A stretch of DNA of 64,000 bases from Ignavibacteriaceae bacterium (GTDB taxonomy: Bacteria; Bacteroidota; Ignavibacteria; Ignavibacteriales; Ignavibacteriaceae), in the NCBI GenBank assembly GCA_035266865.1, contig DATFMR010000098.1, positions 3,952-67,951 on the forward strand, in the 5' to 3' direction. Of the stretch, positions 1 through 64,000 are shown piece by piece. Made by a program: the position numbers and the translations under genes. Position 1 is the stretch's first letter. The number at the start of each line of letters is the position of its first letter. The notes beneath the pieces were generated by a model that saw only the letters and a list, made by a program, of their open reading frames with translations, was not told the DNA's origin and did not search any database.

Positions 1-145
1 TAATTGTATCAAATTGAAATTTCTCCCAAAAAGAAATCCTTATCTGATATAATTACATCATAGTTTTGCAAAATAATGGAAATTTTTAATGGCACAGTAC
101 TTGTTCTTTTAAGTATGTACTGATTCATTAACAATTATTCATTGT

Positions 146-196
146 CGTTATTTAGGAAGTGTAGAGGGCTACCTCTGGAGGGCCTTCCTAATAACG
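146..196. repeat. nested imperfect inverted repeat (CGTTATT(T)AGGAAG ... CTTCCTAATAACG with inner AGAGG/CCTCT stem)
   Basis: Read directly: outer arms at 146-159 and 184-196, inner stem at 163-167/172-176. It lies just 3' of the minus-strand gene ending at 219. No clean U-tract on either strand. Confidence 0.4.
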
Positions 197-218
197 GCAA
201 GGTTTATTTCTAAAGCAA

Positions 219-1847
219 TTATTCATTAGAAATATATATACAATTTGATGGGATCTCGGGTTTTACAAGGAATACTTCTTCTTTTAGAAGAGCAACTTTT
301 CCCGGTTCCATTCCTTTCTTTTTTACAACATATTTTTTAAAAGTGTAAGAAACCGGAACAACTCCCGCCGTTTTTGCCTTACTATGAAAAGCAGCAATTG
401 AAGCAGCGGCTTTTAAAATATTTTTTGGAACGGCTTCCTTTGTATTATCAATTCTTAAAACAACGTGTGAGCCGGGAAGTCCGCGCGCATGGAACCAGTA
501 ATCATTTTGCTTTGCAAATTTAGTAGTTAGCAGATCGTTGTTTTTACTATCTTTTCCAACATAAACATCAAATTTATCTTCCAGCAAATAGTGCTTGAAT
601 TTTGTCCTGATATCTTCCTTTTCAGGCTTTGAATTATTCATTTTAATTTTTAGCTCCTTAATTAATTCATCCAAGTCCTCGATACTACTACTTTTAATAA
701 ATCTTGATCTAATTTTATTAAATTTTTCATATTCATTCTTTGTTTCTTCAAAAAGTAAACATTTTTTTTCTTTCCCGATCTTTTCACTTCTTGCTTTTTT
801 AAAGTATCTATCTACATTTTGTTTGGGAGATAAATTCTCATCTAGCTTAACTTCAATTAGTTCTTTTCCCGAATATTCATCTTCGATTTCTAACCTGTTC
901 ATTCCTTTTTTTATTTTGTTAATATTAATCAATAATAAATTGCCGATTTTATTATAATATTCTTCTTTGCTCTCACGCTCTAAATTACTTTTAAGTTTGT
1001 TTAATTTGTTTGCTGTTTTATCAAGGTCTCTTTCTACCTGCTTTTCAATTATTCTAAACTTTTTTGAAAAATCTGAATAAAAATAAGACTTGGAAATATA
1101 GAAATTTAGTGCAGCGATAATTGAATCAAATTTATTCTTCTTTGAAAATGGGAATGAAATAAATTTATCAAAACCAAGATAAATTTCTTTTGAATTATCC
1201 GACTGGTATACTACAGGCGAATCATTCTTAATTTCTGTTAAAATAGAAGTGATAGTATGAGCAAAAATTAGGCTATTATTTTGGACTTTGAGTTTTGCTT
1301 CAATTATAATTTCTTTACCAAGAACGGGGAATTCTTTCCGAAGCAATTCAGGATCATTGATATTTGAATTTGAAAGAGAGGGGAGTGTATTGAAATTATT
1401 TATGAAATGGGTTTTTCTAACTTCTTCTAAAAACGATTTTTCTATTTCGTCACTAGTGGACTTAAAAGATGAGATTTTATATTCAGAATCAATAAAATGA
1501 ATGTTTGTAAATTTGCCTCTGATTGCAAAATAAATAGCACCACTTTTCAGATCCAATTTTACAATTCTGTCAAAATCTGCAATCTCAAAGGATGAAATTA
1601 TTTGAGAGCAAGCTGATTCAAAAAAATCTATTGTATTTTTTTTAGCCCTTTTAAATTTGTTTTTTAATGTTATAAATGGAAAGCCTGGGTTAGTAGAAAT
1701 TTCAATGTAGTAATTATTTTCCCCTTTGCTAAACTCTAAGATTAATTTATTCTTATCCTGCGAAAAGGCTGATATTAATTTAAAACCTTCTAATATTTTC
1801 CCGGCTTCAATAATAAATCTGTTTAGAATAAAATAATTTTTATACAT
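219..1847 (-). CDS. NFACT-family / RqcH-like (fibronectin-binding protein A N-terminal type) ribosome quality-control protein
   Basis: Long ORF with a K/E-rich coiled-coil centre and a C-terminal 'DYWFHARGLPGSHVVLR' NFACT-R/DUF814-type signature. The track ORF starts at TTG 1856; ATG at 1847 (MYKNYF...) is the more likely start. Confidence 0.8.
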   Translation of the reverse strand: MYKNYFILNRFIIEAGKILEGFKLISAFSQDKNKLILEFSKGENNYYIEISTNPGFPFITLKNKFKRAKKNTIDFFESACSQIISSFEIADFDRIVKLDLKSGAIYFAIRGKFTNIHFIDSEYKISSFKSTSDEIEKSFLEEVRKTHFINNFNTLPSLSNSNINDPELLRKEFPVLGKEIIIEAKLKVQNNSLIFAHTITSILTEIKNDSPVVYQSDNSKEIYLGFDKFISFPFSKKNKFDSIIAALNFYISKSYFYSDFSKKFRIIEKQVERDLDKTANKLNKLKSNLERESKEEYYNKIGNLLLININKIKKGMNRLEIEDEYSGKELIEVKLDENLSPKQNVDRYFKKARSEKIGKEKKCLLFEETKNEYEKFNKIRSRFIKSSSIEDLDELIKELKIKMNNSKPEKEDIRTKFKHYLLEDKFDVYVGKDSKNNDLLTTKFAKQNDYWFHARGLPGSHVVLRIDNTKEAVPKNILKAAASIAAFHSKAKTAGVVPVSYTFKKYVVKKKGMEPGKVALLKEEVFLVKPEIPSNCIYISNE

Positions 1848-1854
1848 ATATAAC

Positions 1855-1884
1855 AAAAAAGGGTTGAACCGAAATTCAACCCTT
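1855..1884 (-). terminator. rho-independent terminator after the POT transporter gene
   Basis: Minus strand reads AAGGGTTGAA-tttcgg-TTCAACCCTT followed by TTTTTT, about 29 nt downstream of the stop at 1913. Confidence 0.7.
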
Positions 1885-1912
1885 AATTTAAAATAAATTT
1901 ATCAATTAAATG

Positions 1913-3559
1913 TCAGGCTTTTGAACCTGTTCTTTCTTTTACAATTGCATCGAGAGATTTTAACCTGGCAAAAATCCAGGCTCCACCAATAAATGCTGCA
2001 ACTGCGATAATTAGGAAAAATAGTTTCTTATCTGTAAAAGAATCCCAGAAACTTGCCATAATTCCTGCAGCTTTACCTCCAAGAGAAGTGGAAAGGAACC
2101 AGCCTCCCATCATTAAAGCTGTAACTCTTGCCGGAGCCAGCTTGGAAACAAGTGACAGTCCAATTGGGCTTAAAAACAATTCACTTACTGTAAAAACTCC
2201 ATATGTTAAAAAGAGCCAGTATGCTCCGGTTTTATGTGTATAAACTGAAGGTACAGACATAATTGCAAATACCATTACGAGCGCAGACAAACCGGAAATA
2301 AATAATGCCTGCCCAAATTTAGATGCAGTCGAAACCTCCTTGCCTCGTTTTCTACGCCAGGTAAACCATCCAACCACCAGCGGCGTCAATACAATAATAA
2401 AAAATGGATTTATAGATTGGAATAACTCTGCATTTGCAACCGTCAACACCTGGTTTGCACCGGGCCACTCATCTTTAGGAAGATTATTAAAATAGGGATC
2501 AATACCCATATGAGTTTCAACAACCCCAGCACTGTCTACAACAGGACGCATATACTGATCCACAACAGGTACTTCTTTTGGCTCTGTATTAATTTCTTGT
2601 ACCATATTTATGGCTTCAGCCGGTTTTTCCATAATTGGTGCTATTTCACGATTTGTGTATTGCTCTGCCCAAATCGTCAAACCTGTAGCATTCTGATTAT
2701 AAATTGTCCAGAATATTATTGAAATAGAAAAAATAAACAAAAGGGCACCAATTGCTCTTTTGTCAGATCCTGATGCTCTGACCCAGAGAGAAACATAAAA
2801 TGCTATAATTGGAATGCAGGCAAAAATAAAAGCATCATTGGAATCAGAGCCAAATAAATTACTGGGAATTATCCAGCCAATTATTGCAAATACAATTGCA
2901 GGAAGGAAAACATACATAAAAATCTGTGACATTGATGCATCTTCTTTTTCCATAGGCTTTTTAACATCTGCTTCTTTTACTTCTTTCAGACCCGATGCCA
3001 GCCAAATTAGTCCAATTAACAAACCTACTCCTGCCGCTGAAAAAGCATAACCCCAGCCATATGTATTTCTTAAATAAGCGGCTACAAAATTACAGACCAA
3101 AGCGCCTATATTTATTCCCATATAAAAGATATTATATGCATTATCTTTAAGGGGTTTAAGCTCTTCTTTATTGTAAATTATACCAAGTAGAGTACTGATA
3201 TTTGGTTTAAAAAATCCGTTACCTATAATTACAAGACCTAATGAAACAAACAGGGCAGTGTCACCCGGAAAAGCCAATCCGAAATAGCCGGCAGACATTA
3301 AGATTCCGCCAATAAATATTGATTTTATATAACCAAGATAACGATCAGCAATTAGTCCCCCGATAAAAGGAGTAAGATAAACGAGCGCAATAAATGAACC
3401 TACAATATCTGCGGCAGTACTTGTGTCAAAACCTTTTCCACCAGTTTTAGTATCAATTAAGTATAACAACAGTATACCTACCATCAGGTAATATCCAAAA
3501 CGTTCCCACATTTCGGTAAAGAATAGAACGTATAAACCTTTCGGGTGCTTTTTAAACAT
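1913..3559 (-). CDS. proton-dependent oligopeptide transporter (POT/PTR2 family, MFS)
   Basis: 548-aa multi-TM ORF with the N-terminal 'FTEMWERFGYYLMVGILLLYL' PTR2 signature. Confidence 0.9.
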   Translation of the reverse strand: MFKKHPKGLYVLFFTEMWERFGYYLMVGILLLYLIDTKTGGKGFDTSTAADIVGSFIALVYLTPFIGGLIADRYLGYIKSIFIGGILMSAGYFGLAFPGDTALFVSLGLVIIGNGFFKPNISTLLGIIYNKEELKPLKDNAYNIFYMGINIGALVCNFVAAYLRNTYGWGYAFSAAGVGLLIGLIWLASGLKEVKEADVKKPMEKEDASMSQIFMYVFLPAIVFAIIGWIIPSNLFGSDSNDAFIFACIPIIAFYVSLWVRASGSDKRAIGALLFIFSISIIFWTIYNQNATGLTIWAEQYTNREIAPIMEKPAEAINMVQEINTEPKEVPVVDQYMRPVVDSAGVVETHMGIDPYFNNLPKDEWPGANQVLTVANAELFQSINPFFIIVLTPLVVGWFTWRRKRGKEVSTASKFGQALFISGLSALVMVFAIMSVPSVYTHKTGAYWLFLTYGVFTVSELFLSPIGLSLVSKLAPARVTALMMGGWFLSTSLGGKAAGIMASFWDSFTDKKLFFLIIAVAAFIGGAWIFARLKSLDAIVKERTGSKA

Positions 3560-3793
3560 CAGAGGACCTCGCTTGAAAGTTTTTATGTGATGAGATTAAC
3601 AATTTGATAGCTTCAGAAAAAGAATTCAAGATAATATGAAACTTTGAATAGAAATAGTTGGTTAAAGTTTCCACAATATATATGATTTTTGAGTTTTTTC
3701 ATAATTTTTATGTGATAAAAAGACCCACCTTTTCAAAAATCTATGTAAATTTGTTTTGTTGTTTAAGAAAACTTCATTTGATATATTACTGCA

Positions 3794-4546
3794 ATGAAAA
3801 ATATATTTCAAAAATCATTTGTTAGAAAAACTCTATACTGGCTTGTTGGAATAATCGCATTTATTTTGCTATTAAACAACGTAATTATGCCCTGGTACGT
3901 AAGCTCGCCGGAGCGGGTAGTGCCGGATGTAATAGGTAAAAAACTGGCTGATGTTGAAAAATTACTCTCTGAAAAGAATCTTGAGCCCGTCATAAGTGAT
4001 ACAACATACGATGAGAAGTATCCTAAAGGAACAATTCTTCTGCAAAAACCAATTGCCGGAGAAAGAGTTAAAATTGGCAGAAGAATTTACCTATTTGTTA
4101 GCGGTGGCGATCCTGTTGTTTATGTACCTGATCTAAGGGGAAAATCGATAAGAGATGCAAAATTTTCACTCGAAAGATTGGGGCTGCTGTTGGGGCAGGT
4201 TGAAGACGTACCATCAGATAATCCAAAAGATATGATTTTTGATCAACAGTTCGCTCCTGGTACTGTCTTAAAAAAAGGAGAAAGCGTTGATGTTATAATG
4301 AGTATAGGAAGCAAGGCTGATTTGCTAACTGTGCCGGATCTTATTGGAAAATCTCTAACTGAAGCGGAGACAATACTCACCGACAGCATGTTAACAGTTG
4401 GAAAAATTAGTTATCAAAGGTCATATTCTCTACTGCCAAATACCGTAATCGACCAATATCCGAGTAAAGGCAGTAAAGTTAATACAGGTACAAAAGTGGA
4501 CCTTTTTGTTACAAAAAATTCAGATTCTCCAAACGATAATAATTAA
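3794..4546 (+). CDS. PASTA domain-containing membrane protein
   Basis: N-terminal TM helix followed by three repeats that begin VPDVIGK / VPDLRGK / VPDLIGK, typical of PASTA units. No kinase or transpeptidase domain. Confidence 0.75.
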   Translation: MKNIFQKSFVRKTLYWLVGIIAFILLLNNVIMPWYVSSPERVVPDVIGKKLADVEKLLSEKNLEPVISDTTYDEKYPKGTILLQKPIAGERVKIGRRIYLFVSGGDPVVYVPDLRGKSIRDAKFSLERLGLLLGQVEDVPSDNPKDMIFDQQFAPGTVLKKGESVDVIMSIGSKADLLTVPDLIGKSLTEAETILTDSMLTVGKISYQRSYSLLPNTVIDQYPSKGSKVNTGTKVDLFVTKNSDSPNDNN

Positions 4547-4551
4547 ATATT

Positions 4552-5205
4552 ATGGCAATTTTAGCTCCTTCAATTCTAAATTCTGATCTCTCAAATCTTG
4601 CGCAACAAATAAGATTAGTTGAAATGAGTGGAGCAAACTGGATTCATTGTGATATAATGGACGGACACTTTGTTCCTAATATTTCATTTGGGCCTGTACT
4701 TGTAAAAGCCGCAAAAAAATCGACTAAACTTCCGCTTGATGTTCACCTGATGATTGAAAATCCGGACAAATATTTAGAAGATTTCGTTTCTGCCGGAGCA
4801 AAGTTTGTTACAGTTCACCAGGAAGAAGTAATTCATTTAAATAGAACTATAAATAAGATAAAAGAACTTGGAGCAAATGCTGGTGTGGCAATAAATCCTG
4901 CAACTCCTGTTAACTCTTTAAAATATATTGCAGAATATGTTGATTTGATTTTGATTATGACAGTTAACCCAGGTTTTGGTGGTCAGACTTTCATTCCAAA
5001 TTCAATTGCAAAAATTAAGGAAACGGTTGAATTGAGAAATGAATTAAAAGCGGACTTCATAATTGAAGTTGATGGAGGTATTGATAAAAATAACATCAGA
5101 GATGTTTTGAATGCAGGTGCGGATGCGTTTGTAGTTGGATCTGCAATATTCAAAGCTGATAATATTTCGGCAGCTTCGATAGAATTATCAAATTTAATTA
5201 AATAG
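4552..5205 (+). CDS. rpe: ribulose-phosphate 3-epimerase
   Basis: Motifs HCDIMDGHFVPN, DVHLM, MTVNPGFGGQ and EVDGG. Confidence 0.95.
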   Translation: MAILAPSILNSDLSNLAQQIRLVEMSGANWIHCDIMDGHFVPNISFGPVLVKAAKKSTKLPLDVHLMIENPDKYLEDFVSAGAKFVTVHQEEVIHLNRTINKIKELGANAGVAINPATPVNSLKYIAEYVDLILIMTVNPGFGGQTFIPNSIAKIKETVELRNELKADFIIEVDGGIDKNNIRDVLNAGADAFVVGSAIFKADNISAASIELSNLIK

Positions 5206-5256
5206 ACCGGTAATTTATTCCAGTAGGATATAAGCTAATATTGAGCAAAGACGTTT

Positions 5257-5280
5257 AAAGTGACTGGTGTCACTTTTTTG
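5257..5280 (+). terminator. rho-independent terminator after rpe
   Basis: AAAGTGAC-tggt-GTCACTTT followed by TTTT. Confidence 0.7.
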
Positions 5281-5303
5281 GTTTAAATAATGAGGTTCTT
5301 TAA

Positions 5304-6461
5304 TTGAATATTCAGATTATAGATCTTTCAGATTATAAAGTATTTAAAATATTTATCAACAATTACAAAATATTTAAAGAAGTTCACGAAGTTGATCTGT
5401 TCGGCCTTGAACTAAGGGATATTCAACCTAAACTTGCTAATAATGTTCAAAGAATAATTTTAAGAGAAAAAGAAAATTGTTTCAAGAGAACTAATGGAAA
5501 TAGTAATATTGATCTTTTATTTACAGGTAATATTTCTGGATTTAAAGAGCTATCCGAAAATATTCTAGCAAGCGGAGGAGATGAAGATTTAGCTTACAAA
5601 ATTTTAAATTCAATTGAAAATTATTCCAATTATAATGATATAAGTTATAAAATAGGCAATAAAGAGTTCTCATTTAATCACCCTTATATTATGGGAATTT
5701 TGAATGTAACTGAAGACTCTTTTTCAGACGGAGGACTGTATTTTAGGACTGAAGAAGCTGTTAATCATGCAATTGTAATGATTAATGATGGAGCAGATAT
5801 TATTGATATAGGCGGTGAGTCAACAAGACCGGGAGCAAAATCAATTCATGTTGAAAAAGAGATAAAAAGGGTAATTCCAGTTGTAAAAGAAATATTAAAA
5901 CAAAAACCAGGGACAATAATTTCAGTAGATACTACCAAAAGTGAAGTCGCAGAAGAAGCTCTGCAAAACGGGGCAAAAATAATTAATGATATCAGCGGTT
6001 TTAGTTTTGATCCTAAAATTTTGGATGTAGTAAAAAAATATAATGCTTCCTATATTCTAATGCATATTAAAGGAACACCTGAAAATATGCAGAAAGAACC
6101 AATTTATGATGATATAATTAAAGATATTTATGATTATTTAGCAGAAAAAAGTAAGCAGTTGAAAAAAAAGGATGTGACTAATATTATTATTGATCCGGGA
6201 ATCGGATTTGGAAAAAATATGGAGCATAATTTTGAATTACTAAAAAGATTGGAAAATTTCAAATCTCTCGGTTTTCCAATATTGATTGGTTTATCTCGAA
6301 AATCTTTTATGGGGAAAATATTAAATTTAAATACAGAATTAAGAGATTTGCCAACATCTGTACTGGAAGCTATTGCGATTAATAACGGAGCACGCATTAT
6401 AAGAACTCATAATGTGAAAAATGGTGTTCAAGTTTGTAAATTAATGAGTAAACTTATATAA
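5304..6461 (+). CDS. folP: dihydropteroate synthase with N-terminal extension
   Basis: The C-terminal ~270 aa carry GILNVTEDSFSDGG, DIGGESTRPG, INDISG and DPGIGFGK. TTG start. About 115 aa of unassigned N-terminal sequence. Confidence 0.85.
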   Translation: MNIQIIDLSDYKVFKIFINNYKIFKEVHEVDLFGLELRDIQPKLANNVQRIILREKENCFKRTNGNSNIDLLFTGNISGFKELSENILASGGDEDLAYKILNSIENYSNYNDISYKIGNKEFSFNHPYIMGILNVTEDSFSDGGLYFRTEEAVNHAIVMINDGADIIDIGGESTRPGAKSIHVEKEIKRVIPVVKEILKQKPGTIISVDTTKSEVAEEALQNGAKIINDISGFSFDPKILDVVKKYNASYILMHIKGTPENMQKEPIYDDIIKDIYDYLAEKSKQLKKKDVTNIIIDPGIGFGKNMEHNFELLKRLENFKSLGFPILIGLSRKSFMGKILNLNTELRDLPTSVLEAIAINNGARIIRTHNVKNGVQVCKLMSKLI

Positions 6462-6466
6462 AATAA

Positions 6467-7288
6467 ATGTTTGAATTATTCAGAATCGGTTTTTTAACTG
6501 TATCATTTACGGATATAATAGATATTTGTATTGTTACATTTATCATCTATAAGCTTTATACTCTGCTTAAGGGGACAATTGCAGCCCAAATATTCATAGG
6601 GCTTATGATAATACTTCTGATATCATTTATTTCACAAGCCGTAAATTTAAGAGCATTGAGCTGGTTGTTAAAATTAATTACCGATATTTGGGTAATTGCT
6701 TTCTTGATCCTGTTCCAGCCTGAAATCAGGCGACTACTTGTAATGGTCGCAAGAAATCCTTTTTTCAGAATGTTTGTAAAATCTGAATCATCAGACCCGG
6801 CATCTATAATAACAGATGCTGCATTTGAATTATCTCAGCAGCAGCATGGAGCTTTGATGATATTAATAAAATCAACAGGAATAAGAGGTTATACTGAAAC
6901 AGGTGAAATTTTGAATGCGAAAATTAGTATAGGCTTATTAAAATCTATCTTTTTCCCGAGATCACCTTTGCATGACGGAGCCGTAATAATAAAAAATGAT
7001 ACCGTTGAAGCTGCGCGATGCACATTGCCACTATCCCTCAAAACTACTTCTAATGGTGATACATTAGGAATGCGACATAGGGCTGGACTTGGAATATCTG
7101 AGCAGGCAGATGTTCTGAGTGTTATAGTTTCAGAGGAAACCGGGAGTATATCAATAGCAGAAGATGGTCAACTAACTAAAGGTCTATCAAAGGATGCATT
7201 AAGAAGAAGACTGTCAGGTGCATTTAGATCTCCATCAGTAAAGGGATGGAAAGGAATTTTTGAACAATACATAAAATCTAAGGAGTAA
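6467..7288 (+). CDS. cdaA: diadenylate cyclase (c-di-AMP synthase), CdaA type
   Basis: Three N-terminal TM helices plus a DAC domain (HDGAVII, GMRHRAGLGISEQADVLSVIVSEETGSIS). Confidence 0.9.
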   Translation: MFELFRIGFLTVSFTDIIDICIVTFIIYKLYTLLKGTIAAQIFIGLMIILLISFISQAVNLRALSWLLKLITDIWVIAFLILFQPEIRRLLVMVARNPFFRMFVKSESSDPASIITDAAFELSQQQHGALMILIKSTGIRGYTETGEILNAKISIGLLKSIFFPRSPLHDGAVIIKNDTVEAARCTLPLSLKTTSNGDTLGMRHRAGLGISEQADVLSVIVSEETGSISIAEDGQLTKGLSKDALRRRLSGAFRSPSVKGWKGIFEQYIKSKE

Positions 7289-7406
7289 TTTTTTAGATTG
7301 TTTGAAAAAACGCAACTGTATTTATTATAATGTTTTATGCTTTTGAAAAAATTATAACTTAAATTGTAAGGAAATTTGTATTATATGTTTAAGATAGGAG
7401 AAAATT

Positions 7407-8084
7407 ATGAAATTAAAATATTTTTCACATTCAGCTTTTCAAGTAACTTCTTCAAATGATAAAATAATATTAATAGACCCATTTTTAGACGATAATCCAA
7501 CCTCACCTGTTAAATCTGCTGATGTATCTGCAGATTATATAATTCTTACACATGCTCATGGTGATCATCTAGGTGATACAATTAAAATTGCAAAAAGGTG
7601 CGATTCAAAAGTAATTGCAGTAAACGAACTTGCAAATTATTGTTCCGATAAAGGAGCTGGCACTCATAATATGCATATTGGAGGATCACGGGAATTTGAT
7701 TTTGGAAAAGTAAAATTCACTATTGCCCATCATGGTTCGAAAACACCTGATGGTCAGTATGCGGGAGAGCCCGCAGGAATTTTGCTGACTATTGATGGAA
7801 AAACGGTTTATCATACAGGAGATACTAGTTTATTTTACGATATGAAATTAATAGGTGAAATGAACCCCGTTGATTATATGCTTCTCCCGATAGGTGATAA
7901 TTTTACTATGGGAATTACTGATGCTGTTAAAGCTGTAGAATTAGTTAATCCTAAGAATGTTATACCTATGCATTACAAAACATTTCCTGTTATTGATGCT
8001 AATCCAATGGAATTTAAAAATAAAGTTCAAAAGTTGGGCATAAATTGCCGAGTATTGCAATTTGGAGAAGAGATAGAATTGTAA
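7407..8084 (+). CDS. MBL-fold metal-dependent hydrolase (UPF0173-like)
   Basis: THAHGDH metal-binding motif. 225 aa. Confidence 0.8.
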   Translation: MKLKYFSHSAFQVTSSNDKIILIDPFLDDNPTSPVKSADVSADYIILTHAHGDHLGDTIKIAKRCDSKVIAVNELANYCSDKGAGTHNMHIGGSREFDFGKVKFTIAHHGSKTPDGQYAGEPAGILLTIDGKTVYHTGDTSLFYDMKLIGEMNPVDYMLLPIGDNFTMGITDAVKAVELVNPKNVIPMHYKTFPVIDANPMEFKNKVQKLGINCRVLQFGEEIEL

Positions 8085-8138
8085 CTATTTTTATCCTTCA
8101 AATTAAAATTAAAAAATATTTATTTAATCAGGAACTAA

Positions 8139-8927
8139 ATGGCAAAAGTAATTTCTGTAGCTAATCAAAAGGGAGGTGTAGGTAAAACTACAACTGCAAT
8201 AAATCTATCCTCATCATTAGCTGCTGCTGAAAAGAAGACTCTTTTAATCGATATTGATCCGCAGGCAAATTCTTCATCTGGATTAAGTGTACATAATCAT
8301 ACACCCTCTGTCTATGAGGTGCTAATTGGAGAACTGGAAATAAAAGACGCAATTGTAAACACGTATATGCCGAACCTGGATCTGATCCCTTCAAATATAA
8401 ATCTGGTTGGGGCCGAAATAGAAATGGTCGATATGGAAGACAGGGAAAGATTATTTAGTAATGCTGTGGCAAAAGTCAGAAATTTTTACGATTATATTAT
8501 AATAGATTGCCCGCCTTCTCTCGGGTTATTAACTCTAAATTCATTGGCTGGCTCAGATTCTGTGCTAATTCCAGTTCAATGTGAATATTTTGCTCTCGAA
8601 GGACTAGGACAGTTATTGAACACCATCAATATTGTAAAGCAGCATTATAATCCGGAGCTTACTATTGAAGGAGTCTTGCTGACAATGTTTGATATTAGAC
8701 TGAGGTTGTCACAACAAGTAGCAGACGAAGTAAAAAAATATTTCGGTGATAAAGTATTTAATACAATTATCCATAGAAATGTTAGAATATCAGAGGCCCC
8801 GAGTTATGGAAAACCTGTTATTTTATACGATGCGGTTTCAACCGGAGCAAAAAATTATATTGAACTTGCTTCAGAACTATTAAATAGAAATTCTAAAGAA
8901 AACTTAAACGCCAAAACCAATGAGTAA
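8139..8927 (+). CDS. parA: chromosome partitioning ATPase ParA/Soj
   Basis: Deviant Walker [12 protein letters not shown]. ParA-like throughout. Confidence 0.95.
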
Positions 8928-9867
8928 ACTAAAACCAGGATTGGGACGTGGCCTCGATGCATTAATTAATCCTGATGCACTAAGGGACAGCAAAAAAACG
9001 CCTGCAGATTATTCCGACCTTAAAAAAGATGAAGGCCATCAGGTTGATATAATGGCTAAAATCCCTGTAGATATGATTAAACCTAATCCCTTCCAGCCCA
9101 GATCCAACTTTGAGCCTGAAGCACTGGATGAATTAAAAAAATCTATACTTTCAAACGGATTGATTCAACCAATAACCGTAAGAAGAAGCGCTGATAAAGG
9201 TTACGAATTGATTTCAGGTGAACGCAGGTTAAAAGCATGCAAAGATATTGGATACAGAGATATACCTGCATATATAATTAAAGTAGACAGCAATGAGGCA
9301 ATGCTTGCCCTATCACTTATTGAAAATATTCAAAGAGAAAGATTAAATCCAATAGAAATTGGTCTGGCATATAAAAGATTAATAGAAGAATGCTCTTTAA
9401 CACAGGAAGAAATTGCTGAAAAAGTAGGTAAGGACAGGTCAACTGTAGCAAATTCAATCAGACTACTCAAACTACCACCGGAAATTCAGGAAAGTTTAAT
9501 AAAAGATGAAATTTCATCTGGACACGCCCGCGCAATTATCAATCTTCCAACTTCAAGTCTTCAATTAGGTGTTCTTAAAAAAATAATTAATAATAACCTG
9601 TCGGTTAGAAAAGTTGAACAACTTGTTAAAAAAATTATTACAGAAACTTCAACACCCAGAAGAAATGTATCAGGAAAGCATACAGTAAAGATCAGTTCTT
9701 CAAATCTCTCTGATGTTGAAGATAAGCTAAGAAAAATTTTCGGAACAAAGGTTTCCTGCAAACAAAAGCAGGGGGGAGCAGGGGAAATCATAATTGAATT
9801 CTATTCTAACGATGAGCTGGAAAGGTTATTTGAGCTTTTTGAAATTATCGATAAAACATATAATTAA
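8920..9867 (+). CDS. parB: chromosome partitioning protein ParB/Spo0J
   Basis: ParB box GERRLKA plus an HTH region. Overlaps the parA stop by 8 nt. Confidence 0.95.
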
Positions 9868-10348
9868 TATTTTAGCAATCATTTTTCTTTTTCAGACTGC
9901 AGTGCTTTCTCAAACTGATTCAGTTGATTCAAGCTCTGAACAAAAAAAAGATACAATTTTTGTTATGCATAAATCACCTTGGGGAGCAGTTCTCAGAAGT
10001 GCCATTTTACCAGGCTGGGGACAAATTTATAATGAATCCTATATTAAAGTTCCCATAGTTTGGGGAATAATTGGAAGTCTGGCTGCCGGGTGGATCTGGA
10101 ATAACAATAAATATAATAATGCAAATGATCTCTATCATCAAAACCTGAACGATTCCAGGCTTTCAGCAAATTATAAATTTCAGAGGAATTTTTATAGAGA
10201 TCAGCGGGATCTTTTTGCAATATACATTGGACTGGCATATTTTCTAAATATGGTAGATGCTTATGTTGATGCTCAGTTGTTCGATTTTACTGTGAAGGAA
10301 AATCCTTTTACAAAACAACCGTGGTTAAATTTAAATGTTAGGTTTTAA
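9812..10348 (+). CDS. DUF5683-like exported/membrane protein
   Basis: Signal-like N-terminus and an LPGWGQIYN motif. Positioned directly after parB, as in Bacteroidota-type genomes. The start is uncertain: ATG 9812 is chosen here, whereas the track ORF begins at TTG 9794 inside parB. Confidence 0.55.
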   Translation: MSWKGYLSFLKLSIKHIINILAIIFLFQTAVLSQTDSVDSSSEQKKDTIFVMHKSPWGAVLRSAILPGWGQIYNESYIKVPIVWGIIGSLAAGWIWNNNKYNNANDLYHQNLNDSRLSANYKFQRNFYRDQRDLFAIYIGLAYFLNMVDAYVDAQLFDFTVKENPFTKQPWLNLNVRF

Positions 10349-10362
10349 TAAAATTTAGCGAA

Positions 10363-11064
10363 ATGAATAATACAATAAACTGCCCAAATTGTAATGAAGA
10401 TAATCCATTTTATCAAAGTAAATGTTTAAAGTGTAATAGTTTTTTAAGAGATAAAGTCGCCAATATAAATCTCTGGGAAACCATTTCTCAGCTAATAGAA
10501 TCTCCGGTCGAAGCATTTAGTAAAATTATAAGATCAGAACATAAAAATTTTGTTGCTGTAATACTCTTCTTCTCTTCATTAAAAATATTCATTGATTCTA
10601 TATTTTTAATGATGTATGTAAATAAACAGGCTGGCGTGTTCGATTCCATAATTCTACAGGAAGCTATTATCTTAGGTATATTAATAATTGAAGTGATTTC
10701 AATTTCATTTATAATAAAAATAGTAACTGGACTGTTTGGACTAAGAACCAGACTAAAAGATAATTTTTCGATTCTAATTTATTCTCTTACTCCTCATGCT
10801 TTAGCAATTTGCATTTTATTCCCAATTGAACTTGTAGTTTTCGGCACCCAATTATTTTCAACTAATCCATCCCCGTTCGTTTTAAAAGAAACAATAGCTT
10901 ACATAATTTTCGGAATAGAGGGCATCATTATTTTATGGGCAATATTTTTAGCTGCAGCAGCAATTTATGCTCAAACAAGATCACTTTTTTTTGCTATTAT
11001 AACCGGCATATTGTTTAATGGAATAATACTTTATTCTTTGTATGTGTTAGACACAATAATATAA
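10363..11064 (+). CDS. membrane protein with N-terminal zinc ribbon (Yip1-like)
   Basis: CPNC...CLKC zinc-ribbon motif followed by about 5 TM helices. Confidence 0.5.
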   Translation: MNNTINCPNCNEDNPFYQSKCLKCNSFLRDKVANINLWETISQLIESPVEAFSKIIRSEHKNFVAVILFFSSLKIFIDSIFLMMYVNKQAGVFDSIILQEAIILGILIIEVISISFIIKIVTGLFGLRTRLKDNFSILIYSLTPHALAICILFPIELVVFGTQLFSTNPSPFVLKETIAYIIFGIEGIIILWAIFLAAAAIYAQTRSLFFAIITGILFNGIILYSLYVLDTII

Positions 11065-11079
11065 CTTTTAAGCCAACCC

Positions 11080-12252
11080 ATGGAACCATCATTTTTGGAA
11101 AAAGAAAAACAGTTGTTTTTCCATACATATAATCGTATTCCGCTTGAGATAAGCAGAGCTGAAGGTGTTCATTTAATTGATAAAAATGATAACAGGTACC
11201 TGGATCTTTTCTCCGGCCTCGCTGTAAATGCTTTGGGCTATTCTCATCCGAAAATCATCTCGGCTGTTATGCAGCAAATGACCAAATTTAGCCATTTATC
11301 TAATGGCTATATTTCCGATATTCAGCTAGAACTTGCTGAATTACTTATTAGTCACACGAGAATGTCTAAAGCGTTCTTTACAAACAGTGGTACTGAGGCT
11401 ATTGAAGGTACAATTAAATTAATCAGAAAAAAATTTGGTCCAGATAAAAAGATATATTCACTTAACAACTCATTTCACGGAAGAACATATGGCGCTTTGT
11501 CGCTTACAAATCGTGCAAAATATCAAAAAGGATTTGAACCCTTTTTACCTAATATAGATAAAATTGGATTTAATAATGTTGAAGATCTAAAGAATAAAAT
11601 TGATTCTAATACCGCGGCAGTTTTCATCGAATTTATTCAGGGAGAGGGCGGTGTAAATATAGTTTCAAATGATTTTATTGAAGAATTAAAAAAATTAAGG
11701 AAGAAATATGAATTTGCCATAGTTGCCGATGAAATACAGACCGGAATTGGTAGAACAGGAAAAAAGTTTGGTTTTAGTGACTTTGATATTTCCCCAGATA
11801 TAATTGTTCTCGCAAAAGCTCTAGGCGGAGGACTGCCACTTGGTGCATTTTTAGCAACTTCAAAATTTGATGATATATTTAAGGCAGGAAATCATGGAAC
11901 AACTTTTGGCGGAAACCCGGTTTGCTGTGCCGCAGGAAAAGTGGTACTGACAGAAGTTTTTGAAAATGGATTAATGGAACATGTTAAAATAGAAGGAGAA
12001 TACCTTATTTCGCAATTAAATGAATTGGCAAAATTATTTCCGGAAAAAATAAGTAAAATAAGAGGAAAGGGCTTTATGGTTGGAATTGAATTACTAGAAC
12101 CTGGAATGCCATATGTTTCAAAGATGAGAGAACGAAGAGTTCTGATTAATTGTACCAATAGTAATGTTATTCGCTTGCTCCCGCCATTGATTATTTCAAA
12201 AAACGATATTGATTTTTTTCTTTTTAATCTACACGAGCTCTTAAAAGTTTAA
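11080..12252 (+). CDS. argD: class-III PLP aminotransferase (acetylornithine aminotransferase-like)
   Basis: SGTEA, FHGRT, DEIQTGIGRTG and a LAKALGGG region holding the PLP lysine. Confidence 0.8.
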   Translation: MEPSFLEKEKQLFFHTYNRIPLEISRAEGVHLIDKNDNRYLDLFSGLAVNALGYSHPKIISAVMQQMTKFSHLSNGYISDIQLELAELLISHTRMSKAFFTNSGTEAIEGTIKLIRKKFGPDKKIYSLNNSFHGRTYGALSLTNRAKYQKGFEPFLPNIDKIGFNNVEDLKNKIDSNTAAVFIEFIQGEGGVNIVSNDFIEELKKLRKKYEFAIVADEIQTGIGRTGKKFGFSDFDISPDIIVLAKALGGGLPLGAFLATSKFDDIFKAGNHGTTFGGNPVCCAAGKVVLTEVFENGLMEHVKIEGEYLISQLNELAKLFPEKISKIRGKGFMVGIELLEPGMPYVSKMRERRVLINCTNSNVIRLLPPLIISKNDIDFFLFNLHELLKV

Positions 12253-13184
12253 TTGTGTGGTTTTAAGTTTACCTTATTTAAATAATCAACAATTGCTCCA
12301 TATCTAATCCCCTTAGTGCTAACTTTAACTTTAACTAAATTTAGTAATATCATTAAATTACATAAAATAATTGATCCTGCTAATATTAAATCTTCGCGGC
12401 CGATTACAACAGAACCGTATTTTTCTTTAATTTGATTATGATTTATTTTACTTAATACTTCAATTATTTCTTTGACATCAATTAAAGTTAATTCACTATT
12501 CTCTATTGCTTGCTCATCAAATTGTTCCATATGATTTTTTATGCAAGCAAGGGTAGTGGGGGTTCCGGCAAGTGCAATAGTAAAATCGGGAGCATATTTT
12601 ATCTCTTTTAGTTCGTTGAAAATATTTCCCAAATATCCCCTAAAATCTGCAATTTCTTTTATTTTCGGTGGATCGTTTTTAAAATATTTTTCACTCCCAC
12701 TTACCACACCAACCTGAAAACTTTTTCTGTAATTAATTAAATTACTAGTACCGAAAATCAGTTCTGTACTTCCGCCACCTATATCAATTACTAAATATTT
12801 ATGATTAACTGGCTTGTTTGTAATTGCCCCTAAAAAAGATAGCATTGCTTCATCTTGTTCCGAAATCACATTTATGTCCCAACCAAATTTATTCTTTATT
12901 ATTTGGCAAATTTTTCCCGAATTATTAGCAATTCTAAATGCGTTAGTAGCGGAGATGAGTACATTATCACAATTATATTTTTCAATTTTTTCTTTATAGG
13001 CATCAAGTACATCAAGTAATTCCTGTATCTTAATATCTGAAATTTCGTTTCCCAAAGAAAGAGACTTTCCGATTCTTGGTATTCTGTATTCATCCAAAAT
13101 TGTTGTGATTCGCCCATTCCTATCAACATTGGCCAGAAGCAATAATACAGTATTTGTACCGATATCTATTGAAGCAATAATCAT
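12249..13184 (-). CDS. Ppx/GppA family phosphatase
   Basis: N-terminal ASIDIGTNT and DIGGGSTE actin-like ATPase-fold motifs typical of Ppx/GppA. Confidence 0.8.
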   Translation of the reverse strand: MIIASIDIGTNTVLLLLANVDRNGRITTILDEYRIPRIGKSLSLGNEISDIKIQELLDVLDAYKEKIEKYNCDNVLISATNAFRIANNSGKICQIIKNKFGWDINVISEQDEAMLSFLGAITNKPVNHKYLVIDIGGGSTELIFGTSNLINYRKSFQVGVVSGSEKYFKNDPPKIKEIADFRGYLGNIFNELKEIKYAPDFTIALAGTPTTLACIKNHMEQFDEQAIENSELTLIDVKEIIEVLSKINHNQIKEKYGSVVIGREDLILAGSIILCNLMILLNLVKVKVSTKGIRYGAIVDYLNKVNLKPHN

Positions 13185-13223
13185 ATTTTTTTTTTATCTT
13201 AATTTAATCAAATAAAAATAGTT

Positions 13224-13745
13224 ATGGAAAATATTAAGAAGTTCCCCGCTACATTTTTATATCTCTCTGTTCTTTTCGGAGCTTTGTGGTTTGGCAGCTA
13301 TTTTTTAAGATTAACAATTACTTACCGCATATTTGAAGGAATCGATTTTACATTAAGGAATTATTTGAATGAACAGAATCTTCCTGCTGTTCTTAAATCC
13401 TTCCAACCGGCAGTAATTTCAACTCTGGTATTATACGCAATCTTCATAATTTCTTTTTTCCTTTTTCTTATTTCATCAAAATTAAGGCTAAAGGAAAATG
13501 GTTGGCTTTTTATAGCAACTGTAATTATAATAATAACTTTACCTTTGGAATCTTATTTATCTTATATTGATTATAGTATGGTTCATATGCTTTCGGCAAA
13601 TAATTTTAATGCAAATGAAGTTTTAGGATTAATAATAAAAAGATTTAAAATGTTTAGTAGTTTCCCGGTAATTGAACTTTTTTGTTACGGAGCAATAATT
13701 TATTTCCTGATATTTCAACCATTCACAAAAAAGAAAATAGTATAA
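13224..13745 (+). CDS. hypothetical integral membrane protein
   Basis: 173-aa ORF with about 5 hydrophobic helices. No motif recognised. Confidence 0.5.
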   Translation: MENIKKFPATFLYLSVLFGALWFGSYFLRLTITYRIFEGIDFTLRNYLNEQNLPAVLKSFQPAVISTLVLYAIFIISFFLFLISSKLRLKENGWLFIATVIIIITLPLESYLSYIDYSMVHMLSANNFNANEVLGLIIKRFKMFSSFPVIELFCYGAIIYFLIFQPFTKKKIV

Positions 13746-13746
13746 T

Positions 13747-14022
13747 ATGAAGCTTAAAGAAAAAGAATTTGAAGAAATAATTCAGGATTTAAAAGCACTA
13801 GCTGCACAACTAGGTGCTGAGGTCAGATTTGAAAAGGGTGATTTTAAAGGTGGATATTGCCTGTTGAAAGAGAATAAAATAATTGTTATAAATAAGATGG
13901 CTAACCTGCAGAGAAAAGTAATGATACTTAGCATGGCGCTCAAGGAGCTTGGAATTGACAAGATTTATCTTACTCCCCGCATTAGGGAAATTATAGATGA
14001 AATGTCGGCGGAGGTTCAATGA
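13747..14022 (+). CDS. hypothetical protein
   Basis: 91-aa ORF tightly packed between neighbours; its stop overlaps the aroQ start. No motif recognised. Confidence 0.5.
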   Translation: MKLKEKEFEEIIQDLKALAAQLGAEVRFEKGDFKGGYCLLKENKIIVINKMANLQRKVMILSMALKELGIDKIYLTPRIREIIDEMSAEVQ

Positions 14023-14450
14023 AAATCCTGGTAATAAATGGACCAAACTTAAATCTCCTAGGTAAAAGAAATAAAAATCATTATGGAAATTTATCATTAA
14101 ATCGGATCGAAGGTCTTTTAAATAAAGAATTTAGTGATGACTCCTTTACATTTTTTCAAAGTAATATTGAAGGAGAATTGATAGACCAGATTCAAGCTGC
14201 TAATAAAAAATTTAGTGGGATAATTATAAATCCTGGCGGCTACGCCCATACATCAGTTGCAATTAGGGATGCGTTAATAGAATGTAACTTACCTAAAATT
14301 GAAGTGCATTTATCACACATTGGTAAGAGAGAGGAATTTAGACAAGACCTATTAACTGCTTCTGCTTGCAACGGTTACATTTCAGGTTTTAAAGAAAACA
14401 GCTATCTGGCTGGAACTTATTTATTAAAAAGAATTCACAAAAAGGATTAG
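14019..14450 (+). CDS. aroQ: type II 3-dehydroquinate dehydratase
   Basis: ILVINGPNLNLLGKR, NPGGYAHTSVAIRDA and EVHLSHI motifs. Confidence 0.95.
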   Translation: MKILVINGPNLNLLGKRNKNHYGNLSLNRIEGLLNKEFSDDSFTFFQSNIEGELIDQIQAANKKFSGIIINPGGYAHTSVAIRDALIECNLPKIEVHLSHIGKREEFRQDLLTASACNGYISGFKENSYLAGTYLLKRIHKKD

Positions 14451-14454
14451 AAAT

Positions 14455-15138
14455 TTGATTAAAGCAGTAGTATTTGATCTTGATAACACTCTTGTAGATT
14501 TTATGAAAATGAAACGCCGGTCCATTGAAGAAGCAATTCCTGCAATGATTGACGCTGGTTTATCAATCACACAAACTGAAGCAAATAAGGTAATCGACGA
14601 GATTTATAAGGAGCAGGGAATTGAATACCAGCAAGTATTTGATATGTTCCTTCAAAGAGTCTTAAACAAAATAGATTATAAAATACTATCAGCCGGAATT
14701 GTTGCTTACAGGAGAGCCAGAGAAGCAGCATTAACACCATATCCACACGTTTACTCAACTTTAAATAAACTTTTGAAAATGGGAATTAAAATGGGAATTC
14801 TTTCCGATGCTCCAAGTAAAGAAGCATGGCTCAGACTGGCATATTTAAATTTCCATCATATAGTTGATGCCGTTGTTACATTTGAAGATACAGGCGAACG
14901 TAAACCACAGCCAGCCCCATTTTTAATGGTTTTGAAAAAACTTGAGGTAAAACCCCAAGAGGCTTTAATGGTAGGTGATTGGGCTGAAAGAGATATAATT
15001 GGTGCAAAGAATCTTGGAATGAAAACTGCTTTTGCCAAATACGGAGATACTTTTGATACAAAATTACACGATGCCGAGTACGAACTAAATGATGTTAGTG
15101 AATTAATTGACATCATTATTAAAGAAAATAACTTATAG
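14455..15138 (+). CDS. HAD-superfamily hydrolase
   Basis: DxD motif VVFDLDNTL, LSDA and a GDWAERDI motif. Confidence 0.8.
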   Translation: MIKAVVFDLDNTLVDFMKMKRRSIEEAIPAMIDAGLSITQTEANKVIDEIYKEQGIEYQQVFDMFLQRVLNKIDYKILSAGIVAYRRAREAALTPYPHVYSTLNKLLKMGIKMGILSDAPSKEAWLRLAYLNFHHIVDAVVTFEDTGERKPQPAPFLMVLKKLEVKPQEALMVGDWAERDIIGAKNLGMKTAFAKYGDTFDTKLHDAEYELNDVSELIDIIIKENNL

Positions 15139-15230
15139 GCCTTCCCTCAAGTATTTTACGACAAAAACAGATCGATATTGCTATTCAAAAGTCAATTAGT
15201 TATTTTAGCCTAAAATAATTATGAGAAGCA

Positions 15231-15635
15231 ATGAAAGACCTATCAATTAAGAAGCTTTACTATTCGATTAGTGAAGTTAGTAAGATTACAGGGGTGGAAC
15301 AATACGTGCTTCGGTATTGGGAGACTGAGTTTGAACAACTAAAACCCCAGAAGAATAGAGCTGGAAATAGAATATATACAAACAAAGATATCCAGCTAAT
15401 TATGCACATCAAAGGACTGCTTAGAGAAAGAAAATATACCATTGAAGGTGCGAGAAAAATTTTAGAAGATTATTCCTTCGAAAATGTTCTTCAACCCGGT
15501 GAATATGGACAGATTGCTACTGAAAAAAATAGTAACTCCGTTTCTGTGCAGGAACCTAAAAAAGACCGACCCTCATTAAGGAAAGACCTTGAAGAAATCA
15601 AAAGTATTCTGGAACTTTTGGTAGCTAAATTATAG
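15231..15635 (+). CDS. MerR-family transcriptional regulator
   Basis: N-terminal HTH YSISEVSKITGVEQYVLRYWE. Confidence 0.8.
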   Translation: MKDLSIKKLYYSISEVSKITGVEQYVLRYWETEFEQLKPQKNRAGNRIYTNKDIQLIMHIKGLLRERKYTIEGARKILEDYSFENVLQPGEYGQIATEKNSNSVSVQEPKKDRPSLRKDLEEIKSILELLVAKL

Positions 15636-15653
15636 ATTATATACTTAATCATT

Positions 15654-15727
15654 CGGAACGTGGCGCAGCCCGGTAGCGTACCTGAATGGGGTTCAGGTGG
15701 TCGCGGGTTCAAATCCCGCCGTTCCGA
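15654..15727 (+). tRNA. tRNA-Pro (anticodon GGG)
   Basis: Hand-folded cloverleaf. Acceptor stem CGGAACG/CGTTCCG. Anticodon stem CCTGA/TCAGG with loop ATGGGGT (U33, GGG at 34-36, G37). T-arm GCGGG-TTCAAAT-CCCGC. 74 nt, no encoded CCA. Confidence 0.9.
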
Positions 15728-15734
15728 CAATAAA

Positions 15735-15770
15735 ATCCTCAATACAGCTCGTATTGGGGATTTTTGATTT
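15735..15770 (+). terminator. rho-independent terminator after tRNA-Pro
   Basis: ATCCTCAATAC-agctc-GTATTGGGGAT followed by TTTTTGATTTT. Confidence 0.75.
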
Positions 15771-15974
15771 TAATGAAAATTCAAAGATGTAAAAATGATT
15801 ACAACTGATTAGAACTTCTGCGAAAAATATCACAATTATATCACAATTAATTTTGTGGAAAAACATGACTGCAGCGCCCTGAAGAGGGAAGCAGGGGAAT
15901 TCTGCCGGTGACTGATGAAGAAGCAAAGGAAGGTTATTAGTTGCTGTATGTTTCTTCTATAAAATCAAAAGATC

Positions 15975-16376
15975 CTATTGACTAACTTTTAGGGGAAAGA
16001 CATATTCACTTTTGGAAAGATATTGACTATTTCCAAATTCAAAGCTTTTTAATGCTTGTTCAACAGTATCGGCTACATTAAATATATTAATAGTACCTGA
16101 TTTTGCTAGAATTGTGTTAGCTATAGATTTCGGTTGTACAATACGTAGCTCCCCACTGATTTTGGCTACCTCTTTTAAAGTAATAACAAGTACGCCAATA
16201 AAAGTTGAATCTATAAACTCACATTGACTCAGATCAATAACCATTTTTCTGAATCCTTTTATAATATCCTGATTGAGGATATGCCTTAATAATCCAGCTT
16301 CTTTATAAGTGGCTCGTGTAAGGTTAACAGTTTCAACAATGATATCCTTAAAAATAGTTTTTTTGAAATCTTCCAT
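15975..16376 (-). CDS. STAS-domain protein (anti-sigma-factor antagonist-like)
   Basis: 133 aa. DLSQCEFIDSTFIGVLV resembles the SpoIIAA/RsbV DSSG region with Ser/Thr retained. Confidence 0.7.
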   Translation of the reverse strand: MEDFKKTIFKDIIVETVNLTRATYKEAGLLRHILNQDIIKGFRKMVIDLSQCEFIDSTFIGVLVITLKEVAKISGELRIVQPKSIANTILAKSGTINIFNVADTVEQALKSFEFGNSQYLSKSEYVFPLKVSQ

Positions 16377-16655
16377 TTTTACCCTCGGGAAATTATAATT
16401 AAATGATCATTTTTTCGCAGGATAATTAATCAATAATAATTATCCCATACTAAATTCATTAGTTCATTTTACTATTATCTCTAAATAAGCAATTACTGTT
16501 CCAAATAAATATTAAATAAATGCAAAAAAAAGAGACTTATTGAATCAGCGATTGTCTCATAATGATAAATAGAGTGTTATTTTTTTAGGCCGGAGATTAT
16601 TATAAAGAAAAAGTTTTCCAGCAGTTAGAGCGGTTAGATTATATGAAATTACTTA

Positions 16656-17204
16656 TTAATTATTATTTTTGAGTGAATAGATTGGCAAATTAATCTGGAA
16701 ACAAGTTTCTCCAGGTTTTGACCTAACAGATATTTCACCCTTATGTTTTTGCGTTATTATATTGTGGCTTATGCTTAATCCTAATCCAGTTCCTTCACCA
16801 GGTGGTTTAGTAGTGAAAAACGGATCGAAAACCTTGCCCAGGATTTCTTCCGGAATGCCAGGTCCATCATCCATTAATTCTATTACAATGTTAAGACCTT
16901 GTTTATAAGTTTTCAGTATAATTTTCCCCGTCCCATTCATAGATTTAATTGAATTGTCGATAATATTTGTCCACACTTGGTTTAGTTCACTTCCGTAGGC
17001 TTGAATTTTAGGTATATCGGATGAATAATTTCTTTCAACAGTTATATTGCCTTTAAGCTGACTTCTTAGCATAACCAGAGTATTATTTAGTCCTTCATGA
17101 ATATCAACTGATTGAATGGGTCCCTGGTCAAGATATGAATATGATTTTAAAGCTTTTACAATTTCAGTAATTCTTCCTGCTCCCTGGCCGATTTCTTCAA
17201 TCAA
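16656..17204 (-). CDS. histidine kinase C-terminal fragment (end of DHp plus HATPase_c), probably a truncated remnant
   Basis: N/G1/F/G2 boxes present (DNSIKSM, DDGPGI, FDPFFTTKPPGEGTGLGL). No H-box and no sensor domain in frame. A stop lies 12 codons upstream of the TTG start, and only about 160 bp remain before the divergent gene. Confidence 0.6.
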   Translation of the reverse strand: MIEEIGQGAGRITEIVKALKSYSYLDQGPIQSVDIHEGLNNTLVMLRSQLKGNITVERNYSSDIPKIQAYGSELNQVWTNIIDNSIKSMNGTGKIILKTYKQGLNIVIELMDDGPGIPEEILGKVFDPFFTTKPPGEGTGLGLSISHNIITQKHKGEISVRSKPGETCFQINLPIYSLKNNN

Positions 17205-17419
17205 ACTATGAATAACATTGGTACTGGTAATTGATTCTTATTAAAATTATTGACCAGCTTTGATAGTTCTTTTATTCAAGCCACGATTCAATTTCAGTTT
17301 CCATATCACTTCGCAACAGGGGATTTAATTCAACAAGTGGAATTGCCTTTTCATGAATTTGTCACTTGACAATCATAATAAATTTATACTGTTTTCAGCT
17401 ATTGTTTTCAGGACATTTA

Positions 17420-18859
17420 ATGACAAAAAAAAATTCTATCATAATTATAATTCTTCTTTTCGCTTTGTCTGCAAAAGGACAGACGATTGGGCATGTTACG
17501 GTAAAAACCTGGCCGAATGACATGAAGTCGGCTTTTTCATTTACATTTGACGACTGTTTTAAATCACAATACGATTACGCATTACCGGTTTTAAATTCAT
17601 TTGGTTTTAAAGGAACGTTCTATGTAATTGCTGAAGAACCAACCGAACAGGGCGAACCTTTAAACTGGCGATATGCTACCTGGGACCAATTCAGGGAAAT
17701 TGCCCAACAGGGACACGAAATAGGTTCTCACAGTATGACCCATCCGCATCTCCAAACGCTACAAACAGGAGATATAAACACACCTAATACAATTTATTAT
17801 GAATTGTATCAATCCAAAAAATTAATCGAAAATAAAATTCCGGGCATAAAAGTAATAACATTTGCTTATCCATATACTGAATACAATCCGACTGTTATAT
17901 CCATTGCAGGTCAATATTATGAGGCTTCCAGAAGAGGAAATGGCATACCTAATAATTCTGTAATAACAGGTACTGATTGGCAAAAAATAAATTCATATGA
18001 AGTGCAGTTCAATCTTCCAAGGGATATTGTTAATGATGACAATGACGAATTAAATGAAATTGAGAATACACTGCAAAATGAAGTAATTGATAATGGCAAA
18101 TGGGGAATGTTATTTGCGCATGAGGTTTTGCCTTTTTCACAGATTCCTGATGCAGTTGCTGCCGGTTATTGGTACCCTATGTCCACAGAATGGCTGAATG
18201 CTTTTTGCCAATGGATGAAAAATAAATCAGATAATAATGATATTTGGGTAAACACAGTTGCAAACGTCACAAAATATATAAAGGAGAGAGAAAACTTTGT
18301 AGCAAATGTAGTTTCAGTAACTGATACCTTAATCGTGTTAAGTCTTACCGATAATCTTGATGATACAATCTTCAATTATCCTCTAACCTTGGACATACAG
18401 GTTCCTTCTGTCTGGGAAACTGTATTGATCAAACAGGGAGGAATTACAATACCGACAGATTCTATTTTTGTAGCAGGAAATAATACCTATGTTAGAACTA
18501 AAATCATTCCCGATGCAGGCAATATAAGTCTTAAAAAAGATGCAACTACAGGAATTGCAATTAATAATAACATTCCCATTGAATACAAATTAATGCAAAA
18601 TTACCCGAATCCATTTAATCCAAGTACAAAAATTGGATACATAATACCATTTGAAAGTAAAGTATCGATAAAAATATTTAATTTATTAGGACAGGAAATA
18701 AAAGAGTTACAAGGTTCTACAGAATCTGCGGGATATCATGAGGTATTGTTTAATGCCAGTAATTTAGCTTCTGGAATTTATTTCTACAAAATTGTTGCAA
18801 TTTCAACCAATGGTAAGAATATATTTGTTGATACCAAAAAACTGAATTTTACTAAATAA
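17420..18859 (+). CDS. secreted polysaccharide deacetylase (NodB-type) with T9SS C-terminal sorting domain
   Basis: Signal peptide MTKKNSIIIIILLFALSAKGQ, TFDDC and HSMTHPH NodB motifs, and a C-terminal YPNPFNPSTKI...YFYKI Por/T9SS tail. ATG 17420 is preferred over TTG 17366. Confidence 0.8.
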   Translation: MTKKNSIIIIILLFALSAKGQTIGHVTVKTWPNDMKSAFSFTFDDCFKSQYDYALPVLNSFGFKGTFYVIAEEPTEQGEPLNWRYATWDQFREIAQQGHEIGSHSMTHPHLQTLQTGDINTPNTIYYELYQSKKLIENKIPGIKVITFAYPYTEYNPTVISIAGQYYEASRRGNGIPNNSVITGTDWQKINSYEVQFNLPRDIVNDDNDELNEIENTLQNEVIDNGKWGMLFAHEVLPFSQIPDAVAAGYWYPMSTEWLNAFCQWMKNKSDNNDIWVNTVANVTKYIKERENFVANVVSVTDTLIVLSLTDNLDDTIFNYPLTLDIQVPSVWETVLIKQGGITIPTDSIFVAGNNTYVRTKIIPDAGNISLKKDATTGIAINNNIPIEYKLMQNYPNPFNPSTKIGYIIPFESKVSIKIFNLLGQEIKELQGSTESAGYHEVLFNASNLASGIYFYKIVAISTNGKNIFVDTKKLNFTK

Positions 18860-18906
18860 ATATTGAATACCTGCCTAATTAACTTCAATTAGAAATTCCC
18901 TTTCCG

Positions 18907-18929
18907 CTCCGTATTAATACTTAGTGAGT
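18907..18929 (+). promoter_or_regulatory. repeat element copy A (CTCCGTATTAATACTTAGTGAGT)
   Basis: Shares its first 15 nt with the 20-mer family and matches 20/23 with the reverse-strand copy at 23651-23673. Confidence 0.7.
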
Positions 18930-18991
18930 AACGTTAAAGCCAATTTTATTTCGTTTTATGTCTAAAATCAAACTATTCAAAATCATCTTTT

Positions 18992-19011
18992 CTCCGTATT
19001 AATACTGATTC
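18992..19011 (+). promoter_or_regulatory. repeat element copy B (CTCCGTATTAATACTGATTC)
   Basis: Exact 20-mer, identical to the copies at 21494 and 23742. Palindromic core GTATTAATAC. Confidence 0.75.
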
Positions 19012-19184
19012 TTTTAATCTCATTTATGGTTAGCTTAAATAAGAATTATCGGGAATTGCAAAATTTGCCGATTATTCTGAAGAAATTTTAGTTAAAACTA
19101 AAAAAAGGATAAAAGTTACACTTGCAATTAATATACTGCAATCAAGGATAAACAATAATCAAGATTCTTTATCCGGTGCATGTT

Positions 19185-19568
19185 TTAATTAATAATTAAA
19201 TGCGAATGAAGAGTTTCGAGCAATTGATCTTTTTCATAGGGCTTTATTAAAACATTGCTGAAACCCAGTTCTTTTAAATACTGAATATCCTCAGTGTAGG
19301 AATTTCCAGCTACAACAATTATCGGAATAGATTTGTATTTTTTTATTTCTCTCAGAGTAAACATTAAATCTATTCTGCTGGTTTCGGTAGAACGATCAAT
19401 ATTTATTGTTATTGCCGAATAGTTATATTCTGCAACAAGTTTTTCGGCTTCTTTTATTGATACAGCTACATGACAGAAAAATAAACCTTCAACATATTCC
19501 TGAATCAGCAAAGGGCTATCAAGTTTATCATCTACCAGTAGCAAATAGGGTAAATTTGATGTATTCAT
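19185..19568 (-). CDS. single-domain response regulator (receiver only)
   Basis: LLVDD acidic pocket, candidate phospho-Asp in TINID and an LIKPY lysine. No output domain. Confidence 0.75.
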   Translation of the reverse strand: MNTSNLPYLLLVDDKLDSPLLIQEYVEGLFFCHVAVSIKEAEKLVAEYNYSAITINIDRSTETSRIDLMFTLREIKKYKSIPIIVVAGNSYTEDIQYLKELGFSNVLIKPYEKDQLLETLHSHLIIN

Positions 19569-19894
19569 TTTCTCCCCGTTTTCTTTTAGGCTGAGTGGAA
19601 TCTAACCCAAATTCTGGCAAATCCCAAACCGTTTACTAACTGAAACCTGCCGTTGGATAACTCAAATGACACAAATCTGGGAAAACAGGACCGAAACCGC
19701 GCGAATTCAGGTTTAAAGCATATTCGGAAGAGACGCTCAAATTTCACCCAAAAGAGGGAAGTTGCAGGCCGATATGAGGCAAATATAAATAAGAAAATTA
19801 ATTGACGGGACAGACCTTTCAGGGGAGAGGTTATCCCGATTCATTTAATACTTTTAAAATAGTAACTGTTAATTAACCAAAAATATAATTAAAG

Positions 19895-20260
19895 ATGAAA
19901 TCACATACCAGAAGAGCGGTTGCACTAATATCTGCTACTATTATCAATAAACAGACATATTCTTTAATACAGAATATTGAAAATTATGAATTTCATAAAC
20001 TTTCGTGCAATATCCTTCCTACAATGATTGATGCCTATGATGATGAAATGAAATGTTTTATAAAGGGGAACATTAAAGAAGATAAGATTTCTATTTACCA
20101 TTTCGGTAATGCCAATTATATTGATCTAAAAATAAATAATAATCACTTTGAAGGTTTTGATTATGATTCAGTAACTGATTTTACAGGGGACTTGAACGAC
20201 GATCAAATTTCGTTAAATGATCATGAATACCAAAAGGTTTTTGAGTATTTAGTGAAATAG
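19895..20260 (+). CDS. hypothetical protein
   Basis: 121-aa acidic ORF with no signal peptide. No motif recognised. Confidence 0.45.
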   Translation: MKSHTRRAVALISATIINKQTYSLIQNIENYEFHKLSCNILPTMIDAYDDEMKCFIKGNIKEDKISIYHFGNANYIDLKINNNHFEGFDYDSVTDFTGDLNDDQISLNDHEYQKVFEYLVK

Positions 20261-20693
20261 TAGGAATATTTGTTAAATCTATTTCATATTTAATGACCAG
20301 TGCTTTCAACTAAGACAGATACAAGAGAAAGATTTAAATAAACAAGATAATCTTGATTATTAAAATGGGACTTATAATATTTTGATTATATACAAATCAA
20401 AAGAAATTTTATTAAACTACATTAAAAGAGCATTAAAGTAATAATTAAATTGACAATATTATTCCAGATTTTTAGCTTCAAGTTTTTCAACAAAGTCCAT
20501 TCACACCTTCAATATTCCTTAATATTAAATAATATTATTAAATTAAGGATTTTTAGACAACCGACAGTTTGGTTTTGAAATATAGCAATATTAATATCAT
20601 TTTAAGGATAAAATTTATTCATTAGTAAAAATTTCAAATAAAATAATTAACTTCTACATAGTATTTATTTTAAATATTTTAATAAGCAATAAT

Positions 20694-21425
20694 ATGTTTA
20701 TGAAAAAAAGTACAAAAGTATTTTTATCCTTATTTTATATTGTTTTTACAATTTCCGGATTTTCCCAGGATATTGCTAATAAAGAAAGCAGGGGAACAAG
20801 AACGATATTCCTGATCCGGCACGGCGAATATTCCTCCCAAATGGACAATAAATCGGATGCAGGAAAAAGACTCACTCCTCTCGGAATTGCACAAGCCAGG
20901 TTGGTTTCTGCAAGGTTAAAAGCAATGAATACAAAATTCAATTCTCTTATCAGCAGCACTATGACAAGAGCAAGGGAAACAGCGGAAGTTATAAACCGTG
21001 ATTTCCCGGAAATGAAGCTCGAACAATCTGATCTAATAAGAGAATGCACTCCGCCTACGTGGAGAAATGATATTATGGCGGACAGAGATTCAACAGATAT
21101 TGGTTGTGTCGAAAATCTAGAAAGAGCATTCAAAAAATACTTTGTCCCTTCTCCGGATGGTAAAGATCGTAATGATATAATAGTCTGCCACGGAAATGTG
21201 ATTAGATATTTTGTGACAAAGGTATTAAAAGTCGATGAAATGTCGTGGTTGCAGATGAGTATTTCCAATTGCAGTTTGACAATCGTAAGGATCTTACCCG
21301 ATGAAAGAATGAAACTGGATGTATTCAGCGATTACGGACACATTCCGGAAAATATGAGAACATTTACGGGCGGCGAGAATAAGTCAAAAGAGCTATTGAT
21401 AAATAAGGAGAATATCCACCACTAA
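20694..21425 (+). CDS. exported histidine phosphatase superfamily (phosphoglycerate mutase-like) protein
   Basis: Signal peptide (KKSTKVFLSLFYIVFTISGFSQ), catalytic LIRHGE and a distal CHGNVIRY histidine. Confidence 0.75.
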   Translation: MFMKKSTKVFLSLFYIVFTISGFSQDIANKESRGTRTIFLIRHGEYSSQMDNKSDAGKRLTPLGIAQARLVSARLKAMNTKFNSLISSTMTRARETAEVINRDFPEMKLEQSDLIRECTPPTWRNDIMADRDSTDIGCVENLERAFKKYFVPSPDGKDRNDIIVCHGNVIRYFVTKVLKVDEMSWLQMSISNCSLTIVRILPDERMKLDVFSDYGHIPENMRTFTGGENKSKELLINKENIHH

Positions 21426-21493
21426 AATTCATTTACTAATTCCGTCTAGTCCATCAGATTAAAACCTTCAAAACTGCCAAATTTTCAATTTTG

Positions 21494-21513
21494 CTCCGTA
21501 TTAATACTGATTC
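21494..21513 (+). promoter_or_regulatory. repeat element copy C (CTCCGTATTAATACTGATTC)
   Basis: Exact 20-mer ending 56 nt upstream of ATG 21570. An AAGGGAG SD lies between them. Confidence 0.75.
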
Positions 21514-21569
21514 CTTTTACATATATGAGTAATATATTTTACAGACTTAATTATCCAAGGGAGTGAAGT

Positions 21570-21800
21570 ATGAGAGAGTTTATAATTAAAAAACAACTGG
21601 AGCATTTTATTTTGGATAAATTTGTTAATTTCGAGGAGTATCAGGATAAGTTTTACTTGAAAAAGAGAATCCAGGAAATTGTACCCGGGAAAAATGATGA
21701 TATAGTGTACCGGGCGATTGAAGAGGCAAATACCGTTTTAAAACCGCCGCGGAAAAGAACTGATTACATCAGAGTATTGCTGGAGAATCTTCAAATTTAA
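21570..21800 (+). CDS. small hypothetical protein, first gene of the HK/RR operon
   Basis: 76-aa ORF with an SD (AAGGGAG). It ends 16 nt before the kinase start. Confidence 0.5.
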   Translation: MREFIIKKQLEHFILDKFVNFEEYQDKFYLKKRIQEIVPGKNDDIVYRAIEEANTVLKPPRKRTDYIRVLLENLQI

Positions 21801-21816
21801 TTTGGAAAAATTCTAA

Positions 21817-22983
21817 ATGAATTTTGATAGTCTTATAGATATTTTTTTTGACGCAAATAACCCAATATTTTTCGCACTCTTATTTACTTTTATTTTAGCG
21901 ATTACTTTTTATCTGATTCACAAGTATGTACGCCTTCCTGATATACAAAAGCATAAGCTCGAACTAAATGAAGCCGAATTAAGAAATGCGCGCGTTATGG
22001 CAATGTTCGCAGAGCTTGATCCTGATCCTTTGATAAGAATTGACCCGGATGGAATAATAATAAAAACCAATGATGCCGCAAAAAGATTTTTTGAAAATCC
22101 TGTAACTGAAAACACAAATATTAATAAAATTTTACCGGGTATAGATTTTTCAATTTACGATTTTGTTTACGGAGATAAATCTGAAATAATTTATAACAAA
22201 ATAGGGGAGAGATATTATTCAATATCAATAAAAGGAATTTCATATCTGCATATTGCACAGCTTTACTTTAATGACCTAACAGATAGAATAAAATTTGAAA
22301 AGGAATTAAAATTATCACAGGAACAACTGAAAGAATTGATTAATTATGAACAGAATATGATTGAGGACGAGCGAAAAAGACTTGCAATGGAACTTCACGA
22401 TGGAATCGGACAGGATCTGGTTGTAATGAAAATGAGCGCTTCAAATGCGCTTGAAAAAGCAAAGAACAATGAAGATATTCAGTATTATAAAAAGCTCTTA
22501 AATTCACTGGATAATACAATTAATAATTTAAAAGGTGTTTTGTACGATCTGAAACCGAGAGTACTTGAGGAACTTGGATTAGAAGCAGCAATTAAGACAA
22601 TGAGCAAAAAAATTACTGCCGAATCAGGTATTACAAGCCACGTAAATTTTAGTGGCTTAAATGAGAGGCTTGATGAAAAACAGGAAACGACCATTTACAG
22701 AATAGTTCAGGAAGCCTTAAATAATATTGTAAAACATTCTGGGGCTAAAGAATATGATATAAACCTGTTTTCCAGGGATGGGAAAATTAAAATAATAATT
22801 TCAGATGACGGCACCGGGTTCGAAACGGAAGGGAATAACTTTTCTACTTCCGGATTTGGCCTGAGAGGAATTAAAGAAAGGGTTGAAAATAATCAGGGTA
22901 CTTTCAATATTGAATCTTCAAAAGACTCAGGCACAGAAATTATGGTTGAACTGCCTAAGAGAGAGAAGCAAAATGAAAAATGA
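21817..22983 (+). CDS. sensor histidine kinase, HisKA_3 (NarX/DegS-like) class
   Basis: One N-terminal TM helix, a PAS-like region, the H-box ELHDGIGQDL and HATPase_c (EALNNIVKHS, DDGTGF, GFGLRGI). Confidence 0.85.
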   Translation: MNFDSLIDIFFDANNPIFFALLFTFILAITFYLIHKYVRLPDIQKHKLELNEAELRNARVMAMFAELDPDPLIRIDPDGIIIKTNDAAKRFFENPVTENTNINKILPGIDFSIYDFVYGDKSEIIYNKIGERYYSISIKGISYLHIAQLYFNDLTDRIKFEKELKLSQEQLKELINYEQNMIEDERKRLAMELHDGIGQDLVVMKMSASNALEKAKNNEDIQYYKKLLNSLDNTINNLKGVLYDLKPRVLEELGLEAAIKTMSKKITAESGITSHVNFSGLNERLDEKQETTIYRIVQEALNNIVKHSGAKEYDINLFSRDGKIKIIISDDGTGFETEGNNFSTSGFGLRGIKERVENNQGTFNIESSKDSGTEIMVELPKREKQNEK

Positions 22984-23659
22984 AAAAAACATAAGAATTT
23001 TACTTGGTGATGATCATTCGTTATTGAGAGAAGGAATTACCAGCATACTACAGAACGAAAAAGATCTATTTATCGTGGGAGAAGCTGAAAACGGCGTTGA
23101 ACTAGTAGATAAATATTTTAAGCTAAAACCGGATATAGTTATTACGGATATTACAATGCCTAAAATGTCCGGAACAGATGCTTCTAAAAAGATAAAAAGA
23201 AAAGAACCGGAGGCTAAAATTCTTTTCTTATCGATGCACGAAGGTGAAGAATACATTTATTACACTTATAAAGCAGGGGGTTCGGGACTTGTTAACAAAA
23301 ATATAATTAAGGGAGAGCTCATTTTTGCTATAAGGAAAGTCCTTAACGGTGAGTTTTATTTTGGCCCGGATATAGATTCAAATATTTTAGGTAAAATTAT
23401 TGAAAGCTACAGCAGCGATTATAATTATTTAAAGAATAAATACAATTTAGATATTTCAGAAAGAGAGGTTGATGTATTGCATTTAATAGGAGATGGCTTA
23501 TCAAGCACAGAAATTGCTGATAAACTAGGAGTAGGGAAAAGGACAATAGATACTCACAGGATAAACCTTATGCAGAAATTAAATTTAAAAAACCTTCCGG
23601 CACTTATCAGGTTTGCAGTAAATTTTAACCAGGAATTTAAAGACAAACCTACTCACTAA
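22973..23659 (+). CDS. NarL/LuxR-family response regulator
   Basis: REC domain (LLGDDH, ITDITMP) plus a LuxR HTH (LSEREVDVLHLIGDGLSSTEIADKLGVGKRTIDTHR). ATG 22973 overlaps the kinase stop by 11 nt. Confidence 0.9.
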   Translation: MKNEKNIRILLGDDHSLLREGITSILQNEKDLFIVGEAENGVELVDKYFKLKPDIVITDITMPKMSGTDASKKIKRKEPEAKILFLSMHEGEEYIYYTYKAGGSGLVNKNIIKGELIFAIRKVLNGEFYFGPDIDSNILGKIIESYSSDYNYLKNKYNLDISEREVDVLHLIGDGLSSTEIADKLGVGKRTIDTHRINLMQKLNLKNLPALIRFAVNFNQEFKDKPTH

Positions 23660-23673
23660 GTAGTAATACTTAG
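23651..23673 (-). promoter_or_regulatory. repeat element copy E (reverse strand CTAAGTATTACTACTTAGTGAGT)
   Basis: 20/23 identical to copy A but inverted. It overlaps the last two codons and the stop of the response regulator. It is also self-complementary (CTAAGTA-gtaa-TACTTAG). Confidence 0.65.
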
Positions 23674-23741
23674 GCAACTGATATAGTAACTTTAAATATG
23701 CTCATTTTGGGCTACAATCAACGATTTTAAAATTTAACACA

Positions 23742-23761
23742 CTCCGTATTAATACTGATTC
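23742..23761 (+). promoter_or_regulatory. repeat element copy D (CTCCGTATTAATACTGATTC)
   Basis: Exact 20-mer ending 73 nt upstream of ATG 23835. Confidence 0.75.
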
Positions 23762-23834
23762 ATTTTCTAAGCTTATCCAATAGATTCATCATGGCTTAAA
23801 TAACTATTTTCCTAACAAATAAAGGAAAACGGCC

Positions 23835-24272
23835 ATGAATCACACCTTTAAGACAACCGCATTTTTTCTATTCTTTTTTCTTTTCTCCACCGGCACATCG
23901 TTCAGCCAGAATTACGGACAGATATTTTCTAAATCGGAAGCAAACCAGGATTTTGGAGCAGTAACAAGTACAATAACAATTACTACTTCACAGCTTCAAA
24001 ACGTTTTAAATAAAACTGCAAATGTTTTGATGTTTAGAATTAAAGATAGTAATTTATTGGTGCTCGGAGATGATAGGAATGTTTTGTATGGTTCTACCGA
24101 ATCAATTCCTCCGGCAGATGTTTACAAAGTTTACAGTAAATCTAAAATTAATGAATTAATTAAATCCGGCGGAACAAATACAGTATTCATTGAACAGAGA
24201 GAGAATGCATTAACAATTACAATTGGAGAATACACTTTAGAAATGGGTGCGGATTGTCCTCCATGGTGTTAA
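23835..24272 (+). CDS. secreted hypothetical protein with C-terminal CPPWC
   Basis: Signal peptide TTAFFLFFFLFSTGTSFSQ. 145 aa. The only two Cys are in the terminal ADCPPWC. Confidence 0.55.
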   Translation: MNHTFKTTAFFLFFFLFSTGTSFSQNYGQIFSKSEANQDFGAVTSTITITTSQLQNVLNKTANVLMFRIKDSNLLVLGDDRNVLYGSTESIPPADVYKVYSKSKINELIKSGGTNTVFIEQRENALTITIGEYTLEMGADCPPWC

Positions 24273-24279
24273 TAATTTT

Positions 24280-24858
24280 ATGACATTTGAATATTTAGCA
24301 ACTTATTTAAACTCATTTGCATATATTCTTCCGCCATTCCGTCAATATGGCGGAAGATATTTCATTTATTTTGTTGTACTTGCGTTGGGAAATCCATTCA
24401 TAGTTCTTCTTGCAGAAACCAACCACATAAATCCCAACTATTCAATTTGCATGGTAGCATGGGCAGCATTTGTATCAATTATTGATAAAAAATGGATAAA
24501 AGAGAGAGCCCTATACTTCATAATTTTGACCTTGTTATTATATTTCGGAGTATTCTATTTAGAACATACAGTTGTACGAATTATAATCATAACTCTTAAT
24601 TTTTTTATATTGTTTCATTTTATAAAAGAAGCAGCCAAATATTATGGTGAAAATTATTCGCTTCATTCCGGATTCTTTATTCTTGCATTATATGAAATTG
24701 GCATAATTTCAAAATTATACCTTATTGTAAGCAACATTAAGCTGGGAGTAGCTTATTTCTACCTGACCGATCTTTTTGAAATACTTATAGCAATTTTCTT
24801 CACTTTTTATAAAGTCGAAAATTCACCAATAATCAGGTTTAAAAAAGTTGAAAAGTGA
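24280..24858 (+). CDS. hypothetical polytopic membrane protein
   Basis: About 6 hydrophobic helices. ATG 24280 lies 8 nt after the preceding stop; the track start 24247 overlaps the upstream gene. Confidence 0.5.
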   Translation: MTFEYLATYLNSFAYILPPFRQYGGRYFIYFVVLALGNPFIVLLAETNHINPNYSICMVAWAAFVSIIDKKWIKERALYFIILTLLLYFGVFYLEHTVVRIIIITLNFFILFHFIKEAAKYYGENYSLHSGFFILALYEIGIISKLYLIVSNIKLGVAYFYLTDLFEILIAIFFTFYKVENSPIIRFKKVEK

Positions 24859-24995
24859 AAATACACATTTGCCCCCATAATTGAATAATATCAATAATAC
24901 AAGCTTAATAATTATTTCTGGATTTTATTAATAAGAATTATTCTTTAGTTTTGTAGAAACCTTTCTATATTAATTTAATTATTGCCGATTATATA

Positions 24996-26477
24996 ATGAA
25001 AATAGTATTATCAGATAAACCTAAATGTTTTTGCGGGATATTCGGAATATATGGGACACCCACTGCTTCAGTTAAAACCTATTACGGTCTTCATGCATTA
25101 CAGCATAGGGGACAAGAAGCAACAGGAATTGTAACTCGCGATTTAAATGAACGTGGTAAATCAATTTTTAATATACATAAAGGCGAGGGGCTTGTTTCCG
25201 AAGTTTATTCGGATGCTCAAATATTAAAAAAAAACCTTACCGGAAATTCTGCTATCGGACATAACAGGTATTCTACTACGGGTTCGTCAGAATCACTTAA
25301 TAATATTCAGCCATTTGTTGTAAACTACAGATTAGGTAATCTGGCAGTTGCCCATAACGGAAACTTAACAAATGCAAAAGAACTTCGTGAGGAACTTGTT
25401 AATGAAGGAGCAATTTTTCAAACAACAACAGATACAGAAGTTATACTCCATTTGATTGCACGTAGCAAATTAAACAATCAGGTTGAAGGAATAAAAGAAG
25501 CACTTTCTAAACTTGAAGGTGCCTATTGCCTGACAATTATTACTGACACCTCTGTAATTGCAGCACGTGACCCTTATGGGTTCAGACCGCTTTCTCTTGG
25601 TAAAATTGGTGATTCATTTTTAATAGCTTCAGAGACTTGCGCCTTTGATATTTTATCGGCTGAATTTATACGTGAAGTTACACCCGGTGAAATGATGATT
25701 ATCGACGATGAAGCAATAGCTAATAGGCAAGTAAAGTCAATTTCCCTGGCAAAGGTTCAAACTCCTAAAAAACACTGCATTTTTGAATTTATTTATTTTT
25801 CTCGTCCTGACAGTTTTATCTTTGGTCATAATGTTGACAAAATGAGACGCAGACTGGGAAAAATACTTGCAAAAAACCACCCAGTAATGGATAAGGATGG
25901 AGAGAAAGTTATAGTTATTAGCGTTCCTGATAGTTCAAATACTTGCGCAATTGGATATCAGAAACAACTTGATAATGACGGCATTCCTTCACGTCTTGAA
26001 ATTGGATTGATACGAAGTCATTACATTGGAAGAACATTCATCCAGCCCGGCCAGGAAAAGCGCGAAATCGGGGTCCGCATAAAATTTAATATTGTAAAAG
26101 GTGTGCTGGAAGGTAGAACAGTTGTAGTGGTTGATGATTCAATTGTTCGTGGAACAACTTCAAAACAGCTTGTAAATTTAATTAAAGAAGCCGGCCCTAA
26201 GGAAATACATTTCAGAATCTCTTCACCACCTATTAAAAATCCCTGTTATTATGGCATGGATTTTCCCAGCAGGGAAGAGCTAATTGCAAATAAGCACAAC
26301 AATATTGAAGATATTGGAAAATACCTTGGTGTTGACAGTTTGGAATATCTGACAATAGATGAAATGTTGGAAACTGTCAGAGAAGAAAATCCTTCCAACT
26401 ATTGCACTGCCTGTTTCTCCGGTATTTATCCTACCGAAGTGGACGTCAATTTCAAAAAAGAGATGTACGAACTATAA
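24996..26477 (+). CDS. purF: amidophosphoribosyltransferase
   Basis: Short propeptide followed by the catalytic CGIFGIYG, a PRPP-binding VVVVDDSIVRGTT motif and C-terminal Cys ligands. Confidence 0.95.
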   Translation: MKIVLSDKPKCFCGIFGIYGTPTASVKTYYGLHALQHRGQEATGIVTRDLNERGKSIFNIHKGEGLVSEVYSDAQILKKNLTGNSAIGHNRYSTTGSSESLNNIQPFVVNYRLGNLAVAHNGNLTNAKELREELVNEGAIFQTTTDTEVILHLIARSKLNNQVEGIKEALSKLEGAYCLTIITDTSVIAARDPYGFRPLSLGKIGDSFLIASETCAFDILSAEFIREVTPGEMMIIDDEAIANRQVKSISLAKVQTPKKHCIFEFIYFSRPDSFIFGHNVDKMRRRLGKILAKNHPVMDKDGEKVIVISVPDSSNTCAIGYQKQLDNDGIPSRLEIGLIRSHYIGRTFIQPGQEKREIGVRIKFNIVKGVLEGRTVVVVDDSIVRGTTSKQLVNLIKEAGPKEIHFRISSPPIKNPCYYGMDFPSREELIANKHNNIEDIGKYLGVDSLEYLTIDEMLETVREENPSNYCTACFSGIYPTEVDVNFKKEMYEL

Positions 26478-26507
26478 TGTAATGTTTTTCCATTCAATAT
26501 TTTTAAA

Positions 26508-27065
26508 ATGTACAAACTAAAGGAAATATTTAAAACTAAATCGAACCTGTTAAGTATGTTCAGGTTACTACTTGCTATTCCATTTTGGTTTCTAATGGAT
26601 AATCTGGGTTTAGAAACCTACAGGATTATTATTTTTTGCCTGTGCATCTTTGCCGCAATTACCGATATCCTAGATGGATATCTTGCACGTAGATTCAATG
26701 AAGTAACAGAAATGGGCAAAATAATCGATCCTCTTGCCGACAAAGTTGTGATCGCAGTTATTATTGTAAAATTATTTGTTTCCGGTGAAATTCCGGCCTA
26801 TTACTTTTGGATAATAATTTTGAGAGATGTAATAATATTTCTGGGTGGCATTTATGTTTCAAAACGTATCGGTCGCGTTTTGCCATCAAACATGCTGGGA
26901 AAAATTACTGTAGCAAGTATTGGAATTTTTATATTAATTGTTCTTGCTCAGATTGAGCATAACAATATTATTTACTTTTCCTTTTTCTATTTGAGCATAT
27001 TGTTAACTTTTGCTTCACTGACAGGATATATGATCCGGTCTGTTGAATTTATGAAAAAACACTGA
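26508..27065 (+). CDS. CDP-alcohol phosphatidyltransferase family protein
   Basis: DILDGYLARRFNEVTEMGKIIDPLADK matches D(x)2DG(x)2AR...G(x)3D(x)3D. Confidence 0.85.
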   Translation: MYKLKEIFKTKSNLLSMFRLLLAIPFWFLMDNLGLETYRIIIFCLCIFAAITDILDGYLARRFNEVTEMGKIIDPLADKVVIAVIIVKLFVSGEIPAYYFWIIILRDVIIFLGGIYVSKRIGRVLPSNMLGKITVASIGIFILIVLAQIEHNNIIYFSFFYLSILLTFASLTGYMIRSVEFMKKH

Positions 27066-27066
27066 A

Positions 27067-28002
27067 ATGAGTCTATTTAAAAATCTTAATTTTGAAAAGT
27101 TAAAAGAAGGTCTTCAGAAGACTAGAAATAAAATAGTTAATGGCATTAACGAAGCTGTTATTGGCAATGCTGCTATTGATGAGAAAACACTTGAAGAAAT
27201 TGAAGAAATATTGATCAGTTCTGATATTGGCTTTGAAATAGCTGAAAAAATAATTGAAGATGCCAGGTTTGCTTTCAATCTGGAAAAGGATCGTTCTCAA
27301 ACTCAGTTGATCGAAACAATAAAGAACGAACTAACAAATGTACTTTCGCAATCAAATGAAAATGGTTTGGGAAAAATTGGAATTAAGAAACCCTTTGTAA
27401 TATTGATTGTAGGAGTGAACGGAACTGGAAAGACAACAACTATTGGAAAACTAGCACACAATTTTAAGAAATCAGGGCTCAATGTTGTTGTAGGCGCAGC
27501 AGATACATTCAGGGCCGCTGCGAATGAACAACTCGATATCTGGGCAAAGCGCGCTGGAGTAAAAATAGTTCAAAAAAAGCATGGCGCAGATCCTTCTGCT
27601 GTTGCATTTGAAACAGTTTCTCAAGCGATAAAAGGGAGTTATGATGTAGCATTGATTGATACAGCAGGACGACTTCACAATAAAGCACACTTAATGGAGG
27701 AACTAGGAAAATTAAAAAGGGCGATTAATAAAGTGCTCCCTGATGCTCCCGATGAAACATTTTTAGTAGTTGATGGTACTACCGGTCAGAATGCACTGGT
27801 TCAGGCAGAAGAATTTTCCAAAGTTACAGATATTTCCGGTCTCATCGTCACAAAGCTGGATGGGACTGCTAAAGGCGGGGTTATATTTCAAATTTATTCA
27901 AAAAATAAAATTCCTGTAAGATATATTGGAGTTGGCGAAGAAATTGATGATTTACAGACCTTCGATCCCAAATTGTTCATTTCTGCAATATTTGATAATT
28001 AA
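27067..28002 (+). CDS. ftsY: signal recognition particle receptor FtsY
   Basis: NG domain with GVNGTGKTTT, DTAGR and TKLDGTAKGG. Confidence 0.95.
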   Translation: MSLFKNLNFEKLKEGLQKTRNKIVNGINEAVIGNAAIDEKTLEEIEEILISSDIGFEIAEKIIEDARFAFNLEKDRSQTQLIETIKNELTNVLSQSNENGLGKIGIKKPFVILIVGVNGTGKTTTIGKLAHNFKKSGLNVVVGAADTFRAAANEQLDIWAKRAGVKIVQKKHGADPSAVAFETVSQAIKGSYDVALIDTAGRLHNKAHLMEELGKLKRAINKVLPDAPDETFLVVDGTTGQNALVQAEEFSKVTDISGLIVTKLDGTAKGGVIFQIYSKNKIPVRYIGVGEEIDDLQTFDPKLFISAIFDN

Positions 28003-28014
28003 GGAGTAACAATT

Positions 28015-28221
28015 ATGTTTATGAAGAAACCTGTTCATAGAATATTTGATTATCCTCCTCGATTTTATAAACCTGAAGATGACCAATCTGAAAAAAGAAA
28101 AAGAAAACTCGGGTTTAGCAGAAAGATTAAATCCATTAGGAAAAAGAGAAGTCCATTAATATGGATAACAATTTTGATCCTGGTTATACTTGCATATCTT
28201 AAATTGAGTGGTGTTGGATAG
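28015..28221 (+). CDS. small basic membrane protein, hypothetical
   Basis: 68-aa ORF with a K/R-rich centre and one C-terminal TM helix. Confidence 0.4.
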   Translation: MFMKKPVHRIFDYPPRFYKPEDDQSEKRKRKLGFSRKIKSIRKKRSPLIWITILILVILAYLKLSGVG

Positions 28222-28339
28222 AGTAGATATTAGTTTACATAATATACATTATCGGACTAATATATGTGCATAAATAGTTATACAATTGATATTTAAAGGT
28301 TAGTTTGATAATTACTCTTAGATTTATTACCCGCCTGTT

Positions 28340-30160
28340 TTATCCTAACGCCAGATCATGTTCACTCTGTTGAATAAACAATTCATTCTGATACTTCTTA
28401 AGAATATTTTCTTTTGAAACTATTCCAAGATATTTTCCACTACTTTTATCAAGAACGGGAAGAAATTCAAGATCCGTCTTTTCAAGGATTGAAAGTGCGT
28501 CCTCACTATTTTTGTCATTCGTAACAGACTTTATATTACGTACCATAAGATCACCAGCTACAAGGAAATACAGTATATTTCTTGTTTCGTCGTCCAGAAT
28601 AGCTTCACGAATATCCTGGAAAGATATCTGCCCGATAATTATATTATCCTTATTAGTAACCATTAAATTATTAAATCTTGAATTTTTAACTGCTCCAAGA
28701 AGCTTCTGGAACGGAATGTCTTCAGTAACAACATCTTCAGACTTTTCGATCAAGTTAATTATAGGAATATTCTTCAATACTGATGACTTTCTACCATAAA
28801 TATCAATTCCTTTACCTTCACGATCAAATTTTAGAGTATAAAGAGATCCCTTAAGTATAGCCTTGGAAATTGTTGTAGATATAATAATTGTAAGCATTAA
28901 TGGAAGTATAATCTTATAATTATTGGTCATTTCAAAAACCATAATTAATGCTGTTAAACTTGCGTGCGTGGTACCAGCAACTACAGCTCCCATTCCCACC
29001 AGAGCATATGCTCCGGGAGGAGCAGCAATTTCAGGGAAAAGATAATTTACCAGCACACCGAATGCTCCGCCTAACATTGCTCCGGTAAATATGCTTGGAG
29101 AGAAAGTACCGCCGTTTCCGCCTGAACCAATTGTAAATCCCGTGGCAAGTGGTTTTAGAAATATCAAAAGAAACATAATTAAAAATGATGCCTGATGATG
29201 AAGTGCCATATCAATTGAAGATGATCCAAATCCGTAAACACCCGGCAGATAAACGCCAATTATTCCAACTATTAGCCCACCTATTGCAGGCTTAAAATAA
29301 TCAGGGATTTTATTCAGCTTTTCAAAGACATCATCAATCTTAAGGAATGCTCTTACAAAATAAACTGCAGTAAACGCAGCTAGTAGACCAAGAATTAAAT
29401 AGAAAATAAATTCATAATTGCTGTTTAATTGATATTTAGGAATTGCGAAAGCAGGTTCTCCACCAAGGTAGTTCCTGGAAACAACCGTTCCAAATACTGA
29501 AGCAATTATTATCGGGCTGAATGATTTGGCATTAAAAGTTCTAAGGATGATTTCCATAGCAAATAACGCCCCGCCGAGTGGCGCATTATATGCAGCTGAT
29601 AATCCTGCGGCCGCCCCGCAGCCAACCAAAATTCTAAGTCTGTCCGGCGATAATGAAAGATATCTTCCAATATTTGATCCAATTGCTGAACCCATTTGTA
29701 CAATTGGTCCTTCCCTTCCGCCAGCTCCTCCTGTACCAATACTAATTGCTGAACCCAAAGTCTTTAAAAACCCGGTACTCCCTTTTATTATTCCACCCCT
29801 GGAAGCAACTGCATCTATTACGTTGGGGATTCCCTCCCCTTTTTTTGCACCAGCAAAATACTTTGCCATTATTCCAACCAGCAATCCACCAATTGCAGGA
29901 ATTAGAATGAGAATTACTGTGGAATACCAGGTATGGACATCAATAAATGTTTCAAGTCCAAAAAATCCTGCCGGCCTGTCAAAAAATGTGTCTTTTATAA
30001 AGTGAATGGCATCATGGAAAAGTACTGCACCAAATCCACAAAGAATACCTACTATGCTGCCGAGAAGCAGTAAGTAGGTATCCTGTGAGAAAGAAAATCT
30101 GGAAAATATCTGGTTAGTTTTTAATCTAACAAAACGAATAAATTTATTGAAATTGCTCAA
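28340..30160 (-). CDS. ClC-family chloride channel/antiporter with C-terminal CBS pair
   Basis: GEGIP and GGREGP selectivity motifs, multiple TM helices and C-terminal CBS-like repeats. Confidence 0.9.
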   Translation of the reverse strand: MSNFNKFIRFVRLKTNQIFSRFSFSQDTYLLLLGSIVGILCGFGAVLFHDAIHFIKDTFFDRPAGFFGLETFIDVHTWYSTVILILIPAIGGLLVGIMAKYFAGAKKGEGIPNVIDAVASRGGIIKGSTGFLKTLGSAISIGTGGAGGREGPIVQMGSAIGSNIGRYLSLSPDRLRILVGCGAAAGLSAAYNAPLGGALFAMEIILRTFNAKSFSPIIIASVFGTVVSRNYLGGEPAFAIPKYQLNSNYEFIFYLILGLLAAFTAVYFVRAFLKIDDVFEKLNKIPDYFKPAIGGLIVGIIGVYLPGVYGFGSSSIDMALHHQASFLIMFLLIFLKPLATGFTIGSGGNGGTFSPSIFTGAMLGGAFGVLVNYLFPEIAAPPGAYALVGMGAVVAGTTHASLTALIMVFEMTNNYKIILPLMLTIIISTTISKAILKGSLYTLKFDREGKGIDIYGRKSSVLKNIPIINLIEKSEDVVTEDIPFQKLLGAVKNSRFNNLMVTNKDNIIIGQISFQDIREAILDDETRNILYFLVAGDLMVRNIKSVTNDKNSEDALSILEKTDLEFLPVLDKSSGKYLGIVSKENILKKYQNELFIQQSEHDLALG

Positions 30161-30175
30161 ATATTGTTCTTAATA

Positions 30176-31030
30176 TTATTTTTCGTACTTAAAGAATCCT
30201 TCACCTGTTTTTCTACCAAGTTTTTTTGCCGCAACCATTTTTTTCAACAAAGGACAAGGTCTGTATTTTGAATCGTTATACCCTGTATAAAGCACATCCA
30301 TTATAGAAAGGCATACATCAAGCCCGATAAAATCTGCTAATGTTAATGGGCCCATTGGGTGGTTCATGCCAAGCTTCATAACAGTATCAATATCTTCTGC
30401 GGAAGCAACTCCTTCAAAAAGAGCAAAGATTGCTTCATTAATCATTGGCATTAAAATCCTGTTTGAAATGAAACCAGGGTAATCAAATACTTCTACAGGT
30501 GTTTTTCCTAATTTTTCAGAAAGACTTTTAATTGCACTGTATGTATCATCCGATGTACTATAACCACGAATTATCTCTACAAGTTTCATTACCGGGACAG
30601 GATTCATAAAATGCATACCAATTAACCTGTCAGCTCTACAAACTGTCGATAACTCAGTTATAGAAATTGACGAAGTGTTTGAAGCGAATAATGAATCTTT
30701 TTTAACAATTCCTTCCAATGTTTTGAAGATATTAAGTTTTGCTTCTTTGTTTTCATAAATGGCTTCAATAACCAGGTCTGAATCGGCTGGAGTGTTTTCC
30801 ACTCCAACAACTTTATTTATTCTCTTTAAAGTATCCGTTTTATCAACTGCACTTATTTTTTCTTTTTTAACCTGCCTGTCAAGATTTTTATCAATCGTGT
30901 TTAATGCTTTATCAGCTAATTCTGGATTCATTTCTATAATATTCACATTAAATCCATTAAGGGCGAATACGTGAACTATTCCATTACCCATTGTTCCACC
31001 ACCAATAACAGAGACTTTTTTGATTTCCAT
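30176..31030 (-). CDS. hbd: 3-hydroxybutyryl-CoA / 3-hydroxyacyl-CoA dehydrogenase
   Basis: N-terminal Rossmann VIGGGTMGNGI. 284 aa, with family-typical C-terminal helices. Confidence 0.9.
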   Translation of the reverse strand: MEIKKVSVIGGGTMGNGIVHVFALNGFNVNIIEMNPELADKALNTIDKNLDRQVKKEKISAVDKTDTLKRINKVVGVENTPADSDLVIEAIYENKEAKLNIFKTLEGIVKKDSLFASNTSSISITELSTVCRADRLIGMHFMNPVPVMKLVEIIRGYSTSDDTYSAIKSLSEKLGKTPVEVFDYPGFISNRILMPMINEAIFALFEGVASAEDIDTVMKLGMNHPMGPLTLADFIGLDVCLSIMDVLYTGYNDSKYRPCPLLKKMVAAKKLGRKTGEGFFKYEK

Positions 31031-31044
31031 TTTTACCCCCTGAA

Positions 31045-32226
31045 TTAATTATTATAATTCTTAACTATTAAGGCAGAAGCTTCTCCACCCCCAATACAAA
31101 GTGACGCCAGTCCGTATTTAGATTTTCTCTTTATCATTTCGTGAATAAGAGTTGTTAAAATTCTTGCTCCACTTGCACCAATTGGATGTCCTAAAGCTAC
31201 AGCTCCACCGTTAACATTTACATTGGCACCATCAAGTCCTAATATCTTATTTACTGCTAAAGAGACAACAGCAAATGCTTCATTTATTTCAAAAAGATCT
31301 ATATCCTTAATATTCAAACTCGCTTTTTTCAATACTTTATTTATAGCATCTGCAGGAGCTGTAGTAAATTCAATTGGAGCTTTTGCCGCTGAACTTTGTG
31401 CAACAATTTCTACAAGAGGTTTAAGTCCTAATTCTTTTGCTTTATCTTCGCTCATTACTAAAAGTGCAGCCGCTCCGTCGTTAATTGAAGACGCATTTGC
31501 CGCCGTGACAACTCCATTTTTATCAAAAACAGGACGAAGACCGGTAATTTTTTCAAAACTAACTCTGGATGGCTCTTCATCTGTATCGACTATGACTTCT
31601 CCTTTTCTGCTCTTTACAGAAACATTGACTATTTCGTCCCTAAATATTCCATCTTTGGTTGCCTCGAGCGCTTTCTTATAAGAATTAATTGCAAATTCAT
31701 CCAATTCTTCCCTGCTGAATTTGAAATCCTTTGCGCAGGCTTCAGCACAATTGCCCATATGAATATCATTATAAACGTCCCAAAGACCATCTTTGACCAT
31801 TGAATCCTCAACAACCCCATTACCTAATCTATAGCCGCTCCGTGCGTTAGGAAGCAAATATGGAGCATTTGTCATACTTTCCTGCCCACCTGCAACGATT
31901 ATGTCAGCATCACCACATAAAATGGCCTGATGGGCAAGCATTACGGCTTTCAGTCCGCTTCCGCACATTTTGTTTAAGGTAAAGCATTCTGTTTTTTCAG
32001 GTAAACCTGCAAAAATTGCACTTTGCCTGGCCGGTGCCTGTCCCTGTCCGGCTGTTAAAACATTTCCAAAAATAACTTCGTCAATAAGGTTTTTATCTAT
32101 GTTTGAATCATCAAGTACTGATTTAATTGCAAAACTGCCTAATTGTCCTGCACTAAATGAAGAAAGACTACCGCTCAAAGAGCCTATAGGTGTCCTTTTA
32201 GCATTAGTAATTACAATTTTTTTCAT
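31045..32226 (-). CDS. acetyl-CoA C-acetyltransferase (thiolase II)
   Basis: Active-site NKMCGSGLKA and the C-terminal GLASLCIGGGE thiolase signature. Confidence 0.95.
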   Translation of the reverse strand: MKKIVITNAKRTPIGSLSGSLSSFSAGQLGSFAIKSVLDDSNIDKNLIDEVIFGNVLTAGQGQAPARQSAIFAGLPEKTECFTLNKMCGSGLKAVMLAHQAILCGDADIIVAGGQESMTNAPYLLPNARSGYRLGNGVVEDSMVKDGLWDVYNDIHMGNCAEACAKDFKFSREELDEFAINSYKKALEATKDGIFRDEIVNVSVKSRKGEVIVDTDEEPSRVSFEKITGLRPVFDKNGVVTAANASSINDGAAALLVMSEDKAKELGLKPLVEIVAQSSAAKAPIEFTTAPADAINKVLKKASLNIKDIDLFEINEAFAVVSLAVNKILGLDGANVNVNGGAVALGHPIGASGARILTTLIHEMIKRKSKYGLASLCIGGGEASALIVKNYNN

Positions 32227-32359
32227 TATTAATACCTCAATTTTTAATTAAATTCTATTTTGTAATCCTTTGAATACAAAATTAAAGAAATTAGACCTAA
32301 AAAACTTTTGTTATCCTTTAAATTCTCAACAGGGGAAAAATCAGTATTATTTCTGGCTA

Positions 32360-33502
32360 TTAAACCAATGCCCGATTTTTTTCCTTTTTAGGGATTGTCA
32401 GAGAAGCTAATTCAAAAATAATATTCAAAGCTATTAAGTTCGGATTTATATTATTTTTTAAAACTGATGCAAACCTATCAAGTTTGGATACAATATCATT
32501 TAATTTTAAATCCGGGAATCGTGTATTAAATTTTTCCAAGGTTTCAACATGTTTTTCGAAGAAGTATTTATCAGCTCTGAATCTAAATTTTTGAACATCT
32601 TTTAACCATGTTATTATCATTTGAATAACAATTCTAAGATTCTCTACAGCATTTTCTTCCAGTAATTTATTAATCTCCATTAAAGCTGAATGATATTTTC
32701 TTCCAAATGAATATCTAAGAATATATATAGTTTTATCAATTAATCTTTCAATATCCTGATCTAATAAGTTTAATGCAGAGGATAGAGAGCCTCCTGCAAA
32801 TGGCGCAACCTGACTCGCTTCATTTTTACTTATTTCGAATTTATTCACAAGTAATTTTACTAGTTCACTTTCCTTCAAAGGTTGAAACGGAATAGACCAA
32901 CAGCGCGATCGGATAGTTTCTCTTAATAATCCTGGAAATGGTGTACAAAGTATAAATATTATGCCTTCCGGCGGTTCCTCAAGATTTTTTAGAAGTGCAT
33001 TTTGAGCTTCCTCATTCATTAAATGAGCATCGGAAAGAATCACAACCCTATATTTTACATCACTAAAATTAAAAGATAAATATTTTTTAATATCGCGGAT
33101 ACTGCTAATTTTAATTTGTGTGGCTTTTGGAACTCTTATTTTGTAATAAGGATTTTGAATTTTCTTTGCAAGTTCTTCATGATATAATTCATTTTCTTCT
33201 GCAGATAATTTCTCGAAAGGACCGCTTGTATCGGTTTCACTTTTACCACGAGGTAGTGGTGTAATATATTTTATATAGGGCTCAGAAAATGTAGCAATTT
33301 GCTTCGAAATTTTTTCACTTTCTTCCGGAGTAATTAAACAATTATTTAAATTTTGAGCAAATTTTATAGCAGTATATTCTTTGCCTATACCATTAGCTCC
33401 ATAAAAAAGGAAGGCATGGGGAATTGAAGAATTTTTAATTAATCTTTCAAGAATATTCTTGACAGACTCCTGTCCATAAATTCCATTCCAGTCTATATTC
33501 AT
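32360..33502 (-). CDS. holB: DNA polymerase III delta-prime subunit
   Basis: AAA+-like HAFLFYGANGIGK, followed by NALLKNLEEPP and SRC motifs. Confidence 0.8.
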   Translation of the reverse strand: MNIDWNGIYGQESVKNILERLIKNSSIPHAFLFYGANGIGKEYTAIKFAQNLNNCLITPEESEKISKQIATFSEPYIKYITPLPRGKSETDTSGPFEKLSAEENELYHEELAKKIQNPYYKIRVPKATQIKISSIRDIKKYLSFNFSDVKYRVVILSDAHLMNEEAQNALLKNLEEPPEGIIFILCTPFPGLLRETIRSRCWSIPFQPLKESELVKLLVNKFEISKNEASQVAPFAGGSLSSALNLLDQDIERLIDKTIYILRYSFGRKYHSALMEINKLLEENAVENLRIVIQMIITWLKDVQKFRFRADKYFFEKHVETLEKFNTRFPDLKLNDIVSKLDRFASVLKNNINPNLIALNIIFELASLTIPKKEKNRALV

Positions 33503-33507
33503 ATCAT

Positions 33508-33530
33508 AAAAAAAGCGCCAAACAGCGCTT
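33508..33530 (-). terminator. rho-independent terminator after the DUF2795 gene
   Basis: Minus strand reads AAGCGC-tgtttg-GCGCTT followed by TTTTTTT. It ends 5 nt before the holB ATG. Confidence 0.6.
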
Positions 33531-33537
33531 CAATAAA

Positions 33538-33756
33538 TTAGTCGTCAACGTTATAGAAGAAGTCCTCTTCAGAGGGATAATCCGGCCATATATCTTCAAT
33601 AGTTTCATAAGGCTCTTCATTATCCTCTAATTCGAGTAAATTTTCAATTACTTCGTATGGTGCACCAATTCTATCAGCATATTCAATCAACTCTTCCTTT
33701 GTAGCCGGCCATGGTGCATCGTCTAGATAGGATGCAAGCTCAACTGTCCAGATCAT
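33538..33756 (-). CDS. DUF2795-like small acidic protein
   Basis: 72 aa. WPATKEELIEYADRIGAPYEVIENL resembles DUF2795. Confidence 0.55.
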   Translation of the reverse strand: MIWTVELASYLDDAPWPATKEELIEYADRIGAPYEVIENLLELEDNEEPYETIEDIWPDYPSEEDFFYNVDD

Positions 33757-33773
33757 ATATTATCTCCGCAGAT

Positions 33774-34709
33774 TTATTCCTTTATATTCGAGTTAGTTGA
33801 ATCAAAAAAAGCCATATCATCAAAGAAAAATTCAAGTGGGTTTACTATCACCCCATTATGATGAACTTCATAATGTAAATGTGGGCCAGTTGCCAACCCG
33901 GAACTTCCAGATTTTGCAATAAGTTCTCCACGTTTAACGGTAGTACCTCTTTTTACTAATGTTTTTGAAAGATGTGCATAAATTGTTCTATAACCAAAAC
34001 CGTGATTTATTTCAACAACAAGTCCAAATCCGCCCCTGTAACCTACAAAATCAATTTTGCCATTACCTGTAGCATGAACCGGAGTTCCACGGTCAGCCAA
34101 AATATCTATTCCTTCGTGCATACGTCTAATACCTAATATAGGATGGAATCTCATTCCGAAATCGTGTTCAACTGTTCCACTGCATGGTTTTATAGCCGGC
34201 ATGCTTGCATAAAGATTTTTATTTTCTTTTAATTGATTTGTAATTTCATCGTATTGAGATTTTTCAAATTTAATTTTTCTGCTTACTTCATCAACAAAAG
34301 CCAACGCATCTTTCAATTTCAAAGAGGATCTATCATTCAGAAAATCAAGTGAAATATCAAACGATCCACCACCAATACCAACCGATTTTTCTTCATCAGA
34401 AACTGGTTCAAGATCGGCCGCTAGTCTCAGGTCCCTATCTCGCTTGCTAATGCTGTCAATCTGGTGATTAAGGGTTTCGTATTGAGATGAAATTTCGAGG
34501 AGTTTCCTTTTTAAAGCTTGGTTTTCATTCCGAAGCGACAAGATGCTACTCTCCGGATTTACAAGGGAATTAATTAGGAAATATGCCCCAAATATTATTG
34601 CGCTAAAGGTTAAAACTGCCAAGGAAAAGTATGAAACCAACTTTACCTTATAGTTCTTAATCTCTATAAACTGCAGTTTTGACTTGGAAAAGTAATATAA
34701 ATTTTTCAT
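33774..34709 (-). CDS. M23-family metallopeptidase (LytM-type)
   Basis: N-terminal TM helix, a coiled coil, and HEGIDI plus GPHLHYEV zinc motifs. Confidence 0.9.
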   Translation of the reverse strand: MKNLYYFSKSKLQFIEIKNYKVKLVSYFSLAVLTFSAIIFGAYFLINSLVNPESSILSLRNENQALKRKLLEISSQYETLNHQIDSISKRDRDLRLAADLEPVSDEEKSVGIGGGSFDISLDFLNDRSSLKLKDALAFVDEVSRKIKFEKSQYDEITNQLKENKNLYASMPAIKPCSGTVEHDFGMRFHPILGIRRMHEGIDILADRGTPVHATGNGKIDFVGYRGGFGLVVEINHGFGYRTIYAHLSKTLVKRGTTVKRGELIAKSGSSGLATGPHLHYEVHHNGVIVNPLEFFFDDMAFFDSTNSNIKE

Positions 34710-34756
34710 AAACGAAGTGAGAATGTAAAAAAATAGAGTTTATTTGTCAAGGATTA

Positions 34757-35770
34757 TTATTCAAAATCGTGTTCAAAATAGTCTACACCACGAATATCGC
34801 TATTTTCCTTCCTTAAAAGTTTGCTTGTAAGCCTTTTTTCAAAGAATTTAGCAGAATCGTATCCATAATGCTTTAATAAATAATTCAGGCTAATAACCTC
34901 AGAAATAACAGTTATATTTTTACCAGGAATGATTGGTAGTTTAATGTAGGGAATCTCAACATTTGAAATCGTAACAGTGCTTTCATCCAAACCAGTTCGG
35001 GTATATTCGGCTTTTTCATTCCAAATTTCAAGCTCAACAACAATTTCCAGCCTCTTTTGATGTCTGATTGCCCTTATACCGAACATTTTTTCTACATTAA
35101 TTAAACCAAGACCTCTAATTTCCATAAAATGCTTAACGAGGTTGGTTCCCGAGCCCATTAAAATTCCTTCACCCTTTTTGGTTAAAATAATTACATCATC
35201 TGCCACCAGCCTGTGTCCCCTTTCAACCAAATCAAGAGCAACTTCACTTTTCCCAATTCCCGACTTTCCTACGAATAAAATTCCAACTCCGTAAACATCC
35301 ACAAATGAGCCGTGAATTGAAATCCTTTCAGCAAATTGATCGTCCAGAAAATCACTTAAAAAGTAAACGGTTTTGGTTGTAGGATATGGTGATCCAAAAA
35401 TGGAAATTTTGTGCTTATTAGCCAACTCAAGCAAAATAGGCATTGGTTGATTTTTATCTGTAATTACAATGCAGGGTATTTCAAAATTAAATAATCGCTC
35501 AAGAGTTTCCTTCTGTTTATTGTCAGACAATTGGCTAAGGTATTGCATTTCGGTATTACCAAAAATTTGGACACGATTAAACGAAAATAAATCCACAAAC
35601 CCCGCCAAAGCAAGGCCGGGTCTGTGAAGGTTTTGGTCCACAATTTTATTCTCAAATCCGGATCGATTTGAAAACAATTTTATTTTAAATGTATCCTTTG
35701 TAGCTTTATAAAAGAACTCAATTGAAATTTTATCTTTCTTTGTTATTGCTTTATGATCGATCTTAATCAT
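34757..35770 (-). CDS. hprK: HPr kinase/phosphorylase
   Basis: Walker A GKSGIGKSEVALDLVERGHRLVADD and the HprK C-terminal signature. Confidence 0.9.
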   Translation of the reverse strand: MIKIDHKAITKKDKISIEFFYKATKDTFKIKLFSNRSGFENKIVDQNLHRPGLALAGFVDLFSFNRVQIFGNTEMQYLSQLSDNKQKETLERLFNFEIPCIVITDKNQPMPILLELANKHKISIFGSPYPTTKTVYFLSDFLDDQFAERISIHGSFVDVYGVGILFVGKSGIGKSEVALDLVERGHRLVADDVIILTKKGEGILMGSGTNLVKHFMEIRGLGLINVEKMFGIRAIRHQKRLEIVVELEIWNEKAEYTRTGLDESTVTISNVEIPYIKLPIIPGKNITVISEVISLNYLLKHYGYDSAKFFEKRLTSKLLRKENSDIRGVDYFEHDFE

Positions 35771-36073
35771 TTAATGTTTCTTCGATATTCTTTTTGTTTT
35801 TAATTTTTTTAACTGTCTTGATATCTTTTCAACAGATGCATTAACAGATTTTACAAAATCTTCAGTTTGTTCCTTTGCAGTTAAAGTTTGTCCCGGAACT
35901 TGCAAAATGATTTCTGCAATTTTAAGACTATCCTTTGGATTTTGATAACTTAATATAACATCTGCATTTAGAATATCATCATTAAATTTTCTCAAAGAAT
36001 TTATCTGGCCTTCTATGTGTTCTTTTAATGTACTGTGTGCTTTGAATTTCCTGGCTGTTATTGAAATATTCAT
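35771..36073 (-). CDS. hpf: ribosome hibernation promoting factor (short HPF/RaiA)
   Basis: 100 aa starting MNISITARKF..., S30AE family-like. Adjacent to hprK. Confidence 0.8.
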   Translation of the reverse strand: MNISITARKFKAHSTLKEHIEGQINSLRKFNDDILNADVILSYQNPKDSLKIAEIILQVPGQTLTAKEQTEDFVKSVNASVEKISRQLKKLKTKRISKKH

Positions 36074-36089
36074 AGGTCCTCCGGTTAAA

Positions 36090-36977
36090 TTAAGATTTTG
36101 GATGAGCCTTTTTATACGCTGATTTTAGCCGTTCCACACTAACATGTGTGTAGATTTGTGTAGTTGAGAGATTTTCGTGCCCAAGTATTTCTTTCACTGC
36201 ACGAAGATCGGCTCCGTTATCAAGCATATGTGTCGCTGCACTGTGCCTCAATATATGAGGGCTTTTCTTTTTTATATCCGTCACTTTTGATAAATATTTG
36301 TTAACAATTCTATGTACATACCGCGGATATATTCTTTTACCATTTCCATTAATTAATAAAGCTTCTTTACCTCCGCTTTTGGTTTTAATTAAAAGATATT
36401 CATTAATAATTTTAATTGATTTGTCACCAACAGGTACAATCCTTTCTTTATTCCCCTTTCCTCTTACTCTTAAAATTTTTTCTTTAAAATCCAGGCTTTG
36501 ATTATTAAGGCTACATAATTCTTCTACGCGCAATGCACAACCATAAAGTATTTCAATTATGGCTGTAATAAGTTTTGATTCATACTCATCATTTTCTTCT
36601 TTAGCAAGCTCATAAGTTTTCAGTATATCTTTTTCAGATACAATCTCCGGTAGTTTCCTTGCAGATTTTGGATTTGATATTCCGGATGCCGGGTTTACTT
36701 CGATATACTTATTCTGGAATGCAAATTTAAATAATCCTCTTAGTGCAGCAAGTTTTCGTGAAATTGAATTTTTACTAATTCCCTTTTCACTTAACATCAT
36801 TAGAAAAGATTTAATAAATCTTTCATTAATACTGGAAATGGAATTGCGGTCGTAAACAGAGCAATAAACTAAAAACTCTGTAAGATCAGTTTTATAAGAT
36901 TTAACAGTATTAGCAGAATATCTTTTAATGCTGCTCAAATCTTCAATATATTTTGAAAAGATTAAATTTATATCCAT
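36090..36977 (-). CDS. tyrosine recombinase, XerC/XerD family
   Basis: Catalytic signature ARVEEL...HILRHSAATH...LGHENLSTTQIYTHV. Confidence 0.85.
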   Translation of the reverse strand: MDINLIFSKYIEDLSSIKRYSANTVKSYKTDLTEFLVYCSVYDRNSISSINERFIKSFLMMLSEKGISKNSISRKLAALRGLFKFAFQNKYIEVNPASGISNPKSARKLPEIVSEKDILKTYELAKEENDEYESKLITAIIEILYGCALRVEELCSLNNQSLDFKEKILRVRGKGNKERIVPVGDKSIKIINEYLLIKTKSGGKEALLINGNGKRIYPRYVHRIVNKYLSKVTDIKKKSPHILRHSAATHMLDNGADLRAVKEILGHENLSTTQIYTHVSVERLKSAYKKAHPKS

Positions 36978-36980
36978 TAA

Positions 36981-39311
36981 TTAATCTTCTTGAATCTCTT
37001 CAACCTCTTCTTCAATTACTTCCTCACCACAAACAGGACACTTAAGGTATTCACCTTTCTTTTTAGTGAATCTTTTTTCAAGAAATTCAGAATCACCATT
37101 AGGACAAGGTTGAGCTATAGGTTTATACCAACTTACAAAATTACAATCAGGAAATCTTGAACAACCATAAAATAACTTATTTCTGCGAGATTTTCTCTCC
37201 ACAATTTCGCCTTCTTTACATTTTGGGCAATTCACGCCGAGTGTTATGTTTTTGATGAAATCACACTCAGGAAATTTTTCACACCCAATAAATCTTCCAT
37301 ATTTCCCGTTTCTTATTACAGTACGGGCACCGCATTTTTCACATTTTTCACCGGTATATTCTGGTTCCTGGTTTTGAGCAGCAATTTCCTTAAATGATTT
37401 AATATTTTCACAATCCGGATAATTACTACATGCAAGATATTTACCAAACCTCCCAACCTTTATTATCATTTCACCGCCGCACTTATCACAGAGTATTTTG
37501 TCAATTTTGTCTTCAACTTCTTTAAGTGCTTTGGAAAAAGGTTGATAAAAATCATCCAGAACTTTTTCGTATTCATTATCGCCGCTAGCAATCTGGTCAA
37601 GCTCATTTTCCATTAGAGAAGTAAAATCTTCATTAATTATGTTAGGAAAATTTTTAACAAGAATTTTGCTTACTTCTTTGCCAAGCTTCGTGGGGACAAG
37701 TTTACGAGTCTCCATATCAACGTATTTTCTATCCTGTATTGTACTTACAATATGAGAATATGTACTTGGTCTGCCAATTCCTTTACTTTCGAGTTCTTTA
37801 ATTAAAGAACTTTCTGTAAATCTTGCAGGCGGTTTGGTAAAATGCTGAGTCTTTTGTAATTCATCTAATCCAAGATTCTGATTTTTCTCAAGCCCGAGTG
37901 GAATAGTGTCATTCCTATATTCTTCTTTTTCTTCAGCATTAGCTTTTTGTTCAATAACTTCTTCATAAACCTGTAAAAACCCGTTAAATTTAATAGCACT
38001 TCCAAAAGCTTTAAAAATATATTCGTCGGCACTAATTTCAATAACAGTAGTTTCCATTAACGCTGGAGTCATCTGGGAGGAAACAAACCTGTTCCAGATT
38101 AATTCGTAAAGTTTAAATGATTTATTATCAAGATATTTCTTTACAAATTCAGGAGTGTACTTTATTGAAGTTGGACGTATAGCTTCATGCGCATCCTGAA
38201 CATTGGCTTTCTTTTTCTTTTCATATGAATTTGGTTTTTCAGGAAGATAATCTTTACCATAAGTTTCATTAATAAAATCCCTGGCAAGCGGCATAAATTC
38301 ATCACTGATCCTGGTTGAATCAGTTCTCATATAAGTTATAAGTCCCACTGTTCCTTCATCACCAAGTTCAATACCTTCGTATAATTTTTGTGCAAACATC
38401 ATTGTCTGTTTTGGCCTCATTCCTAATCTCCTGGAAGCTTCAGCCTGCAATGTGCTTGTTATAAAAGGAGCGGAAGGATTTCTTTTCGTATTTCTTTTGG
38501 AAATATTTGAAATTGAATAATTTTCTTTAGGAGAAAGAATATCAAAAATTTCAGTTGCTGATTTTTCATCATTTATTGAAAAGTAGTCCGCAAGAAATTC
38601 TTTCCATTCTTTTTCATTCATCTCAGGTTTCGGAGGAACTTTAATATCCTTTCCATCTATACTGAATAATTTAGCTTTGAATGTTTCGTTTTTATGTGTT
38701 TTAAAGATTGCCCAAATAGACCAGTACTCTGTTGTAATAAATCTATCAATTGCCTCTTCCCTGTCACAAATAATCTTTAAAGCAACTGATTGAACTCTTC
38801 CAGCTGAAACTGATGTACTACCTGACATTTCAATTACAGCCTTCCACAGAAACGGACTCATTTTATAACCAATAATCCTATCCATTACTCTTCGAGCTCT
38901 TTGAGATCTAACAAGGAATTCATCAATAGCACGCGGATTTTCCATCGCTTTTTTTATGCCGGTCTTTGTAATTTCATTAAAGAGTACTCTATATAATGAG
39001 GAGTCCTCAGAAATTTTAATAACATCGGCAATATCCTGGGCAATTGCTTCTCCTTCACGGTCTGGGTCAGTTGCAATGTAAATGTTTTTACTTTTCGCAG
39101 CTAAGGATTTAATCTTCTTTATTAAATCTCCCTTTCCCCGAATGTTTAGATATTGCACTTTAAATCCATCATCAGGATCAACCCCAAGTTTTGTTTTAGG
39201 TAAATTTCTGATATGACCGATTGTAGCAGTTACCAAAAAATCTTTACCAAGATATTTATTTATTGTTTTTGCTTTTGCAGGTGATTCCACAAGTACTAAA
39301 TTTTTAGCCAT
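36981..39311 (-). CDS. topA: DNA topoisomerase I
   Basis: TOPRIM domain LVLVESPAKAKTI...DPDREGE, active-site Tyr region, and four C-terminal CxxC...CxxC zinc ribbons. Confidence 0.95.
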   Translation of the reverse strand: MAKNLVLVESPAKAKTINKYLGKDFLVTATIGHIRNLPKTKLGVDPDDGFKVQYLNIRGKGDLIKKIKSLAAKSKNIYIATDPDREGEAIAQDIADVIKISEDSSLYRVLFNEITKTGIKKAMENPRAIDEFLVRSQRARRVMDRIIGYKMSPFLWKAVIEMSGSTSVSAGRVQSVALKIICDREEAIDRFITTEYWSIWAIFKTHKNETFKAKLFSIDGKDIKVPPKPEMNEKEWKEFLADYFSINDEKSATEIFDILSPKENYSISNISKRNTKRNPSAPFITSTLQAEASRRLGMRPKQTMMFAQKLYEGIELGDEGTVGLITYMRTDSTRISDEFMPLARDFINETYGKDYLPEKPNSYEKKKKANVQDAHEAIRPTSIKYTPEFVKKYLDNKSFKLYELIWNRFVSSQMTPALMETTVIEISADEYIFKAFGSAIKFNGFLQVYEEVIEQKANAEEKEEYRNDTIPLGLEKNQNLGLDELQKTQHFTKPPARFTESSLIKELESKGIGRPSTYSHIVSTIQDRKYVDMETRKLVPTKLGKEVSKILVKNFPNIINEDFTSLMENELDQIASGDNEYEKVLDDFYQPFSKALKEVEDKIDKILCDKCGGEMIIKVGRFGKYLACSNYPDCENIKSFKEIAAQNQEPEYTGEKCEKCGARTVIRNGKYGRFIGCEKFPECDFIKNITLGVNCPKCKEGEIVERKSRRNKLFYGCSRFPDCNFVSWYKPIAQPCPNGDSEFLEKRFTKKKGEYLKCPVCGEEVIEEEVEEIQED

Positions 39312-39321
39312 TTTCCTTCTT

Positions 39322-39780
39322 TTAATTTATCGTATCAGATGAATATAATAATATTCTGCTGCCCGGGAGCATAAGTCTATCAAGGTCTAAAAACAATGAT
39401 AAAATAAGCAGGTTGATCTGATCAATTGTAATTGCTTCCTCGGAAAAATATTTTAATTCCTCGAGGATATTTTCAAGTTCACTGTTTGTTAATAATTGCA
39501 AATTATAAAAATGCAAAATATAATTATAATTTTTTACACCAAGCTGATCAATTTCGGAAACAGACAAAGTTCTAAAGCTTTTAGATTCCTTGGAGGAACT
39601 TCCCCTTACATCCAGTCTGTTTCGTTTATCCTTTTCATGCAGCCAGCTATAAGCGGCAGCAATTACATTTTTATCGTATTTTGTTTCCTTATTTAGTTTT
39701 TGCGTTTTCTCATCTTCAGGCAGATCCATTTTCATAATTTCATTTATTTTAACCAGAACTTCAACAATTTCAGTAATCAT
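39322..39780 (-). CDS. Smg/DUF494-like protein
   Basis: 152 aa with weak pattern similarity to Smg, including an AAAYSWL segment. Lies directly upstream of topA. Confidence 0.4.
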   Translation of the reverse strand: MITEIVEVLVKINEIMKMDLPEDEKTQKLNKETKYDKNVIAAAYSWLHEKDKRNRLDVRGSSSKESKSFRTLSVSEIDQLGVKNYNYILHFYNLQLLTNSELENILEELKYFSEEAITIDQINLLILSLFLDLDRLMLPGSRILLYSSDTIN

Positions 39781-39808
39781 TTAATCTCTTTAATTGTTAA
39801 TAATATAA

Positions 39809-40228
39809 TTAATATCTATTTACAAGGTCATTTTCAAGTCTTTTCATCACTTTTTTATCTTTTTCTTTTACATCTTCATAACCAAGTAAATGAAGAATTC
39901 CGTGAATTACAAGTCTTTTAAACTCTTCCCTAAGATTGTTATTAAACGTTTTTGCATTAAATTGAGCATCCTGACAGGAGATAAATATTTCACCGTCAAG
40001 ATTTCTATTATCCCCTGAATAATTAAATGTAATTATATCAGTTGAATAATTATGATTGAGATATTCTTTATTTATTGAAATGATCTTTTCGGAAGAAATA
40101 AAATTAATTGTAAGTGATAAAACTTTAAAATTCAGTTCTTTTTTTAATTCACTTATTAATTTGTGAATTGAAAACTTATTTATCTTATATTTTTTTTCAG
40201 AACTAAATACAGTTAAATTCTTAACCAC
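39809..40228 (-). CDS. ybeY: rRNA maturation endoribonuclease YbeY
   Basis: Zinc motif HGILHLLGYED. Confidence 0.9.
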   Translation of the reverse strand: MVKNLTVFSSEKKYKINKFSIHKLISELKKELNFKVLSLTINFISSEKIISINKEYLNHNYSTDIITFNYSGDNRNLDGEIFISCQDAQFNAKTFNNNLREEFKRLVIHGILHLLGYEDVKEKDKKVMKRLENDLVNRY

Positions 40229-40294
40229 TTAAATCCGTTAAAAAATTTAATTCAACTTCCTTTAATATAGATATAACGCAAATATAACAATAGT

Positions 40295-40864
40295 TCACAA
40301 ATATCCGTTCCTTTTCAGGGAATCCAGAGTAAGTTCAGTATATTTTTTATATCTCAGTGCAGAATTTTCAAAATCATCCAATTCTTCTTTTGTCAAATCT
40401 CTTATTACCTTACCCGGAACTCCTGCAACCAATTTTCCGGACGGAACAATAAAACCCGGAGTAATAACTGCTCCGGCTGCAACAATACTTTTTTCTTCAA
40501 TTACTGCACCATCAAGAACTACTGCACCCATCCCGATTAAACAAAGATCTTTTAAAATACAACCGTGCAGTATAACTGAATGCCCGATAGTAACTTTGTT
40601 CCCGATTATAAGAGGGAATTTTCCATTAGTAACGTGCAGCATAGAACAATCCTGCACATTTGTCATCTCACCAATTGAGACAAAATGAACATCACCTCGA
40701 ACAACCGTGTTATACCAGATACTTGAATTTTTTCCAATTGATACTTCCCCAATAATTTTTACACCTGACGCGAGAAATACATTTTCTGCTAATTCAGGAA
40801 ATTTATCGACATATGGGAAAATTTTATTTTCTTCTTTTAATCCTTGTATTTTGGTGGTGTCCAT
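40295..40864 (-). CDS. gamma-carbonic-anhydrase-like / hexapeptide-repeat protein
   Basis: Left-handed beta-helix hexapeptide repeats with a YrdA/PaaY-like layout. Confidence 0.8.
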   Translation of the reverse strand: MDTTKIQGLKEENKIFPYVDKFPELAENVFLASGVKIIGEVSIGKNSSIWYNTVVRGDVHFVSIGEMTNVQDCSMLHVTNGKFPLIIGNKVTIGHSVILHGCILKDLCLIGMGAVVLDGAVIEEKSIVAAGAVITPGFIVPSGKLVAGVPGKVIRDLTKEELDDFENSALRYKKYTELTLDSLKRNGYL

Positions 40865-41652
40865 CCTGCCATCTTCCAGCTTTCTAATTCAAGAGTTATA
40901 TTTCCGATAAGTACTTTCATTTTTGCTTTAATAGGTATTGCTGCAAAATCATTTGAGAACCATCCTTCAAATTCACCTGTTAATCCAAATATGCTGATAA
41001 AATGTACTTCTCCGGAAAGGTATACACAGTCAATATCATAATCAACAGGGTCTATTGAAATATCTTCTGTTGTATTCTCAAAATTGATTTCTGTTATTTC
41101 TTTCTTCTCATTTATAAATGTTGGTACTTTGTCATTCTTATTTTGCCCAACATTCATCATTGCATAAAATAAAATTGAAAGTCCGTCAACATATTTTTTA
41201 TTAACTGTTGTAGTACTGTCAATTTTATAACCAGCTGAATCTGTTCTACTTTTTCTTATTCGCACCTGCTTGTTGTCATAGTCGAAAAAATACTCTGTTA
41301 TAGCTTTGTAATCATCATGTTTAATTGATCCTTTAAAATAATCAGAGTAATAATCAGGAGTCATTTTTGTTTTGTAAACCTGGTGTAAAGAAACAAAAGG
41401 TACGCTTGGATATGAATTTATGCTAATTACCGCGCTATAATAATTTTTACCATCAATTACAGTTTTATCAGTTACTTTTATTTTTATCTCACCAAGCCGC
41501 ATTACTGAATATTTTACAACATAGGTTAATTCTTCTCCTACCAAAATAGATTTTGGAGCTAACTTATTCTTCTTCTGAATTTCCTGTTGTTTAGGACTAT
41601 TGCCAGAAAAAGCAAAAGGAATAAATAAGAATATCAGGAAATAATTTTTCAT
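40837..41652 (-). CDS. DUF3108-like exported protein
   Basis: Signal peptide. GEELTYVVKYSVMRLGEIKIKV is typical of DUF3108. Confidence 0.55.
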   Translation of the reverse strand: MKNYFLIFLFIPFAFSGNSPKQQEIQKKNKLAPKSILVGEELTYVVKYSVMRLGEIKIKVTDKTVIDGKNYYSAVISINSYPSVPFVSLHQVYKTKMTPDYYSDYFKGSIKHDDYKAITEYFFDYDNKQVRIRKSRTDSAGYKIDSTTTVNKKYVDGLSILFYAMMNVGQNKNDKVPTFINEKKEITEINFENTTEDISIDPVDYDIDCVYLSGEVHFISIFGLTGEFEGWFSNDFAAIPIKAKMKVLIGNITLELESWKMAGWTPPKYKD

Positions 41653-43262
41653 TGAAGTTTTGCCAGGTCTTTTGCTTCTGAAAACAAGGTTAACGATTTT
41701 TTTACCTGGTTATCTATTGTTAATATTGTCATATACCAGCCATCGTTTTTCCAGAAATTCCTGGCTATCTGAGCTTTCAGTCTCGTCCTAATATATTCCT
41801 TATCAGTATTAAATTCCTTTTGATTAAATTTCACATCTCTATTTTTTGCAAAGTCAACAAAGTCTTCCAGTGATTTATCACTTAAGTTAAATTCTTTTAC
41901 AAATTTTTTCAGATCATCTCCATAAGTGTTTTTAATTTTATTTTCTTGATATGACAAATAATTTAATGTGAATTGATAAAATATATTATTCTTTAACAGC
42001 TCAATTGTGTACTTGGTTATATCATCAGATTTAATAATATAATCCGGTGTAATACCACCTCCACCGTAGACTATCCTTCCTCCTTTTGTATGATATGTTG
42101 GTTTTGAAGTATCCTTTTCGGCATTATGTAGAATATTATCTCCCGTGGTTTCACTGGTATCGCCTGCTTCAGCATAATATTCCGATTTATCTTTTAGACC
42201 TTTATAATTTCTTTGTATCAATCTTCCTGAAGGAGTATAATAACGGGCAATTGTAAGTCTTAGCGCAGAATTATCTGGTAAAGAAAATTGCCTCTGCACA
42301 AGACCTTTTCCAAAAGTAGTTTCTCCAACTATCAGTCCCCTATCCCAATCCTGAACAGCTCCGGACACAATTTCACTTGCGGATGCACTTCCTTTATTAA
42401 CAAGGATTATCAAAGGTTCATTTTCGAAATCTGATGGTTGAGAGGCATCATATTCTTCATCAAACTGAGATATTCTACCTTTTGTATATACAATCTTTTT
42501 GTTTCCAGAAATAAACAAGTCAGCAATCTTAACAGCCTGGTTAAGATATCCACCGGGATTTCCGCGTAGATCAAGAATGAGATTTTTCATCCCTTTAGAT
42601 TTTAGATCATTAAGCGCACTTGATAATTCAGCAAATGTTGTTTCTGAAAATCTTGAAACACTTACATAGCCTGTAGCATCATTTATCATAAAATGAGAAT
42701 CTACTGAGTAAATCGGAATTTTATCTCTTGTAATAGTAAATTTTATAGGTTCTTCTACTCCAGTTCTCAGGATTGTAACAGTGACTTTTGTGCCCGCCGG
42801 ACCTCTTAATCTTTCGCGAACATCATCATTTGAAATCCCTACAGCGCTGGTACTATCAATTTTGATTATCCTGTCGCCTGCCATTATACCGAGCGCTTCA
42901 CTTGGTCCCCCTGTAATTGGAGAAACGACCGTCAAAGTATCATCTACGATTTGAAATTCTATCCCAATTCCGTCAAAATCTCCCCGAAACGATTCACTTA
43001 TACTTTCAACTTGTTTAACAGGAATGTAAACTGAATGAGGATCAAGTTTGGACAGCATACCATTTATTGCAGCTTCAACCAGGTTTTGTGTATCAACTTT
43101 ATCTACATAATATTTTTCCGTTAGAGTAAGTACATCGTTAAACTTAATAAGTCCATCTCGTAAATTATCACCTGAGAAAACTTTTTGTATCTGTATTCCC
43201 AATACAATTCCCAGCGTCAGGACAACTATTGTTAATGGAAACTTAAATCTATTTTTATTCAT
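41649..43262 (-). CDS. S41 carboxy-terminal processing protease
   Basis: PDZ domain followed by LDLRGNPGG and GSASASEI catalytic motifs. Confidence 0.9.
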   Translation of the reverse strand: MNKNRFKFPLTIVVLTLGIVLGIQIQKVFSGDNLRDGLIKFNDVLTLTEKYYVDKVDTQNLVEAAINGMLSKLDPHSVYIPVKQVESISESFRGDFDGIGIEFQIVDDTLTVVSPITGGPSEALGIMAGDRIIKIDSTSAVGISNDDVRERLRGPAGTKVTVTILRTGVEEPIKFTITRDKIPIYSVDSHFMINDATGYVSVSRFSETTFAELSSALNDLKSKGMKNLILDLRGNPGGYLNQAVKIADLFISGNKKIVYTKGRISQFDEEYDASQPSDFENEPLIILVNKGSASASEIVSGAVQDWDRGLIVGETTFGKGLVQRQFSLPDNSALRLTIARYYTPSGRLIQRNYKGLKDKSEYYAEAGDTSETTGDNILHNAEKDTSKPTYHTKGGRIVYGGGGITPDYIIKSDDITKYTIELLKNNIFYQFTLNYLSYQENKIKNTYGDDLKKFVKEFNLSDKSLEDFVDFAKNRDVKFNQKEFNTDKEYIRTRLKAQIARNFWKNDGWYMTILTIDNQVKKSLTLFSEAKDLAKLQ

Positions 43263-43280
43263 CGAATCAATCCTGGTTAT

Positions 43281-44945
43281 TTATAATATATAATTAAAAG
43301 TTAGATAAGCTTCTATCATCTTATTATTAACTGAATTTTGAAGTGATACATTTTTATATTGAACCAATCCGGTAAAGAAATAATCTTTAATGGGTTCATA
43401 AACAATTTTACCGGAAATAGCCCTTGTTATTTCTTTATCTCCATCAAGAAAAGGTGCATCAAAATCATCAAATGTTCTGTGCCCTACAAGTATATCTCCA
43501 CCAACATTTCTTTTAATACTTCCATCAGGATTAAGAGGATTTGCACCATGAACGTAATAACTTAAAGTGGCTGTCACGCACAATCTGTTATTAAACCTAT
43601 AATTTATTTGAGTTAAAAACAATTCACTATTTGGCTGCAAATATGAAGCTAGTCCGTATCCATCATTTGTAAAAGTATTTTTTGGAAGCCGGTTTGTATA
43701 TACATATGGATCAATTCTCATATATTCAAATTGTAATTCCAGTGGAAGTAACTTGTAAAAATTATTTGAAACGAACCCCAAATTATATATAAACTGATTT
43801 CCCCAGTAAGGTGAACCAAATTTTGATACTTCAATGTCATCCATAAATAAAAGTCCATAAATTTTTAGTCCCTTTATAGACTTATTATTAAAATCCAAAA
43901 TTACAACTGAATTATCACGATCCTTATTATTGTTTTGCGCAGTTTTATAAAGTATAAATGGATTAAGATAATTCAAATCTATAGGCCTATCTCCATAAAT
44001 AATCATTTCTCCTGCACCAATATTAAAATCGTCTGAGATATTAAATCCTATCCTATGATAACCAATATATTTTTCCTTAATTGTATTTACACCTGCTGTT
44101 ATGCTATCAGTTGCAAAACCAGAATCCCCAATTAATTTTCCATGGAAATAAGTAACTTCAACAGATTTATAATGAAATTTTAAAGAGAGGTTATCAAAAA
44201 TAGGCGCGTTATTGCCAAGTACTGCTTTTACAGGCCCATAACCTATGTTCATTCTATCTCGACCAAATTTTGCTTTTACCAAACCAAGATCAGCTGTGAT
44301 ATAGCCTGCAGTAGTTTTATCATAAGAGCCAAAAAGCTCATATTTATAATTGTAGTTTAATTCCTTTCTTAAAAGTGCAGCTTCTCTTTGCCCAAATATA
44401 TATCCATTGCCGCCTCGGTAAAAGAATCCAATTTTATTAAAAAAACTACCTCTTATCTGAAGTTCTTCCTGCCAAATAGTTGCGGTTGATATATGATTTG
44501 GGCTGCTATAGTTTGCATAAATTGCCTGGGCCTTACCAGCAGAGTTAAAAAATAAATTTACATTTGCAGAAGTATCGTTCACAAAATAAAGATACTTTTC
44601 TCCTTGCGAATATAAATTAAAATATCCTTCACCTATTAATTTTTGAGATTTCGTCAAAGTACCGTATAATTCCAGTTCAAATTCTGCTTCCAGATCTGTT
44701 AATAAGTAATTATCCGATTCATCAAGTTTATCTTTGTTTGTAATAACTTCTTTCAGAAATCCAGCAATTTCATTTCTTGATTTTGGAATTTCCAGTGAAT
44801 TGTATCTTTGAATAATCTGTAGCGATTCCATCCTTTCCAAAAAATCATAAACCTTATTATCCGAAAGGACATACTCAGTTTGTGCAATAGTATTAAATGT
44901 TAATATTATTAGGATATTAAGAGCGATTAATATTTTTACTTTCAT
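43281..44945 (-). CDS. outer-membrane beta-barrel protein, hypothetical (possibly Wzi-like)
   Basis: Signal peptide, alternating beta-strand pattern and aromatic-rich sequence; the C-terminal residue is Leu rather than the Phe typical of barrel proteins. The Wzi assignment is only a weak impression. Confidence 0.4.
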   Translation of the reverse strand: MKVKILIALNILIILTFNTIAQTEYVLSDNKVYDFLERMESLQIIQRYNSLEIPKSRNEIAGFLKEVITNKDKLDESDNYLLTDLEAEFELELYGTLTKSQKLIGEGYFNLYSQGEKYLYFVNDTSANVNLFFNSAGKAQAIYANYSSPNHISTATIWQEELQIRGSFFNKIGFFYRGGNGYIFGQREAALLRKELNYNYKYELFGSYDKTTAGYITADLGLVKAKFGRDRMNIGYGPVKAVLGNNAPIFDNLSLKFHYKSVEVTYFHGKLIGDSGFATDSITAGVNTIKEKYIGYHRIGFNISDDFNIGAGEMIIYGDRPIDLNYLNPFILYKTAQNNNKDRDNSVVILDFNNKSIKGLKIYGLLFMDDIEVSKFGSPYWGNQFIYNLGFVSNNFYKLLPLELQFEYMRIDPYVYTNRLPKNTFTNDGYGLASYLQPNSELFLTQINYRFNNRLCVTATLSYYVHGANPLNPDGSIKRNVGGDILVGHRTFDDFDAPFLDGDKEITRAISGKIVYEPIKDYFFTGLVQYKNVSLQNSVNNKMIEAYLTFNYIL

Positions 44946-44955
44946 AAAAATACTT

Positions 44956-46467
44956 TTATCCTCTTACTTCAGGTTTCATTTGCGGGAAAAAGATTACATC
45001 ACGGATTGAAGATTGATTGGTTAGTAGCATTACAAGTCTGTCCATACCAATTCCAAGTCCTGCGGTCGGTGGCATTCCATATTCAAGAGCACGAATAAAG
45101 TCTTCATCAATTTGATGAGATTCCTCGTCTCCTTGCTCTCTCATTTCTCCCTGCCCTTCAAACCTTTCTTTTTGATCAATTGGATCATTTAGTTCGCTGA
45201 ATGCATTACATAATTCTCTTCCGGCAACATATCCTTCAAATCTTTCAACAACGCCTTCCTTGGATCTGTGTTTTTTTGCAAGTGGTGAAAGTTCAAGAGG
45301 ATAGTCCATAATAAATGTAGGTTGGATTAATTCTGGTTGAACTGTTACACTGAAAAGTTCATCAATCAATTTTGCTTTACCATCTACTGCTTTTAAATCC
45401 ACTCCAAATTTTTTACAGGCAGCTTTCAAATCATCTTCTGTTGCTGTCAGAACATCAACACCTGATTTTTCTTTTATTGCTTCGATCATCGAAACTCTTT
45501 TCCAAGGTGATTTGAAACTGATATCGTGACCTTCATAAGTAAATTCTGTTTTACCAAAAACTTCATTACAGATTTTTTTAATCATTTCTTCAACAAAATT
45601 CATCATCCATTCATAATCTTTGTAAGGGACATACAATTCCATCATTGTAAATTCAGGATTGTGGGTTCTGTCCATACCTTCATTTCTGAAATCCTTTGAA
45701 ATTTCATAGACTCCGTTAAAACCTCCGACAATTAGTCTTTTTAGATATAATTCATCAGCAATTCTTAAATAGAGATCAGTATCAAGAGTATTGTGATGCG
45801 TTAGGAAAGGACGAGCTGCTGCTCCGCCGTAGAGCGGTTGTAGAATTGGTGTTTCAACTTCAAGATATCCATTTTCGTCCAGGAATTTCCTCATTGATGA
45901 AGTAATTTTACTCCGCTTGATAAACACATCTTTTATTTCCGGGTTAACTACAAGATCAAGATATCTTTGCCTGTATCTTAACTCTTTATCTGCAAACTGA
46001 TCAAAAACAGTTTTATTGCCCTGTTCATCAACTATTTCTTTAGCAATCGGGAGAGGGCGTAGGGATTTGGAAAGCAGAACAAGCTGCTTTGTATGAATTG
46101 ATGTCTCACCTGTTCTTGTTTTAAATACGAAACCTTCAACTCCAATGATATCGCCAATATCCATCAATTTAAAAGCATCATATGCTTCACCAATTTCATC
46201 TTTTTTAAGATAGACCTGGATTCTTCCGGTATGATCCTGAATATGTGCAAAAGAAGCTTTTCCCATTCTACGTAATGCCATTAAACGACCAGCTACTTTT
46301 ACATTTTTTTCTGCGCCTTCATTAAAATTATCTATTATTTTTTTTGCATTACTATCAACATCAAATGAATATGCAAATGGCTGAATTCCTTTTTCTTTTA
46401 ATTCAGCTAATTCTTCGTGTCTTCTTTTTATTAAAACATTAATTTCCTGCTGAACATTGTTCTCCAC
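44956..46467 (-). CDS. lysS: lysine--tRNA ligase (class II)
   Basis: OB-fold N-terminal domain and class II motifs ([15 protein letters not shown]). Confidence 0.95.
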
Positions 46468-46479
46468 GAATCCTCCGTT

Positions 46480-48006
46480 TTATTTTCTTTTAAAGTTTGC
46501 TAGACGCAAACATACTAAGTCCTGAATATTTTCTGCCAATTTTACCGGCACATTAAAATTATTTACAATTATTGAAAAAGCAACAGGTTCATTATCACCC
46601 GTGTATGCATAGCCAGACAAACTTCTTACTCCGTCAAGGTATCCTGTTTTTGCTCTTACTTTGTCTTGTGCTAATGTATTCTGCATCCTGTTCCCGAGAG
46701 TACCATCTATGCCTGCTATTGGTAATGAGTTATAAAATGGGATAAAGTATTTACTCTTATAAATATAACTCAAAAGTGAAACTACCTGTTTAGCAGTAAT
46801 CATGTTTAGTCTTGATAACCCGCTTCCATCTGATATGATCATACTTTCCGGATTAATTCCCATTTCTTTAAATGCCTGGCTTTCTGCCTTAACTCCGTTT
46901 GCAACTGAGCCAAATCCCATTTTCTCCAGACCAATTGTTTTTAACAATTGTTCAGCAAAAAAATTTTGACTCTCTTTATTAATAACTTTAATAATTTCTT
47001 TTAACACCGGTGAATAGGTTGTGCATAATCTTGTCAGCTTTAAATATTGAATTGGTTTGGATAAATCATCAACATCAGTTGCAAAACCATCGATCTTTAT
47101 CCCTTTTGATTCAAGTATTTTTTTCAAAATAACCATTGAATATTGAGTCGGGTTATTTACGGTTACGAATGTTGTAATTGAATCATTTTCACAAATTGTA
47201 CCATAAACCGTTACAAGATTTGTTCCCCTTTCCCTGTAAACCTCTATGTTTGTGCTTGAATCTTTTGAAACCGGAATAACATTATTAATAATTGCGGCAT
47301 ATTTAGTATTCGGTTCTATTTTTATTATTGGTAATTTTAACTTTTTATCAACGTAGACAATTACCTCGATACAATTGTCGTTAAATGAAACTGCGCTGGA
47401 TTGGGCTGCAAACCAATCACTTTCATAATCCCAGGACCACCCGCTGCCTAGACCAACGTCATCAAAGGCATCATCGTCACCAATAATGTTTCCATTAATT
47501 TCATCAATTCCCAAATCAAGAAGTGAATCCGCCCAGTCTTCAAAAATTTTATACATGTTGTCATTATAAAACCTGCCGGATATAGTCGGATCTCCTCTAC
47601 CTTGAACAATTAAATCACCGTTCCAGATTGAACCATTTGGTTCTCCCCTTAAAAATAAATTTGTAGAAAACCTGTAATCGCTGCCAAGAAGAATTAATCC
47701 AGCAGATGTTGTAAATAATTTCAGATCGGAAGCCGGAATCAACAACTTGTCTTCATTTCTTTTATAAAAATATTCTCCGGTTTGAAGAGACTGGATCATT
47801 ACTCCCCATTCTGCATTACTAAAATTCGGATCGTTAAAGATATCATTTAATTGTTCTCTCAACTCGCTAATTGTATTAAATGAGTATCTCTTGTTAGCTG
47901 GCCTTGTAGTATCCTGTGAATAAAGTAATACCGGGATAAAAATTAGTATTGCAAATATTTTAATAAAAATCCTACCCATAAGTTTCAATAGCTTTCTTAA
48001 TTTCAT
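46480..48006 (-). CDS. dacB: D-alanyl-D-alanine carboxypeptidase/endopeptidase (PBP4, S13)
   Basis: SDLK (SxxK), SGLS and KTG motifs. Signal peptide present. Confidence 0.85.
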   Translation of the reverse strand: MKLRKLLKLMGRIFIKIFAILIFIPVLLYSQDTTRPANKRYSFNTISELREQLNDIFNDPNFSNAEWGVMIQSLQTGEYFYKRNEDKLLIPASDLKLFTTSAGLILLGSDYRFSTNLFLRGEPNGSIWNGDLIVQGRGDPTISGRFYNDNMYKIFEDWADSLLDLGIDEINGNIIGDDDAFDDVGLGSGWSWDYESDWFAAQSSAVSFNDNCIEVIVYVDKKLKLPIIKIEPNTKYAAIINNVIPVSKDSSTNIEVYRERGTNLVTVYGTICENDSITTFVTVNNPTQYSMVILKKILESKGIKIDGFATDVDDLSKPIQYLKLTRLCTTYSPVLKEIIKVINKESQNFFAEQLLKTIGLEKMGFGSVANGVKAESQAFKEMGINPESMIISDGSGLSRLNMITAKQVVSLLSYIYKSKYFIPFYNSLPIAGIDGTLGNRMQNTLAQDKVRAKTGYLDGVRSLSGYAYTGDNEPVAFSIIVNNFNVPVKLAENIQDLVCLRLANFKRK

Positions 48007-48703
48007 TTTTTAAAATTGGCCTGTATGTTCCAACAGGGATATCAACTTCAAAATTTCCAAATACAGACCTATTCAATGATGTAACTGTATAACCGAGTGC
48101 CTTAAACATATTTTTAACAAAATGGTTTCTCCCTTCAACAGTTACAACTTCGATACCTTTTTTAGACGACACTTTTGTGAATTTCAAACTTTTGAATTTT
48201 CCGCGCACTCCATCAATAAATACGCCTTTCAATAATTTTTTTTCATCTTCAGGTTCAAGATCACGATCAATGGTAACCTGGTAAGTCCGGGGTACGTGGT
48301 TGCTTGGGTGTGTTAATAAATTAGAAAAATCACCATCATTTGTAAGAATTAAAACTCCGGTAGTGTTGTAATCTAATCTGCCAACCGGGAATATTTTTTC
48401 CTTAGAATTAATAATATCAATTACTGTCATCCTGTTTTTTTCATCACTTGTAGTTGTAACTACACCTTTTGGTTTATTCAATAAAAAATAAAGATGCTTT
48501 TTAGGAGCAATTTTTTCTCCGTCAAAAAAGACTTCATCATTTTCAGGATCAACTTTAAATGAGAGTTGTTTGATTATCTTATTATTAACAGATATTCTTC
48601 CCTGTAAAATTAGTTCTTCAGATTTTCTTCGGGATGTGATACCGCTATCGGCAATAAATTTATTCAGCCTGATCATCGTTTGCCTGTTCTTCGGGTGATT
48701 CAT
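47972..48703 (-). CDS. rluB: RsuA/RluB-family pseudouridine synthase
   Basis: S4 domain (LNKFIADSGITSRR) and catalytic GRLDYNTTG. Confidence 0.85.
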   Translation of the reverse strand: MNHPKNRQTMIRLNKFIADSGITSRRKSEELILQGRISVNNKIIKQLSFKVDPENDEVFFDGEKIAPKKHLYFLLNKPKGVVTTTSDEKNRMTVIDIINSKEKIFPVGRLDYNTTGVLILTNDGDFSNLLTHPSNHVPRTYQVTIDRDLEPEDEKKLLKGVFIDGVRGKFKSLKFTKVSSKKGIEVVTVEGRNHFVKNMFKALGYTVTSLNRSVFGNFEVDIPVGTYRPILKNEIKKAIETYG

Positions 48704-49313
48704 TTTCAGCAGTTTCCTCGATCAAGTTCATCATCAATCTATTCTTTTGTTCAATAAAATCTTCATCCTGCATAATCTCTTCTATTTCTCTTGGCTTAGG
48801 CAGATCACTTAATTTATTTAATGCAAAATATTTTAAAAATTCATCAGTTGTTGAATATAAAAGCGGACGCCCAATAGTTTCCGCCCTCCCTTTTATAGCA
48901 ATAAGATTTTTTTCAAGAAGCGTATTCATTATATAATCAGAGTTAACACCCCTGATTGATTCAAGTTCAGGCTTTGTAATTGGCTGCTTATATGCCACAA
49001 TTGCGAGAGTTTCCAGAGCTGCCTGGCTCAATCTCCTTTTACTTTTTTCTGAGGATAGATAGCCGATATACTTTGCATATTCGGGCAAAGTTGCAAAAAG
49101 AAATCCACCTGCAATTCTAATAATCCTATAAGGAGTTTTTCTTTCTTCATAATCTGCATTTATTTTATCAATACAACTTTCAATATCATTATTTGATATT
49201 TCTGTCTCTTCGCCATCAATTCCTTTGATAGCTCTTATTAATTCAGTAGATGAGATTTGTTCATCCGACGAAAATATTAATGCTTCTATAATTGAATTAT
49301 ATATTTTGTCCAT
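48660..49313 (-). CDS. scpB: segregation and condensation protein B
   Basis: ScpB winged-helix repeats (ALETLAIVAYKQPITKPELESIRG). Confidence 0.9.
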   Translation of the reverse strand: MDKIYNSIIEALIFSSDEQISSTELIRAIKGIDGEETEISNNDIESCIDKINADYEERKTPYRIIRIAGGFLFATLPEYAKYIGYLSSEKSKRRLSQAALETLAIVAYKQPITKPELESIRGVNSDYIMNTLLEKNLIAIKGRAETIGRPLLYSTTDEFLKYFALNKLSDLPKPREIEEIMQDEDFIEQKNRLMMNLIEETAENESPEEQANDDQAE

Positions 49314-50025
49314 TTTCTAATTTATATATTATAAATTCGTTAAACTCTGGTGATTCTTTAATTCCGATTTTAGACATTTTTACAAGTTCAAGCAGCGCAA
49401 TAAATGTAATAACTATTCTTATTTTTTCTCTCATTTCACCAATAATACTCATAAAATGGAGCTCTTTAAATTCATCTAATTTATTGAAGATGAATTTAAT
49501 TTGTTCATCTATAGTAATATTTATTTTTCTTATTTCGTGCATAGGCTGCGGTTTAGCTTCTTCCAAAACTTTTTTAAATGCTTTTGCAAGATCAAAAAGA
49601 GTTACATTTTTTAGGAGCATTTCATAGTCGGGAGGACTTTCTTTTTCATCTTCTTCAAAATTTCCTCTAAAGTTTAACCTTCTCTGGTTTGATTCAAGAA
49701 AGGTAAGTTCTTCAGCCATTTCCTTGTATCTTTTATATTCCAGCAAAGCTCTTATTAATTCAGCACGCGGATCAATCTCTTCTCCCTTTTCGTCAATTTC
49801 GCGAGGTAAGAGCATTCTCACTTTAATATGCATTAACGTTGATGCCATCAAAATGAAATCACCCGCAGTTTCGAGATCAAGCAATTGAATTATTTTAACA
49901 TAGTCCAAAAATTCTTTTGTGATCCTCGCAATTGGAATATCATATATATTCAATTCATCTCTCTTTATAAAAAAGAGAAGCAAATCAAGCGGACCTTCAA
50001 AATGGTCTAATTTAATTTTATACAT
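49297..50025 (-). CDS. scpA: segregation and condensation protein A
   Basis: The N-terminal FEGPLDLLLFFIKR is typical of ScpA/kleisin. Confidence 0.9.
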   Translation of the reverse strand: MYKIKLDHFEGPLDLLLFFIKRDELNIYDIPIARITKEFLDYVKIIQLLDLETAGDFILMASTLMHIKVRMLLPREIDEKGEEIDPRAELIRALLEYKRYKEMAEELTFLESNQRRLNFRGNFEEDEKESPPDYEMLLKNVTLFDLAKAFKKVLEEAKPQPMHEIRKINITIDEQIKFIFNKLDEFKELHFMSIIGEMREKIRIVITFIALLELVKMSKIGIKESPEFNEFIIYKLENGQNI

Positions 50026-51005
50026 TAGCCCATTCCCATTTTTTGATGAACGTCATTCATTGTGTCTTCAGCAATTTTCCTTCCTCTATTTTCACCATCT
50101 GCGAGAATATCTTTTACTACACCTAAATTATTTTCAAAATAATTCCTTTTTTCACGGATCGGTTCAAGAAATTCTGAAATTTTCGATGCACATTTCATTT
50201 TGCAATCAAAACAACCCAGAGCACCAGACCTGCAACCCGATTCAATTTCTACTACTTCATCTTCATTAAATTTTTTATGATAAGAATAAACAAGACAAAT
50301 ATCCGGATTACCGGGGTCTCCTTTTCTAACTTTATTCGGATCAGTAACGGCTTTTTTCAATTTTGTTTTTACTATTTCTGAATCATCAGATAATAAAATA
50401 GTATTTCCTAATGATTTACTCATTTTTGCATTTCCATCCAAACCGGGCAGCCTTGCAAACTTAGTCAATTTTGGCTCAGGCTCTGGAAAAACATTGCCAT
50501 ACTGATTATTAAATTTCCTTGCAATTTCTCTTGATATTTCTACGTGCGGAACCTGGTCTTCACCAACCGGAACTGCATCACCTTTATATAACAAAATGTC
50601 CGCAGCCTGTAAAACAGGATATCCTAAATGTCCAAAAATTATATTATCAATATTTAGATCTCTAACCTGGTCTTTTAAAGTTGGATTTCTCTCCAATCTA
50701 TTTACTGTTATCAACATAGCAAAAATCAGGTTTAATTCAGTATGCTGTTTTATTTGCGATTGCCTGAACATCGGACTTTTTTCCGGATTGAGTCCTGCTG
50801 AGAGCCAATCTATTAACATATCAATAGAGTCCTGGTAAATATTAGTCGTATCAAGACTTGTAGTTAAAGCATGGTAATCGGCAATTAAATGAAAATTATC
50901 GTATTCATCTTGTAATTTAACCCAATTTTCAAGCGCTCCAACATAATGCCCGATGTGCAGCTTGCCTGTCGGACGCATTCCACTAAGAATTCTTTTTTTC
51001 GGCAT
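50025..51005 (-). CDS. trpS: tryptophan--tRNA ligase
   Basis: HIGHY and KMSKS class I motifs. 326 aa. Confidence 0.95.
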   Translation of the reverse strand: MPKKRILSGMRPTGKLHIGHYVGALENWVKLQDEYDNFHLIADYHALTTSLDTTNIYQDSIDMLIDWLSAGLNPEKSPMFRQSQIKQHTELNLIFAMLITVNRLERNPTLKDQVRDLNIDNIIFGHLGYPVLQAADILLYKGDAVPVGEDQVPHVEISREIARKFNNQYGNVFPEPEPKLTKFARLPGLDGNAKMSKSLGNTILLSDDSEIVKTKLKKAVTDPNKVRKGDPGNPDICLVYSYHKKFNEDEVVEIESGCRSGALGCFDCKMKCASKISEFLEPIREKRNYFENNLGVVKDILADGENRGRKIAEDTMNDVHQKMGMG

Positions 51006-51101
51006 AATCCAGTAAACTATTTAGAAATTGATTAAATAAAATAATAATAAAGAGCTTAATAATCTGCAATTTAATGGTGGGACCAAGAATTAGTGAACAA
51101 A

Positions 51102-51599
51102 TTAAGCAAGATATAAATATGGCTTCCAGTTTTCATCAAGCTTGCCAACAACATTCTTGATAAACATTATATGACTTGGTTTGAAAGGTTTGTAAAGCAA
51201 ATCAAGATTTGCTTCTTCAGGGGTCCTGTCACCTTTTTTATTATTGCAGGAAGTACAAGCACATACCAGGTTTTCCCATGAATCAACACCACCACGAGCT
51301 TTTGGAACAACGTGGTCAATAGTTAGGGGTAAATCACTTCTGCCGCAGTATGCACATTTATAAGCATCGCGGCGCAAAATATTTTTTCTGGTTAAAACTA
51401 CTTTTTTATATGGAATTGCTACAAAACGGCTGAGGCGTATTATGCTTGGCCAGGGGTAATTCCTGGATACTGATCTAAGTTGTTTTCTTTTATCTTCAAA
51501 AACCAGCTCAGCTTTGCCAAGATAGATTAAAATTACTGCTTTTTTAATATTGCAGATTGTAAGCGGTTCATAACTTTGATTCAGTATAAGGACCTTTGC
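51102..51599 (-). CDS. HNH endonuclease; start codon unresolved
   Basis: The HNH core (DHVVPKARGG...WENLVCACTSCNNKK) lies in track ORF 51102-51377. My own translation of the same frame upstream gives AKVLILNQSYEPLTICNIKKAVILIYLGKAELV..., the conserved N-domain of this family. The frame is open to 51686 but contains no ATG, GTG or TTG. Confidence 0.7.
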   Translation of the reverse strand, partial: AKVLILNQSYEPLTICNIKKAVILIYLGKAELVFEDKRKQLRSVSRNYPWPSIIRLSRFVAIPYKKVVLTRKNILRRDAYKCAYCGRSDLPLTIDHVVPKARGGVDSWENLVCACTSCNNKKGDRTPEEANLDLLYKPFKPSHIMFIKNVVGKLDENWKPYLYLA

Positions 51600-51645
51600 G
51601 TTTAGTTTACCGTTTACGTGTTTGGAAGATTCGAAGACTGCCTCC

Positions 51646-51855
51646 TTATCCTTTCCTTTCCTGAATTGTAAAATAAATTCGTAATATTATTCTAATTAGA
51701 AAAAGCAGAACAGATATTCCAACTACAATTTTGAAATATTCTACAGGTAATATTTTTGTGAGCATAAGTACTAATAAAACACTAACAATTCCAATAGAAA
51801 AATATGTAAATAAGTCGAAGTTACGCTTTGTTAATATTTTACTTATAGTGCTCAC
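51646..51855 (-). CDS. small two-TM membrane protein, hypothetical
   Basis: 69-aa GTG-start ORF with two hydrophobic helices. Confidence 0.35.
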   Translation of the reverse strand: MSTISKILTKRNFDLFTYFSIGIVSVLLVLMLTKILPVEYFKIVVGISVLLFLIRIILRIYFTIQERKG

Positions 51856-51954
51856 TTAATCCAAATTATATTTTTAACTTGGAAATATATACAATTTAAG
51901 GTATATAATTCAATACTAAATTTAAGAGAAGTAAATATGGGTTTTATCTGGTTT

Positions 51955-52338
51955 TCAGGCTTCAGTTATTTTATAAACTATAGCCATACAAACTACGTAA
52001 TCCCTGGAATGGCTGATGGAAATTTTGAGGTTTTTATCTTTTGAAAGAAAGTCTTTTAATTTGCCAGTCAAAGTAACAACGGGCATCCCATTTGGTGTAT
52101 TTGAGATTTCTATGTCCTGCCAGGTTGCGACTTCGTGCCATCCGGTGGTAAGTGCCTTGTAAACTGCTTCTTTTGCTGCAAACCTGGCTGCTAAGTGCTG
52201 GTATTTACTGCTTTTGCTAAGACAATATTCCAATTCTGATTTAGTATATATCTTATTTAAAAATTTATCCCCGTATTTATCTACGCTATCCTGTATCCTG
52301 CTGATTTCAATAATATCTACGCCAACACCCATAATCAT
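51955..52338 (-). CDS. acpS: holo-[acyl-carrier-protein] synthase
   Basis: GVDIIEISRI and FAAKEAVYKAL motifs. Confidence 0.9.
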   Translation of the reverse strand: MIMGVGVDIIEISRIQDSVDKYGDKFLNKIYTKSELEYCLSKSSKYQHLAARFAAKEAVYKALTTGWHEVATWQDIEISNTPNGMPVVTLTGKLKDFLSKDKNLKISISHSRDYVVCMAIVYKITEA

Positions 52339-52353
52339 AATAGACCTCTAAAA

Positions 52354-54102
52354 TTAATAACCAATAACTGAACCACTGCCCCTCGGATCGGAAGCGCCAT
52401 AAATTGTCTTTTTATTATTATCTATTAATATCCCTTCTGCAATTCCAATAAATTCATCATTTTCTGTAAGGTTTACAAATTTGTAGCCCATCTTTTCAAG
52501 AATATTATATGTATCATCAGAAAAAGCAAATCTCTCATAATACAATTCATCAGGGTACCATTGATCGTGAATTCTCGGTAGATCTATTGCCTGCTGAATA
52601 TTCATTTTAAAATCTATACAATTTAATATAACCTGCAAAACCGTTGTGATAATTTTGGAGCCCCCAGGCGAGCCAACAACGATATATGGCTTATCATCTT
52701 TCAGAACTATTGTCGGAGTCATTGAACTCAACATTCTTTTTTCAGGTTCAATTGAATTTGCTTCACTTCCTAACAATCCAAATTGATTAGGTACTCCGGG
52801 TTTAACGCTAAAGTCATCCATTTCATTGTTCAATAAAAATCCTGCCCCTTCAACAACAACCTTCGAGCCAAAAGTTGAATTAATGGTTGTAGTGGTACTT
52901 ACTGCATTACCAAATTTATCGTAGACTGAATAATGAGTTGTTTGATCGCTTTCGACAAATTTATTCGGATCACCTCTTTTTATTTCGTTTGCGGGAACTG
53001 CTTTATCTTCATATTTCTCAATTTTATCGTATATGCTTCTTGCATATTGTTTTGAAATTAATCCTTCCCTGGGTACGGGATAAAAATCATCATCCCCTAA
53101 ATCATAAGTTCTGTCAGCATAAACATATTTCATAGCTTCAGCAAGGTGATGAATATATTTGCTGCTTCCCCAATCATTCATTGAGATATTATAATTTTCT
53201 AAAATATTTAAAAACTCAATTAATGCTATTCCCCCCGAGCTTGGTGGAGGCATTGATACAATCTTATATCCCCTGTAAGTTCCGGTTACTGGTTCTCTCT
53301 CTTTAACATCATATTTTTCAAGATCGTCCTTAGTGAGAGAACCACCCATTGATTTAATCTGATTAATCAAAAGTTCTGCTACTTTCCCCTGGTAAAAACC
53401 ATCCGCTCCCTTTTCTTTAATTTGTTGAAGTGTCCATGCAAGTTCAGGCTGTTTAAATACATCTCCTTTTTTAAATAGTTCTCTATTATTTAAAAATATT
53501 TTTGCGGAAGATGGATATTTTATAAACTCTCCAGCATATTTATTAAATAGTTTTGCATCATATTCACTCATAATCCAGCCGTTTTTAGCAAGATCAATTG
53601 CAGGCTGAATTACTTCTTCAAGAGATAAGGCTCCATAATTTTCTAATGCATCAATTAAACCAGCAACACTTCCAGGCACTCCTGCTGATGTTGTTCCTTC
53701 CAGGCTGGACCCTTCAATATAATTTCCATTTTCATCCAGGTACATATTTTTAGTTGCACTTAAAGGAGCTTTTTCCCTGAAATCTATTGAAACATTTTTC
53801 CCATTTGCAAGATGAATTACCATAAATCCCCCACCCCCAATATTTCCAGCAGAAGGGAAAGTTACAGCTAATGTAAATCCAACTGCTACAGCAGCATCAA
53901 TAGCATTGCCACCTTTTTTTAGGATATCTATCCCAACTTTGGATGCGTAGGAACTTGCAGATACAACCATTCCATTTTTACTATGTAAAGGTTGGTGGGA
54001 TTGTGGATATAAATTTGTAGAGGAAGCTAAAAATATGAAGGCAAAAGATAATAGATTTATTTTAGAATATACTGATGTGCGCGTCAACATTAACTCCTTC
54101 AT
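52354..54102 (-). CDS. ggt: gamma-glutamyltransferase
   Basis: Signal peptide, autoprocessing/catalytic DQTTHYSV and C-terminal GASDPRG. Confidence 0.9.
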   Translation of the reverse strand: MKELMLTRTSVYSKINLLSFAFIFLASSTNLYPQSHQPLHSKNGMVVSASSYASKVGIDILKKGGNAIDAAVAVGFTLAVTFPSAGNIGGGGFMVIHLANGKNVSIDFREKAPLSATKNMYLDENGNYIEGSSLEGTTSAGVPGSVAGLIDALENYGALSLEEVIQPAIDLAKNGWIMSEYDAKLFNKYAGEFIKYPSSAKIFLNNRELFKKGDVFKQPELAWTLQQIKEKGADGFYQGKVAELLINQIKSMGGSLTKDDLEKYDVKEREPVTGTYRGYKIVSMPPPSSGGIALIEFLNILENYNISMNDWGSSKYIHHLAEAMKYVYADRTYDLGDDDFYPVPREGLISKQYARSIYDKIEKYEDKAVPANEIKRGDPNKFVESDQTTHYSVYDKFGNAVSTTTTINSTFGSKVVVEGAGFLLNNEMDDFSVKPGVPNQFGLLGSEANSIEPEKRMLSSMTPTIVLKDDKPYIVVGSPGGSKIITTVLQVILNCIDFKMNIQQAIDLPRIHDQWYPDELYYERFAFSDDTYNILEKMGYKFVNLTENDEFIGIAEGILIDNNKKTIYGASDPRGSGSVIGY

Positions 54103-54976
54103 CTTTAAGCTGCTGAATTAATATTTTGGTAAGATCGTTTAATTGTTTTATTGATTCACCTAAATTTTTATAGAACTCATCGTCATAAAGAATTCTTCCA
54201 AGATTATTCTGTTTATTCGTTGTCTGATCTGCAAGCAGGTTCAACTTTGAAATAAGAGTATCGGTTTTTTGCAAAGTAGTATTTAGGTTGCTCAATGATG
54301 AACTTAAATTGGATTTATTTTCATCTATAAGGGATTTTGCATTTTTAGTAAGTTGATTGCTATTTTCAATTAATTGCTTTATTTGTGAACTGTTTTGATC
54401 CAATATCAGATTTATTTTTTCAGTTAGTGAGCTTAAATTAGATAATGAGCTCTTCACATCTGAATGAAGTTTTTCATCAGTTAAATAATTATTGAGAGAA
54501 TTGAGAGTTACTTTAATATCTTTCAAAGTTGAAGCCATATCATCCTGCATATCTCCTACCATTGACATTACGGAAGGTATATCAGCAGAAAATTTACCTT
54601 CGTGGACTTTCGAATAGTCAAAAGGAATTCCGGAACTTCCGGGCTCAATATCAATTCTCTTTCCTCCCATTAAATCAAGCATTGCAACCTGGAAACTGGC
54701 ATCTTCATTTAGTGAAATCGAATTATTTAAAGAAACAGTTACGTAAACTTTGTTTTCTTTTGTCATCAATTCCTTTACATTACCTTCACGAACTCCGTTT
54801 ACAGTGACATTATCTCCAACTTCAAGGCCGGCAACATTATCAAATGCAATTGTTGTGATTTTGTTATCTGAAACAAAGCTGAAATTCTTAGCCCAGCCTA
54901 ATATCCACAAAAAGACCAAAATGCTGATAATAACTGTAATGCCAACTCTAATTTCAATTTTCCGTTGATCTTTCAT
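54062..54976 (-). CDS. MlaD/MCE-domain protein
   Basis: N-terminal TM helix, an MCE domain (GLEVGDNVTVNGVREG) and a long C-terminal coiled coil. Confidence 0.8.
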   Translation of the reverse strand: MKDQRKIEIRVGITVIISILVFLWILGWAKNFSFVSDNKITTIAFDNVAGLEVGDNVTVNGVREGNVKELMTKENKVYVTVSLNNSISLNEDASFQVAMLDLMGGKRIDIEPGSSGIPFDYSKVHEGKFSADIPSVMSMVGDMQDDMASTLKDIKVTLNSLNNYLTDEKLHSDVKSSLSNLSSLTEKINLILDQNSSQIKQLIENSNQLTKNAKSLIDENKSNLSSSLSNLNTTLQKTDTLISKLNLLADQTTNKQNNLGRILYDDEFYKNLGESIKQLNDLTKILIQQLKDEGVNVDAHISIF

Positions 54977-55334
54977 CCGATGACCTGATTTTAATAAATT
55001 TCTTGATGTTATCTAATTCTTCATTTGTTATTACACTATCTACAGAAATAGACTGAATTTTTTGAATGAAATCTTTAATTGAATCGTCAGAAAGTTCTTC
55101 TAAATCTTTTACGTCGTTTGCATAATTCTTAACCAGAGTTAAAAGAGAATCTTTTTGACTCGATTCTTTCACAAACTTTATATTTTTGCTCAAATTTTCA
55201 ATAAATAAAGGGACAATAATTTTTTTACTTGGGCCGAGCAAATATTCATTAAATTTGTTTTGAATTATATAAGTGATAGCGGCAACAAGTATTGTCAAAA
55301 TAGCAATTACTTTTAAGAAACATCCTTTTTTCAT
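54954..55334 (-). CDS. hypothetical membrane-anchored protein
   Basis: 126-aa ORF with an N-terminal hydrophobic helix. No motif recognised. Confidence 0.45.
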   Translation of the reverse strand: MKKGCFLKVIAILTILVAAITYIIQNKFNEYLLGPSKKIIVPLFIENLSKNIKFVKESSQKDSLLTLVKNYANDVKDLEELSDDSIKDFIQKIQSISVDSVITNEELDNIKKFIKIRSSDERSTEN

Positions 55335-55335
55335 T

Positions 55336-56619
55336 TTATTCAGAGCTCAATTTCTCTACCAAAACTTTCTGAATCCTTTTATTGGCAACTTCTTTGACAG
55401 TAAATTTATGGTTTTCCAGTTTAAAAGAATAACCTTCTTTTGGTATATGTCCTGCATGATTCAGTACAAGCCCTCCAATGGTTTCAAAATTTTCATTATC
55501 CAATGAAATATCCAAGTTAAGCAATTCATTGAGATCATCTATTGAAAGTTTGCCTAGGACCAGGAATAAATTATCTGAAAGTTTTGAGATTGTATTTTCC
55601 TCTTTATCAAATTCATCTCTTATCTCCCCAATGATTTCTTCCAATATATCTTCCAGTGTAACAACTCCGGCAGTTCCACCGTACTCATCAACCACAACAG
55701 CAATGTGCATTTTCTTTTCCTGAAACTCCTGTAATAAATTGCTGATCATTTTCGTTTTTGGAACAAACATTGATTTTCTTGCAATCGAGGTTAGTGAAAA
55801 TTCATTATGTGATACCCCTTTTTTTATATAGGTCAAAAGATCTTTCGCATAAACAATACCAATAATATCATCCAGATCTTTTCTGAAAAGCGGTATTCTA
55901 CTATGGCCTGATTTATTTATTATTTCCAATAACTCATGAATATTTAAATCATCCGAAACTGAAACCATATCAACTCTTGGTGTCATAACTTCGTGTACTG
56001 TCACGGTGCCGAAACTTACAATGCTATGTATTAAACCTTGCTCTTCTTCGATTATGGTTCCTTTTTCGTGACTTAGTTTTGCCAATTCTGCAAGTTCTTC
56101 AGGTTTCATAGCCTTGTTAAATTTTTCAATTCTTAATTTTGAAACAGATATTTTAATAATTTCAGTAATAAATTCTGAAACAGGGTAAAGAACGGTACTC
56201 ATAAAATATAAAGGGACAGCGCACATTTTGGAAAATTTTAGTGGCTCTTTTGATGCCCAGACTTTTGGAATTAATTCACCGAATATAACTATTAAGACTG
56301 TAAGTAAAACAATTTGAAATGTAAGAGCAAGTTCATTTGATATTGAATAATATTTTGCTATATCAAGCGCCAATGAAACAGCAATGATTGACGCTGCGAC
56401 ATTAACAATTGTATTACCAATTAAAATAGTAACTAATAATCTGCGAGGATAATGAAGCAGTTGAGAAAGATATCTGCCAATAATTGGATTGGCAGATATC
56501 TCATCTTTCAGATTTTTTTTATTAAGGGAAAATAATGCTATTTCTGATCCGGAGAAAAAAGCGGAAGCAACAAATAAGGATACAATAATAATAAGTTTAA
56601 TTTGCCAATCTATATCCAA
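55336..56619 (-). CDS. CNNM/DUF21-CBS-CorC_HlyC family protein (hemolysin/Mg-Co efflux-like)
   Basis: Four N-terminal TM helices (DUF21), a CBS pair and a C-terminal CorC_HlyC region. Confidence 0.85.
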   Translation of the reverse strand: MDIDWQIKLIIIVSLFVASAFFSGSEIALFSLNKKNLKDEISANPIIGRYLSQLLHYPRRLLVTILIGNTIVNVAASIIAVSLALDIAKYYSISNELALTFQIVLLTVLIVIFGELIPKVWASKEPLKFSKMCAVPLYFMSTVLYPVSEFITEIIKISVSKLRIEKFNKAMKPEELAELAKLSHEKGTIIEEEQGLIHSIVSFGTVTVHEVMTPRVDMVSVSDDLNIHELLEIINKSGHSRIPLFRKDLDDIIGIVYAKDLLTYIKKGVSHNEFSLTSIARKSMFVPKTKMISNLLQEFQEKKMHIAVVVDEYGGTAGVVTLEDILEEIIGEIRDEFDKEENTISKLSDNLFLVLGKLSIDDLNELLNLDISLDNENFETIGGLVLNHAGHIPKEGYSFKLENHKFTVKEVANKRIQKVLVEKLSSE

Positions 56620-56654
56620 AAATTAAATTATTCCTATATAGTTAAACATACTTT

Positions 56655-57074
56655 CTAAAATGGCAGATCATCGTTATTGTCAACCTGAACATCTGGTTCA
56701 TTAACGCTTCCACTCGAAGATTCATCCCCTGAAGATACAGAGTTTGTAGATTCCAAAGGAATTAATTTATCAACTACTACATCTGTAGAATATCTTTTAT
56801 TTCCTTCTTTATCTGTATAATCTCTTTTGGTTAACCTTCCTTCGACATAGAATTTTTTCCCTTTTTTGAGATTTTCCTTATAGAAATCTGAAAGATTGAA
56901 TCCTACACAATTATGCCAGGTTGTCTCATTGACAAAATTGCCATCTTTTCCTTTGTAACTGTGGGTAGTAGCCATTGAAAAAGATGTAACAGAAACATTA
57001 TTAGTCGTGAATCTGGTTTCAGCATCCCTTCCAAGATTACCGATTAACATAATTCTGTTAAGTGAGAAAGCCAT
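56655..57074 (-). CDS. ssb: single-stranded DNA-binding protein
   Basis: OB fold starting NRIMLIGNLGRDAE and an acidic tail ending DDLPF. Confidence 0.95.
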   Translation of the reverse strand: MAFSLNRIMLIGNLGRDAETRFTTNNVSVTSFSMATTHSYKGKDGNFVNETTWHNCVGFNLSDFYKENLKKGKKFYVEGRLTKRDYTDKEGNKRYSTDVVVDKLIPLESTNSVSSGDESSSGSVNEPDVQVDNNDDLPF

Positions 57075-57184
57075 AATAAATCTCCCTTGTTTTGTGTTGA
57101 AATAGGCTAGAGTTTATAATTTACCAATTCTAAATAAAAATACCAAGCTATGACTAGGTTTTTGCATATTCGTAATCAATTATT

Positions 57185-57634
57185 TCATTTTTTAACGGTT
57201 ACTATCCAGGCATCATTAAATTTATCCATTTTCCATAACTCATTTCTAACACTTTCGGCTTCTTCTTTAGTCGTATATGGAGGAGTCAATTGTACAACAA
57301 ACAATTTTACGTTTTCACTATAAGATATTTCAATATCATGCTTTAAAAGATTCTTAGCCACTTCCATAAAATTTTCTGCCTTTTCTTTTGTAGTAAATGC
57401 CCCAATTTGGACCACATAATAAGTTATTTCTATTTTAGGCGGAGTAACTTTAGGCTGCTGAACCAATGTATCTTTTGGTGCATTAGTCACAGGCACTTCG
57501 TCAAATACATAAACAGAATCTGCCTTTGTGGCCTGCATATCTTCGTTGGAACTGTCGTTGCTTGCACTACAGGATATAATTGTTATAGCAAGTAATAAAA
57601 ATATAGACCCAAATAATAAATGATTTTTCTTCAT
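57185..57634 (-). CDS. SPOR-domain lipoprotein
   Basis: Lipobox-like ITIISCS and a C-terminal SPOR domain (YYVVQIGAFTTKEKAENF...VVQLTPPYTTKEEAE). Confidence 0.75.
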   Translation of the reverse strand: MKKNHLLFGSIFLLLAITIISCSASNDSSNEDMQATKADSVYVFDEVPVTNAPKDTLVQQPKVTPPKIEITYYVVQIGAFTTKEKAENFMEVAKNLLKHDIEISYSENVKLFVVQLTPPYTTKEEAESVRNELWKMDKFNDAWIVTVKK

Positions 57635-57828
57635 TTTTTCTCACTTATTTAATTCTTCATAAAAAAGTGACTGAAAAATAATTACATAAATTAAAATAAG
57701 TTATTCCTTTCTGTAATCAAAATAAGTTCTTAAAAAGTAAACTATACTTATATCCTCTTTGTAATTTATTTACCATATTGATATTCGTAAATACATTTTT
57801 ATTACAAATAAATAATAACAGGTAGATA

Positions 57829-58611
57829 ATGAAAATAAAAGCAACATTATTTTGTTTAGTATTCCTGTTAATATCATCAGGTTTTATTTTGGCACAAAAT
57901 GTTAATGAGCTAATAAAACAAGGGGATGAATTAATTGACAATTTTAACAATCAGGAAGCACTAGAAAGATATCTTCAGGCTGATAAAATTTCACCAAATA
58001 ACTGGGAAGTAAACTGGAGAATTAGTCGGGCTTATGTAAATATTGCAAACCAAATGCCTGCTAATACAGGGGATCAAGAAGATGATCAGCTTGCTGTCTA
58101 TCAGAAAGCATTGGATTATGCTGACAAAGCTGTAAGTATAGCTCCTGATAAATCAGCTACTTATTTAAGAAGAGCAATTGCAAATGGAAAAATTGCACTA
58201 TTTAAAGGAGTTTTTTCAGTTGCTGGTGTTGTAAATAAGGTAAGAGAGGACATTGTAAAAGCAATACAATTAGGAAATGGTGGAGATTATGTTCAATCAC
58301 TTTGCCATTATGTACTGGGTAGAACTCATGCTAAAGTTTCAGAAAAATGGAAACCAGCAAGAGCAATTTTAGGGCTAGGATGGGGAGATATTGAAATTGC
58401 AATTGAAGAATATAAAAAGGCTATAAAGTTAAATTCCGATTTCAGGATGTTTTATCTGGACCTTGCCAGAGCGTATATCGAGGAAGATGAGTACAAATTA
58501 GCCAGACAAAACCTAAAAATAGTTCCTACCAAGCCTAAACTGGAAGAAGATGATGATAAGAGAATTGAGGAAGCAAAGAAACTATTAGTTGAGATCGAGG
58601 ACGAAGATTAG
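57829..58611 (+). CDS. secreted TPR-like repeat protein, hypothetical
   Basis: Signal peptide and helical repeats with a TPR-like A/Y/L pattern. Confidence 0.55.
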   Translation: MKIKATLFCLVFLLISSGFILAQNVNELIKQGDELIDNFNNQEALERYLQADKISPNNWEVNWRISRAYVNIANQMPANTGDQEDDQLAVYQKALDYADKAVSIAPDKSATYLRRAIANGKIALFKGVFSVAGVVNKVREDIVKAIQLGNGGDYVQSLCHYVLGRTHAKVSEKWKPARAILGLGWGDIEIAIEEYKKAIKLNSDFRMFYLDLARAYIEEDEYKLARQNLKIVPTKPKLEEDDDKRIEEAKKLLVEIEDED

Positions 58612-58634
58612 TTAATTAAGCAAGAATTAAAAAG

Positions 58635-58668
58635 AAAAGGGATGGTGCTAATTCCATCCCTTTTTTTT
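58635..58668. terminator. bidirectional rho-independent terminator
   Basis: AAAAGGGATGG-tgctaatt-CCATCCCTTTT is flanked by A-rich sequence on the 5' side and T8 on the 3' side. It sits between convergent genes ending at 58611 and 58681. Confidence 0.8.
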
Positions 58669-58680
58669 AATAATTCAGAA

Positions 58681-59904
58681 CTAAATTCCTATTGATAAGC
58701 TGATAGATGCTAGATGTGCATGAGATTTATATGTGCCATTAAAAGGCGGCGAAGCTTTAGAACTTGTTACATTTACTTCACCATTATGTATAAATAGGTA
58801 GGATCCATTTATAGTTATGTTTTCACTAAATTTATATCCAAAACCTGCACTAAATCCTAAGCGATTACCTTCCGGCAAAGAAGGATCTACATAGTCTTCT
58901 TTTACAGGGCTCTTGTCGTAATAAATACCTGCTCCTAGATCTAAGTTTTCAGCAGCTTCAAATTCGGTTCCTAGTCTTATTATAAAAGAATTTTCATACA
59001 TCCTTGGACTTGCTGAAGACGAACCGTTGCTAAAAACTACTTTTAATGTATCGTAGCTAGACCACCCTATATATTGAACATCGGCTACCATTTTAACTTT
59101 TGGACTTACATGATAAGCAATACCTCCAGTTAAATTAAACGGAGCAGTTAGATTAGCTGTTGCTGGTCCATTTGGGTAGGAAGGTGCTAATGCCGGCGAA
59201 GGTAAACCAGTTGTTGTCGCATTTCCTTCAAATCCATATTTCAATTGGCTGTGAAATGAAAGACCAAATGATAATTCCTGTGAAGGTTTATATAATAACC
59301 CAAAATTATAACCAAAGGCCGATTTATCTTTGCCCTCAATTGTGACTAAAGCATCGCCTCCTCCGAACATTGTCGGGATAGGTGCTTTTTTAGTAATAGT
59401 AACATTTGCCCAACTATAAACGAAACCAGCACTTAATGAAAATTGCTCCGAAACTTTTATCGCAACCACAGGAGAAATAGTGAATACTTTAAGAGTAGTT
59501 TCAATAGCATTATATCTACCAGGCCAGTTTGCGTCCCATTTTGTTCCCAGACCAAATGGAGTTGTAAAACCTATTCCCAAAGCTATATTATCTGATGCTC
59601 TGTGTGAGATAAAAATATGTGTAGGAAAAAAGGTTTGACTTTCTGTTTTGTATTCTGTGCCTCCATTCATCCAAGATGAACTTGGTGCAATTAAGGTTGT
59701 ACCAAAGAGAAAATGAGTGCCAGATAGCTGTGTAAGACCCGCAGCATTAAAATATATAGCAGAAGCATCATCGGCAAGACCGGTAAAAGCACCACCCATT
59801 GCCATTGCTCTTGCCGAATGTTCATTAATTTGAAATCCACCAGCAAAAACACTGTTAGAAAAAATTAAAATGAACAATGCAAAAGAGTAAAGTTTTAGTT
59901 TCAA
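58681..59904 (-). CDS. outer-membrane transport protein, FadL/OmpP1/Toluene_X family
   Basis: Signal peptide, N-terminal GGFQINEHSARAMAMGGAF and a beta-barrel pattern. Confidence 0.8.
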   Translation of the reverse strand: MKLKLYSFALFILIFSNSVFAGGFQINEHSARAMAMGGAFTGLADDASAIYFNAAGLTQLSGTHFLFGTTLIAPSSSWMNGGTEYKTESQTFFPTHIFISHRASDNIALGIGFTTPFGLGTKWDANWPGRYNAIETTLKVFTISPVVAIKVSEQFSLSAGFVYSWANVTITKKAPIPTMFGGGDALVTIEGKDKSAFGYNFGLLYKPSQELSFGLSFHSQLKYGFEGNATTTGLPSPALAPSYPNGPATANLTAPFNLTGGIAYHVSPKVKMVADVQYIGWSSYDTLKVVFSNGSSSASPRMYENSFIIRLGTEFEAAENLDLGAGIYYDKSPVKEDYVDPSLPEGNRLGFSAGFGYKFSENITINGSYLFIHNGEVNVTSSKASPPFNGTYKSHAHLASISLSIGI

Positions 59905-60197
59905 GGTTCCTCCTGTTTATTCGTCCAGTTTATAAAATATCTATTTTAGATATATTATTGATTGCTTTCACCCTAAACAAAAAAGTAAAAAATAAGTTTA
60001 GAAGATTACCTGGATTTTATTTAAACCAAGTAAATATTTCCAGATCTCCGGTTTTATTTGTAAAATTATAATCCAAAAATTATGGAAAGTGGTTTGATGG
60101 ACGTTATTACCCAAATTATGTCCCAATTTTATAACGAACTCCCCATCCCCAAACTCGCCCCCAATATATTTTTAATTACCCAATTTAAACCGATGAA

Positions 60198-60698
60198 TTA
60201 TTCAACAGAAAATAATCTGGCACCTTTTTCAACAGCGGCATTTTCTTTCACAAATATCTCTTTGATAATTCCCAAAGAAGGTGATTTGATGTCATTTTCC
60301 ATTTTCATTGCCTCAAGAATCATAATGGATTCCCCCGCCTCAATTTTTTGCCCTGGTTCTTTCTTAATTTTTAAGAGCATCCCAGGCATCGGAGCTTTAA
60401 CTTCTCTTAATTGATTTAAAGAACCTGTTTTTTCAATTACTTTAGTAACCTTATCCTGAAGTACAGTTCTCACTTCCAAATCATATGTAAAACCAGATAA
60501 TGATACACATATTTTATCATTGTCCATTTTTACATATGAAATATCGTAAATTTTTTCATCAATTTGTAATCTAAATGTTGAATTTGTCAACTTTATCAAT
60601 TCACAATGAAATGCTTTACTTTCTACAAAAATCTTAGAATTTTGCGATAATTTAATGTTTTTCCTAATTCCTCGTAAAGTAACAATATATTCACTCAT
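60198..60698 (-). CDS. biotin carboxyl carrier / biotin-lipoyl attachment protein
   Basis: C-terminal biotinylation motif LEAMKMEN. Overlaps the accC stop by 8 nt. Confidence 0.85.
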   Translation of the reverse strand: MSEYIVTLRGIRKNIKLSQNSKIFVESKAFHCELIKLTNSTFRLQIDEKIYDISYVKMDNDKICVSLSGFTYDLEVRTVLQDKVTKVIEKTGSLNQLREVKAPMPGMLLKIKKEPGQKIEAGESIMILEAMKMENDIKSPSLGIIKEIFVKENAAVEKGARLFSVE

Positions 60699-62187
60699 AC
60701 TGAAGCCCGGTCCATTTGTTCTGATGATTATTTAATGTCTCCGGTTTTTGAATATTTGGTGACTGAGATTTCAATAATACAGCAAAAATTGAAGCTGCAT
60801 TTTCCAAATCAAGATCCTTAAGAGTTTCACCTTTTGCAAATTTTTCAACAAGCTTTTCTTTTTCAATAAAATTGATGTCGAAGTTTCCTTTGATAAACTT
60901 TTTATTTTCAAATACTTCCAAAAGGAATGAAATGTTATTAATAACACCTGAGATTCTGAATTCTTTCAAAGCACGATTCATTCTTGCTATAGCATTTTTT
61001 CTGTCATCAGCCCAGGTTACTAATTTTGCTATTAACGGATCATAATACATTGAAATATCAGATCCACGTGTAAATCCGGCATCTATTCTTATTCCAGGAC
61101 CCGCCGGAAGATCAAATTCATTTAAATTACCAGTTGCAGGTAAAAAATTATTTTCCGGGTCCTCTGCATAAACTCTGCTTTCTAAAGCATGTCCATTAAT
61201 TGAAAGATCAGATTGTTTGAATGATAATTTATTCCCGTTAGCAATTGATATTTGTTCTTTAACCAGATCAATACCCGAAATTAATTCAGTTACGGGATGT
61301 TCAACCTGCAAACGTGTATTCATCTCGAGGAAATAAAAATCCTTATTTTTATCCATTAGGAATTCAATTGTACCGGCATTGTAGTAATTACAAGCTTTTG
61401 CAGCATTTATTCCGGCAGTTGTTATTTTTTCCCTGGTTTTTTCATCTACAAATGATGATGGTGCTTCTTCAATAATTTTTTGATGACGTCTTTGGATAGA
61501 ACATTCTCTTTCAAACAGGTGTGCATAATTTCCATGTTTATCTGCTATCACCTGGACTTCAATATGTTTTGGATTCTCGATAAATTTTTCAATATAGACT
61601 GCATCATTAGCAAATGATTTTAGAGCTTCTCTTTTTGTTGCTTCAAGAGAGTCTTTCAAGTCTTTTTCTGTAGAAACTTTTCTCATTCCCTTTCCACCCC
61701 CGCCGGCTGATGCTTTTAAAAGTACAGGGAAACCAATTTCCTTAGAAATTTTTAATGCATCTTCGGCTGAATCTACCGGCTCTGTTGTACCGGGGACAAT
61801 AGGAACATTATTCTTTTTCATTAATTGACGCGCCGCAGTTTTACTTCCCATCATTTTAACAGAATTTGCGGACGGACCAATAAATATTAACCCGGCTTTT
61901 TCAACAGCTTCTATAAAATCAGCATTTTCTGAGAAATAACCGTACCCGGGATGAATTGCATCGGCTTTTATTTCTTTTGCAAGTTTGAGTATTTTATTTT
62001 TGTTTAAGTAGGATTCTGAAGATTGAGCAGGACCTATAAGATAGGATTCATCAGCCAATGCTGTATGCAGAGACGTTTTATCTGCTTCAGAGTATATTGC
62101 CGCAGAAGTAATGCCTAATTCTTTACAAGCACGAATAACTCTAACAGCAATCTCACCGCGGTTAGCAATTAATATTTTTTTTATCAA
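60691..62187 (-). CDS. accC: biotin carboxylase subunit of an acyl-CoA carboxylase
   Basis: ILIANRGEIA, ATP-grasp motifs (GGGGKGMR) and EMNTRLQVEHPVTE. Confidence 0.95.
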   Translation of the reverse strand: MIKKILIANRGEIAVRVIRACKELGITSAAIYSEADKTSLHTALADESYLIGPAQSSESYLNKNKILKLAKEIKADAIHPGYGYFSENADFIEAVEKAGLIFIGPSANSVKMMGSKTAARQLMKKNNVPIVPGTTEPVDSAEDALKISKEIGFPVLLKASAGGGGKGMRKVSTEKDLKDSLEATKREALKSFANDAVYIEKFIENPKHIEVQVIADKHGNYAHLFERECSIQRRHQKIIEEAPSSFVDEKTREKITTAGINAAKACNYYNAGTIEFLMDKNKDFYFLEMNTRLQVEHPVTELISGIDLVKEQISIANGNKLSFKQSDLSINGHALESRVYAEDPENNFLPATGNLNEFDLPAGPGIRIDAGFTRGSDISMYYDPLIAKLVTWADDRKNAIARMNRALKEFRISGVINNISFLLEVFENKKFIKGNFDINFIEKEKLVEKFAKGETLKDLDLENAASIFAVLLKSQSPNIQKPETLNNHQNKWTGLQYE

Positions 62188-62189
62188 AA

Positions 62190-64000
62190 TCAGTCCTTCA
62201 AAAATTCAGCAATAGTAATTCCTTCTCCTCCCAATTCGATAGGAGCAAAATAAAAATTATTTATTTTTTCGTGTTTCTTTAAAATGTCTTTTACAGTTTT
62301 TTTAAGTGCCCCGGTCCCCTTACCATGTAAAATTTCAATTCTGTCAAGCCCGGCAGAGTAAGCTTCATCAATAAATTTAATTACTCTGAATTCAGCTTCT
62401 TCCGATCTTTCCCCTCTAATATCCAGCCGGATTTCTGCACTGCTATTTGAATACTCAAAATTACTAATATTTGGAATAGATTTCTTGTTTTTTTTAGAAT
62501 GATTCAAATTTGAAATCTTAGCCTGAATTTTAAGTGAACCTGAAAGAATTGTTGCTTTTTTCCTTTCTTTATCAATTTCTATTATTTCACCTGTAGTTTG
62601 TGTATTCTGTATTACTACAAAATCACCTAATTCAAAATTTTTGTTATCATTTTCCAGTTCGACATTTTGTTCTATCAGGGCTTCATTCTCTTTATTCAGT
62701 TCTTTAATTACTGACTTTGCAGCTTTAATTGATTCTTTACTTGCATTGGTTTCACGAACATCTTTAATTGCATTTTCTACCTTTTTATTTAGATTATTCA
62801 AATATACAGAAGCCTCCGCGCCTGCATTCTTCAATATTTCTTTTTTCTCTTTATTTAATTGATCAAGATTTTGTTTATAAAGATTTGAAAGACCTTTTAA
62901 CCTGGAATTTTCAATTTCCATTTTTTTAAGTTTTTCTTTTAATTCAAATGATTTTTCTTCAATTTCAGCAAGAAATTTTTCAATGTTGTGTTTACCGGTA
63001 TCCAAGTTTTCCTTTGCTACCGATAGGATATCTTCATCAAAACCAATTCTTTGTGCAATTTCAAACGCATAACTTGAGCCGGGAATTCCCTGCTTAAAAA
63101 CATAGGTTGGGGATAAATTTTTATGATCAAATTCCATTGCTGCGTTTTCAAAACCATTTAGGTCATTGGCTATTAGTTTCAGGCTGCCGTGATGTGTAGT
63201 AGCAAGCACTTTAGCATTCTTTTTTTGAAGAGAAATAAGAACTGAAATAGCTAAAGCTGCCCCCTCAGCAGGATCTGTACCTGTACCTATTTCATCGACA
63301 AGGATTAAAGAATTTCCATCAGATTTTTCGAGAATCTCTTTTATGTTTGATAAATGAGAGCTGAATGTTGATAGATCATCTTCAAGAGATTGTTCATCTC
63401 CGATATCAACTAGGATATTGTTAAAAATATGCAGATTTGAATCAGGACTTGCAGGAATTGGAATCCCGCATTGAATCATGATGCTAATCAACCCGATAGT
63501 TTTTAATACTACGGTTTTCCCACCTGCATTAGGACCGGTTATTATCACAACATTCTTTTTATCAAGTGTTAGGTTTAAAGGTACAGTCTTTTCTTTCCCG
63601 ATTCTCTTTAGTAAAAGTGGATGCCTAGCGGATTCTATATAATATTTCTCACTTTCGTTTAGAGTTGGAAAATCACCAATAATTTCAATTGCGTATTTTG
63701 CTCGTGCAAATATCGAATCAAGTGAAGCAATAATGTTTGAATTATTTTTAAGCTCATCGCTAACTTCGCTTATCTTTTTCGTAATGATTTTGAGAATTCT
63801 TTCAATTTCTCTTTTTTCTTCAAATGATAGTGATAATATCTCATTATTCAGATCAAGAGTTTCCTCCGGTTCAATATAAACCGTTTGCCCTGTTGAAGAT
63901 TCTGAATGAATAAATCCCCTGATATGTCTTTTGTGCTCGGCTTTCACGGGAACAACAATTCTTCCGTCCCTTAATGTTAAATAATCCTCCCTTATAATCT
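62190..64000 (-). CDS. mutS2: endonuclease MutS2, N-terminus outside the window
   Basis: Walker A ITGPNAGGKT, DEIGTGTDP, a long coiled coil and a C-terminal Smr domain (LDIRGERSEEA...HGKGTGAL). The frame stays open past 63947 to the window edge. Confidence 0.9.
   Translation of the reverse strand, partial: IIREDYLTLRDGRIVVPVKAEHKRHIRGFIHSESSTGQTVYIEPEETLDLNNEILSLSFEEKREIERILKIITKKISEVSDELKNNSNIIASLDSIFARAKYAIEIIGDFPTLNESEKYYIESARHPLLLKRIGKEKTVPLNLTLDKKNVVIITGPNAGGKTVVLKTIGLISIMIQCGIPIPASPDSNLHIFNNILVDIGDEQSLEDDLSTFSSHLSNIKEILEKSDGNSLILVDEIGTGTDPAEGAALAISVLISLQKKNAKVLATTHHGSLKLIANDLNGFENAAMEFDHKNLSPTYVFKQGIPGSSYAFEIAQRIGFDEDILSVAKENLDTGKHNIEKFLAEIEEKSFELKEKLKKMEIENSRLKGLSNLYKQNLDQLNKEKKEILKNAGAEASVYLNNLNKKVENAIKDVRETNASKESIKAAKSVIKELNKENEALIEQNVELENDNKNFELGDFVVIQNTQTTGEIIEIDKERKKATILSGSLKIQAKISNLNHSKKNKKSIPNISNFEYSNSSAEIRLDIRGERSEEAEFRVIKFIDEAYSAGLDRIEILHGKGTGALKKTVKDILKKHEKINNFYFAPIELGGEGITIAEFLKD

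Follow-up and report, generated by a model that had tools for sequence, protein, structure and literature searches.

What is the short palindromic sequence that recurs around a two-component signalling block in this Ignavibacteriaceae contig: a regulator binding site, a promoter element or a mobile repeat? In the window (the whole 64,000-nt stretch of DNA analysed), the exact 20-mer CTCCGTATTAATACTGATTC occurs at 18992-19011, 21494-21513 and 23742-23761, all on the + strand, in direct orientation and spaced 2.2-2.5 kb apart. A variant copy at 18907-18929, which has the first 15 nt in common with the 20-mer, reads CTCCGTATTAATACT followed by TAGTGAGT. Shuffled sequence gave no match of this kind. 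The shorter string GTATTAATAC occurs only four times within the window (the three 20-mers and the 18907 variant). A reverse-strand relative, CTAAGTAgTAATACTTAG at 23656-23673, is palindromic over 18 bp except for one mismatch and overlaps the TAA stop codon (23657-23659) of the response regulator gene. A preliminary description had listed all of these copies, and a sequence search confirmed them, together with the distances of 56 nt (21494 copy) and 73 nt (23742 copy) to the downstream ATG codons; the N-TTTT that it placed after every 20-mer fails at the 18992 copy, which TTTT directly adjoins. Using a symmetrised half-site matrix, the five sites scored 22.8-24.4 bits, compared to 10.2 bits for the next best match in the 64 kb. 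All five lie within three intergenic regions of one block, and no site was found in ~5 kb of extra flank beyond the window. We refer to them as sites A to E:

18907-18924, + strand: site A, distal-type 7-4-7 inverted repeat CTCCGTA-TTAA-TACTTAG (matrix, 24.4 bits)
18992-19011, + strand: site B, promoter-proximal exact 20-mer CTCCGTA-TTAA-TACTGAT-TC (exact match, matrix, geometry)
21494-21513, + strand: site C, proximal, upstream of the 76-aa ORF/HisKA_3 kinase/regulator operon (exact match, geometry)
23656-23673, unstranded: site E, distal palindrome CTAAGTAgTAATACTTAG on the regulator stop codon (matrix, 22.8 bits)
23742-23761, + strand: site D, proximal, upstream of the secreted CPPWC/multi-TM gene pair (exact match, geometry)

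Site A had been drawn out to 18929 (TGAGT) in the preliminary description. Sites C, E and D accompany a five-gene cassette:

21570-21800, + strand: 76-aa ORF, operon head, kept in all orthologous cassettes
21817-22983, + strand: HisKA_3/HATPase_c sensor kinase, one transmembrane segment at the N terminus (domain search)
22973-23659, + strand: NarL/FixJ-type response regulator (receiver plus GerE HTH), candidate site binder (domain search, homologues)
23835-24272, + strand: secreted 145-aa protein whose C-terminal C-P-P-x-C is invariant, presumed target (ORF, conservation)
24280-24858, + strand: 192-aa multi-TM protein, conserved together with the CPPxC gene and likewise a presumed target (co-conservation)

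The 76-aa ORF matched no Pfam or NCBIfam family, and the 145-aa CPPxC protein had no family match and no PDB match. Neither of these two proteins carries a DNA-binding signature; the regulator is the sole cassette protein with a recognisable DNA-binding domain, and orthologues retain its recognition-helix region, KRT(I/V)D(T/S)HR. A partner-switching protein of the STAS type is encoded near the block, at 15975-16376.

Orthologous five-gene cassettes were identified in seven diverged lineages, with regulators 53-67% identical and with differing gene neighbourhoods, the two-component system being the only constant neighbour. Across these cassettes the sites keep their position and orientation, and the flanks have drifted. 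A site is located upstream of the small ORF in L015, L016, L020, L024, L026 and L027, and upstream of the CPPxC gene in L014, L015, L016, L024 and L025. The CPPxC genes of L020 and L026 have no site upstream, showing that this target is not universal. Palindromes 6 nt after the regulator stop codon in L014 and L015 are orthologues of site E. In L027, which was held out of the matrix, the best match in 16.7 kb lies exactly upstream of the small ORF, and in L029 and L030, where a distant CPPxC/multi-TM pair has no adjacent two-component system, no site was found. The motif is thus both promoter-positioned and co-conserved with the regulator across species.

Across the copies, the unit that is conserved is not the 10-bp palindrome first described as the core but a 7-4-7 inverted repeat of 18 bp: MTMMGTA, then four AT-rich base pairs as spacer, then TACKKAK (the half-site). 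The perfect 10-bp palindrome does exist here but is lineage-specific; relatives have lost it and keep the 18-bp repeat. The half-sites of the window and its relatives, 42 in total, all have T, A and A at positions 3, 4 and 8, and all but one (41/42) have C at position 5. Such an inverted repeat of two short half-sites has a size suited to an HTH dimer, and near-perfect palindromes are found at site E, L015-E and L012. Conservation is stronger in the right half than in the left, and it is asymmetric for the left heptamer (CTaCGTA vs TACTGAT), so that a symmetric dimer alone is an insufficient explanation. Distal copies (sites A and E, the L014 and L015 palindromes, and CTAAGTATAAnTACGTAG upstream of RNA promoters) are symmetric, without TGATTC and without a downstream hexamer. 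Distal-to-proximal centre spacings are 21, 74, 74, 76, 85, 86 and 87 bp, near 2, 7 and 8 helical turns; the centre of site A is 85 bp upstream of that of site B, and the centre of site E is 86 bp upstream of that of site D.

A comparable operator is that of SsrB, the NarL-family regulator of Salmonella SPI-2, which is an 18-bp 7-4-7 palindrome in which one gene-facing heptamer suffices (PMC2837388). Both are 18-bp degenerate palindromes composed of a heptamer, a 4-bp variable spacer and a heptamer, both form a conserved island in a drifting promoter, and in both the gene-proximal heptamer is better kept. They differ in half-site (TACKKAK here) and phylum (Ignavibacteriota here vs Proteobacteria), the regulators are not orthologous, and the present operator is read from sequence.

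The asymmetric part of the proximal sites has a counterpart downstream. Of the 19 promoter-proximal sites, 16 have a TAnnTT hexamer spaced exactly 19 nt downstream of TGATTy, and each of the other offsets between 10 and 29 was seen in no more than one site; the repeat centre is 30.5 nt upstream of this hexamer. The 3' part TGATTC appears to belong to a fixed-geometry promoter with TAnnTT 19 nt downstream. No TTGACA-like -35 hexamer is present at the proximal sites, which argues for activator dependence. If TAnnTT is the -10 element, at -12 to -7, the repeat centre would be near -42.5; class II activators, which overlap the -35 region, have sites centred near -41.5. The window holds three such candidates:

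19031-19036, + strand: predicted -10-like hexamer TAGCTT, 19 nt after site B (fixed 19-nt offset; putative -10 role)
21533-21538, + strand: predicted -10-like hexamer TATATT, site C (fixed offset; putative role)
23781-23786, + strand: predicted -10-like hexamer TAGATT, site D (fixed offset; putative role)

Transcription from the site C promoter would then start near 21545, with a 5' UTR of ~25 nt containing AAGGGAG, and that from site D near 23793. The Bacteroidota-type sigma-A promoter consists of a -33 TTTG and a -7 TAnnTTTG box, ~19-21 nt apart. Some sites match TAnnTTTG in full (L024, TACCTTTG; L027, TAGTTTTG), and the window copies read TATATTTT, TAGATTCA and TAGCTTAA at this box. Upstream of window genes TAnnTTTG is not enriched (3 observed vs 3.2 expected).

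Site B is located between convergent genes, with no ORF downstream, and its predicted transcript begins with a hairpin:

19042-19078, + strand: hairpin AGAATTATCGG...CCGATTATTCT, where the B transcript is predicted to start (z-score -2.0, weak)

This hairpin may be a short RNA, by analogy with the conserved hairpin RNA (66 nt) that a third site precedes in four relatives, or a bidirectional terminator, in which case it may precede read-through antisense to the orphan receiver gene at 19185-19568 (- strand). Rfam returned no match at gathering score for the whole window except one tRNA (15654-15727), and none at E <= 1 for 18800-20700. The 20-mer as a known RNA family was rejected, given no Rfam match and no stable fold of the motif (GTATTAATAC allows only a 3-bp stem).

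Two more sites, a distal and proximal pair, are located upstream of a DUF3892 gene on contig L012, which was assigned to the same MAG (HKI79915/6 share the NCBI accession series and MAG name with the regulator, HKI78651). A SpoIIE/PP2C phosphatase adjoins this pair. The original description of the motif as confined to the signalling block is thus true of the window and of the ~5 kb flanking it, and fails for the genome. The regulon would extend to at least one other contig, and its size is a lower bound from the window, the ~5 kb flank and L012. Scans of 596 Gb of genomes, a metagenome collection and IMG/VR recovered only the loci of this organism itself plus chance or unrelated matches, the latter in coding regions and the unrelated contig L009.

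Based on these features, the sites are probably operators at which the NarL/GerE-type regulator of the cassette acts on activator-dependent promoters, and together they would make up a positively autoregulated mini-regulon. Each such promoter would be composite, with the 20-mer as its upstream half, and a dimer of the phosphorylated regulator (22973-23659) would most likely occupy the 18-bp repeat. At proximal sites B, C and D, where the right heptamer TACTGAT runs into TGATTC with TAnnTT 19 nt on, the dimer would recruit RNA polymerase in a class II manner. Site C would confer positive autoregulation on the 76-aa/kinase/regulator operon, the genes for the secreted CPPWC protein and the membrane protein paired with it would be driven from sites E and D, and the DUF3892 gene from the L012 pair. 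From sites A and B the product would be a short hairpin RNA or else RNA antisense to the orphan receiver gene. Sites A and E, the symmetric distal copies 85-86 bp (~8 helical turns) upstream of B and D, would contribute cooperative binding or looping. The comparative evidence supports the earlier proposal of an operator for a dimeric HTH protein, likely the adjacent LuxR/NarL-type regulator. What is shown is that the sequence is conserved, that it accompanies the cassette and that the geometry is fixed, and from this we infer the binder, the sign of regulation and the transcription start sites. The proposed autoregulated mini-regulon is likewise favoured by the sites kept across cassettes, the held-out L027 match and the absence of sites where the two-component system is missing.

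Among characterised relatives of the regulator, NarL activates yeaR and napF from 7-2-7 sites at -38..-47 and -40..-49 (PMC4549865). NarL and NarP belong to the same receiver plus GerE family, bind inverted heptamers starting with TAC and activate from sites over the -35 region (about -38 to -49), comparable to the predicted ~-42.5 here. In their 7-2-7 sites (TACCCCT-AA-AGGGGTA) TAC is outermost with a 2-bp spacer, whereas here TAC faces the dyad, 4 bp apart. Scores of the kinase and the regulator fall well short of the NarX/NarL cut-offs, and the closest solved regulator homologues are VraR and LiaR (E = 4.5e-31). In the LiaFSR and VraSR envelope systems, a small accessory gene precedes the kinase and regulator in an autoregulated operon. 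The cassette resembles them in its HisKA_3/NarL-type pair and small leading gene and, putatively, in positive autoregulation via an upstream inverted repeat. No LiaF or VraT signature was found in the 76-aa ORF, and the systems differ in their targets, here a secreted CPPxC protein and a 190-aa membrane protein; nothing in the present data ties the cassette to envelope stress.

The motif is new, whereas the kind of element is ordinary and represents no new type of mechanism. It provides a precise cis-regulatory code (18-bp 7-4-7 operator, 19-nt gap, TAnnTT hexamer) for an uncharacterised two-component cassette kept across uncultured Ignavibacteriaceae, with a putative minimal regulon of the sensor operon, the secreted CPPxC protein with its membrane partner and the DUF3892 gene, extended by a new small RNA in relatives. 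Transcription data are almost absent for this phylum, which makes this rare evidence on how its promoters are built, and the motif can be used for regulon prediction in MAGs and for reporter or DAP-seq design.

It is rather unlikely that the sites are operators for another transcription factor (the 76-aa protein, or one whose gene lies elsewhere), or that they mediate repression instead of activation. Regulator binding is assigned by association and no fold or family is known for the 76-aa protein, but DNA-binding signatures are missing from both it and the CPPxC protein, and the 18-bp 7-4-7 inverted repeat is documented for NarL-family dimers. A site over the -35 region can also be a repressor operator, although the missing -35-like hexamer speaks against this. 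The alternative-sigma promoter, an option raised in the preliminary description, appears improbable. In such a promoter TACTGATTC would be the -35-like and TAnnTT the -10-like element, with a 19-nt spacer and incidental palindromy. This reading would accommodate the strictly fixed spacing, the directional conservation, the better-kept right half, the loss of the perfect palindrome in relatives and the partner-switching proteins near two loci (STAS at 15975-16376; SpoIIE/PP2C by the L012 sites). However, it does not account for symmetric distal copies that have neither TGATTC nor a downstream hexamer, no sigma or anti-sigma gene accompanies the cassette in any of the seven lineages, in which only the two-component system is constant, and a gap of 19 nt after TGATTC (20 after CTGATT) is longer than usual between the -35 and -10 elements of the sigma-70 family.

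More speculatively, and with little expectation that it holds, the cassette could be a self-contained autoinducing circuit similar to quorum sensing. One regulator-dependent promoter type would drive the sensor operon as positive feedback, the secreted CPPxC protein would act as the signal and the 190-aa polytopic membrane protein as its processing or sensing partner, and the output would be a small hairpin RNA (the 66-nt RNA in relatives, possibly the hairpin or antisense transcript behind site B). Its wiring would resemble that of agr P2/P3, here with a HisKA_3/NarL pair and in the FCB superphylum.

REP-/MITE-like repeats or recombinase/mobile-element sites, which three direct exact 20-mers 2.2-2.5 kb apart might suggest, are extremely improbable and were rejected for the DNA covered: five sites per 64 kb in three intergenic regions plus one pair elsewhere do not represent dispersed repeats, the large scans added only chance or unrelated matches, no recombinase or transposase was found among the ORFs of 14-30 kb or ten Pfam-scanned block proteins, four near-identical strain contigs are collinear (0-9 SNPs), and diverged relatives have the sites in orthologous, promoter-oriented positions within drifted flanks. 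The A-B, E-D and L012 modules do resemble paralogous ~110-bp segments and have a common spacer box; recent duplication of a ~110-bp promoter module may therefore account for part of the perfect match among the 20-mers, in addition to selection.

Three exact copies of the 20-mer CTCCGTATTAATACTGATTC lie on the + strand at 18992 (site B), 21494 (site C) and 23742 (site D), and a fourth copy at 18907 (site A) shares its first 15 nt and then reads TAGTGAGT, as the preliminary description had stated; window shuffles gave zero matches of the 20-mer or 15-nt variant kind. The reverse-strand relative claimed there is also real and corresponds to an 18-bp palindrome with one mismatch at 23656-23673 (CTAAGTAgTAATACTTAG, site E), whose first four bases contain the TAA that ends the response-regulator gene (NCBI HKI78651). 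Likewise, the distances of 56 nt (site C) and 73 nt (site D) to the downstream start codons are correct. Using a symmetrised half-site matrix, the five sites scored 22.8-24.4 bits and the next-best 18-mer in the window 10.2 bits. The 10-mer GTATTAATAC is absent from the 64 kb beyond four motif copies. The host is an uncultured Ignavibacteriaceae MAG (33% GC), and the genes around the sites are as follows.

17366-18859, + strand: T9SS-tailed polysaccharide deacetylase
19185-19568, - strand: lone receiver protein
19895-20260, + strand: 121-aa ORF without family
20694-21425, + strand: secreted histidine-phosphatase-fold protein
21570-21800, + strand: 76-aa ORF
21817-22983, + strand: HisKA_3 sensor kinase
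22973-23659, + strand: response regulator (receiver and GerE domains)
23835-24272, + strand: secreted 145-aa protein ending in CPPWC
24280-24858, + strand: 192-aa multi-TM protein

To place the motif in a wider context, we scanned sequence databases. A scan of 185,579 species genomes with CTCCGTATTAATACTKAKTS gave only two chance matches (a planctomycete and a Caulobacterales MAG), and the species is therefore absent from this collection. A metagenome scan returned seven stretches, including the organism's own D copy and a new locus (L012) on a 52.8-kb contig from the same sample, whose proteins HKI79915 and HKI79916 share the accession series and MAG name of the regulator. L012 has an A-type copy (CTCCGTATTAATACTTAGTGGGC) and, on the opposite strand, a proximal-type copy (cATTCAGTATTAATACTGATTCATTT) that faces a DUF3892 gene ~97 nt away, with a SpoIIE/PP2C phosphatase gene immediately upstream. 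The earlier claim of confinement to the signalling block thus holds within the window but not genome-wide, because L012 belongs to the same MAG. Four of the seven stretches came from a single coding locus in an unrelated organism (45% GC), and the last was a phage-like contig (L009, 44% GC) with its own repeated AATGTCAACTCCGTAnTTATAC, which was judged unrelated or coincidental. In L009 (VFSW01025428.1; 415-460, 1546-1563 and 1660-1700), we observed a repeated AATGTCAACTCCGTA(G/T)T(T/A)ATAC(G/T)GATT and a GTCCGTATTAATACGC palindrome next to small unannotated ORFs; their close likeness to the Ignavibacteriaceae site is either coincidence or mimicry. In an IMG/VR scan, the matches were a singleton and a single phage locus that had been sampled eight times, and we attribute both to chance. 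A full-text literature search for GTATTAATAC found unrelated primers and constructs only, and no paper was found on Ignavibacteria promoters or on the gene cassette described next.

Loci of relatives were collected as the contigs of regulator homologues with 53-67% identity. Each contains a five-gene cassette (77-aa ORF, HisKA_3 kinase, regulator, 145-aa secreted protein and 190-aa membrane protein), whose orthology was confirmed by alignment, with an invariant C-terminal C-P-P-x-C. The cassette neighbourhoods vary (trp operon, amylase genes, TonB receptor) and the intergenic regions have drifted, yet the place and orientation of the sites are kept, as listed here by contig.

Upstream of the small ORF, L016 and L026: CTACGTAATTGTACTGATTT
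Upstream of the small ORF, L020 and L024: CTACGTAATTATACTGATTy
Upstream of the small ORF, L015: CTACGTACATATACGTATTT
Upstream of the CPPxC gene, L014 and L015: CTACGTAGTTATACTGATTC
Upstream of the CPPxC gene, L024 and L025: CTACGTACTATTACTGATTC
Upstream of the CPPxC gene, L016: ATACATAGTTCTACTGATTC
E-position palindrome directly after the regulator stop codon, L014: AAGTATTAATACGT
E-position palindrome directly after the regulator stop codon, L015: ACGTATTAATACGT

L014 has an additional module, a distal and proximal pair upstream of a 141-aa/294-aa gene pair. The contig with the most diverged regulator (L027, 53% identity) was left out of matrix building, and the top-scoring 18-mer across its 16.7 kb (CTCAGCATATATACGGAG) sits precisely at the position upstream of the small ORF. 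L029 and L030 carry a more distant CPPxC/multi-TM pair that lacks both an adjacent two-component system and a site.

Comparison of these sites shows that the conserved unit is 18 bp (MTMMGTA-N4-TACKKAK), a heptamer inverted repeat around a 4-bp AT-rich spacer (hereafter, 7-4-7). Within the half-site, positions 3, 4 and 8 are always T, A and A, respectively, and 41 of the 42 half-sites carry C at position 5. The perfect 10-bp palindrome noted previously is present here but is particular to the window's lineage. Two classes were distinguished. Distal sites (A, E, the E-position palindromes of relatives and the L012 A-type copy) are nearly symmetric, typically with TACTTAG or TACGTAG. In proximal sites (B, C, D and their orthologues), the gene-side heptamer is almost invariantly TACTGAT, followed by TC or TT, and a TAnnTT hexamer (most commonly TATATT) lies exactly 19 nt downstream in 16 of 19 sites; no other offset between 10 and 29 has it in more than one site. 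There is no TTGACA-like -35 hexamer at these promoters. If the hexamer is a -10 element at -12 to -7, the repeat centre would lie at about -42.5, with the following predicted starts.

21533-21538, after site C: TATATT, predicted start ~21543-21547
23781-23786, after site D: TAGATT, predicted start ~23791-23795
19031-19036, after site B: TAGCTT, predicted start ~19041-19045

Distal-proximal centre spacings were as follows.

RNA promoters of relatives: 21 bp
L012: 74 bp
L015: 74 bp
L014: 76 bp
A-B: 85 bp
E-D: 86 bp
L014 second module: 87 bp

These approximate 2, 7 and 8 helical turns, a reading that is suggestive only because the pairs are few.

The A-B, E-D and L012 modules share a spacer box between their distal and proximal sites (~TTTTGGnCTAAAATC, (C/G)TTTT(A/G)(T/G)GnCTAnAATC(A/G); window 18953-18972 and 23703-23722, L012 ~3430-3455 on the - strand) that the relatives lack. 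The three are probably paralogues, each promoter module spanning ~110 bp, and part of the perfect agreement between the 20-mers may thus stem from recent duplication. Nevertheless, the module flanks have diverged to about half identity with the 20-mer untouched, and orthologues keep the same core, which makes selection on the site clear from the comparison. Near-identical strain contigs differ by 0-9 SNPs, none within the five sites, which is too few for measuring constraint. The spacer box, which contains an IHF-like AATCAA, may be left over from module duplication or may bind a second protein.

The preliminary description proposed an operator for a dimeric HTH protein, with the adjacent LuxR-type regulator, acting on its own operon, as the nearest candidate, and the conserved sites support this. 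Among the neighbours of the sites, only the regulator is constant, and no other cassette protein has a recognisable DNA-binding domain. Orthologues of the regulator share a conserved recognition-helix region, and the closest solved homologues are VraR and LiaR. Family precedents agree: SsrB binds an 18-bp 7-4-7 degenerate palindrome, the same architecture, in which the gene-oriented heptamer is critical (PMC2837388), and NarL, with 7-2-7 sites at about -38 to -49, activates yeaR and napF (PMC4549865). For these reasons, the regulator is the putative binder. Our inference on the binder, on activation versus repression and on where transcription starts is as follows: a phosphorylated dimer of the NarL/GerE-type regulator would bind the 7-4-7 repeat (candidate 18-mer targets CTCCGTATTAATACTGAT, CTCCGTATTAATACTTAG and CTAAGTAGTAATACTTAG) and, at proximal sites, overlap the -35 region of promoters with a -10 but without a -35 element, recruiting RNA polymerase. 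Site C would provide positive autoregulation of the sensor operon, sites E and D would control the CPPxC/membrane gene pair, and distal sites would add cooperativity or looping.

It is possible that a different transcription factor binds, or that binding represses. An alternative-sigma promoter, also raised earlier, fits the fixed spacing and directionality but is unlikely, since it leaves unexplained the symmetric distal copies without TGATTC or a downstream hexamer, and no sigma gene accompanies the cassette. A strict Bacteroidota-type -7 box as a general feature of the window is not supported, because TAnnTTTG shows no enrichment upstream of window genes. The suggestion of REP/MITE or recombination sites is rejected: the copies are few and promoter-oriented, their positions are orthologous in diverged genomes, strain contigs are collinear, and no recombinase or transposase occurs among the ORFs listed for 14-30 kb or the ten block proteins (Pfam). 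The regulator-operator reading defines a previously undescribed operator/promoter motif of an uncharacterised, conserved Ignavibacteriaceae two-component cassette; this kind of element is well known and mechanistically unsurprising, and the motif serves regulon prediction and is easily testable.

Together, sites A and B make up a full distal-proximal module on the + strand, but the genes on either side converge on it and there is no ORF that it could drive. Transcription is predicted to begin near 19043, at the foot of a hairpin (19042-19078, z = -2.0); further on comes the orphan receiver gene, encoded on the other strand. Four relatives have a third site after the membrane-protein gene, with a palindrome (CTAAGTATAAnTACGTAG) 21 bp before it and, after it, a strongly conserved ~66-nt hairpin with a U-run (AAAGAACAUCUGG...CCAGAUGUUCUUUUU), approximately at these positions.

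L016: 10572-10640
L020: 9942-10010
L024: 9992-10060
L026: 6845-6913

The loop is conserved and there is one compensatory base pair; with no match in Rfam, the hairpin is a candidate for a new small RNA that a two-component system would control. This RNA was searched for in the window and is absent. Because the relatives' third site precedes a hairpin RNA, the product of site B may by analogy be a short RNA; it may also be an antisense transcript, and a vestigial site is a further possibility. The presence of TACTTAGTGAGT in both A and E, and the overlap of E with a stop codon, suggested that A/B might be what is left of the 3' end of a LuxR gene; this idea was dropped for the distal-operator reading, because the equivalent distal palindromes in L012, L014 and L015 do not overlap coding ends.

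The motif region has no Rfam match. Between the divergent lone receiver gene and 121-aa ORF, the 326-nt spacer (19569-19894) appears by eye to exceed the 33% G+C background; it had no Rfam match at E <= 1 and folded no better than shuffled sequence on either strand. In L027 (10023-11276), a DDE transposase is inserted directly after the cassette and a lone receiver gene comes next, reminiscent of the one near the A/B module. Partner-switching-type genes lie close to both motif-bearing loci (STAS protein, 15975-16376, - strand; 182-aa HATPase kinase catalytic fragment, 16656-17204, - strand, which may be truncated or have a mis-called start; SpoIIE/PP2C phosphatase, L012 3577-4806, - strand), and they are not cassette companions in relatives. 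The CPPxC 145-aa family (window 23835-24272 and orthologues) is fast-evolving, with C-P-P-x-C invariant in its last six residues, and its gene always precedes that of a 190-aa polytopic membrane protein. Neither family has a Pfam, NCBIfam or PDB relative, and profile searches of the PDB, run for the CPPxC and 76-aa families, brought up no meaningful match. A box GCTTAAAT(N)AACTATTTTC occurs 25-45 nt upstream of the CPPxC gene start (window 23792-23811; L020 ~8750-8775; L026 ~5660-5685; L016 ~9378-9400), even in L020 and L026, which have no regulator site upstream of this gene; the box may act within the 5' UTR or as a second promoter that does not depend on the regulator, and a similar TAGCTTAAATAA lies downstream of site B.

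Follow-up and report, generated by a model that had tools for sequence, protein, structure and literature searches.

In the stretch of Ignavibacteriaceae DNA analysed here (64,000 nt, referred to as the window), two short sequences face each other as an inverted repeat around a segment of 4.7 kb, which raises the question of whether they delimit a cassette or belong to the regulation of the adjacent genes. A first-pass annotation had proposed a relic of a mobile element, a substrate for site-specific inversion or excision, or paired operator sites. The feature represents ordinary gene regulation and not a mobile or invertible cassette. As judged from sequence, the arms and their sister boxes are quite probably autoregulatory operators of the NarL-family regulator encoded at the locus (Table 1).

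Table 1. Boxes, genes and operons of the locus, in window coordinates
Feature	Position	Strand	Sequence or domains	Remarks
Box c1, class B	18907-18924	+	CTCCGTATTAATACTTAG	PWM 23.2 bits; left arm (to 18929); 85 bp upstream of c2
Box c2, class A	18992-19011	+	CTCCGTATTAATACTGATTC	-10-like TAGCTT at 19031-19036; same register as 17 other A sites
REC (orphan receiver)	19185-19568	-	Pfam	Inside arms, outside conserved module
hyp121	19895-20260	+		Inside arms, outside conserved module
HisPhos (histidine phosphatase)	20694-21425	+	Pfam; signal peptide	Inside arms, outside conserved module
Box c3, class A	21494-21513	+		-10-like TATATT at 21533-21538
s76-HK-RR operon	21570-23659	+	Pfam, NCBIfam	
s76	21570-21800	+		First gene of HK-RR operon
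HK (HisKA_3 kinase)	21817-22983	+	Pfam HisKA_3 8.3e-10, HATPase_c 4.9e-13	
RR (REC+GerE regulator)	22970-23659	+	Pfam Response_reg 2.6e-23, GerE 3.3e-16	
Box c5, class B	23656-23673	.	CTAAGTA-GTAA-TACTTAG, near-perfect palindrome	In right arm (23651-23673); 86 bp upstream of c4
Box c4, class A	23742-23761	+	CTCCGTATTAATACTGATTC	-10-like TAGATT at 23781-23786
p145	23835-24272	+	Secreted; C-terminal CPPxC motif	Conserved module gene beyond right arm
mem192	24280-24858	+	Multi-pass membrane protein	Conserved module gene beyond right arm

The Arms Belong to a Family of Five Boxes

The left arm reads CTCCGTATTAATACTTAGTGAGT and the reverse complement of the right arm CTAAGTATTACTACTTAGTGAGT, with 20 of 23 positions identical and the final 12 bases common to both. 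This agrees with the first-pass annotation, as do the TAA at 23657-23659 that ends the regulator ORF inside the right arm, the 20-mer found at 18992 and 23742, and the result of a domain scan of the ORFs, according to which no recombinase is encoded between the arms. All four repeat copies listed there were recovered as well, but the copy at 21494 (c3), within the supposed cassette, had been overlooked. The letters and coordinates stand; the interpretation of the arms as brackets of a cassette is not supported. Taken as an inverted repeat, the arm pair is at chance level: its best register (18911-18930 versus 23650-23669) matches at 19 of 20 positions, and the window contains three inverted pairs of at least 19/20, compared to 0-8 (mean 1.4) in 30 dinucleotide shuffles. 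Within the 18-nt box, c1 and c5 agree at 15 of 18 positions both in direct and in inverted orientation. Due to the palindromic core of the box, the orientation of the arms is nearly undefined, and the designation as inverted depends on six flanking bases, TGAGTA, which are common to c1 and c5. This flank is unexplained by the box consensus.

In contrast to the inverted pair, the box family is far beyond chance. The palindromic 18-nt box CTnnGTA-N4-TACnnAG occurs in five copies (c1-c5), all within the interval of 18.9-23.8 kb; the remainder of the 64 kb contains none. A search with CTCCGTATTAATACT, allowing up to three mismatches, returned 11 strand-hits versus 1.8 expected, a number reached in none of 100 shuffles, and a PWM derived from all copies retrieved just the five sites. 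All of them are intergenic or situated at a gene end. The operator consensus CTArGTA-N4-TACyTAG (18 bp) is dyad-symmetric, and symmetry over 16-18 bp is compatible with an HTH protein that binds as a dimer; c5, symmetric at 16 of 18 positions, lies within the size range of approximately 16-20 bp of dimer-type operators.

Two classes can be distinguished. Class A boxes (c2, c3, and c4; consensus cTaCGTA-N4-TACTGATTc) end in TACTGATTC, followed by 19 nt and a TAnnTT hexamer, so that the centre of the palindrome is located near -42 of putative promoters, including those of the kinase-regulator and p145 operons. Class B boxes (c1 and c5, i.e., the two arms) are more symmetric, and each precedes an A box by 85-86 bp. 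The operator option is thus supported by the box family, by its conservation and by the promoter-like geometry, but not in the form of two operators working as a pair, as each arm is coupled to its own promoter-proximal A box instead of to the other arm.

Conservation and Gene Order in Related Loci

The box positions are kept in nine other loci, the regulators of which are 51-68% identical. Common to all box-bearing two-component loci are only the genes for a HisKA_3 kinase and a REC+GerE regulator. In an alignment anchored on the box (18 A sites of 9 loci), TAnnTT occupies columns 40-45. The A sites always point to the downstream gene, with an ATG distance of approximately 70-90 nt in case of s76 (76 nt for c3) and of 85-93 nt in case of p146; orientation and distance are conserved in 10 loci, with starts predicted from sequence geometry. 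The c3 position is conserved in L004, L007, L011, L012, L013, L014, L030, and L031, and the c4-type box ahead of p146 in L010, L011, L014, and L004. In L010, L014, and L025, too, A boxes are preceded by B-type boxes at a distance of 74-87 bp; the spacing varies (74, 74, 77, 85, 86, and 87 bp), so that strict helical phasing is not apparent. Perfect 18-nt palindromes are present in L011 and L031. In the otherwise diverged intergenic DNA, the phylogenetic footprint leaves the box, TGATT and the hexamer TA.ATT as invariant columns.

A box equivalent to c5 is situated 7-10 nt past the regulator stop codon in L010 and L014, and therefore the overlap of c5 with the stop is incidental. The box at this place is ancestral to the subclade of the window, L010, and L014. 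Alternatively, the right arm could act as RNA, folding at the 3' end of the regulator mRNA into the hairpin CUAAGUA-GUAA-UACUUAG (7 bp, GNRA-type loop) as stabiliser or weak terminator, with the likeness of c1 being coincidental. The sequence is able to fold in this way, and at the corresponding place L011 has a terminator hairpin rich in GC. However, no U-tract follows the right arm, and c1 and the A boxes can pair over 3-4 bp only, yet keep the same conserved positions. Moreover, the A boxes precede the predicted starts and hence would not be transcribed, and conservation follows the DNA dyad positions (GTA/TAC) without compensatory stem changes, which makes this explanation very improbable.

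The gene order s76-HK-RR is shared among the relatives, with the exception of L031, which has no clear s76; overall, s76 is kept in most box-bearing loci. In L031 (regulator 51% identical), neither s76 nor p146 is present and the surrounding genes differ, but ATCAGTATAAGTACTGAT and TGATTC-N19-TATATT are still located ahead of HK-RR. A doubtful s76 match in L031 (E = 0.006) lies on the other strand. In the relatives, s76-HK-RR, which lies inside the arms, is contiguous with p146-mem192, which lies beyond the right arm, and the module thus crosses this arm. For REC, hyp121, and HisPhos, no homologues were found in any related locus. Accordingly, a cassette present or absent exactly at the arms was not observed: the relatives lack REC-hyp121-HisPhos, but retain the other inside genes joined to p146-mem192.

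These observations bear directly on the proposal that the arms form the terminal inverted repeats of a (formerly) mobile cassette, or a substrate at which the 4.7 kb segment is inverted or excised site-specifically. In addition to the 20/23 match, it could draw on the 12 shared bases, which would preserve the final codons and the stop of the regulator upon inversion, on the lineage-specific REC-hyp121-HisPhos genes, on a tRNA-Pro 3.2 kb to the left and on a XerC/D-like tyrosine recombinase 12.4 kb to the right. We nevertheless regard it as extremely improbable. The pair is at chance level and matches equally well in direct orientation within the box, three further copies exist, one of them inside the segment, the conserved module spans the right arm in all relatives, and the box at the stop codon is ancestral in the subclade. 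The sole recombinase resembles housekeeping XerC/D; between the arms and within approximately 10 kb on either side (ORFs of at least 70 aa), no transposase or invertase was detected. Neither a target-site duplication (the outer flanks ATTCCCTTTCCG and GCAACTGATATA have no direct repeat in common) nor a step in GC content or composition was found at the cassette. L001 (100% identical, both arms) as well as L002 and L003 (99.8%, right arm) are collinear with the window, and the alternative orientation occurs in none of these three independent assemblies, a comparison of limited power as assemblies report the majority orientation.

A single extra copy of the arm sequence was found in the metagenomes (L025), and it is of the promoter type. 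Here, on another contig of the same metagenome, a B-A pair spaced by 74 nt is located upstream of a small gene (DUF3892), with no adjoining recombinase. Based on sample and GC content only, this contig is inferred to derive from the same genome as the window, and such a pair would be expected from a factor that acts in trans on a small regulon.

Candidate Binder and Proposed Regulation

The regulator is the sole protein of the module with a detectable DNA-binding domain. Its closest solved relatives are VraR/LiaR, NarL, and DesR, with EvgA also among the PDB relatives, and every box-linked regulator carries the same recognition helix, SKRT[IV]D[TS]HR. As expected for operators of a NarL/FixJ protein (LuxR-type HTH), the locus encodes a REC+GerE regulator together with a HisKA_3 partner kinase, and the boxes precede its own and the target operons at places conserved across orthologous loci, relative to predicted starts. 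From these sequence features we infer the regulator as binder, activation as effect, and the start sites.

Following this reading, the arms would be auxiliary class B operators in the regulon of the adjacent HisKA_3 and REC-GerE system of the NarL/FixJ type, and the inverted relation of c1 and c5 as well as the overlap with the stop codon would be incidental. The phosphorylated regulator is presumed to bind class A boxes as a dimer and, from its site at approximately -42 next to a weak -35 region, to activate transcription in a class II manner. A poor -35 region beside a regulator box is typical of activator-dependent promoters. Class B boxes probably serve as auxiliary sites of high affinity, by which regulator oligomers are recruited to the promoter or stabilised there. 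Predicted targets are the operon of the regulator itself, with c3 as putative autoregulated promoter of s76-HK-RR, the p145-mem192 operon, with c4 as putative promoter and a predicted start at approximately 23793 at the conserved leader GCTTAAATAACTATTTTCC, and a putative transcript in case of c2. From the start predicted for c2 (approximately 19043), transcription would run towards the 3' end of REC, a convergent gene; downstream of c2, a hairpin (19042-19078, z = -2.85) was found, but no ORF of more than 21 aa and no recognisable gene. The orphan receiver, hyp121, and HisPhos have no box upstream, the PWM giving no site in 19010-21493.

The boxes may be real operators and yet be bound by another protein, be it the co-transcribed s76 or a transcription factor encoded elsewhere, or the regulator may bind and repress. 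The conservation of s76 in most box-bearing loci would be in agreement with the former, as would L025, which indicates a factor acting in trans, and RNA polymerase could also be blocked by a palindrome near -42 that overlaps the -35 region. On the other hand, L031 keeps the box and the promoter geometry with HK-RR without a clear s76, s76 is a four-helix protein without a match to a DNA-binding family or fold, and the recognition helix of the regulator is invariant wherever the box occurs; the poor -35 region argues against repression. Altogether, we consider these variants unlikely. Likewise unlikely is a further-reaching reading, in which the boxes mark a hitherto undescribed, clade-restricted signalling module of the Ignavibacteriales, consisting of a small four-helix protein, the HisKA_3 kinase, a regulator of the NarL type whose recognition helix carries an unusual Asp, a secreted protein with the CPPxC motif and a membrane protein. 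Its promoters would be two-tiered, with the -42 box and, 74-87 bp further upstream, a distal symmetric one, and regulated small or antisense RNAs would be an integral output: from c1-c2, a non-coding transcript would run antisense into the orphan receiver gene, which is convergent, and the equivalent promoter in four related lineages would drive a conserved hairpin RNA of approximately 75 nt.

Implications

With the mobile or invertible cassette, a false lead is removed. The operator consensus, the predicted promoters and the conserved five-gene module provide a testable regulon for an uncultured Ignavibacteriaceae lineage, and the three module proteins outside the two-component system belong to no curated family (for p145 and mem192, no Pfam or NCBIfam family was matched). 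The biology is that of standard two-component autoregulation, which will not surprise the specialist, and no open question hinges on it. As a caution, palindromic operators around an autoregulated locus always mimic inverted repeats that bracket the intervening genes.

Comparison with Known Systems

The locus resembles the invertible elements of Hin/Gin, Fim, and the Bacteroides invertons in its short inverted repeats, which are separated by a few kb, and in the tyrosine recombinase encoded within the same 64 kb. It differs by the absence of an adjacent invertase, by a repeat family of five members, by one arm that is ancestral and by a single orientation in three assemblies.

Among solved structures, the closest homologues of the regulator belong to LiaFSR/VraSR (5hev, 4.5e-31), which likewise include a HisKA_3 kinase. 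LiaR autoregulates liaFSR via consensus and secondary sites and forms tetramers (PMC4482077). Similarities are thus given by positive autoregulation (predicted here), by a neighbouring small operon of membrane or secreted proteins, and by primary plus secondary or extended sites with higher-order oligomers (PMC4482077), the latter being proposed here. In contrast, neither the A nor the B boxes can, by eye, be brought into register with the consensus of LiaR, T(X)4C(X)4G(X)4A (PMC4482077), the auxiliary boxes are 74-87 bp away and not adjacent, Pfam and NCBIfam scans gave no LiaF, LiaI, or LiaH homologues at the locus, and the host is a Gram-negative-type member of the Ignavibacteriaceae.

NarL/NarP of E. 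coli share the REC+GerE architecture (NarL 1a04, E = 1e-23), but the proteins of the locus fall short of every equivalog cutoff of NCBIfam, those of NarL and NarP included. In the 7-2-7 site of NarL (e.g., TACCCCTAAAGGGGTA), inverted TACYYMT heptamers are 2 bp apart with TAC outside (PMC4549865); in the boxes described here, TAC points inward and the spacer is 4 bp (AkrrGTA-N4-TACyymk). Furthermore, the position of NarL Lys188 (for its role see PMC4482077) is an Asp in the box-linked regulator family. As the half-site arrangement is unlike both the NarL 7-2-7 site and the LiaR consensus, specificity is not assignable by analogy. The likeness to NarL/NarP lies in the dyad dimer site with heptamer-like half-sites starting with TAC (here TACTTAG, TACCTAG, and TACTGAT) and in the coexistence of strong sites that are symmetric with weaker, asymmetric ones. 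Inverted heptamers are the targets of NarL dimers, which activate napF and yeaR from positions of approximately -38 to -49 (PMC4549865), and the boxes predicted to activate transcription at this locus are likewise centred near -43.

Repeat Arms and Box Family

The inverted repeat of the first-pass annotation is present as described: its arms match at 20 of 23 positions, the right arm contains the stop codon of the regulator gene, further copies of a 20-mer (CTCCGTATTAATACTGATTC) follow at 18992 and 23742, and Pfam recovers the gene content between the arms. A repeat finder reports a 20-nt inverted pair with 95% identity (pair I15). As such, the inverted pair is unremarkable; the window holds 3 pairs with at least 19 of 20 matches, compared to a mean of 1.4 in dinucleotide shuffles. 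The other 19/20 pairs are as good as the reported one and consistent with chance.

Both arms belong to a family of five 18-nt palindromic boxes, CTnnGTA-N4-TACnnAG, comprising class A (c2, c3, and c4) and class B (c1 in the left and c5 in the right arm). The core GTATTAATAC equals its reverse complement. Four exact copies of CTCCGTATTAATACT (c1 to c4) are present, always on the plus strand and intergenic, including c3, which sits within the supposed cassette and was previously overlooked, and c5 is a degenerate, near-perfect palindrome (CTAAGTA-GTAA-TACTTAG). The box search gave 11 strand-hits versus 1.8 expected, a number reached in 0 of 100 shuffles, and a position weight matrix derived from 23 boxes of the window and its relatives finds c1 to c5 only across 64 kb. 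Within the 18-nt box, c1 and c5 match at 15 of 18 positions in direct and inverted orientation alike, and their "inverted" appearance is due solely to six flanking bases, TGAGTA. If c1-c2 and c5-c4 are compared as duplicate units, similarity is only marginal in the spacers (p ~0.04) and missing in the downstream regions. The exact 20-mer has no match in the GTDB representative genomes, among which the source species, known from an Ignavibacteriaceae MAG, is absent, and Rfam gave no match at the boxes at gathering or permissive thresholds. The sequence feature is real, and its earlier headline is wrong.

Locations of boxes, genes, and further elements
Feature	Position	Strand	Remark
Left arm	18907-18929		CTCCGTATTAATACTTAGTGAGT
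Right arm	23651-23673		reverse complement CTAAGTATTACTACTTAGTGAGT
Pair I15	18911-18930, 23650-23669
Other 19/20 pairs	16677/56594, 48261/52551
Boxes c1, c2, c3, c4	18907, 18992, 21494, 23742	+
Box c5	23656
Regulator stop codon	23657-23659		TAA
Orphan receiver	19185-19568	minus	Pfam
Between arms, remaining genes			121-aa without family; signal-peptide His_Phos_1 phosphatase; 76-aa without family (Pfam)
Between arms, signalling genes			HisKA_3 + HATPase_c kinase; REC + GerE regulator (Pfam)
Spacer	19570-19890		320 nt
Hairpin 3' of c2	19042-19078
Recognition helix	~23540-23575		...GKRTIDTHRIN...
p145/p146 leader	23793-23811		(G/A)CTTAAATnAACTATTTTC
p145	23835-24272
Membrane protein	24280-24858
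HATPase_c-only ORF	16656-17204	minus	182 aa; TTG start
STAS-domain gene	15975-16376
Tyrosine recombinase	36090-36977	minus	295 aa
Conserved hairpin element	L004:12557-12640	+
Conserved hairpin element	L007:11927-12011	+
Conserved hairpin element	L011:9977-10059	+
Conserved hairpin element	L012:6830-6914	+
Transposase and orphan receiver	L030:8023-9786		directly after module

Microsynteny of the Module and Mobility

Orthologues of the regulator with 51-68% identity define nine related loci (L004, L007, L010-L014, L030, and L031). Their conserved unit consists, in this order, of a small ORF (s76 family), the kinase, the regulator, a p146 family gene, and a mem192 family membrane protein gene, which is often duplicated. 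The upstream neighbours differ (trp operon, GATase, amylase, TonB receptor), and the orphan receiver, the 121-aa protein, and the histidine phosphatase have no counterpart in any of the nine. Thus the enclosed segment does not form a unit, with the conserved module extending across the right arm, so that neither arms as cassette ends nor a presence or absence of the cassette exactly at the arms is borne out; we regard the arms as candidate operator boxes.

The p145/p146 proteins (window, L004, L007, L010-L014, and L030) are secreted, have a length of ~145 aa and an invariant C-terminal CPPxC, and belong to no Pfam or NCBIfam family; a p146 profile found two loci only, one already known, in the GTDB species representatives. 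In every case a multi-pass membrane protein of ~190 aa without family comes next, duplicated in several lineages. L030 is the most diverged locus with the module; there, a DDE transposase (DUF772/DDE_Tnp_1) and an orphan receiver follow it directly. Orphan receivers thereby adjoin the module in two lineages without homology: that of L030 and that of the window are unrelated (23% identity).

As stated previously, no transposase or invertase is encoded between the arms; an integrase is likewise missing there, and none of these occurs within ~10 kb. The only recombinase-family gene among the ORFs scanned encodes a tyrosine recombinase with best scores to XerC (310 bits, just under the cutoff of 335) and XerD. 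The flanking genes are housekeeping genes (e.g., parAB, purF, ftsY, holB, and hprK), and neither a target-site duplication nor a GC step was found at the arms. Collinearity with the window was found in three independent assemblies of this population: L001 is 100% identical over 18380-25705 including both arms, L002 and L003 are 99.8% identical across the right arm, and no alternative arrangement was seen in them. The population is represented in the samples JGI 3300007775 and 3300026196 and SRR5210470. Due to the lack of a nearby recombinase, target-site duplication, and GC step, together with the collinear assemblies, the proposed mobile element or inversion substrate is not supported. In metagenome contigs, the sole new locus with the box, L025, likewise has no recombinase among its neighbours.

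Class A Boxes and Promoter-like Geometry

Class A boxes (cTaCGTA-N4-TACTGATTc) are always oriented to the downstream gene. They are located 5' of the s76-kinase-regulator operon in the window (c3), L004, L007, L011, L012, L013, L014, L030, and L031, and 5' of p146, at 85-93 nt from its start codon, in the window (c4), L010, L011, L014, and L004. In a box-anchored alignment of 18 A sites from 9 loci, the information content is highest in three places, namely the box, TGATT, and a TAnnTT hexamer that follows after exactly 19 nt, and these are the sole invariant blocks in intergenic multiple alignments. If the hexamer is a -10 element, the palindrome centre would lie near -42 with a poor -35 region, as in class II activator-dependent promoters. 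Predicted transcription starts lie near 19043, 21545, and 23793. Since the Bacteroidota-type -7 box TAnnTTTG is not enriched upstream of the window genes (3 observed versus ~6 expected), we term TAnnTT merely a -10-like hexamer. A generic sigma-70/terminator scan was uninformative, with fewer promoter-like matches than in shuffles.

The p145/p146 mRNA is predicted to begin with a conserved leader situated ~25-40 nt 5' of the start codon. This leader also precedes p146 in L004, L007, L011, and L012, persisting even where the upstream box is degenerate or was not detected. Downstream of c2 there is a similar GCTTAAATAAGAATTAT, 10 nt nearer to the box.

Class B Boxes

Class B boxes (CTArGTA-N4-TACyTAG) exceed class A in symmetry. 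Their settings are three: at 74-87 bp 5' of an A box (c1-c2 85, c5-c4 86, L010 77 and 87, L014 74, L025 74), directly 3' of the regulator stop codon (subclade of the window, L010, and L014), and at 21 bp 5' of a degenerate A box (L004, L007, L011, and L012). In case of L010 and L014 the box begins 7-10 nt past the stop codon; the overlap in the window simply reflects a slightly longer C-terminal tail of the regulator reaching into the box.

In the four relatives of the third setting, an element of ~75-80 nt, not present in the window, is located 3' of the last module gene. It comprises a 23-bp hairpin (AAAGAACATCTGG...CCAGATGTTCTTT), a conserved loop (GGACCAGGGCAGA), and a U-run. In the standard register upstream of it are a B box, a degenerate A box, and a TAnCTT hexamer, which gives it the look of a small RNA under control of the regulator; a conserved terminator acting in both directions would be an alternative. 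The element hardly varies, shows no more than a single compensatory pair, and gave no Rfam match at gathering or permissive thresholds. The hairpin 3' of c2 was rejected as a homologue of this putative small RNA, since neither nhmmer nor an unfiltered covariance model found anything there.

The spacer between the divergent genes of the orphan receiver and the 121-aa protein lacks a long ORF, reads GC-richer than neighbouring intergenic DNA, and had no Rfam match even when thresholds were permissive. It may represent the remnant of a gene, an unknown RNA, or a structured leader. Adjoining the STAS-domain gene, a further ORF matches HATPase_c only (1.3e-24), without HisKA or sensor part, and may represent a truncated kinase or a miscalled start.

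Candidate Binder

Kinase and regulator are the sole genes common to every box-bearing two-component locus. L031 lacks p146, has different neighbours, and contains at most a doubtful s76 (opposite-strand ORF, E = 0.006); 5' of its kinase and regulator genes a perfect palindrome, ATCAGTA-TAAG-TACTGAT, is followed by TGATTC and, after 19 nt, TATATT. The sole module protein with a DNA-binding domain is the regulator, whose recognition helix, SKRT[IV]D[TS]HR, does not vary among any of the box-linked loci. A role of s76 in DNA binding is not supported: its model, a four-helix protein of confident quality (pLDDT 82.5), has no significant fold match in the PDB, and Pfam gave no hit even at E = 5.

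Scanning metagenome contigs with the window box yielded 11 chance matches in unrelated DNA, the known locus, and one new locus, L025, on a contig of the same metagenome with equal GC content. In L025, a DUF3892 gene is preceded by a c1-type B box and an A-type box with a distance of 74 nt between them; the neighbouring genes encode a PP2C-type phosphatase, glycosyltransferases, and a peptidase, and no recombinase is among them. Such a pair fits a factor that acts in trans and has a small regulon.

Of the readings offered earlier, that of operator sites is supported, although the two arms do not work as a pair with each other: based on the box family, its conserved positions, and the promoter-like geometry, the arms are two auxiliary candidate operator boxes of a putatively autoregulated NarL-family two-component regulon. 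We infer from sequence that the regulator binds, in which direction it acts, and where transcription starts.

Comparison with Known Systems

The closest solved relatives of the regulator are VraR/LiaR (4.5e-31), NarL, DesR, and EvgA, and none of the proteins reached an NCBIfam equivalog cutoff. NarL output domains bind as dimers to inverted heptamers (7-2-7), e.g., TACCCCTAAAGGGGTA, and NarL activates napF and yeaR from sites at approximately -38 to -49 (PMC4549865). LiaR autoregulates liaFSR through consensus and secondary sites and forms a tetramer upon activation (PMC4482077). In contrast to the 7-2-7 arrangement, the window boxes have inward-facing TAC triplets separated by 4 bp, and they do not match the LiaR pattern T(X)4C(X)4G(X)4A. 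The guanine-contacting residue, Lys188 in NarL and Lys177 in LiaR (PMC4482077), is replaced by an Asp in the recognition helix of the window regulator, invariant in the whole box-linked clade, which may be related to the AT-rich GTA/TAC site. The system would work like NarL and LiaR yet belongs to neither specific site class, and is a new member of a well-known kind of two-component regulation.
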